Below, piece after piece: positions 1 through 26,917 of a DNA stretch of 26,917 nucleotides. Position 1 is the first letter of the stretch, and each line of letters starts with the position of its first letter. The notes under the pieces are model-generated. The model searched no databases, was not told the DNA's origin, and saw only the letters and a list, made by a program, of their open reading frames with translations. This DNA comes from Candidatus Nanohaloarchaea archaeon (GTDB taxonomy: Archaea > Nanohalarchaeota > Nanosalinia > Nanosalinales > Nanosalinaceae). The stretch is from positions 1 to 26,917 of the forward strand of contig JBLGBN010000012.1 of assembly GCA_047617745.1 (NCBI GenBank). Direction: 5' to 3'. The position numbers were made by a program, and so were the translations under genes.

Positions 1-7
1 AAAAAAC

Positions 8-1678
8 TTACTGCCCGTCGTACAGGTTCTCGACTTTTTCAAGTGAATCGGCTTCCTCTTTGTCATCTCGGAACTGCTTCATCCTAGGGAATCTTAATGC
101 GTATCCGGAATCATAGTTCGGCGATTTCTGAATCTCCTCGTACTCCGCTTCGATGATTACTTCAGATTTCACTTTGACATCTCTTCCATTTTCCTCGATG
201 ATCAGAGGCTTCAGCTTCTCGGTGATCTCCTCAAGCTGTTCATCGGTTAAGCCGGTGGCCATCCTTCCGACCATCTTGTATTCCTGGCTGTCTTCATCCC
301 AGCACCCAAGTTTCAGGCGGGAGAGCCAGTTGCTTCTCCTGCCTTCTCCCCATTTCGCGCCGATTATAGCGAGGTCCAGGGTTTCCATCACAGGTTTCAG
401 CTTCACCATATATCCAACCCTGTTACCTGGCTTGTACTCTGCGTCAAGAGACTTCATCATGATGCCTTCATGACCGTCAGAAAGACTTTTCTGCTGGAGC
501 TCCTGTACTTTCTCAGATTTATCTGTGACATCGTGATCTGCCATCCTGATCTTGTGTTTGTCTTCTTCAACTATCATTTCCAGTCTCTCCCACCGCTTCT
601 GGTACGGGGTATTAAGCTTTGAACCGTCTTCGTAGATCAGGTCGAAAGGTCTTACCTCGACAGGAATATCTTTTTTCAGCTTCTGGATATCGTATTTTCT
701 CTTAATCCTCTTCGATAATTTCTGGAAGGGTATAGTGGAGCCGTCTTCAGGGTCGTATGCCACTATTTCTGCATCCACAATGCATTTTTCTGTATCCACG
801 TTTTCTCTGAAGGTTTTTTTCACATCCGGGAACTGCTCTGTGACGTCCTCCAGTCGCCGAGTGAAAACCTTGACATCATCTCCTTTCTTGTGTATTTGGG
901 CTCTCATACCGTCGTACTTGTAGTCTATAGCTGCAGGTTCTCCGACTTCCTCGAAGCCTTCCTCTATTGTGTCGACTTTCTTGGCGAGCATTGAGTTGAT
1001 CGGCCGGAAGAGCTCGATCTCCAGTTTTTCCAGTTCCTCCACTCCTTTTTTGCATGCCCTGGCTACCTCTGTGAAGTCGTTGGTCAGGTCGTAGGCTCTC
1101 TGTATTTCCTCGGCGTGTTCCCCGTCGAAGAATGCTTCCGCCAGAGCATCCCGAATTATGCCTTCCCCTACTCCCAGTCTCAGGGTCTGTAAAATAACTC
1201 GAGTGATGTATTTCGCCTCTATCGGGTCTGCGGAGGAGATCAGTTCGGCGAGCTGTTTCTTCTTCTTGTCTTGGCTGACTGATTCTGAGAGACCTTCTTT
1301 TTCCATTTTGGCGACTTTCTCCAGTTTCTCCATCAGTCTTTCGACGGTTACCGTTTTTGTCATTAACTGCTGTTGAGTCTTTTTCTCCACCATTTTCTCC
1401 GCGGCAGTGCCGAGGTCGCCTTCTTCTTTCCAAGCTTCTTCGATCTCTTCCTCGCTTCTACCTGTCGATTCCTTGATTATTTCTACCATCATGTTGCTGG
1501 ATATCCCAAGATCGAGGTTCTGCCAGTCCGGGAACGGCCTGCCCATGCAGAGTAGAACAAGGTCTTCCAGCTGGCCGGGGTTTTCCCTGAAGAAATCTGC
1601 CAGGATTGTGGTTTTCTCCAGTGTTGACTGCGTCGAGCCTAACTCCTGGTAAACCGGTACGAGTTTTGAGAATTTCAT
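8..1678 (-). CDS. lig: ATP-dependent DNA ligase (archaeal type)
   Basis: 556 aa. Motif I KYDG (DYKYDGMRAQIH), III DAEIV, IIIa FDLIY, IV EGIMMK, V VKLKP and VI LRFPR are present, plus the N-terminal DNA-binding domain (GDLG, LRLGVGEG). Confidence 0.97.
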   Translation of the reverse strand: MKFSKLVPVYQELGSTQSTLEKTTILADFFRENPGQLEDLVLLCMGRPFPDWQNLDLGISSNMMVEIIKESTGRSEEEIEEAWKEEGDLGTAAEKMVEKKTQQQLMTKTVTVERLMEKLEKVAKMEKEGLSESVSQDKKKKQLAELISSADPIEAKYITRVILQTLRLGVGEGIIRDALAEAFFDGEHAEEIQRAYDLTNDFTEVARACKKGVEELEKLEIELFRPINSMLAKKVDTIEEGFEEVGEPAAIDYKYDGMRAQIHKKGDDVKVFTRRLEDVTEQFPDVKKTFRENVDTEKCIVDAEIVAYDPEDGSTIPFQKLSKRIKRKYDIQKLKKDIPVEVRPFDLIYEDGSKLNTPYQKRWERLEMIVEEDKHKIRMADHDVTDKSEKVQELQQKSLSDGHEGIMMKSLDAEYKPGNRVGYMVKLKPVMETLDLAIIGAKWGEGRRSNWLSRLKLGCWDEDSQEYKMVGRMATGLTDEQLEEITEKLKPLIIEENGRDVKVKSEVIIEAEYEEIQKSPNYDSGYALRFPRMKQFRDDKEEADSLEKVENLYDGQ

Positions 1679-1732
1679 ATCTGGTTTTTGGTCATCAAAG
1701 GTTTAAACACTGAGTGCGGATTACTCTGTATA

Positions 1733-2377
1733 ATGTCAGTTTTCGAACTCGTTCAGGACCTTAAATCCTTTCGCTCGTGTAAAGATGAAGTAATACCTAG
1801 GAAGAAGATGGGTAAGATTCTGGAGGCTGGGAGACAGGCGCCTTCGCCTAAAAATGTACAGAGCCTGGAGTTTATAGTTGTTGAAGACGACCAGAAACTG
1901 GAGTTTATGGATGAGGCCAGCGGCGACAGCAGGGTTTCAGAGGCTCCGACTGCGGTTGTGCTTGTTGCGGATATCGACCGGATGGCCCGGCACGTTGGTA
2001 ACCATTTCGCCCGTGAAGCTTCTAATTCGGAGGCGGCGATCGCGGCTCAGAACATGCGTCTAGTAGCTAAAGAGGAAGGTATAGGTTCCTGCTGGATCGG
2101 TGGTTTCGATGAGGATGTGGTTGCCGACCAGCTAGATGTTCCCTCCGGAAAGCAGCCGCTCGGTATTCTGCTGTTTGGCTACACTGATAACGAGATTGAA
2201 CGAGATCCGAAGTTCGGTCTGAACTCTGTCTGTTTCTATGATTCTTATGATAATCAGATTGACAGCGTGTTTGACGGTCTGGAATGGAAGGGTCTCAGGG
2301 AAAACCGCGAGGTTTACGGGAAAAAGGCTGAGGGATTAGTCAGTAAACTGAAGCAGAAGGCAAGGAGTATTTTATAA
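1733..2377 (+). CDS. Nitroreductase family protein
   Basis: Motifs ILEAGRQAPSPKNVQ, AAIAAQNMRLVAKEEGIGSCWIGGFDE and LLFGY. Start moved from the track's 1688 to ATG 1733 (MSVFELV), which matches the usual family N-terminus and lies about 30 nt after TTTAAA. Confidence 0.9.
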   Translation: MSVFELVQDLKSFRSCKDEVIPRKKMGKILEAGRQAPSPKNVQSLEFIVVEDDQKLEFMDEASGDSRVSEAPTAVVLVADIDRMARHVGNHFAREASNSEAAIAAQNMRLVAKEEGIGSCWIGGFDEDVVADQLDVPSGKQPLGILLFGYTDNEIERDPKFGLNSVCFYDSYDNQIDSVFDGLEWKGLRENREVYGKKAEGLVSKLKQKARSIL

Positions 2378-2452
2378 ATCTTCACTTCTAATTAATTATT
2401 ACTCGTTAATGATAAACATTTAGCTTGCGAGTGGTAAAAAAGCCGGATAAGG

Positions 2453-2459
2453 TTTATAA
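2453..2459 (+). promoter_or_regulatory. Putative TATA box of the trmB-like gene
   Basis: TTTATAA with purine-rich upstream sequence, about 43 nt before ATG 2502. SD-like GGTG lies just before the A-run preceding the ATG. Confidence 0.55.
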
Positions 2460-2501
2460 CTACTCGTAAAGAATGGTTTCACAGACACGGTGTAACAAAA
2501 A

Positions 2502-3359
2502 ATGGTTGCAAGTCAAGAGACTCTGGACAAGCTGGAAGATATAGGACTGAATATGTACGAAAGAAAGATCTACTCTGCACTTATCAGCAGAGGAGTTTCG
2601 ACTGCTGGAGAGCTGTCAGAGATGACAAATGTTCCGCGGTCAAGAGCTTACGACGTACTTGAGTCTCTTGCAGAAAAAGGATTCGCCGTGATCAAATCTT
2701 CTCAGCCAATGGAATACGTGGCAATCCCTCCAGAGCAGGCAATTGAAAACATCAAGAGCCAGCACAGGAGAGAACTTGAAGAGAAACTCGACAAACTAGA
2801 TAGTTTCAAGGATTCTGAAGCAGTAGACGAGCTGGAAAGCCTCTACGATCAGGGCCTTGAGCTCGTTGAGCCTGAAGAAATGTCAGGATCCCTCAAAGGA
2901 TCACACCAGATCAACCAGCATATGGGAACAATGTTCCAGGACGCTGAAGAGAGTATTAAAATTGTAACTTCAGAAGAAGGTCTCAACGATCTTCATGAGA
3001 ACCATTCAGATCTTCTCAAGAGTGCAAGAGAGAACGGAGTTAACGTTCAGGTTCTTGCACCGGTAACAGATAATAACAGAGAGGCTTTCGAGGAGATGAA
3101 AGAGTTCTCCGATGTCAGACACCTTCAGGGCAACGATTTCGACGTTCCAGAAGGACGGTTCGCAATAATCGATAACGACGCTCTTACAATGTCAATGACA
3201 CACGACGAAGTCCATGATACCCAGGATACCGCTTTCTGGACGAAGAGCGATCACATGGCGGAGCAGACTATGGAGCCTGTGTTTGACATGCTCTGGCAAC
3301 ACTCCGATGAAGAGCCGGATAATCCCGGGAAGAAAGGTCCCGAGGGCCCAGGAGAGTAA
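2502..3359 (+). CDS. TrmB family transcriptional regulator
   Basis: N-terminal winged HTH (GLNMYERKIYSALISRGVSTAGELSEMTNVPRSRAYDVLESLAEKGF...Y.AIPP), a coiled coil, then a PLD-like effector domain (AEESIKIV...GVNVQVL...RFAIID). Confidence 0.92.
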   Translation: MVASQETLDKLEDIGLNMYERKIYSALISRGVSTAGELSEMTNVPRSRAYDVLESLAEKGFAVIKSSQPMEYVAIPPEQAIENIKSQHRRELEEKLDKLDSFKDSEAVDELESLYDQGLELVEPEEMSGSLKGSHQINQHMGTMFQDAEESIKIVTSEEGLNDLHENHSDLLKSARENGVNVQVLAPVTDNNREAFEEMKEFSDVRHLQGNDFDVPEGRFAIIDNDALTMSMTHDEVHDTQDTAFWTKSDHMAEQTMEPVFDMLWQHSDEEPDNPGKKGPEGPGE

Positions 3360-3423
3360 ATAACTCTCATTTCAGTTTCCTAATTTCTCTTGTTCAAATA
3401 AATTATTCTAATGGTTCTTCTAA

Positions 3424-4293
3424 CTATCTCCAACTTGCCTCTATAACGTTAGAGTTTCCTAGAATACTGGCAAGATTGGAGTTTGCGTTCAGCAAGGATA
3501 ACAGGCTAAGATCTGACTCTATCTCGATAGTCTCTGTTCTCAGCTCGGTTCCTGTCAGGTTTTCTGCTTCTCTTATAGCTACCTGTCTTCCGCCTAAAGT
3601 ATCAACCAGTCCAAGTTCCTTTGCCTCAGTTCCTAGAAAGATCTCACCGGTTCTAACTTCTTCAACCTGGCTCTGGTTGAGATTTCTCTCACTCTTTACA
3701 TCGGCTACAAATTCTCTGTGGATTATATCTGTTTTCTCTTGTAGAACCTCTCTTTCCTGATCTGTAATGTTTTTATAGGGAGATCCTGCATCTTTCAAGC
3801 TCCCGGAAGTAATATTCACGTATTCGATCCCAAGTTCGTCCATCAGCCCGGAAAACTCCATGTAAGAACTTTTGACACCGATGCTTCCTGTGATAGAAGC
3901 TGAATCGGCTACAATTCTGTCGCATCCGAGCGAGGCTAGGTAGGCGCCGGAAGCCGCAGCATCTCTAAACCGGCAGACAGTTTTCATATCTAGAGATTCA
4001 ATCTCGCGGCGGATATCTTTTGATGCGACTACCGCGCCACCGCCTGAGTTCCATTCGTAGATTACAACTGAGGCGCCACTGTTACGGGCTTTCGAGTTGA
4101 GTTCTCTAACTCTTGAAGGAGTGATTGATTGAGGGTTAAACGAATCACTTGTTGAAGTTATAGCTCCATCAAGAGGTATTATTGCAGCTTTCTGCTGACC
4201 TGTAAAACTGTTTCCGCCGCTGGCTGCGAGTAGTGATGTTAAAATGGTTGCTGCTACGAGAACTCCTGCGCCAGCGAAAAAGTATTTATCCAT
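3424..4293 (-). CDS. sppA: Signal peptide peptidase SppA (S49 family)
   Basis: N-terminal TM helix; motifs NSGGG, AASGAYLA (catalytic Ser), TGSIGV, SGSLKDAG (catalytic Lys) and GEIFLGTEAKELGLVD. Confidence 0.93.
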   Translation of the reverse strand: MDKYFFAGAGVLVAATILTSLLAASGGNSFTGQQKAAIIPLDGAITSTSDSFNPQSITPSRVRELNSKARNSGASVVIYEWNSGGGAVVASKDIRREIESLDMKTVCRFRDAAASGAYLASLGCDRIVADSASITGSIGVKSSYMEFSGLMDELGIEYVNITSGSLKDAGSPYKNITDQEREVLQEKTDIIHREFVADVKSERNLNQSQVEEVRTGEIFLGTEAKELGLVDTLGGRQVAIREAENLTGTELRTETIEIESDLSLLSLLNANSNLASILGNSNVIEASWR

Positions 4294-4347
4294 ACTATAT
4301 ACTGGGGATGGTTCTTCTTTTTAACTTTTCACTGGAATCGATCATAC

Positions 4348-5928
4348 ATGTCAGCGCTGAAGAAAATCTCACGAACTATAATCGAAGAAATAGAGAACGA
4401 TGAAATAGAATCTAAGGACCGGATAGAATCCCGGAAAAAGGAATTATGCCGGGAAACCGACTTCAACGGTATGCCGAAGAACTCGGATATCCTCAAGTTT
4501 GCAGAGGATGAAGAGAAGAAAGCCAGGCAACTTCTGAAGACAAAGCCGATGCGGACAATCTCCGGTATCGCCAACGTAGCGATCATGGCGAGGCCAGCAC
4601 CCTGTGGCGGAGGATGTATCTACTGTCCGAAAGGAAAGGACGCGCCACAGAGCTATACTGGGAAAGAACCAGCGACACGTAGAGCGATAAGAAACGACTA
4701 CGATCCGTTCGACCAGGTTCACGACAGACTCGGCCAGTACGAGAAAAACGGTCACTCGATCGACAAATCCAAATTAATCATCATGGGAGGAACCTTCCCG
4801 TTCCAGGACCCGGATTACCAGAGAGAGTTCATAAAGAGAGCTTTCGACGGATTGAACACCTATAGAGATGGCGAGGAAGCCGACTCGCTGGAAGAGGCGC
4901 AGATACAGAACGAGACCGCAGAGGTCCGAAATGTTGGGATAACCTTCGAGACAAGACCGGATATCTGTGAGACAGAGCACATTGACAGAATACTTGATCT
5001 GGGAGGTACCCGGACGGAGATGGGTGTGCAGACGGTCTTCGACGAGACCCACGAACTCACGAACAGAGGACACGGCATGGGGCCGGTGATTGAAGCCACT
5101 AAAAGGCTGAAAAATGCTGGTTTCAAGGTTGCATACCATCTGATGCTTGGACTTCCTGGCGAAGGATATGAAGAGGATATTGAGAAGTTCAAGAAAACCT
5201 TCAGCGACTCTGATTTGCAGCCGGACGAAGTCAAGATATACCCCTGTGAAGTTATTCAGGGAACCGAGCTATACAGAAGATACGAAGAAGGAGATTTTGA
5301 GCCTATAGACGATGAGGAAGCCAAGAAGAGACTTAAAGAGGTTCAGGAGAACCACATCCCTCCACACGTCAGAATTAAGAGGGTTATGCGGGACATCCCA
5401 TCGACCGAAGTCGACGCAGGACCGCAGCTAACCAACATGCGACAGATGGCTCTACAGGAACTTCATAAAGAGGGTAAAAGATGCCGCTGTATAAGATGCA
5501 GAGAGGTGGGTCACGTCAAGAGAACACATGATCTAGAGCCACAAGAAGAGAATATTGAGCTGGTTGAACGGGACTACGAGGCTTCCGAAGGGCATGAATA
5601 CTTCCTAAGCTTTGAAGATACTGAAAACGATATTATCTTAGGATTTACACGGCTGAGAGCTCCACCGGAATCATTCAGACCGGAGATTGATGGAGACACT
5701 CTGATTGTCCGACAGCTGAAGGTTATGGGCAGCGCTACAGATATCGGCAGTGAGGGTGATGTCCAGCACCAGGGGTACGGCACAAAGTTGATGAAGGAAG
5801 CCGAGGAAAAAGCCCGAGAGCTTGGAAAGAACAAGGTGGTCGTTATCTCAGCGGTTGGAACTCGGGAATACTACCGGAAATTTGATTATGAAAAAGAAGG
5901 GCCTTACATGGTTAAACAACTGGATTAA
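4348..5928 (+). CDS. elp3: Elp3 tRNA uridine(34) acetyltransferase (radical SAM + GNAT)
   Basis: Motifs KPMRTISG, CGGGCIYCP, PQSYTGKEPA, IMGGTF, ETRPD, KIYP, RVMRDIP, CRCIRCRE, QHQGYG, ISAVGTREYYRK and GPYM. Confidence 0.96.
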   Translation: MSALKKISRTIIEEIENDEIESKDRIESRKKELCRETDFNGMPKNSDILKFAEDEEKKARQLLKTKPMRTISGIANVAIMARPAPCGGGCIYCPKGKDAPQSYTGKEPATRRAIRNDYDPFDQVHDRLGQYEKNGHSIDKSKLIIMGGTFPFQDPDYQREFIKRAFDGLNTYRDGEEADSLEEAQIQNETAEVRNVGITFETRPDICETEHIDRILDLGGTRTEMGVQTVFDETHELTNRGHGMGPVIEATKRLKNAGFKVAYHLMLGLPGEGYEEDIEKFKKTFSDSDLQPDEVKIYPCEVIQGTELYRRYEEGDFEPIDDEEAKKRLKEVQENHIPPHVRIKRVMRDIPSTEVDAGPQLTNMRQMALQELHKEGKRCRCIRCREVGHVKRTHDLEPQEENIELVERDYEASEGHEYFLSFEDTENDIILGFTRLRAPPESFRPEIDGDTLIVRQLKVMGSATDIGSEGDVQHQGYGTKLMKEAEEKARELGKNKVVVISAVGTREYYRKFDYEKEGPYMVKQLD

Positions 5929-7082
5929 TCGATCTCCATCTTCTTGTGCATGCTGTTGAAGTTTTCGTATCCTTCCTCTTTCACCAGAACCATATCCTCG
6001 AATCTTAATCCCCCGACTTCTGGGTTGTAAAGGCCTGGCTCGATTGTCAGCACCATTCCCGGTTTCAGTTCTCCGCCTGAAGGGCCGAGTCTTGGCGGTT
6101 CATGGGCATCAAGCCCTATTGAGTGGCCGACTGAGTGGAGGAAGCCCTGATCTATATCGCCCTGTCTCAGGGTCTGGAAGCCTAGTCCCTCGAAAACCTG
6201 GCAGACAGTATTGTTCATTTCTTCGCCAGTCACGCCTTTTTCTTCAAGAGACTGGAATGCTTTCTTCTGTGCTGATTTAACTGCTTTTTCCATTTCCTTC
6301 AGCTTTTCAGATGCTTCGCCTTTCACAAATGTCCGAGTCATGTCACCGTGATACCCGGAAGGGTGTCGTGGAAAGAGATCGATTATTATCGGTTTATGGG
6401 GTTTTAAAGGACCGGAACCGGTCTGGTGAGGGTCTGAGCTCTGTTTTCCTGATGCCACCACTGTATCCGTCAGTTCAAAGCCCTGATCTAACAGATATTT
6501 GTGGAGCTCGGCCTTCAGTTTCTCCGAGGTCAGAACCTCGCCTTGGTAGTAGATTCTATTGCCTTCTATCTTTGACTCCTCAAGTATTTTCTCTGCCTCC
6601 TGCATTGTTTGCTCGGTTACTTTTTGAGCTTCTCTGAGGTTTTCTATTTCTTCCTCGGTTTTTATCGATCTCTGTTTTTCCACAGGATCTGGAACCGGCT
6701 TAATCTCCAGTCCTTCTTCCCCAAGTCTGTCCGCGGTTCCGCTGCTGAAGTTTTCCGGGACAGCAAGTTTCTCGATACTGTTTTCCTTTAGAAGTTCTTT
6801 CAGTGCTTTGAACTTGGCCTCTTTATCCCTTCTGATATCACCTTCCTCAAATTCTGCGGTGTTAATGACTTCGTCTACCTCTGCTTCTTCCTCTGCACGG
6901 CTGTACTCGATTGGAGGGACCATCAGTACTGATTTTTCCTGGATTCTAAGGTAGTAAACTGGGTCATGGACTTCAAGCTTTGTCAGGTAGTAGAAACTGC
7001 TGTTCTCTGAGTTATCGATTATGAGAAAACCGTCCGCATTTTTCTTTTCAAGCAGATTATCTATTTGTTCTGTTCTCTCCAT
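5925..7082 (-). CDS. Xaa-Pro aminopeptidase/prolidase (M24B)
   Basis: Metal ligands in IIIDLFP, YHGDMTRT, HSVGHSIGLDAHE, TIEPGLY and RFEDMV. Start placed at ATG 7082 (MERTEQID) because the 52-aa extension in the track crosses the upstream gene end and its terminator. Confidence 0.93.
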   Translation of the reverse strand: MERTEQIDNLLEKKNADGFLIIDNSENSSFYYLTKLEVHDPVYYLRIQEKSVLMVPPIEYSRAEEEAEVDEVINTAEFEEGDIRRDKEAKFKALKELLKENSIEKLAVPENFSSGTADRLGEEGLEIKPVPDPVEKQRSIKTEEEIENLREAQKVTEQTMQEAEKILEESKIEGNRIYYQGEVLTSEKLKAELHKYLLDQGFELTDTVVASGKQSSDPHQTGSGPLKPHKPIIIDLFPRHPSGYHGDMTRTFVKGEASEKLKEMEKAVKSAQKKAFQSLEEKGVTGEEMNNTVCQVFEGLGFQTLRQGDIDQGFLHSVGHSIGLDAHEPPRLGPSGGELKPGMVLTIEPGLYNPEVGGLRFEDMVLVKEEGYENFNSMHKKMEID

Positions 7083-7148
7083 ATGTTGAAGTTTGACTTT
7101 TCTGGTCAAAAGCCTTTCTACATGACTGCGTATCTGTTCAACTTGTCT

Positions 7149-7196
7149 AAAAAGAAAAATAATGGTGGTCTCCCCTCCCCTTGGGAAGTACTCACC
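7149..7196 (-). terminator. Putative terminator (hairpin + T tract) after the 93-aa ORF
   Basis: On the minus strand, GGTG..CTTCC-CAAG-GGGAG..CACC is followed by ATTATTTTTCTTTTT. Confidence 0.45.
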
Positions 7197-7204
7197 GATG
7201 AACT

Positions 7205-7486
7205 CTAGTTGGAATGTGTGTTTTTGAGTGTCTGCCACTTGTCTGCGAACTCGTCCTTCATCTGCTCGAGTGCTACTTTCTCCTCGTCGCTCAGTTCGTT
7301 TGACTCTACTATGTTCCTGTAGATCTTGTATGGATGGGTTGGTACATCCTTGTTCATGTTGTCCTCGAATCTTGGCTCGAATTTCTCCCTGTGCTGTTCA
7401 ACCATTTCCTGAAATTCGCCATTATCCTTCAATTCATCGGCGAGCTTTTCCTCAGTACTTTTACCAATGTCCCAAAGGCTCGCCAT
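7205..7486 (-). CDS. Hypothetical small acidic helical protein (93 aa)
   Basis: ATG start, acidic composition and codon style like the genuine genes, own intergenic slot, followed by a terminator-like sequence. No family recognised. Confidence 0.75.
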   Translation of the reverse strand: MASLWDIGKSTEEKLADELKDNGEFQEMVEQHREKFEPRFEDNMNKDVPTHPYKIYRNIVESNELSDEEKVALEQMKDEFADKWQTLKNTHSN

Positions 7487-7639
7487 ATATCTAATCGATG
7501 TCAGTTAACTCTTTTAATCATTGTGGCGCTTTTGGGCATAAAAGCCTGTAGAAAACCTCTCTTTTGTTTTTACTCGTTGATAACAATCCTTTCTGTTTCA
7601 GGGCGTAGAATTATAGGCTGTTCTGTTTAATCTTCCCTC

Positions 7640-8365
7640 ATGGCGGAGCTATTCAAGATACTCAGGAAGAGTTTTAGACTGTTACTACAGGAACCTAGAC
7701 TTTTTGTGCCGAAGATCTTCTCTACGCTTATAGCCTCTCTTTTCCTGGTTTTTCTGGTATCATCGCCTTCATCAATAACCCGGATGAATCCTTTTAACGC
7801 GCTTGCACTGATGTTTGGCTCTCTGTTTGGACTGTCGGTGCTTGGTGTTTATTCGTCTATGATGCTTTCCTCCATGGTTCGGTCTTCGGATCCATCTCTT
7901 TACAGAGGTTTCGTGGATGTACTTGACAGATACTCAAATGTGCTTGCGGCTTCTTTCGGCAGTATTTTTGTAGGATTCGCTATCAGCCTTTTCGTCACGC
8001 TAGGATACTGGCTTTATCTGGCTACCGGCAGTGTAGCATACATCGCTTTCTCGGGGGCTTTCTTCATTTTCACGCTATTGGCTATCAGCTACCTTGGCTA
8101 CTTTCTGCCGGTTACGCTTCTAGTGGAGAATAATTTCAGGGATGCTTTAGGAAGCTCGATGCACACATCTGGAGAAAACCGGACCGTCGTTGTTTCTCTC
8201 CTGCTTTTTTCACTGGCTCTGATTGGGGCGGCTTTCTTCTCTGCAGGATTTCTGGAGAAACTGGGATACGCGGGTTTTGTAGCCGGGAGGCTGGTTTCTT
8301 CAATAGCCAATACCTACATCTTCACGGTTTCCCCAACTTACTACTTTGAGGAATCAGGCACGTAG
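7640..8365 (+). CDS. Hypothetical integral membrane protein (about 6 TM helices)
   Basis: 241 aa with repeated hydrophobic segments. The pattern FLPVTLLVENNFRDALGSSM...GEN resembles generic archaeal 6-TM membrane domains. Confidence 0.8.
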   Translation: MAELFKILRKSFRLLLQEPRLFVPKIFSTLIASLFLVFLVSSPSSITRMNPFNALALMFGSLFGLSVLGVYSSMMLSSMVRSSDPSLYRGFVDVLDRYSNVLAASFGSIFVGFAISLFVTLGYWLYLATGSVAYIAFSGAFFIFTLLAISYLGYFLPVTLLVENNFRDALGSSMHTSGENRTVVVSLLLFSLALIGAAFFSAGFLEKLGYAGFVAGRLVSSIANTYIFTVSPTYYFEESGT

Positions 8366-8923
8366 AGTTTCAAGCAGTTCCTCGGCTGCTGCCTCTGCCT
8401 TTCCATCTCTGTTCTCAATAACCTTGAGGTATGCGCCTGTCAGCACTGCACCTGTGGAAGCCATTTCACGGGCTACCTGCTGGTATTCCTTGATCTGCTC
8501 GACTTCGGAGTGCTCTCTGTCTCGGGAATCATCCTCCTGGGTTCTACGCCAGATTGCTTCAGGAGAAGCCCTAAGCATTATAATTTTCTCAGGTTCCAGG
8601 TTCTCGACGGTCCACTTGGGAAGGCCGGGGATGTAACCGAAAGGTGTCTGTATAGCTGCGTGCGTCTCAACTATTACGTCATTATCCTTTGATTCTCCGA
8701 CTATATCCTTGGCGGCCTGTTTCTGAATCCTCTTATTTGTATCAGGGTCCAGTTCCTTTAATTCGTCCCTGATCTCGACAAGTCCTTCGCTTTTAGCTGT
8801 CTCCAGCATTCTATCTCCGTAGTTAATGAGTTTGTAATCTTTGTCCGAAAGAAGCATGGTCTGCTCAAGTACTGTTCCCTTGCCTACTCCGGAAAGTCCG
8901 ATGATTATATTGACTTCTCCCAT
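8354..8923 (-). CDS. adkA: Archaeal adenylate kinase
   Basis: P-loop GLSGVGKGT and archaeal AdkA signatures INYGDRM, RDELKEL, VETHAAIQTPFGYIPGLP and RR..DDSRDRE. Confidence 0.93.
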   Translation of the reverse strand: MGEVNIIIGLSGVGKGTVLEQTMLLSDKDYKLINYGDRMLETAKSEGLVEIRDELKELDPDTNKRIQKQAAKDIVGESKDNDVIVETHAAIQTPFGYIPGLPKWTVENLEPEKIIMLRASPEAIWRRTQEDDSRDREHSEVEQIKEYQQVAREMASTGAVLTGAYLKVIENRDGKAEAAAEELLETLRA

Positions 8924-8936
8924 AGTATTCTACCTG

Positions 8937-10280
8937 TTATTTCTGTACATTAAACTTTTCTCCCAAGTAATTTAACCATTCATCGCTTCCCTCCAGAGGT
9001 CCGATAAAGCTGTAGGTGTCAAGTTTTTCTGCTATATTTTCAGGAATTCCCTTCGCCTCGAGTTTGTCTTCAAGAAAATCCTCAACAAACTTCTTTGCGT
9101 TAGTGTACTCTCGCTCTACCTTCGCAGTCAAAGTATCGTCTTTCACGAAGACGTTGCCGTACTTTGAGGTGAACTCGGAGAGATGTTCTTCCCCGTGGAA
9201 AACCTTCGGGCCTTTTTTCTCCTGTACTTCGGGTAGCTCGCGGTCAAGTTCGAAGAATATCCTTATCTGATCATCTACATGAAAACCTTTCTCGTAGATC
9301 CGGAAATCTTTCTTGCGGATCTCTGAGGAAAGCCTTCGTAGTGTTTTCCGCATCTGAGGATAGACGATGTCATCTACTTCTTCAACCGCATCAAATTCCA
9401 GTACAAGCAGCTCCCCTCGTTTCTTCAGCTCCTGTTTCAGCTCGAACTCTGTATATTCTTTCTCGTCTTCCTGGAAGAACTTCATGCCGGGATCCTGTCT
9501 GAACCTCCAGCACAGGAATATGAACCGTGAGAGGTTCTCTCTGCTTAGTACAGAGGCGACGTTCCTTTCCTCGTCCACAGGGTCAATGATTACAAGTGAC
9601 TCCTCGCCGAACTTCTTCCTGAGTTTTTCCGGGAGTTCACCATCATGATGGTCTTCTGGATCTATAACAGGGTTCTCACTCCAGTTAACCGCCTCCCTGA
9701 CAAGTTCTTGGAAACTTCCGTATTCATGTATAAGGATCTCGCATAGATACCCCGAGAAGCCCTGAACTTTGAGTGAGGATCCGTACAGACCAGCTGTGTC
9801 CAGAAATTTTTTGAGTATAACAGCGTCTTTTCGCTCTTCTTCGGTTAAATTATTCTTTACCCATCTGGAATGGTGAGGTGTTCGATCTACGCTGCTCTTT
9901 ATACTATCCGGATCGGTATCGAAGCATGGCACTATCTCGACTTCATAACCGTCGATTTCTCCTTTCGTATACGGGTGTTCTGCGTACTCTATCTCAAACT
10001 CTCCGCCAAACTCGTTGAACACAGCTTTACCGATTTCAAGTCCCTGGTCCTCCAGTTCTGTTCGCTCTGTATCTTCCTGAAATAACACGAATATGTCAAT
10101 GTCTCTATCATCTTTCATGCACGTCCCGCGGGATGCAGAGCCTGCGAAGTGGGTATCTTGGCCAAAGTTTTCTTCAATATAAATGGATACCTCTGAATAT
10201 TTTTGATGTAGCTCCTGGAGGTCGTCTTCTGCCGGGTAGTTCTCTTCAATTACTTTTTCTCTAAGCCGTTTCCATTCCAT
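8937..10280 (-). CDS. cca: CCA-adding enzyme (class I, archaeal)
   Basis: Nucleotidyltransferase motif GSASRGT...DIDIF, plus YAEHPY, EIVPC, VDRTPHH, GFSGYLCEIL and IDPVD..RNVAS. Confidence 0.96.
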   Translation of the reverse strand: MEWKRLREKVIEENYPAEDDLQELHQKYSEVSIYIEENFGQDTHFAGSASRGTCMKDDRDIDIFVLFQEDTERTELEDQGLEIGKAVFNEFGGEFEIEYAEHPYTKGEIDGYEVEIVPCFDTDPDSIKSSVDRTPHHSRWVKNNLTEEERKDAVILKKFLDTAGLYGSSLKVQGFSGYLCEILIHEYGSFQELVREAVNWSENPVIDPEDHHDGELPEKLRKKFGEESLVIIDPVDEERNVASVLSRENLSRFIFLCWRFRQDPGMKFFQEDEKEYTEFELKQELKKRGELLVLEFDAVEEVDDIVYPQMRKTLRRLSSEIRKKDFRIYEKGFHVDDQIRIFFELDRELPEVQEKKGPKVFHGEEHLSEFTSKYGNVFVKDDTLTAKVEREYTNAKKFVEDFLEDKLEAKGIPENIAEKLDTYSFIGPLEGSDEWLNYLGEKFNVQK

Positions 10281-10370
10281 AGGGTTTTGTGGGTTAAAAG
10301 AGAATAATAATCCTTTGATAGTGGGTCCTGCTCGTAACCTTTTTATTCAGAGCTGTCAGAACTTAGCTAT

Positions 10371-10781
10371 ATGAAGAGTAAAGGGATATCTCCGCTCATT
10401 GCGGCAGTAATGCTTCTTGCTTTTGCCATGGCTATTGGAGGTCTTTTCAGTGAATGGTCGGGTGAGCTAGTTGAAAGCTCCACTCAAGATGCCAGTGACA
10501 CCCAGAACGAAGTTCTGGACTGTTCTGCCAGAACTATAGAGATCGACAGAATCGCTTACGGAAGCTCCAATAACTGGGTGAACGCCACTCTAAGAGCGGA
10601 TGGCGGGAATCTTGGAGAAATACAGGTGGTTGTGTTCCCAAGCCAGGCAACAGACAAGGTAGACCTCTCAAGCGATGGAGTGATTAACACTACGTCAATC
10701 AAGGTTGATAGCCGTCAGGTCTCAATCAGAGCCTCCTCAACTGAATGCGGGGCTTCGATTGAAAGAGATCTCGAATACTGA
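10371..10781 (+). CDS. Archaeal type IV pilin / archaellin-like protein with class III signal peptide
   Basis: MKSKG|ISPLIAAVMLLAFAMAIGGLFSEW is a prepilin peptidase site plus hydrophobic helix, followed by a small beta-rich domain with two Cys. Confidence 0.88.
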   Translation: MKSKGISPLIAAVMLLAFAMAIGGLFSEWSGELVESSTQDASDTQNEVLDCSARTIEIDRIAYGSSNNWVNATLRADGGNLGEIQVVVFPSQATDKVDLSSDGVINTTSIKVDSRQVSIRASSTECGASIERDLEY

Positions 10782-10802
10782 AATTAAAAAGATATAGAAT
10801 TA

Positions 10803-10836
10803 GTCGGGACGGATTTTTGTCCGACCCTTATTTTTT
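10803..10836. terminator. Putative bidirectional terminator between convergent pilin and aIF-5A genes
   Basis: Inverted repeats GTCGG..CCGAC and GGGACGGA..TCCGACCC, followed by TTATTTTTT on +. The minus strand is also T-rich beyond the hairpin. Confidence 0.55.
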
Positions 10837-11218
10837 ACTCTCTAACTCCCAGAACAAGCTTCCTGTCTTCAATCATCTTGTACTCAATTTCCTGTCCTTC
10901 TGATACGTTGAGGTCGTCAGGGAGCTCCATTTCTTCGGTCTCGTAGGTATCCATGTCCATAACCTGTGCTATGTTTCCGTCTTTGGAGACGATCTGCCCG
11001 ATCTTTTTCTCGACATCCGGGCTCATCATCATGGAGTCGACAGGCTTTGTAACATGCTTGTTTTTGCCACCGAAGATCTCCTTGGCTTTAATTTTTGCCT
11101 TTGCAGATCCGTGTTTTCCCGGTGAAGACTTTGAAACACTTCTTACTTCACATGGCTCCCCGTCGATCATGACATAGGTTCCATTCCGTACCTTTCCTGC
11201 TTCTATCTGTGTCGGCAT
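10835..11218 (-). CDS. eif5a: Translation factor aIF-5A
   Basis: Hypusination loop KSSPGKHGSAK, YVMIDGEPC and QVMDMDTYET. Confidence 0.96.
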   Translation of the reverse strand: MPTQIEAGKVRNGTYVMIDGEPCEVRSVSKSSPGKHGSAKAKIKAKEIFGGKNKHVTKPVDSMMMSPDVEKKIGQIVSKDGNIAQVMDMDTYETEEMELPDDLNVSEGQEIEYKMIEDRKLVLGVRE

Positions 11219-11222
11219 GCTA

Positions 11223-11420
11223 TCACTTTGTTGAGAGTTCGACGTCTGCCGCCTTTACTGTCTGCCGGTTTGCGTGGTCTGCCATTTCAACTGCTTCTCG
11301 AGCAATTTCGTTTCCTACATCTTCAACTGCTTCTCTAAGCTCTTCTACTGCGTCCTGTGAAACTCTTTCTGCTCCTGCTTTTCTTATGATTCTTTCAATC
11401 GGTGCATTTGGTAGACTCAT
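11223..11420 (-). CDS. Archaeal histone (HMf-like, single fold)
   Basis: 65 aa; [22 protein letters not shown]...[14 protein letters not shown]. Confidence 0.96.
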
Positions 11421-11521
11421 TTTATATCACATTCAAGAATTACCAGAGTAATTTTTAATACCAACCGGTTGGAGAGAGCCTAACAGGTAAATGAATTCGG
11501 TTACAATCAGGGAAATAAGAT

Positions 11522-11977
11522 ATGGCTGTAGTTGATACAAACGTAATAGTTCATGGAAGAGGCGAGATTGATTTCGAGGAAGTCTACCTGACACCGGAAG
11601 TAATCGAGGAAGTAGAAAGCAGCCATGGCAGGAATATTATCCGGAATCTCGAATACACTATATCTCGGCCTGAATCTGATTCTGTCGAAAAGGTGAGGCA
11701 GAAATCTGAGGAACTGAACTCTCCCACATCTGAAGTTGATGAAGAACTTCTGGCCCTGGCGCTTGATCTCGACGAATTTATCGTGACAGACGACAAGGCA
11801 TTACAGAACCTGGCCCTGCACTTAGGTGTAGAGTTCAGAGGTTTTCATGATCCGGTTCTAGAGGAGAAGTTCAGATGGGTCAAGAAATGCAGCAACTGTG
11901 GGAGGAAAATCTCTAGTCCTCCCTGTCCTCGGTGCGGCTCTCCTCAGGTTCGCCGGAAACAAGTTCGCTGTAGTTAA
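11522..11977 (+). CDS. nob1: Nob1 family endonuclease (PIN domain + Zn ribbon)
   Basis: PIN motifs VVDTN, TPEVIEEV, SEVDEELLALA and VTDDKALQNLA; C-terminal CSNCG...CPRCG. Confidence 0.92.
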   Translation: MAVVDTNVIVHGRGEIDFEEVYLTPEVIEEVESSHGRNIIRNLEYTISRPESDSVEKVRQKSEELNSPTSEVDEELLALALDLDEFIVTDDKALQNLALHLGVEFRGFHDPVLEEKFRWVKKCSNCGRKISSPPCPRCGSPQVRRKQVRCS

Positions 11978-12977
11978 GCAGGAATTCCTTCGAAAGGATC
12001 AACATCAGCGGACCTAGGATTAAACCTTTGATGCCGAGTGTTAGTGGCCCTGCAAGGAACCCGGTGAAAATTATTAATGGGTGTTCATTCATCTGGCGGG
12101 CGCCAATATAAGGTCTTAGAACAACTTCTGAAAGGATGTTGAGGAACACTATCCCGAAGATAAGGATAAGGGTTCCTTTGAGGGGCTGCCCGTAAAGTAC
12201 GTAGTAGAAGCCTATCGGGCCGTAGAACATGAAAGCAGCTATTAGCGGCAGTAGGGCAGCCACGCCGACCAGGATGGCCCAGAGCCCGATGAAGGGTATT
12301 GGTGTTGTTACCAATCCGATCAAGTAGAATCCTATCGCCGTTACCACTGCGAGAACCCCTGCAACTATGAACTGGGTCAGGAAAACTCCGCGGAAGATGG
12401 AGTCTGTGGATCTCAGGAGACTTCGAATTATTTTCTCTTCGTTTTCAGGGAAGCTTTCGATTACTGAGAAAAGTTTCTCTTCTATCTTTGAACCGTCCTT
12501 GTAGAAATAGATCGAGGTTACAAGGAAAATACCGAGGTCGATCATAAGTGCGGGAATGGATGCCAGAGTATTTCTTAGGTAGTTTCTTAACAGCTCTGAT
12601 AGGCTCAGCATAAAGCTGCTGACCTCAGCCCGGAAGCTCTCGGACAGGTTAAAAGCAGTGATTAGCTGTTCAATGTTCTGCTGTAGATCGATGACGAAGA
12701 TGTTGATGCCTCCTATTATGTCGTTAAAGTTGTTGATGAATACGAAAAGAGCAAGCAGGAAGAATCCTATGACAGAAGATATAATCACCATAGTGGATAT
12801 GAACTCGTTCTCGATTCGTTTGTTGAGTTCCTTGTGTGCGAATCTCAGAAGGTAGGACGTCGCTACCGCAAGGATTATTGCGTCAAGGAAGGGATATATG
12901 ATAAACAGGCTTCCAAGTACTAGAAGTATGGAGACTCCGAGAATCTCCCTTTTGAATCTTATGTCGTCCTCGCTCAT
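11913..12977 (-). CDS. AI-2E (PerM/UPF0118) family transporter
   Basis: 354 aa multi-TM protein; PFLDAIILA, YFYKDG, VLRPYIG..MNEHPLIIFTGFLAGPLTLGIKGLILGP. Confidence 0.92.
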   Translation of the reverse strand: MSEDDIRFKREILGVSILLVLGSLFIIYPFLDAIILAVATSYLLRFAHKELNKRIENEFISTMVIISSVIGFFLLALFVFINNFNDIIGGINIFVIDLQQNIEQLITAFNLSESFRAEVSSFMLSLSELLRNYLRNTLASIPALMIDLGIFLVTSIYFYKDGSKIEEKLFSVIESFPENEEKIIRSLLRSTDSIFRGVFLTQFIVAGVLAVVTAIGFYLIGLVTTPIPFIGLWAILVGVAALLPLIAAFMFYGPIGFYYVLYGQPLKGTLILIFGIVFLNILSEVVLRPYIGARQMNEHPLIIFTGFLAGPLTLGIKGLILGPLMLILSKEFLLNYSELVSGEPEESRTEDRED

Positions 12978-13075
12978 CCAACTATATTTAATTAAGAACG
13001 AGACATCATTTTAATTTCTATCCTCTACCCGACTCTAAGGTGTTGTAACCGATCGATGAACAGAGGCGGAAAACA

Positions 13076-13082
13076 TTTATAA
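13076..13082 (+). promoter_or_regulatory. Putative BRE/TATA box of tfb
   Basis: GGCGGAAAACA-TTTATAA about 100 nt upstream of the ATG, implying a long 5' leader. SD-like GAGGT at 13168-13172. Confidence 0.55.
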
Positions 13083-13182
13083 GAGTTCGGGTTAATATTA
13101 ATATTCTGTAGGAAGTTCAACACTGCCGAACACAAATCTCTATTACAATTGTGTTCTGTAAACTCTCGAGGTTAAAAATACT

Positions 13183-14280
13183 ATGACAGACCAAGCGCAC
13201 AACGTACCAAGACGGGAATTTGACGATTACCAGGTCCCAGAAGAATGGGAAGAAGACGAAGAAGAAAAACCAGAAGAGGAAGAAGCCGAAGCAGCAGAAG
13301 AAGTAACAGAAGAAGATGTAGCAGAAGGTAAAGGCTACGAAGTAAGAAGAGAAGAAGCCGAAGAAGGCGACACAGTCCTCACATGTCCAGAATGTGGAGC
13401 ACAGAGATTCGAAGAAAACTCTGCACAGGGAGAACTCACATGTGTAGAATGTGGACTTGTCATCGAAGAAGACAGAATCGACGAATCCGCAGAATGGAGA
13501 GCTTTCAACGAACAGGAAAGAGAGAAGAAAGCTCGTGCAGGACAGCCACTAACATACACAAAACACGACATGGGAGTATCAACAGAGATCGGTCAGGGAT
13601 CCGGAGAACTCTACAAAGTGTCAGGAAAGAAAAGAGCACAGTACTACAGGCTCAGAAAATGGCACAAGAGACTAACCAAGTCAAAGGACAGGAACCTTGG
13701 ATTCGCTCTCTCAGAGCTGAACTCCATGGTTTCCAACCTGAACCTGCCTGAATCAGTCCACGAGGAAGTCGCACGTCTATACGAGAAAGCAGTCGACCAG
13801 GGACTGGTCAGAGGACGTTCAATGGAATCCATCATCTCTGCACTGCTCTACATCGTCGCAAGAAAGCAGGGAACACCGAGAACACTCGACGAGATCTCAG
13901 ACGCATCCGGAATCGAGAAAAGAGAGATCGGACGCGCATACAGATATGTCGCGAGAGAGCTCGGACTCAGAATCCTGCCGGCAAAGCCACAGGACTATGT
14001 ACCAAGATTCGCTGGAAAACTTCAGCTATCAGGAGAAGTGCAGGCACGGGCACGTAACATCCTGAAGGAAGCTCGTGAAAGAGACCTTCTATCAGGCAAA
14101 GGACCTACAGGACTTGCAGCAGCCGCACTCTACATCGCAGCAGTCCTGGAAGGCGAGAAGAGAACGCAGAGAGAAGTAGCAGACGTAGTCGGAGTCACAG
14201 AAGTAACAATCAGAAACCGCTACAAGGAACTAGCGGAGAAACTCGGACTCGAAGAAGAACTGGAAGAAAAGAGCTCGTAA
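13183..14280 (+). CDS. tfb: Transcription initiation factor IIB (TFB) with acidic N-terminal extension
   Basis: Zn ribbon CPEC...CVECG, B-reader EWRAF, two cyclin repeats (RGRSME, PRTLDEI, GKGPTGLAAAALY) and C-terminal HTH TQREVA..VGVTEVTIRNRYKEL. Confidence 0.98.
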   Translation: MTDQAHNVPRREFDDYQVPEEWEEDEEEKPEEEEAEAAEEVTEEDVAEGKGYEVRREEAEEGDTVLTCPECGAQRFEENSAQGELTCVECGLVIEEDRIDESAEWRAFNEQEREKKARAGQPLTYTKHDMGVSTEIGQGSGELYKVSGKKRAQYYRLRKWHKRLTKSKDRNLGFALSELNSMVSNLNLPESVHEEVARLYEKAVDQGLVRGRSMESIISALLYIVARKQGTPRTLDEISDASGIEKREIGRAYRYVARELGLRILPAKPQDYVPRFAGKLQLSGEVQARARNILKEARERDLLSGKGPTGLAAAALYIAAVLEGEKRTQREVADVVGVTEVTIRNRYKELAEKLGLEEELEEKSS

Positions 14281-14322
14281 AAAGAGCTTTCTTTTCTACA
14301 TTTTATTTTCTATTATTTCTTC
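14270..14322 (+). terminator. Putative terminator after tfb
   Basis: AGAGCTC..GAGCTTT stem spanning the stop codon, followed by a long T-rich tract. Confidence 0.5.
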
Positions 14323-14393
14323 TCAGGAAGCCTAAATCCGCTTCAACCCAGGTTAAAATAATGATGGAGTTGATTTTATGCGGTCAAAAATTT

Positions 14394-15122
14394 CTAAAGT
14401 TGAATATCGGTAATCCCTCTTCTTGAATTCTCTAAGTTCCCAATTATTTCCTCTACAGATTCAATACTCTTCTCACCCTCTAATATGTCTTCGCCTAATT
14501 CTTTCCATTTTTCGGCTTCTTGACTATCATTGATGTTGTTTCTCAGCTCTTCATCATTTTTACGAATACCAATATTGCTAGTATAACTTCTACCCAATTT
14601 CTCTAATGGCGTAGGCAGCGGAGCCAAGTTTCCTGTTAAATCCGACTCTTTAACCTCGATTAGGTCTCGAGTAGCTCCATTCTCGTTTTCCATTATGTAA
14701 GAATTTGCTGCTATATCTCTGTATCTAAAGAATTCTTCGCTATTAGTGAATTGATTCGCTAATTCCATGGTGTCTCCAAGGGCGTCTCTCAAAGATCTAC
14801 CGTGATTACGGTTTTTGAAGGCCATTACGTCTCTTCCTTCAGGTGCAGCGATTTCATCTATGTAAAAACTCTGTGAATCTTCAACTAATGTTTCTTCTTC
14901 ATTTTTTACTGCAATTGAAACTGTTCCTCTATTATAATCGTTTTCGGTATGATATCTAACCTCTGCTGTTAGTTCTCCATCTCCATTTAATCTGGCTTCA
15001 AGTTCATATTCGCCACTATCTACATTATAGCCTATTTCTATATTTTCATCTTCAAAATCTCTCTCGACACCTTCGAAAGTTTTTCTCACTTTCGGTGTTA
15101 GATAACGCTCTTTTAATGTCAT
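14394..15122 (-). CDS. Hypothetical acidic protein, AT-rich gene
   Basis: Long open frame with acidic composition; the DNA is visibly more AT-rich than its flanks. Start is ATG 15122 or TTG 15143. No family recognised. Confidence 0.75.
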   Translation of the reverse strand: MTLKERYLTPKVRKTFEGVERDFEDENIEIGYNVDSGEYELEARLNGDGELTAEVRYHTENDYNRGTVSIAVKNEEETLVEDSQSFYIDEIAAPEGRDVMAFKNRNHGRSLRDALGDTMELANQFTNSEEFFRYRDIAANSYIMENENGATRDLIEVKESDLTGNLAPLPTPLEKLGRSYTSNIGIRKNDEELRNNINDSQEAEKWKELGEDILEGEKSIESVEEIIGNLENSRRGITDIQL

Positions 15123-15225
15123 TATGTAACTATCAAGTGACAAATATTTTACATGGTTTGTGGTTTATTCGTCATCCTGGAAATTATTTGAGTTCAACTC
15201 AGTTCAAATTCGGGCCCGTGCCAGA

Positions 15226-16320
15226 TCACTCAGTATATTGGATTATATCTTTGATATCCCCGATAGGTGCATCTGTCCTGAAACCGGTAGGTGAGAAATG
15301 TGTTCTTGATACAGGATAACCTTTGTCCCGGATTGATTCGATTACTTTTTCGCGTTTCGGCACCTGGATCCCCATTATTGAGCAGAGTTCGTGGAGGTCG
15401 TAGAACGGAGTCATTATCTCGGCTTCGCGGTGTATTTTCTCCAGCATCTCGTAACTGTCCCCCCATTCCTCTGGCATCTCTTCCAGCATGTCCTCGGTAA
15501 ATCTCTGATCGGAGAGTTTTCCTGTCCAGAGCGGCCCGGCGATCTCCAGTTCTGTGTTTCCGCAGTTTCCGCATTCTTCTGCTCTCTCCAGTTTTCTCCA
15601 TCTACATTCAGGGCAGAAAGATAGGTATCCGATATTGTCTAGAGCCCGATTTGTCCGTTTCTTGGATTCTGTTACTCTCCCCATTACTCGGGAGTAGTGT
15701 CTTTCGTGCCAGCAGATTTTCGGATCGAAGCACATGTCGAAACGGGCGTAGTTCTGGAATACTTCTTTGATGTAGATTCTCAAACCTGTCTCGTGCATGA
15801 AGCTGTTCTTTAGCGGTGTTGAGTTATACCTCCTCATGCATGCTTTCCTGTAGCTTCCGGATGTTACCGAGTTATCGGTCGCGCTTAAACCGACGAAACT
15901 GGTATGGTTGGACGCTCTAACGGCTGAGTCTAAAAACTCTAGAAAAGAGCCAAAGGGATCGATGTCGATGAAGTGGAAGCGGTTTCTTTTCTCAGACATA
16001 AGAATATTGGCGTTCTTGCTGAATACTTCTGCTTCAATATTATTGGCGTCCATTCCGTCTTCGATACTTTTGATAGCTTCGGGATTGGTGTCATTCAAAA
16101 ATAGTTTATCTGTGAAGTCTGCGTATCTAAATCCGCGGATTCCTGAGGCCGACATCGCATCTAGAGCTGTGAACTCTTCTATATCCACTCTTTCTTTGAA
16201 GACTCTTCCCGCTACTTCGGATAGATCTCTATTATGTAGCATCTCCTCGTTGTAAAAAACCTCTGAGTCCTTGGTGGGTTCGTCTTCCGGTGCGAAGATT
16301 TTGAAGCCTCGTTCTTTCAT
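15226..16320 (-). CDS. trm1: tRNA (guanine26-N2)-dimethyltransferase Trm1
   Basis: Motifs VFYNEEMLHNRDLS, LDAMSASGIRGFRY, IDIDPFGS, SATD, HETGLRI, Zn motif CPEC..CGNC, GPLWTG and SRTHFSPTGFRTDA. Confidence 0.96.
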   Translation of the reverse strand: MKERGFKIFAPEDEPTKDSEVFYNEEMLHNRDLSEVAGRVFKERVDIEEFTALDAMSASGIRGFRYADFTDKLFLNDTNPEAIKSIEDGMDANNIEAEVFSKNANILMSEKRNRFHFIDIDPFGSFLEFLDSAVRASNHTSFVGLSATDNSVTSGSYRKACMRRYNSTPLKNSFMHETGLRIYIKEVFQNYARFDMCFDPKICWHERHYSRVMGRVTESKKRTNRALDNIGYLSFCPECRWRKLERAEECGNCGNTELEIAGPLWTGKLSDQRFTEDMLEEMPEEWGDSYEMLEKIHREAEIMTPFYDLHELCSIMGIQVPKREKVIESIRDKGYPVSRTHFSPTGFRTDAPIGDIKDIIQYTE

Positions 16321-16410
16321 ATTATAATATGGGCTGAGATGAAGCTTTTATTTCAGGCCCGGATCAGTAAAAACTTTTTAAAGGAGATTCTGTCTTCCGG
16401 GCTCATAGGG

Positions 16411-16417
16411 TTTATAA
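16411..16417 (+). promoter_or_regulatory. Putative TATA box of the ATP synthase operon
   Basis: TTTATAA 38 nt upstream of ATG 16456; the same heptamer precedes trmB and tfb. Confidence 0.5.
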
Positions 16418-16455
16418 GTTTTCTATCCAGAGGCTCTTATGTTGGTGTTCTAGGG

Positions 16456-16773
16456 ATGCAAAACGTTGTACAGAATGTCAGAAAGGCCGAGCAAGATGCC
16501 GATTCTATAATTGAAGAGGCTGAAGAAAAGAAAAATGAGATAATCGAAGAAGCCGAGGAGAAAGCTTCTGAAATAGTTAAAGAGGCTGGACAGGATGCAG
16601 AGAAAGAGAAACTGAAGAGAATGGACAGGTTCAAAGACAAGGTTAACGAAGAGAAGGAAGAAATAATTGAAAACGGGAGGCAGGAAGCGGACGAACTTAG
16701 GGAAAAGGCCTCCAAGAATTTTGAAGACGCAGAAAACTTTCTGAAAGAAAGATTTGAGAAAGAATTCCAGTAG
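16456..16773 (+). CDS. atpH: A/V-type ATP synthase subunit H (G-like peripheral stalk)
   Basis: All-helical E/K/A-rich protein (VRKAEQDADSIIEEAEE) and first gene of the operon. Start moved to ATG 16456. Confidence 0.88.
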   Translation: MQNVVQNVRKAEQDADSIIEEAEEKKNEIIEEAEEKASEIVKEAGQDAEKEKLKRMDRFKDKVNEEKEEIIENGRQEADELREKASKNFEDAENFLKERFEKEFQ

Positions 16774-16786
16774 AAGGTGATCAAAA

Positions 16787-18598
16787 ATAAAACCTGCAAA
16801 GATGACCAAGCTATCGATCACAGGACTGAAGAGAGACCTTAGACCGGTCATCGAAGAACTTCACAATCTCGAACTCCTTGATATCGAAGATTACTCTGGA
16901 GAACTTGATACCGGAGAAACATTTGAGGAGGGTGAGGAAATCTCACAGCTACTTGTTGATCTCCGATCTCTTCTATCAAAGCTACCGAAAACAGAGGATT
17001 CGGAAGCTTCAGGTTTAGGATTCGAAGAGGTACACGAAAAAATTCCGGAGCTCAACGAAACCGTAAATGGTATTGAGGATCAGATAGCTGAACTGGAATC
17101 AGAAATCAATGAAATCAAAACGCAGAGAAACTTTTTCAAGAAAGTTTCAAACCTTGACCTGGAATACAGAGACCTCCAGGGAACAAGAGAGCTGGACTGT
17201 TTTGTCGGAAAGATTGATACAGAGCAGTTTGAAACGGAAGCTCCTAACACCAAATACGAATTGCTGGAGGGCAGAGGAGCAGATGTAGTTTTCTACCCTG
17301 AAGGAGAGGGATTTGAACAGGTAATTGAAAAAACTTCTAAGGATATTTTTGACTGCCCTCAAACTGATCTTGAAGGTCATGTATCCGATATCGAAGAAAA
17401 GCTTGCAGATAGTCTTGAAGAATTAAGACAGGAAAGAAACGCAAAACGGGAGGAGCTTCAACAACTTTCAGAGGGATGGAGAACAGACCTTGAGGAGACT
17501 GAGGAGTTCATGACGGAGAAAGTTGAGAAAGCTGAAGCTCCTATAAAATTTGCTACAACCGATTCGGCATTCTTTGCCAAAGGATGGGTTCCGACTGAGA
17601 AGTTTGGAAAGGTTGAGGAGAGACTTGCCCAGGTAACAGAGGGCAGGGTTCATGTCCAGGAGGAAGACGGCAATAACCCTCCTGTAAAGCACGACAACGT
17701 TGGACCTGTAAAGAACTTCGAGGATCTCACAGATCTCGTATCTGTACCTAAATACAACGAACTTGATCCTTCATTCATGCTACTACTAACGTTTCCACTA
17801 TTCTTCGGATTTATGATCGGGGATGCAGGATACGGATTAACATCACTGATTGTTTTCTACGCCGGTATGAAGATGTTTCCCGGGGCAACAGATATTTTCA
17901 AGTCACTGATGTACGCATCAGTCGCCACAATCATATTCGGACTGGCGTTCGGAGACGCCTTCGGGTATGTCCTGTTCGGTCATCACTCCGATCTTGCAGC
18001 AGTAACAGGTATACATCTGTTCGAGCAGATACCGCTTCTATGGCACAGAGCAGAACACTTGAACCAGGTATTCCAGATCTCCGCGCTTATCGGTTTAGTG
18101 CACGTTAACATAGGATACCTGCTCGGATTTTACAACGAGCATGTCAACCACGGGTTCAAGGAAGCGTTCCTTGAGAAAGGAAGCTGGCTGATGCTTGAAG
18201 TAGGCGCAGCACTCTGGTACTTCGGTGGTATGACAGCAGGAGCGCCAGTAATAGCAATCTCAGTAGCACTGCTCTACCTTGGAGAAGGAGTGGAAGGGGT
18301 TGTGGAGATTCCTTCACTGCTTTCAAATGTGTTATCTTATCTCAGAATATTTGGTGTGTCGGTCGCAGCAGTTTCACTGGCGGCGGTTGTCAATGGACTG
18401 GCTGATCCGCTTTTCCAGTCAGGATCGATGATCGGCATCGCGCTGGGAGTAGTAATGCTGATATTCGGACACACTTTCAACACGTTCATCAAAATCATGG
18501 AAGGCTTCCTCCAGGGCATCCGACTTCACTATGTCGAGATGTTCTCAAAGTTTTACGAAGGAGGAGGCAGAAAATATGTTCCTTTCGGATCAAGTTAA
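16787..18598 (+). CDS. atpI: A/V-type ATP synthase subunit I (a)
   Basis: GWVP, PKYNELDP, FFGFMIGDAGYG, essential Arg in LSYLRIFG, RLHYVEMFSKFYEGGG. First ATG is 16802, but the SD position and the conserved xPxxM N-terminus point to ATA 16787 (see findings). Confidence refers to the product, not the start. Confidence 0.95.
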   Translation: MKPAKMTKLSITGLKRDLRPVIEELHNLELLDIEDYSGELDTGETFEEGEEISQLLVDLRSLLSKLPKTEDSEASGLGFEEVHEKIPELNETVNGIEDQIAELESEINEIKTQRNFFKKVSNLDLEYRDLQGTRELDCFVGKIDTEQFETEAPNTKYELLEGRGADVVFYPEGEGFEQVIEKTSKDIFDCPQTDLEGHVSDIEEKLADSLEELRQERNAKREELQQLSEGWRTDLEETEEFMTEKVEKAEAPIKFATTDSAFFAKGWVPTEKFGKVEERLAQVTEGRVHVQEEDGNNPPVKHDNVGPVKNFEDLTDLVSVPKYNELDPSFMLLLTFPLFFGFMIGDAGYGLTSLIVFYAGMKMFPGATDIFKSLMYASVATIIFGLAFGDAFGYVLFGHHSDLAAVTGIHLFEQIPLLWHRAEHLNQVFQISALIGLVHVNIGYLLGFYNEHVNHGFKEAFLEKGSWLMLEVGAALWYFGGMTAGAPVIAISVALLYLGEGVEGVVEIPSLLSNVLSYLRIFGVSVAAVSLAAVVNGLADPLFQSGSMIGIALGVVMLIFGHTFNTFIKIMEGFLQGIRLHYVEMFSKFYEGGGRKYVPFGSS

Positions 18599-18626
18599 AT
18601 CAATATTTCAGGTGAAAACCACTATG
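18596..18626 (+). repeat. Intergenic cassette copy 1: TAAATCAATA-N4-AGGTGAAA-N6-ATG
   Basis: Same sequence blocks and identical offsets as 20828-20858 (GGTGA 15 nt and ATG 28 nt after the first base of the upstream TAA). Confidence 0.8.
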
Positions 18627-18671
18627 CTCAAAATCACAAAAACACAAGGTGAAATCCAAAAATGGCAGTAG
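18624..18671 (+). CDS. Putative leader mini-ORF (MLKITKTQGEIQKWQ) overlapping the atpK start
   Basis: SD GGTGA 18611-18615, 8 nt before the ATG; ACTATG context as in tfb, atpE and atpB. Contains the atpK SD; its stop lies within the first 10 nt of atpK. Confidence 0.5.
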   Translation: MLKITKTQGEIQKWQ

Positions 18672-18886
18672 GACAGTTTGCAGCAATCGGTGCAGGACTG
18701 GCTGTAGGTATTGCAGCACTTGCAACAGGATGGGCCCAGGCAAAGATCGGATCCGCTGGAGTTGGCGCTCTGGCAGAAGACGACAGCCTGTTCGGACAGG
18801 TTCTTATCCTGACAGTCATCCCGGAGACTATGGTTATCTTCGGACTCGTAGTCGCACTGGTTGCCACAGGCTTCATTGGAGCATAA
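18662..18886 (+). CDS. atpK: A/V-type ATP synthase subunit K (c, proteolipid, single hairpin)
   Basis: 74 aa, two TM helices; AQAKIGSAGVGALAED, and IPETMVIFG with the ion-binding Glu. Confidence 0.96.
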   Translation: MAVGQFAAIGAGLAVGIAALATGWAQAKIGSAGVGALAEDDSLFGQVLILTVIPETMVIFGLVVALVATGFIGA

Positions 18887-18895
18887 AAACTCAAA

Positions 18896-18913
18896 GAGGG
18901 CCGCAAGGCTCTC
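18896..18913 (+). promoter_or_regulatory. GNRA-tetraloop hairpin downstream of atpK
   Basis: GAGGGCC-GCAA-GGCTCTC: 7-bp stem (one G-U) with GCAA loop, 9 nt after the atpK stop. Confidence 0.65.
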
Positions 18914-18964
18914 CCAAACCTTTCATTTATTCAAATACAACAAAACGTGAGGAAAAAAGATACT

Positions 18965-19498
18965 ATGGGACTTGAAGAAATCAAATCGGAAATTCTGCAG
19001 GAAGCAGAGCAAAAATCAGACGAAATAGTCAAAGAAGCTGAAGAAGAAAGGGATAGAATTATCGAAGAAGCTGAAGAAGAAGCTGAACAGATCAAAGAGG
19101 AAATGGAGGAAGAACTTGAAGAAGAGAAGGAAAACTACAGGAAGAAAGCTCTATCCAGCGCCCGGATGAAGGCGAAAGAGGAGAAGATGAGAGCAAAGCA
19201 AGATGAGATTGAAGAAGTATTCAAGGAGTTTAGACACTATCTCGACAAACTGACTGAAAGCGAAAAAGAAAAGTTCGCTGAATCCTGTCTTGACAAAGTT
19301 GACTTCGAAGTCGCAAAAGTTGAGGGAAGCTCGGAGTTCAGCGGAGCCGTAGATGTTGATTTTGAGGAGAAAGAAAATATTGAAGGAATCCGGGTTATTT
19401 CAGAAGACGGAAGCCGGATGCAGAGCTTTACCTTCGACAAAATCCTAAAGCAGATGAAAGAAGAGCACAGAAAGGAAGTCGCGGACATACTTTTCTGA
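18965..19498 (+). CDS. atpE: A/V-type ATP synthase subunit E
   Basis: MGLEEIKSEILQEAE coiled coil, C-terminal GIRVISEDGS...FTFD...EVADILF. ATG 18965 preferred over GTG 18947. Confidence 0.93.
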   Translation: MGLEEIKSEILQEAEQKSDEIVKEAEEERDRIIEEAEEEAEQIKEEMEEELEEEKENYRKKALSSARMKAKEEKMRAKQDEIEEVFKEFRHYLDKLTESEKEKFAESCLDKVDFEVAKVEGSSEFSGAVDVDFEEKENIEGIRVISEDGSRMQSFTFDKILKQMKEEHRKEVADILF

Positions 19499-19508
19499 GG
19501 TGTATAGA

Positions 19509-20507
19509 ATGATATCACGAGACTACCCCTACATGTACGCAAGAGTAAGCGCCAAGAAGGCCAAACTGCTCGAGGAATCAGATTACCAGCAGCTAATCAA
19601 GATGGAGCCGAACGAGATAGCGAGAAAGCTCCAGGAAGGAGGCTACAAGACAGATATCGACGAACTTGGTGTGGAATATGACGGGGTAGAGCTCGTGGAA
19701 CTCGCTCTCATGAGGAATGTTTCAAGGACGATGGCAGACATGATAGATATATCGCCAGATTCTCTTGACCCGGTTATCAATTCCTTCCTGAGACGGTACG
19801 ACATTCTTAGCCTCAAGAGACTTCTGAGATGGAAGAAAGGAGGAGAGAAAGGAGAGGTTAAAGACCTGCTTGTACCTGTAGGACAGTACACGGCTGAAGA
19901 TCTCCAAGAACTCTCGGAGAAAAGCTTTGAGGAAATATGTCGATCTATAAAATTCAAGGATTCAGATGTAGACTATCAGTCCTTTATAGAGAACACTGAT
20001 GACATAAGAGAAGTCGAGAGAAATCTTGACCGCGCTTACTATAAGGAAATGAGGCAGACAGCTGATTCACTTGGCAACATGTGGTTCAAGAAGTTCATCA
20101 GAAAAGAAGTTGAGTACGAAGATCTGAAAATAGCTTTACGGCTGAAGAAGTATGGACTGGAGATAGAGGAAATAGAGGAATGGCTTGTAGGCGAGAAAAT
20201 AACGAAATGCATCGAGAAAGTACTGGAATCGGAGAATCTAGATGAAGCAATTAAAGAAGTCGAGGAATGTGAGGGATTAGAGTTCCAGAATGGAAAGAAT
20301 ATCGAAGATGTGGAACATACACTGGAAATTGAGAGACTGAAATCCGCCTTCAGAACGCTTCACACAGAGCCGCTCGGACTAACATCAGTATTCGGATATA
20401 TTGTTGCAAAAATGGTTGAGGTCAAGAACCTCAGAATGCTTATCAGAGCTAAAGAGACAAATATCCAAAACCAGGAAACAATCAGGAGAAACCTGGTAAT
20501 AGCATAG
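19509..20507 (+). CDS. atpC: A/V-type ATP synthase subunit C (d-like)
   Basis: YPYMYARVSAKKAKLL, RRYDI..LK..LR.K and YIVAKMVEVKNLRMLIRAK. SD GAGGTG favours ATG 19509 over GTG 19500. Confidence 0.95.
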   Translation: MISRDYPYMYARVSAKKAKLLEESDYQQLIKMEPNEIARKLQEGGYKTDIDELGVEYDGVELVELALMRNVSRTMADMIDISPDSLDPVINSFLRRYDILSLKRLLRWKKGGEKGEVKDLLVPVGQYTAEDLQELSEKSFEEICRSIKFKDSDVDYQSFIENTDDIREVERNLDRAYYKEMRQTADSLGNMWFKKFIRKEVEYEDLKIALRLKKYGLEIEEIEEWLVGEKITKCIEKVLESENLDEAIKEVEECEGLEFQNGKNIEDVEHTLEIERLKSAFRTLHTEPLGLTSVFGYIVAKMVEVKNLRMLIRAKETNIQNQETIRRNLVIA

Positions 20508-20518
20508 GTGGAGAAAAA

Positions 20519-20830
20519 ATGGAAAATGAAGAAGACAAGAAATCGATCGCAGTAATAGGGGAAAGAGAGTTCACGGTAGGATTCGAACTGGCAGGAGTTC
20601 AGAAGACATACGGAAAGGAAAACTACCGGGAGCAGATCCAGGAACTGATCGAAAGAGAGGACTTGGGAATTATCGTCGCGGAAAAATCCGATATTGATGA
20701 ACTCCCGGAAAGAATTAGAAGAAAGGTTAACGAATCCGTTGACCCTGTTGTAGTACCGCTTTCAGAGAAGGCAGAGGACTCACAGCTACAGGACAAAATC
20801 AGAAAGGTAATCGGAGTGGATTTATCTTAA
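20519..20830 (+). CDS. atpF: A/V-type ATP synthase subunit F
   Basis: IAVIGEREFTVGFELAGV, DLGIIV, SVDPVVV and IRKVIGVDL. Confidence 0.95.
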   Translation: MENEEDKKSIAVIGEREFTVGFELAGVQKTYGKENYREQIQELIEREDLGIIVAEKSDIDELPERIRRKVNESVDPVVVPLSEKAEDSQLQDKIRKVIGVDLS

Positions 20831-20858
20831 ATCAATACTAAAGGTGAAATTCAAAATG
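20828..20858 (+). repeat. Intergenic cassette copy 2: TAAATCAATA-N4-AGGTGAAA-N6-ATG
   Basis: Matches 18596-18626 in sequence blocks and spacing. Confidence 0.8.
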
Positions 20859-20909
20859 AAAACTCAAAACGCGCTATTCGATTTCAGCTCAGAAGGTGAT
20901 GCTGAATGA
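20856..20909 (+). CDS. Putative leader mini-ORF ([17 protein letters not shown]) coupled to atpA
   Basis: SD GGTGA 20843-20847, 8 nt before the ATG. Contains the atpA SD (20895-20899) and ends in an ATGA overlap with the atpA start. Confidence 0.55.
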
Positions 20910-22663
20910 CACAGACACAAATTCAGGAAACAGAAAAGGACGGCACAATCTACAAGGTCGCAGGACCTGTAGTGATCGCCGAAAACATGGACCCTCAGAT
21001 GAACGACGTCGTCAAGGTAGGCGACGAAGGACTGATGGGAGAAGTAATCCAGATTGAAGGAGACAAAAGCTACATCCAGGTGTACGAAGACACCACCGGA
21101 GTTAAACCGGGGGAACCTGTACACAACACCGAGCAACCTCTATCCGTAGAGCTCGGGCCGGGACTGCTCGGTTCAATCTACGACGGTCTTCAGAGACCGC
21201 TACCAGCTCTGCAGGACAAGACCGGTGACTTCATCGAAAGAGGAGAAGACGCACCGGGAATCGACCTGGAAAAAGAATACGAGTTCGAACCTGCTGTAGA
21301 AGAAGGAAAACACGTTACAGGTGGAGACGTACTTGGAACGACAGAAGTAGAGTACGGAGAACACAAAGTTCTACTACCTCCAGGAATCGAGGGAGAAGTA
21401 GAGGAAATCAAGGAAGGAAGCTTCACAGTAGAGGAAACCGTCGCAGTAGTCGACGGAGAAGAAGTAGCCATGAGACAGGAATGGCCGATCAGAGAAGCAA
21501 GACAGGTAGAAACCGACCTAGAACCAGAAGTACCTCTTGTCACAGGACAGAGAGTTCTCGACGGACTGTTCCCTCTTGCGAAAGGAGGAACAGCAGCGAT
21601 CCCAGGACCGTTCGGATCTGGGAAAACAGTTACACAGCAGAGCCTCGCCAAGTTCTCTGATGCCGATATAATTGTCTACATCGGATGCGGAGAACGTGGA
21701 AACGAGATGACAGAAGTACTGGAAGAGTTCCCAGAACTTGAAGACCCACAGACAGGGGACAAAATCATTAATCGAACAGTACTGATCGCAAACACATCAA
21801 ACATGCCTGTAGCAGCACGTGAAGCATCAATCTACACAGGTATCACGATTGCAGAATACTTCAGGGATCAGGGACTTGACGTCGCGCTGATGGCCGACTC
21901 AACCTCACGATGGGCAGAAGCCATGCGTGAGATCTCAGCAAGACTTGAAGAGATGCCCGGCGAAAGAGGATACCCTGCCTACCTTGCATCAAAACTCGCA
22001 AGCTTCTACGAGAGAGCAGGAAGAGTCGAACCGCTCGGACCGGAAGATCCGGGATCAGTTTCCATCATCGGGGCGGTTTCACCTCCTGGTGGAGACTTTT
22101 CGGAGCCGGTAACACAGAACACGCTCAGAGTTGTGAAGAACTTCTGGGCGCTTGACTCCGATCTGGCCGAGAAAAGACACTTCCCGGCGATCAACTGGGA
22201 CGACTCCTACTCGGGATACAGCGAGATGCTTTCCGACTACTTCGAGGAAGAAGTCGATGCAGACTGGACAGAAAACATCCAGAGAATGAGAGACATCCTT
22301 CAGAAAGACGGAGAACTGCAGGAAACAGTACAGCTCGTTGGTAAAGACGCACTGCCAGACAGGGAAAGACTGACACTCAGAATTGCAAACCTGATCAAGC
22401 AGTTCTACCTGCAGCAGAACGCTTTCCACGATGTTGATCAGTACTCAAGTCCTCAGAAAACATTCGATATCCTTGAACTGATCCTTGACTGGGCAGACAA
22501 TGCTTACGAAGCACTTGAAGAAGGAGCGCTTGTAGAAGATATCGTTGCTCTGGATTCAGGGAACAGGATTTCCGAACTCAAGTTCGAGGAAGACTACGAA
22601 GAACTCAAAACCGAGATCCGGAAACAGATGGAAACCGAGTTTGAGGACGTAGTCGAGGAGTAG
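20906..22663 (+). CDS. atpA: A/V-type ATP synthase catalytic subunit A
   Basis: Walker [61 protein letters not shown] and HFPAINW. No intein. Confidence 0.99.
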
Positions 22664-22674
22664 AGGTGAATACT

Positions 22675-24066
22675 ATGACACAACAAGAATACAAGACGAT
22701 CAACGAGATTAAAGGACCACTGGTATTTGTGGAGAAAACCGACGATGTAGCCTACGGAGACATTGTAGAGATTGAAACTCCTGACGGCGATGTCAAGAAA
22801 GGAGAAGTACTGGAGACCTCCAAGGACGTTGTAATTGTCCAGGTATACGAGGAAACCAGAGGAATCGGACAGGACGCGTCTGTAAGATTCCTTGATGAAA
22901 ACGTCAAGATGCCGTGTACCGATGACCTTCTCGGAAGAATCCTCGGCGGTACAGGAGAACCGATCGACGACGGACCGGAGATCATTCCGGAAGAGGAAAG
23001 AGATATTGTCGGAGAGGCAATCAACCCGTACTCCCGAGAACTACCAGAAGACTTCATTCAGACCGGCATCTCCTCAATCGACGTCATGAACACACTGGTT
23101 AGAGGGCAGAAACTGCCGATCTTCTCAGGTTCAGGACTACCTCACAACGAGCTCGCTATGCAGATTGCGAGACAGGCAGATACCAAAGGACAGGATGAGG
23201 AGTTCGCAGTAGTCTTCGCCGGTATGGGAATTACGGAAGAAGAGTCTCAGGACTTCATGAGAGAGTTCCGGGAGACAGGAGCACTGGAGAGATCGGTTGT
23301 ATTCCTGAACAAGGCCTCCGACCCTGCTCCAGAGAGAATCATCACTCCGAGAATGGCGCTGACAACAGCAGAGTACCTTGCATTCGAGAAAGGCATGGAA
23401 GTACTGGTTATCATGACAGACATGACCAACTACTGCAACGCTCTTCGTGAAGTCTCAGCAGCTCGTGAAGAAGTACCAGGAAGAAGAGGATACCCGGGAT
23501 ACATGTACACAGATCTCGCGAACCTTTACGAGAGAGCAGGAATTATCGAAGGAAGGGAAGGATCAGTTACACAGATTCCAATCCTGACTATGCCTAACGA
23601 CGACATCACACATCCGATCCCAGACCTTACAGGTTACATTACAGAAGGGCAGATCGTTGTCGACAGAGATCTTGACAACAAAGGATATCAGCCTCCGGTT
23701 GACGTTCTACCAAGTCTATCCCGACTGATGGACAACGGTATCGGTGAAGGATTTACAAGAGGAGACCACGGCGATCTGAAGGACCAGGTCTACGCAACCT
23801 ACGCCGAAGGAGAATCCCTAAGAGACCTAGTTGCAATTGTCGGAGAGGACGCACTTTCCGAGAAAGACGAGAAGATTCTGAAGTTCGCTGACAAGTTCGA
23901 GAAACACTTTGTCGGTCAGGGAGCCAGAGAGGACAGAGATATCGAGGAATCTCTGGAGCTTTCATGGGACCTGCTTTCAATGGTTCCAGAATCCGAGCTC
24001 ACAAGAATCGATCCGGAAACCCGTGAAAAATACCTCGAAAACCGCGAACCAGAGTTTGAGGAGTGA
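22675..24066 (+). CDS. atpB: A/V-type ATP synthase subunit B
   Basis: [50 protein letters not shown] and [24 protein letters not shown] favours ATG 22675. Confidence 0.99.
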
Positions 24067-24068
24067 AG

Positions 24069-24386
24069 ATGGCATACGCAGGCGAAGCCGAAAGAGTCCA
24101 CGATGTAGATATTGAAGAGGTCGAGGATTACCTCCGGGAAGTTCCTGAAGATTATGCAGGTGTAGAAAGCCAAGAGGGGGCAGAAATAGACAGAGAGACC
24201 GATATCAAGGAACTGCTGGAAGAAGCAGATCGGGCTACCCTAACTGACGACTACAACCCTACTGGATCTATCGGTTTCAGCTTGTTTGAATCCCAGAACG
24301 GGAGAGGAGAGAAAATTGATGAAATAGATGTAGATATAGACGAGATCGGTGATGAAGACAGGATTTACATGGAGATGATAGAATGA
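24069..24386 (+). CDS. Uncharacterised highly acidic protein inside the ATP synthase operon (orfX)
   Basis: Fills the atpB-atpD gap exactly: ATG 2 nt after the atpB stop with GAGGAGTGA upstream, and ATGA overlap with atpD. Confidence 0.8.
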   Translation: MAYAGEAERVHDVDIEEVEDYLREVPEDYAGVESQEGAEIDRETDIKELLEEADRATLTDDYNPTGSIGFSLFESQNGRGEKIDEIDVDIDEIGDEDRIYMEMIE

Positions 24387-25006
24387 GCCAGGACGTTAAG
24401 CCAACAAGGTCGGAGGAACTCCGTTTGAAGGAAAGGATCGAGCTTGCGGAGAATGGCCACGATATCCTTGAGAAGAAGAGGGACGGTCTGATCCACGAGT
24501 TCATGGAGATAGCAGGAGACGCTAAAGAAACAAACCAGGAACTGGCAGATATCTACTCTCAGGCCAGGCTCAAGATGCTTATGGCAAAGATCTACGACGG
24601 GGAGGACATGATCCAGGCGAACTCTTTCCCTGTTAAGAACGAGCCAAAGATAACCTCCTCAACTCAGAATATTATGGGTGTGGTTGTACCGGAGATTGAA
24701 TCCGAGAAAATAGCGACAAATATTCTTCAGAGAGAATACGGAATTACTTCGGCTTCCTCGAGAATTGACTCTGTAGCGGATAAGTACGAGGAGCTTCTGG
24801 AGAAAATAGTTGAAGCAGCGGAAACCCAGACCAAGATACTGAAACTGCTTAACGAAATAGAGAAGACCAAGAGAAGAGTAAACGCGCTCGAGCACAAAGT
24901 TATTCCGGAGCAGAAAGACGCTCTGGAGATGGTTTCCCAGTCGCTTGAGGAGTCCGAAAGAGAGGAAACCTTCCGGATGAAGAAGGTTAAGGATATGCAG
25001 GACTAA
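24383..25006 (+). CDS. atpD: A/V-type ATP synthase subunit D
   Basis: VKPTRSEEL, GHDILEKKRDGLIHEF, NIMGVVVP, EIEKTKRRVNALEH and EREETFRMKKVK. Confidence 0.98.
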   Translation: MSQDVKPTRSEELRLKERIELAENGHDILEKKRDGLIHEFMEIAGDAKETNQELADIYSQARLKMLMAKIYDGEDMIQANSFPVKNEPKITSSTQNIMGVVVPEIESEKIATNILQREYGITSASSRIDSVADKYEELLEKIVEAAETQTKILKLLNEIEKTKRRVNALEHKVIPEQKDALEMVSQSLEESEREETFRMKKVKDMQD

Positions 25007-25057
25007 TTTTTCCTGTTCACTCTATTCCTATCTATTTTATCACTAATTTAACTTTTT
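25007..25057 (+). terminator. Putative T-rich terminator of the ATP synthase operon
   Basis: TTTTTCCTGTTCACTCTATTCCTATCTATTTTAT directly after the atpD stop. Confidence 0.4.
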
Positions 25058-25076
25058 AGCACCAACCAAATATGGT

Positions 25077-25319
25077 ATGGATGCTGAGGAAATCCTGGAT
25101 CTGGATGTAAATGCTATTATGGAGCAGGATTTCTACTGTCATCTCTGCGAGGAAGAGGGAAGAGAGCAGGAGCTTGTAACTCGGTACCATGTAGAGGAGA
25201 GGGAGAGTTACAGGCCGGGTAGGGATAAATACACTGCGGTCGCTGAACAGGGCTGTCCGCGGCCTGAACATGTTGAGGTTGACTTCCGGATAACAGAGAC
25301 TTTCTACAGCCAGAGCTGA
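25077..25319 (+). CDS. Small putative Zn-binding protein (80 aa)
   Basis: CHLC...CPRPEH (CxxC + Cx4H), acidic, occupies its own intergenic slot. Confidence 0.7.
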   Translation: MDAEEILDLDVNAIMEQDFYCHLCEEEGREQELVTRYHVEERESYRPGRDKYTAVAEQGCPRPEHVEVDFRITETFYSQS

Positions 25320-25354
25320 ATCTATTTTAATATCCGTAGCCCAATAAATGGTGT

Positions 25355-25789
25355 ATGAAGACGGTTATTTCCAGGTTTGTAAAGAGGTATCCGGAACATT
25401 ATATCGCCCAGGCTATCTCCAGAATATTCTGGCCTCCTCCAACTGTTTCAGTTCTAGTCTATGGTGAACATGGAGATATTCTCGCCCTGGATCTTGATGG
25501 GAGTTACAGGCTTCCCGGCGGTTTCCTTGAAAAAGATGAGGACTTCAGAGAGGCCGCTCAGAGAGAGGCAAGAGAAGAGACAGGCTTCGAGGTCGAGATC
25601 AAAGATCTTCTGGATATAAGGCACAATGAAAGCGGAGGACCAAATATATTTTTCGAAGCCAAGTTAGTCAGAGGAGATTTGAAGAGTTCATGGGAGGGAA
25701 AGCCGGAGTTTATACCGCGGAAGGAAGTAGAAAACAGGAACTGGAAACCGGACCACTCACATGTTCATGAGTACGTCTCGCAAAATTAG
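25355..25789 (+). CDS. Nudix hydrolase
   Basis: Nudix box GGFLEKDEDFREAAQREAREETG. Confidence 0.93.
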   Translation: MKTVISRFVKRYPEHYIAQAISRIFWPPPTVSVLVYGEHGDILALDLDGSYRLPGGFLEKDEDFREAAQREAREETGFEVEIKDLLDIRHNESGGPNIFFEAKLVRGDLKSSWEGKPEFIPRKEVENRNWKPDHSHVHEYVSQN

Positions 25790-25855
25790 TGCTTCAGAAA
25801 AATTACTTGTAAAGGGTATTTGCCGAATAAAAGAGGGTTGAATGAAATAAGGTGG

Positions 25856-26917
25856 TTACTTCTCTTCCTCGTCTTCTTCCTCGTCTTCTACTTCCTGTTC
25901 AGCTTTCTCTTCCAGGTTCGGCACCATTTCCTCAGTGTCAGCTGCCTGCGCAACCGCTGAAGTATCCATGTCAGGGGTCATCTCCTCGGTTTCCTCGGCT
26001 TCTCTCATCTCTTTGATATCTTTGCCGACCTGTGAGACGAATTCCTTGGTGTCCTGCTTGAGTTCGTAAAGCTCTTTCTCGTTGACATCGTCCATGTCCT
26101 TGTCCTTGACTTTCTCGATGATTTCCTCCCATCTGTCGAACATCTCGACATGGTTTTCATCTACATCCAGATTCTCTTCGACTGTTTCTGGAAGTTTGTC
26201 TCTATCCTCGGGTGGACTGACGCCCTGCGATTTAAGTGCTGCGACGTTTGCCTTGAGGAATTTCTTGTAGTCATCTACTATTCCTTTTACCTTTTTCTTG
26301 GCTCCTAACTGTGAAACAAGCTTATGCATTCTCCGGACAAAGTCGTCGGCTTTCTCCAGGTGTTCCTCTACTTCCTGTCCAGTGACTTCTTCCGAGTTTT
26401 TCTCTCCCTTGTCTCCGAAGTCGTACAGTTCCTGAGCTATTTCTACGTACTCTTCCTCGAGCATTTCCTTCTCGACGAACATTTCCTCCAGTGTCTCCGG
26501 TACTTTTTCTTTTGGTGGCGGGTTCTTTCCTACAAGCATAATCGGTGCCTGTCCTGCGTTCGCCATAACCTGTTCAAGCTTGTGCGGGATTGACTGCTTC
26601 AGGTTCTTCTCTGCTTTTTTGTATCCTGCTGCAGCCATCTTGAGTCGTTTCTTGACGGATTCACGTGTAGCTTTGATCTTTCCTCTCTGTAGAAGTCTTT
26701 TTGCTGGCATGAAGATTCCTGTGTCGTATACAGGTTCTCCGTTTCTTACTGCTTCGATTGCTAGTGGTTCTCCTTTACGCAGTGAGTCCCAGAACTCTGT
26801 GAGGAATGGGAAGTACTGTAGTGTAATTCTTTCATCTGTTTCTTTGGCTGCCTCGTTAACTTTCTGTCTTATCTTTTTCCTGGCGTCTTTTGGAACGTCT
26901 TTCTGCAGCTTTGTATC
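25856..26917 (-). CDS. 5'-truncated probable nucleotidyltransferase + HEPN-like protein with acidic tail
   Basis: The frame stays open from the window edge (DTKLQKDVPKDARKK...LTEFWDSLRKGEPLAIEAVRNGEPVYDTGIFMPAKRLLQRGKI). The G.PVYD.G segment resembles the end of a minimal nucleotidyltransferase fold and is followed by a helical HEPN-like region. Catalytic motifs would lie outside the window. Confidence 0.6.
   Translation of the reverse strand, partial: DTKLQKDVPKDARKKIRQKVNEAAKETDERITLQYFPFLTEFWDSLRKGEPLAIEAVRNGEPVYDTGIFMPAKRLLQRGKIKATRESVKKRLKMAAAGYKKAEKNLKQSIPHKLEQVMANAGQAPIMLVGKNPPPKEKVPETLEEMFVEKEMLEEEYVEIAQELYDFGDKGEKNSEEVTGQEVEEHLEKADDFVRRMHKLVSQLGAKKKVKGIVDDYKKFLKANVAALKSQGVSPPEDRDKLPETVEENLDVDENHVEMFDRWEEIIEKVKDKDMDDVNEKELYELKQDTKEFVSQVGKDIKEMREAEETEEMTPDMDTSAVAQAADTEEMVPNLEEKAEQEVEDEEEDEEEK

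What the first reader, a model, noticed from the sequence alone, without database searches (positions are those of the whole stretch)
18596..20909. Duplicated leader-cistron cassette ahead of the multi-copy ATP synthase subunits K(c) and A
Seen: the atpI-atpK and atpF-atpA spacers align exactly, TAAATCAATA tttc AGGTGAAA accact ATG (18596-18626) and TAAATCAATA ctaa AGGTGAAA ttcaaa ATG (20828-20858). Each ATG opens a mini-ORF (15 and 17 aa, both containing KTQ) in the same -1 frame relative to the next gene. Each mini-ORF contains a second AAGGTGA SD and stops on top of the downstream start. The other junctions in the operon have a single SD and, apart from atpK-atpE, almost no spacer. Established: c forms a multi-copy ring and A/B are present three times, and two-SD leader cistrons boost downstream translation by coupling in engineered bicistronic designs. 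Inference: this is a natural translational amplifier placed where output must step up, or a conserved mRNA processing or protein-binding site. I do not know of a description of it for archaeal ATP synthase operons.
Basis: partly seen in the sequence, partly recalled or inferred. Interest (0 to 1): 0.8.

Follow-up and report, generated by a model that had tools for sequence, protein, structure and literature searches.

The report
Relay mini-ORFs before ATP synthase genes
The tiny reading frames in front of two ATP synthase genes are real, but they look like worn-down relics of small insertions that pushed in behind each gene's original start signal and now pass the ribosome on, a pattern seen at many housekeeping genes of these salt-loving nano-archaea rather than a booster built for multi-copy subunits.

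Summary
Both cassettes exist as described. In relatives, the first SD-ATG is simply the native atpK/atpA start region; the leader and second SD were added behind it. Leaders occur in 12 of 37 relatives at atpK and 17 of 34 at atpA, but also before atpE, atpB, atpF, rpS28e and rpoB' (23 of 29). Frames vary, yet 67 of 72 leaders stop within 12 nt of the next start (28.8 expected). Many are copies of a ~55-nt two-hairpin repeat found in 41 of 50 family genomes and shown to be inserted by an empty/filled pair. It works like mycobacterial MIRUs. The scan found this repeat family before on other DNA (e1-6951821, e1-6892898, e1-2717184). The two window copies no longer match the repeat model, so their descent from it is inferred. 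New here: the atpK leader is nearly frozen within the genus (0 and 2 of 38 changes against 41-52% at silent sites) and lacks the occluding hairpin, so it is now under selection. Verdict: coupling relay, probably a domesticated insertion; amplification is possible but unshown.

The parts
18596..18623 (+). atpI stop codon followed by the native atpK initiation region (ATATTT motif, SD1 AGGTGA at 18610-18615); now drives the leader
   Evidence: aligns with the single atpK start region of leaderless relatives G008, G021, G022
18624..18671 (+). Leader ORF 1, 15 aa, -1 frame, A/C-rich and unstructured; stop lies 10 nt inside atpK
   Evidence: fold z=+1.1; 0 of 38 nt differ from G001 and 2 of 38 from G002/G003 between the two ATGs
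18647..18652 (+). SD2 for atpK, 9 nt before the start, not in a stable hairpin
18662..18886 (+). atpK, single-hairpin subunit c, 74 aa
   Evidence: Pfam PF00137, E=3.8e-19
18896..18913 (+). GC-rich hairpin plus U-rich tract directly after atpK; candidate 3' stabiliser or partial terminator that could raise atpK mRNA
   Evidence: z=-2.98, 0 of 200 shuffles; fold of -8 kcal/mol or better in 37 of 37 family genomes
20828..20855 (+). atpF stop codon followed by the native atpA initiation region (ATACTA motif, SD1 AGGTGA at 20842-20847)
   Evidence: same motif precedes atpA directly in leaderless relatives such as G008, G009, G021, G030
20856..20909 (+). Leader ORF 2, 17 aa, -1 frame, ATGA overlap with atpA
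   Evidence: ends conserved and middle freely changed in G001-G003
20883..20906 (+). Modest hairpin holding SD2 (AGGTGAT, 20894-20900) in its loop and 3' arm
   Evidence: -9.4 kcal/mol but z=0.01, no better than shuffles; a similar stem is predicted in G002 and G003, which differ by one two-sided change (read by eye)
20906..22663 (+). atpA, catalytic subunit A, 585 aa
   Evidence: ORF; name from sequence features and operon order (established knowledge), not from a family search here

Best explanation
Each cassette is the gene's original start region, followed by a short inserted stretch that carries a new Shine-Dalgarno motif and a new start. Ribosomes load at the old start (inferred), translate a throw-away peptide, stop on or beside the new start and reinitiate there with the help of SD2, or open SD2 for new ribosomes (inferred from Haloferax and E. 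coli work). The inserts most likely came from the small two-hairpin repeat that has hit many gene starts in this family, including these same two junctions in other genera (shown for relatives, inferred for this genome). Here the copies have decayed: the atpK copy has lost the hairpin arm that covered SD2. They are now kept by purifying selection because they stand on the only translation route into essential genes. Their role is to preserve expression (a relay), with at most secondary tuning.
For: SD1-ATG1 is the native start region. Patchy presence within genera: G033 vs G021, G035 vs G023, G027 vs G012, G004 vs the rest of this genus. 67 of 72 and 24 of 25 leaders end at the next start in any frame. 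Clear repeat copies sit at atpK (G007, G027, G035) and atpA (G010, G020, G026, G027, G035) with shuffle p=0.005. The repeat is dispersed (598 matches in 41 of 50 genomes, 0-56 per genome, both strands counted), covaries as two hairpins (0 of 500 shuffles), and is absent from the otherwise matching IS605 end of a sister genome. G007 and G027 carry an identical 53-nt insert before atpK genes only 78% alike. The orthologous atpK leader of G002/G003 matches the repeat's second arm (p=0.005). This genome has one weak repeat match at a gene start (E=0.0055) and a weaker one (E=0.7). Strong constraint on the leader within the genus. MIRU precedent (PMC12548453, passage read).
Against: The window copies do not match the repeat model (no hit at these coordinates up to E=10) and score p=0.20 and 0.18 against 37 repeat copies; the G002/G003 value is the floor of 200 shuffles among 72 tests. 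The rpoB' leaders (0 of 24 at p<0.05 against family A) show that leaders can exist without a recognisable copy of that repeat. No mobilising gene found: Y1 transposase in 2 of 50 genomes, GIY-YIG in 10 of 50 with no such hairpin in 13 of 13 loci. No target duplication beyond ATG. A crude accessibility test did not show SD2 more occluded than single SDs at atpK or atpA. Leaders are enriched before multi-copy subunits within the operon. No translation data.
Confidence: 0.6

Rival explanations
1. Dedicated amplifier: two loading sites in series raise output of subunits c and A, as in engineered bicistronic designs, and were selected for that.
For: Leaders are enriched before K, A, B, E over C, F, D. 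The atpK leader is unstructured, SD2 has native-like spacing and the leader is nearly invariant in the genus. Short coupled ORFs are used to boost expression in biotechnology (PMC12548453, passage).
Against: 25 of 37 relatives lack an atpK leader and 17 of 34 an atpA leader; single-copy rpoB' has the most leaders (23 of 29); weaker start codons are commoner behind leaders. A hairpin after atpK in 37 of 37 genomes is a more universal candidate for boosting c (function untested). Enrichment could equally reflect that K, A, B and E have free-standing strong starts that tolerate insertion.
Confidence: 0.17
2. Same relay function, but the leaders arose locally (duplication of the start region or a split of the gene's N-terminus) and are unrelated to the repeat family.
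For: No significant match of the window copies to the repeat. SD2 plus spacer of atpK resembles the native start regions. Non-repeat A/C-rich leaders are common before rpoB' and atpE.
Against: Orthologous atpK leaders in G002/G003 match the repeat arm; the same junctions carry clear repeat copies and intermediate forms in other genera; this genome's atpA and rpS28e leaders share 17 of their first 18 nt.
Confidence: 0.15
3. The shared TTAAAT 29 nt before each leader ATG is an internal TATA box giving leaderless transcripts that start at the mini-ORFs, or the shared motif is an RNA processing site.
For: This genome's SD-less genes show a TATA peak 28-36 nt before the ATG, and TTAAAT lies at -29 in both cassettes. 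G001 has a strong site at atpI-K (score 10.6).
Against: Against a matrix from 91 putative promoters the two sites score 2.1 and 1.5; the training sites have a 5th percentile of 6.9 and coding background a 95th of 2.0. Only 3 of 37 and 2 of 34 related sites pass 6. SD1 would lie outside such a transcript yet is the most conserved part. The M. maripaludis ATP synthase operon is one transcript without internal terminator (PMC10450193, passage).
Confidence: 0.06
4. The peptides act as small proteins, or a frameshift fuses them to subunits c and A.
For: The atpK leader peptide differs by at most 1 of 15 residues among four genomes of the genus.
Against: Orthologous leaders use all three frames, frame-0 ones end in a stop before the gene, and peptides are unrelated across genera; the middle of the atpA leader changes freely.
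Confidence: 0.02

Closest known systems
MIRUs, mycobacterial interspersed repetitive units (Supply et al. 1997; known to me only through passages of PMC12548453 and PMC3184786)
   Same: 40-100-bp repeats that insert at start codons in operons and carry a small ORF coupled to the gene behind, which is thought to make the insertion harmless.
   Different: Archaeal and AT-rich; stops fall from -7 to +11 in any frame rather than at -4; no 4-bp target duplication found; the window copies are decayed and under purifying selection.
Translational coupling by termination-reinitiation in Haloferax volcanii (PMC6728339 passages; PMC10666635 abstract)
   Same: Stop/start overlaps or very short gaps with an SD inside the upstream ORF; coupling is reported to fall off strongly by about 20 nt.
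   Different: There the upstream ORF is a real gene; here it is a 15-17-codon throw-away started from the gene's former start region.
SMR-A short mobile repeats of Haloquadratum walsbyi (PMC3119063, section 25 read)
   Same: Short transposase-free palindromic repeats with no known mobiliser that insert into the near-terminal palindromes of IS605-type elements; one family-A copy does exactly this in G066.
   Different: SMR-A are about 110 bp and are not described as carrying SD/start signals; sequence relationship was not tested.
Nanohaloarchaeal start-codon double-hairpin repeats noted earlier in this scan (e1-6951821, e1-6892898, e1-2717184; AI notes)
   Same: Same architecture, same kind of host and target genes as the family found independently here.
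   Different: The window cassettes are not recognisable members; they would be its end stage.
Engineered bicistronic design and natural coupled uORFs (PMC12548453 passage; PMC13285730 abstract)
   Same: Two SDs in series with a short leader ending at the target start.
   Different: No evidence here of higher output; natural uORFs can also lower expression by occluding the main RBS.

Membership tests
Nanohaloarchaeal two-hairpin start-codon repeat (family A, model R1) | Two GAAAAYC/GRTTTTC hairpins, about 55 nt | tested here: not met
   no R1 hit at either cassette up to E=10; folds
Nanohaloarchaeal two-hairpin start-codon repeat (family A, model R1) | Residual sequence similarity to repeat copies | tested here: inconclusive
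   p=0.20 and 0.18 for the window; p=0.005 for the orthologous atpK leader in G002 and G003
Nanohaloarchaeal two-hairpin start-codon repeat (family A, model R1) | Lies between native SD-ATG and gene body, with own SD and a stop at the new start | tested here: met
MIRU-like start-codon insertion | Empty and filled orthologous sites | tested here: met
   25 of 37 atpK and 17 of 34 atpA sites are empty
MIRU-like start-codon insertion | Tetranucleotide direct repeat around the insert | tested here: not met
   bases next to the two ATGs agree in 21 of 55 and 25 of 55 leaders, no more than permuted; the atpA cassette has AATGA twice, the atpK cassette only ATG
MIRU-like start-codon insertion | Tens of near-identical copies in the genome | tested here: not met
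   this genome: 1 match at E<=0.05; relatives have up to 56 matches
Termination-reinitiation gene pair | Overlap or very short gap plus SD in the upstream ORF | tested here: met
   atpA: ATGA overlap; atpK: 10-nt overlap; SD2 6-9 nt upstream
Termination-reinitiation gene pair | Downstream translation depends on upstream translation | not testable with these tools
   needs reporters or ribosome profiling
REP/RAYT or PATE (IS200/IS605-derived) | Y1 HUH transposase in the genome, linked to the repeats | tested here: not met
   PF01797 in 2 of 50 genomes, not in this one (89% complete)
MITE | Terminal inverted repeats shared with a transposon, and a target duplication | tested here: inconclusive
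   full family-A copies have complementary ends but no parent transposon or clear duplication was found; the window copies lack such ends
Bicistronic-design amplifier | Higher output than the single-SD state | not testable with these tools
   no expression data
Rfam RNA families | Match to a curated model | tested here: not met
   window and four repeat loci gave two tRNAs and one chance hit

The most novel reading that the evidence does not exclude
A selfish start-codon insertion has been domesticated into a natural two-ribosome-binding-site booster: after landing behind the atpK start, it lost the hairpin arm that hid its SD, took on native spacing, froze in sequence, and now raises c-subunit output above the single-start state. 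More widely, this archaeal family may tune subunit ratios of its core machines by gaining and trimming such leaders.
Probability: 0.17. Interest if true: 0.75.

Novelty: new variant of a known kind. Interest (0 to 1): 0.5.

Why it matters
If the reading holds, genome-reduced nano-archaea tolerate repeated insertion at the start codons of essential genes because each insert hands the ribosome on. The ATP synthase operon then offers a natural series of empty, full, chained, truncated and decayed states at the same junctions. That series makes it directly testable whether coupled leaders are neutral passengers or tune stoichiometry, and it warns against reading such leaders as purpose-built regulators. 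It also matters for annotation: start sites and spurious small ORFs in these genomes.

Tried and rejected
Exact 22-nt cassette as a conserved motif: found only in this genome. Internal promoter: weak scores; the bacterial promoter/terminator scan gave nothing at these spacers and does not cover archaeal signals. Fixed -1 frame or frameshift fusion: frames vary. Direct membership in repeat family A: no hit. Family B model R2: 3 matches in this genome, all beside tRNA-like genes, none in the window. Hairpin patterns in this genome gave no array of intact copies. Target-site duplication: none beyond ATG. Mobiliser searches PF01797 and PF01541: no link. SD accessibility comparison: uninformative; single SDs scored as paired as SD2 in a crude window fold. 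Rfam: nothing. RNA runs: none was listed, so no reads were laid. A nucleotide HMM was built but not used for scoring. My gene caller for this genome is rough (840 genes, 81% coding), so genome-wide leader counts are indicative only. Literature: 10 full-text searches (search listings only unless a read is cited) showed no paper describing these leaders or repeats in Nanohaloarchaeota; the library lacks most subscription papers. PMC10266531 (passages) reports five ncRNAs in a nanohaloarchaeon, some with two hairpins; its Supplementary Table S3 was not looked at and could bear on novelty of the repeat. The Minerva preprint (passages) does not mention these organisms.
Full report
Observation. The window carries an archaeal A-type ATP synthase operon H-I-K-E-C-F-A-B-(extra ORF)-D (atpK confirmed by PF00137; the other names rest on order and sequence features from established knowledge). 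Both cassettes are present at the stated coordinates. The host is inferred to be a nanohaloarchaeon: 834-kb genome, acidic proteins, and 7 of 18 exact matches of the related repeat pattern in a species-wide collection carry nanohaloarchaeal titles. The 10-nt identity upstream of SD1 is unique to this genome (1 of 37 and 1 of 34 spacers). It reduces to a stop codon plus a start motif shared with leaderless relatives (31 of 37, 23 of 34). In this window alone the stop positions are not significant (null 0.70 and 0.56).

What the first SD-ATG is. atpK was found in 51 of 61 genomes searched; I fetched the operon region for 49 of the 50 others and scored junctions in the 37 genomes of this family. 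Most have one start region directly on atpK and atpA. Where a leader exists, that same region is kept and the leader, SD2 and new start follow it. So the leader is an addition behind the original start, not a duplicated cassette.

Distribution. Leaders ending at the next start (or handing to a second leader): atpK 12 of 37 (one, G024, has a weak SD), atpE 7 of 37, atpC 0 of 36, atpF 2 of 36, atpA 17 of 34, atpB 7 of 25, atpD 0 of 19, rpS28e 2 of 30, rpoB' 23 of 29 (rows lacking a usable start, upstream gene or with spacers over 260 nt were dropped; the last two junctions used the best 30 loci of 49 and 50 hits). On a FastTree tree of six subunits, presence differs within genera (many deep nodes weak). 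G010 and G026 have two leaders in a chain before atpA. In this genome, similar leaders precede rpoB', rpS28e, a HAD hydrolase and several genes without Pfam match.

Selection on the relay. Defining a leader without regard to where it stops (first ATG with SD of 5 or more, or preceded by ATACT/ATATT, in spacers of 28-200 nt), 67 of 72 stop within 12 nt of the next start against 28.8 expected when the middle is shuffled and the last 16 nt plus the gene are kept. Three of the five exceptions stop at or near a second leader. Kin are not independent and repeat copies inherit their open frames, so I removed 26 repeat-like leaders by hand and kept one per genus and junction: 24 of 25 against 11.5 expected, P about 1e-8 (still overstated). 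Frames are -1 in 37, and the other two in 21 and 14. Position of the stop is kept, frame and peptide are not: the signature of coupling, as shown for Haloferax gene pairs (PMC6728339 passages; PMC10666635 abstract).

A mobile source. Leaders at different junctions in different genera share sequence. Two modules emerged. Family A is about 55 nt with two hairpins and SD in the second (covariation 0 of 500 shuffles on 10 hand-picked copies, structure derived from them). Family B has a GC stem and a hairpin with SD in its loop; its core occurs at 17 sites in 15 of 50 genomes against 1 control match, at gene starts and beside tRNAs. Model R1 (family A) gives 598 matches in 41 of 50 genomes, 0-56 each, counting both strands and training copies, and reaches 7 of 20 genomes in other families of the phylum. 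The best non-training hit in 24 of 24 genomes inspected lies at a start codon with a leader stopping at -6 to +7 (biased, as the model was trained on such copies). In the complete genome G033 the 29 matches fall into 22 loci by my grouping (26 rows inspected, 3 overlapping rows left out): 15 at gene starts, mostly single-copy ribosomal, exosome and metabolic genes judged from their sequences, and 7 elsewhere, after stop codons or a tRNA. Mobility is shown by a 54-bp copy in the left-end palindrome of an IS200/IS605 element in G066 that is absent from the matching end in G067, and suggested by an identical 53-nt insert before atpK genes only 78% alike. No mobiliser was found. After reaching this reading I found that the scan had already noted this family in other nanohaloarchaeal genomes and similar ones in other small archaea and bacteria; those notes led me to the MIRU comparison, which I checked in PMC12548453 and PMC3184786 (passages).

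Are the window copies members? Not by test: no R1 hit; p=0.20 and 0.18 against 37 copies. Indirect support: the orthologous atpK leader in G002/G003 matches the repeat's second arm over 17 of 18 nt (p=0.005, floor value, 72 tests), the same junctions hold full, truncated and decayed copies in other genera, and this genome's atpA and rpS28e leaders share 17 of 18 first bases. Against a single origin: none of the 24 rpoB' leaders matches family A.

Present constraint. Four-fold sites of the operon differ by 41% (388 of 951) from G001 and 52% (455 of 875) from G002, yet the 38 nt between the two atpK ATGs differ at 0 and 2 positions; atpK itself is also well conserved (98% and 88%), so this is the constraint expected of heavily used start regions. 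The atpA leader keeps both ends and its frame (50 or 53 nt) while its middle changes. Both start regions therefore appear to be in use. The atpK leader is unstructured; the atpA hairpin is no more stable than shuffles.

Mechanism. Shown: anatomy, added-behind-the-start origin, stop-position bias, mobility of family A, constraint in the genus. Inferred: translation of the leaders, reinitiation at SD2, descent of these two copies from family A. Best reading (0.6): a relay left by an insertion and kept because it is the route into an essential gene. Amplifier (0.17): favoured by enrichment before multi-copy subunits and by the open, frozen atpK leader; weakened by the many relatives without leaders, by rpoB' and ribosomal targets, and by weaker start codons behind leaders (17 of 72 vs 13 of 211). 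Two more universal features may set stoichiometry: a hairpin after atpK in 37 of 37 genomes, and a likely non-ATG start for single-copy atpI in most of them; neither is tested. An internal promoter was considered because TTAAAT lies 29 nt before both leader ATGs but scores poorly and is not conserved.

Novelty. It works like a MIRU and like a coupled uORF, but is not a MIRU (no 4-bp duplication, different host and sequence). I found no paper on it in 10 searches of the held library; the scan has seen the repeat family before. What this window adds is the decayed, constrained end state at ATP synthase genes and the family-wide rule that even non-repeat leaders stay open to the next start. Score: new variant of a known kind, interest 0.5.

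Noticed in passing
window 16787-16789: atpI probably starts at ATA, 5 codons before the first ATG and at normal distance from its SD. At this position 27 of 35 family genomes have ATC, ATA or ATT, 4 have ATG (G002 and G008 have an ATG one codon earlier). A conserved non-ATG start could hold down the single-copy subunit a.
   Followed up: partly
window 18896-18930: GC hairpin plus U-rich tract right after atpK, with a stable fold in 37 of 37 family genomes; candidate mRNA stabiliser or partial terminator for the c subunit.
   Followed up: partly
window 24069-24386: Acidic 105-aa ORF without Pfam match between atpB and atpD; mostly unrelated-looking ORFs of similar size occupy this slot in 10 other genomes, and longer spacers also occur between atpA and atpB in several relatives.
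   Followed up: partly
L080 (G000:C13, near 26420-26500) and L121-L150: A/C-rich leader ORF between rpoB'' and rpoB' in 23 of 29 genomes scored, unrelated to repeat family A, often with an internal ATACTATG; possibly an older conserved coupler.
   Followed up: partly
G000:C6:7721-7776, C1:10202-10257, C16:12307-12362: Family B element in front of tRNA-like genes in this genome; its first stem looks like a kink-turn by eye (compare e1-7792564). In relatives it also lies at tRNA 3' ends, apparently inside tRNA genes, and at gene starts.
   Followed up: partly
L228:1340-1410 (G066) vs L229 (G067): 54-bp family-A copy inserted in the loop of an IS200/IS605 left-end palindrome; a second hairpin insert seems to sit in the right-end palindrome. 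Same targeting as SMR-A of Haloquadratum.
   Followed up: partly
G000:C8:16800-17100, C8:28770-29035, C19:7807-8030: Three genes without Pfam match are preceded by a TATA-like box, a short ORF or pyrimidine-rich tract, then a 25-27-codon A/C-rich leader; two share a conserved start after the TATA-like box.
   Followed up: no
L268, L269, L272, L274, L276, L280: A related double hairpin (same first hairpin and linker, different second hairpin) occurs in Woesearchaeota, Methanofastidiosia, Methanosarcinales and other archaeal MAGs, where my script found no gene start behind it.
   Followed up: no
window 18599-18609, 20831-20841, 18960-18964, 22670-22674: ATA(C/T)T motif either just before the SD (atpK, atpA) or directly before the ATG (atpE, atpB), recurring across the family; only slightly enriched genome-wide (6 of 833 at -5 vs about 1 expected). 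Role unexplained.
   Followed up: partly
G000:C6:7992-8016: A family-A-like hairpin lies inside what reads like a tRNA gene with an intron near the D-loop; ARAGORN did not call it.
   Followed up: no
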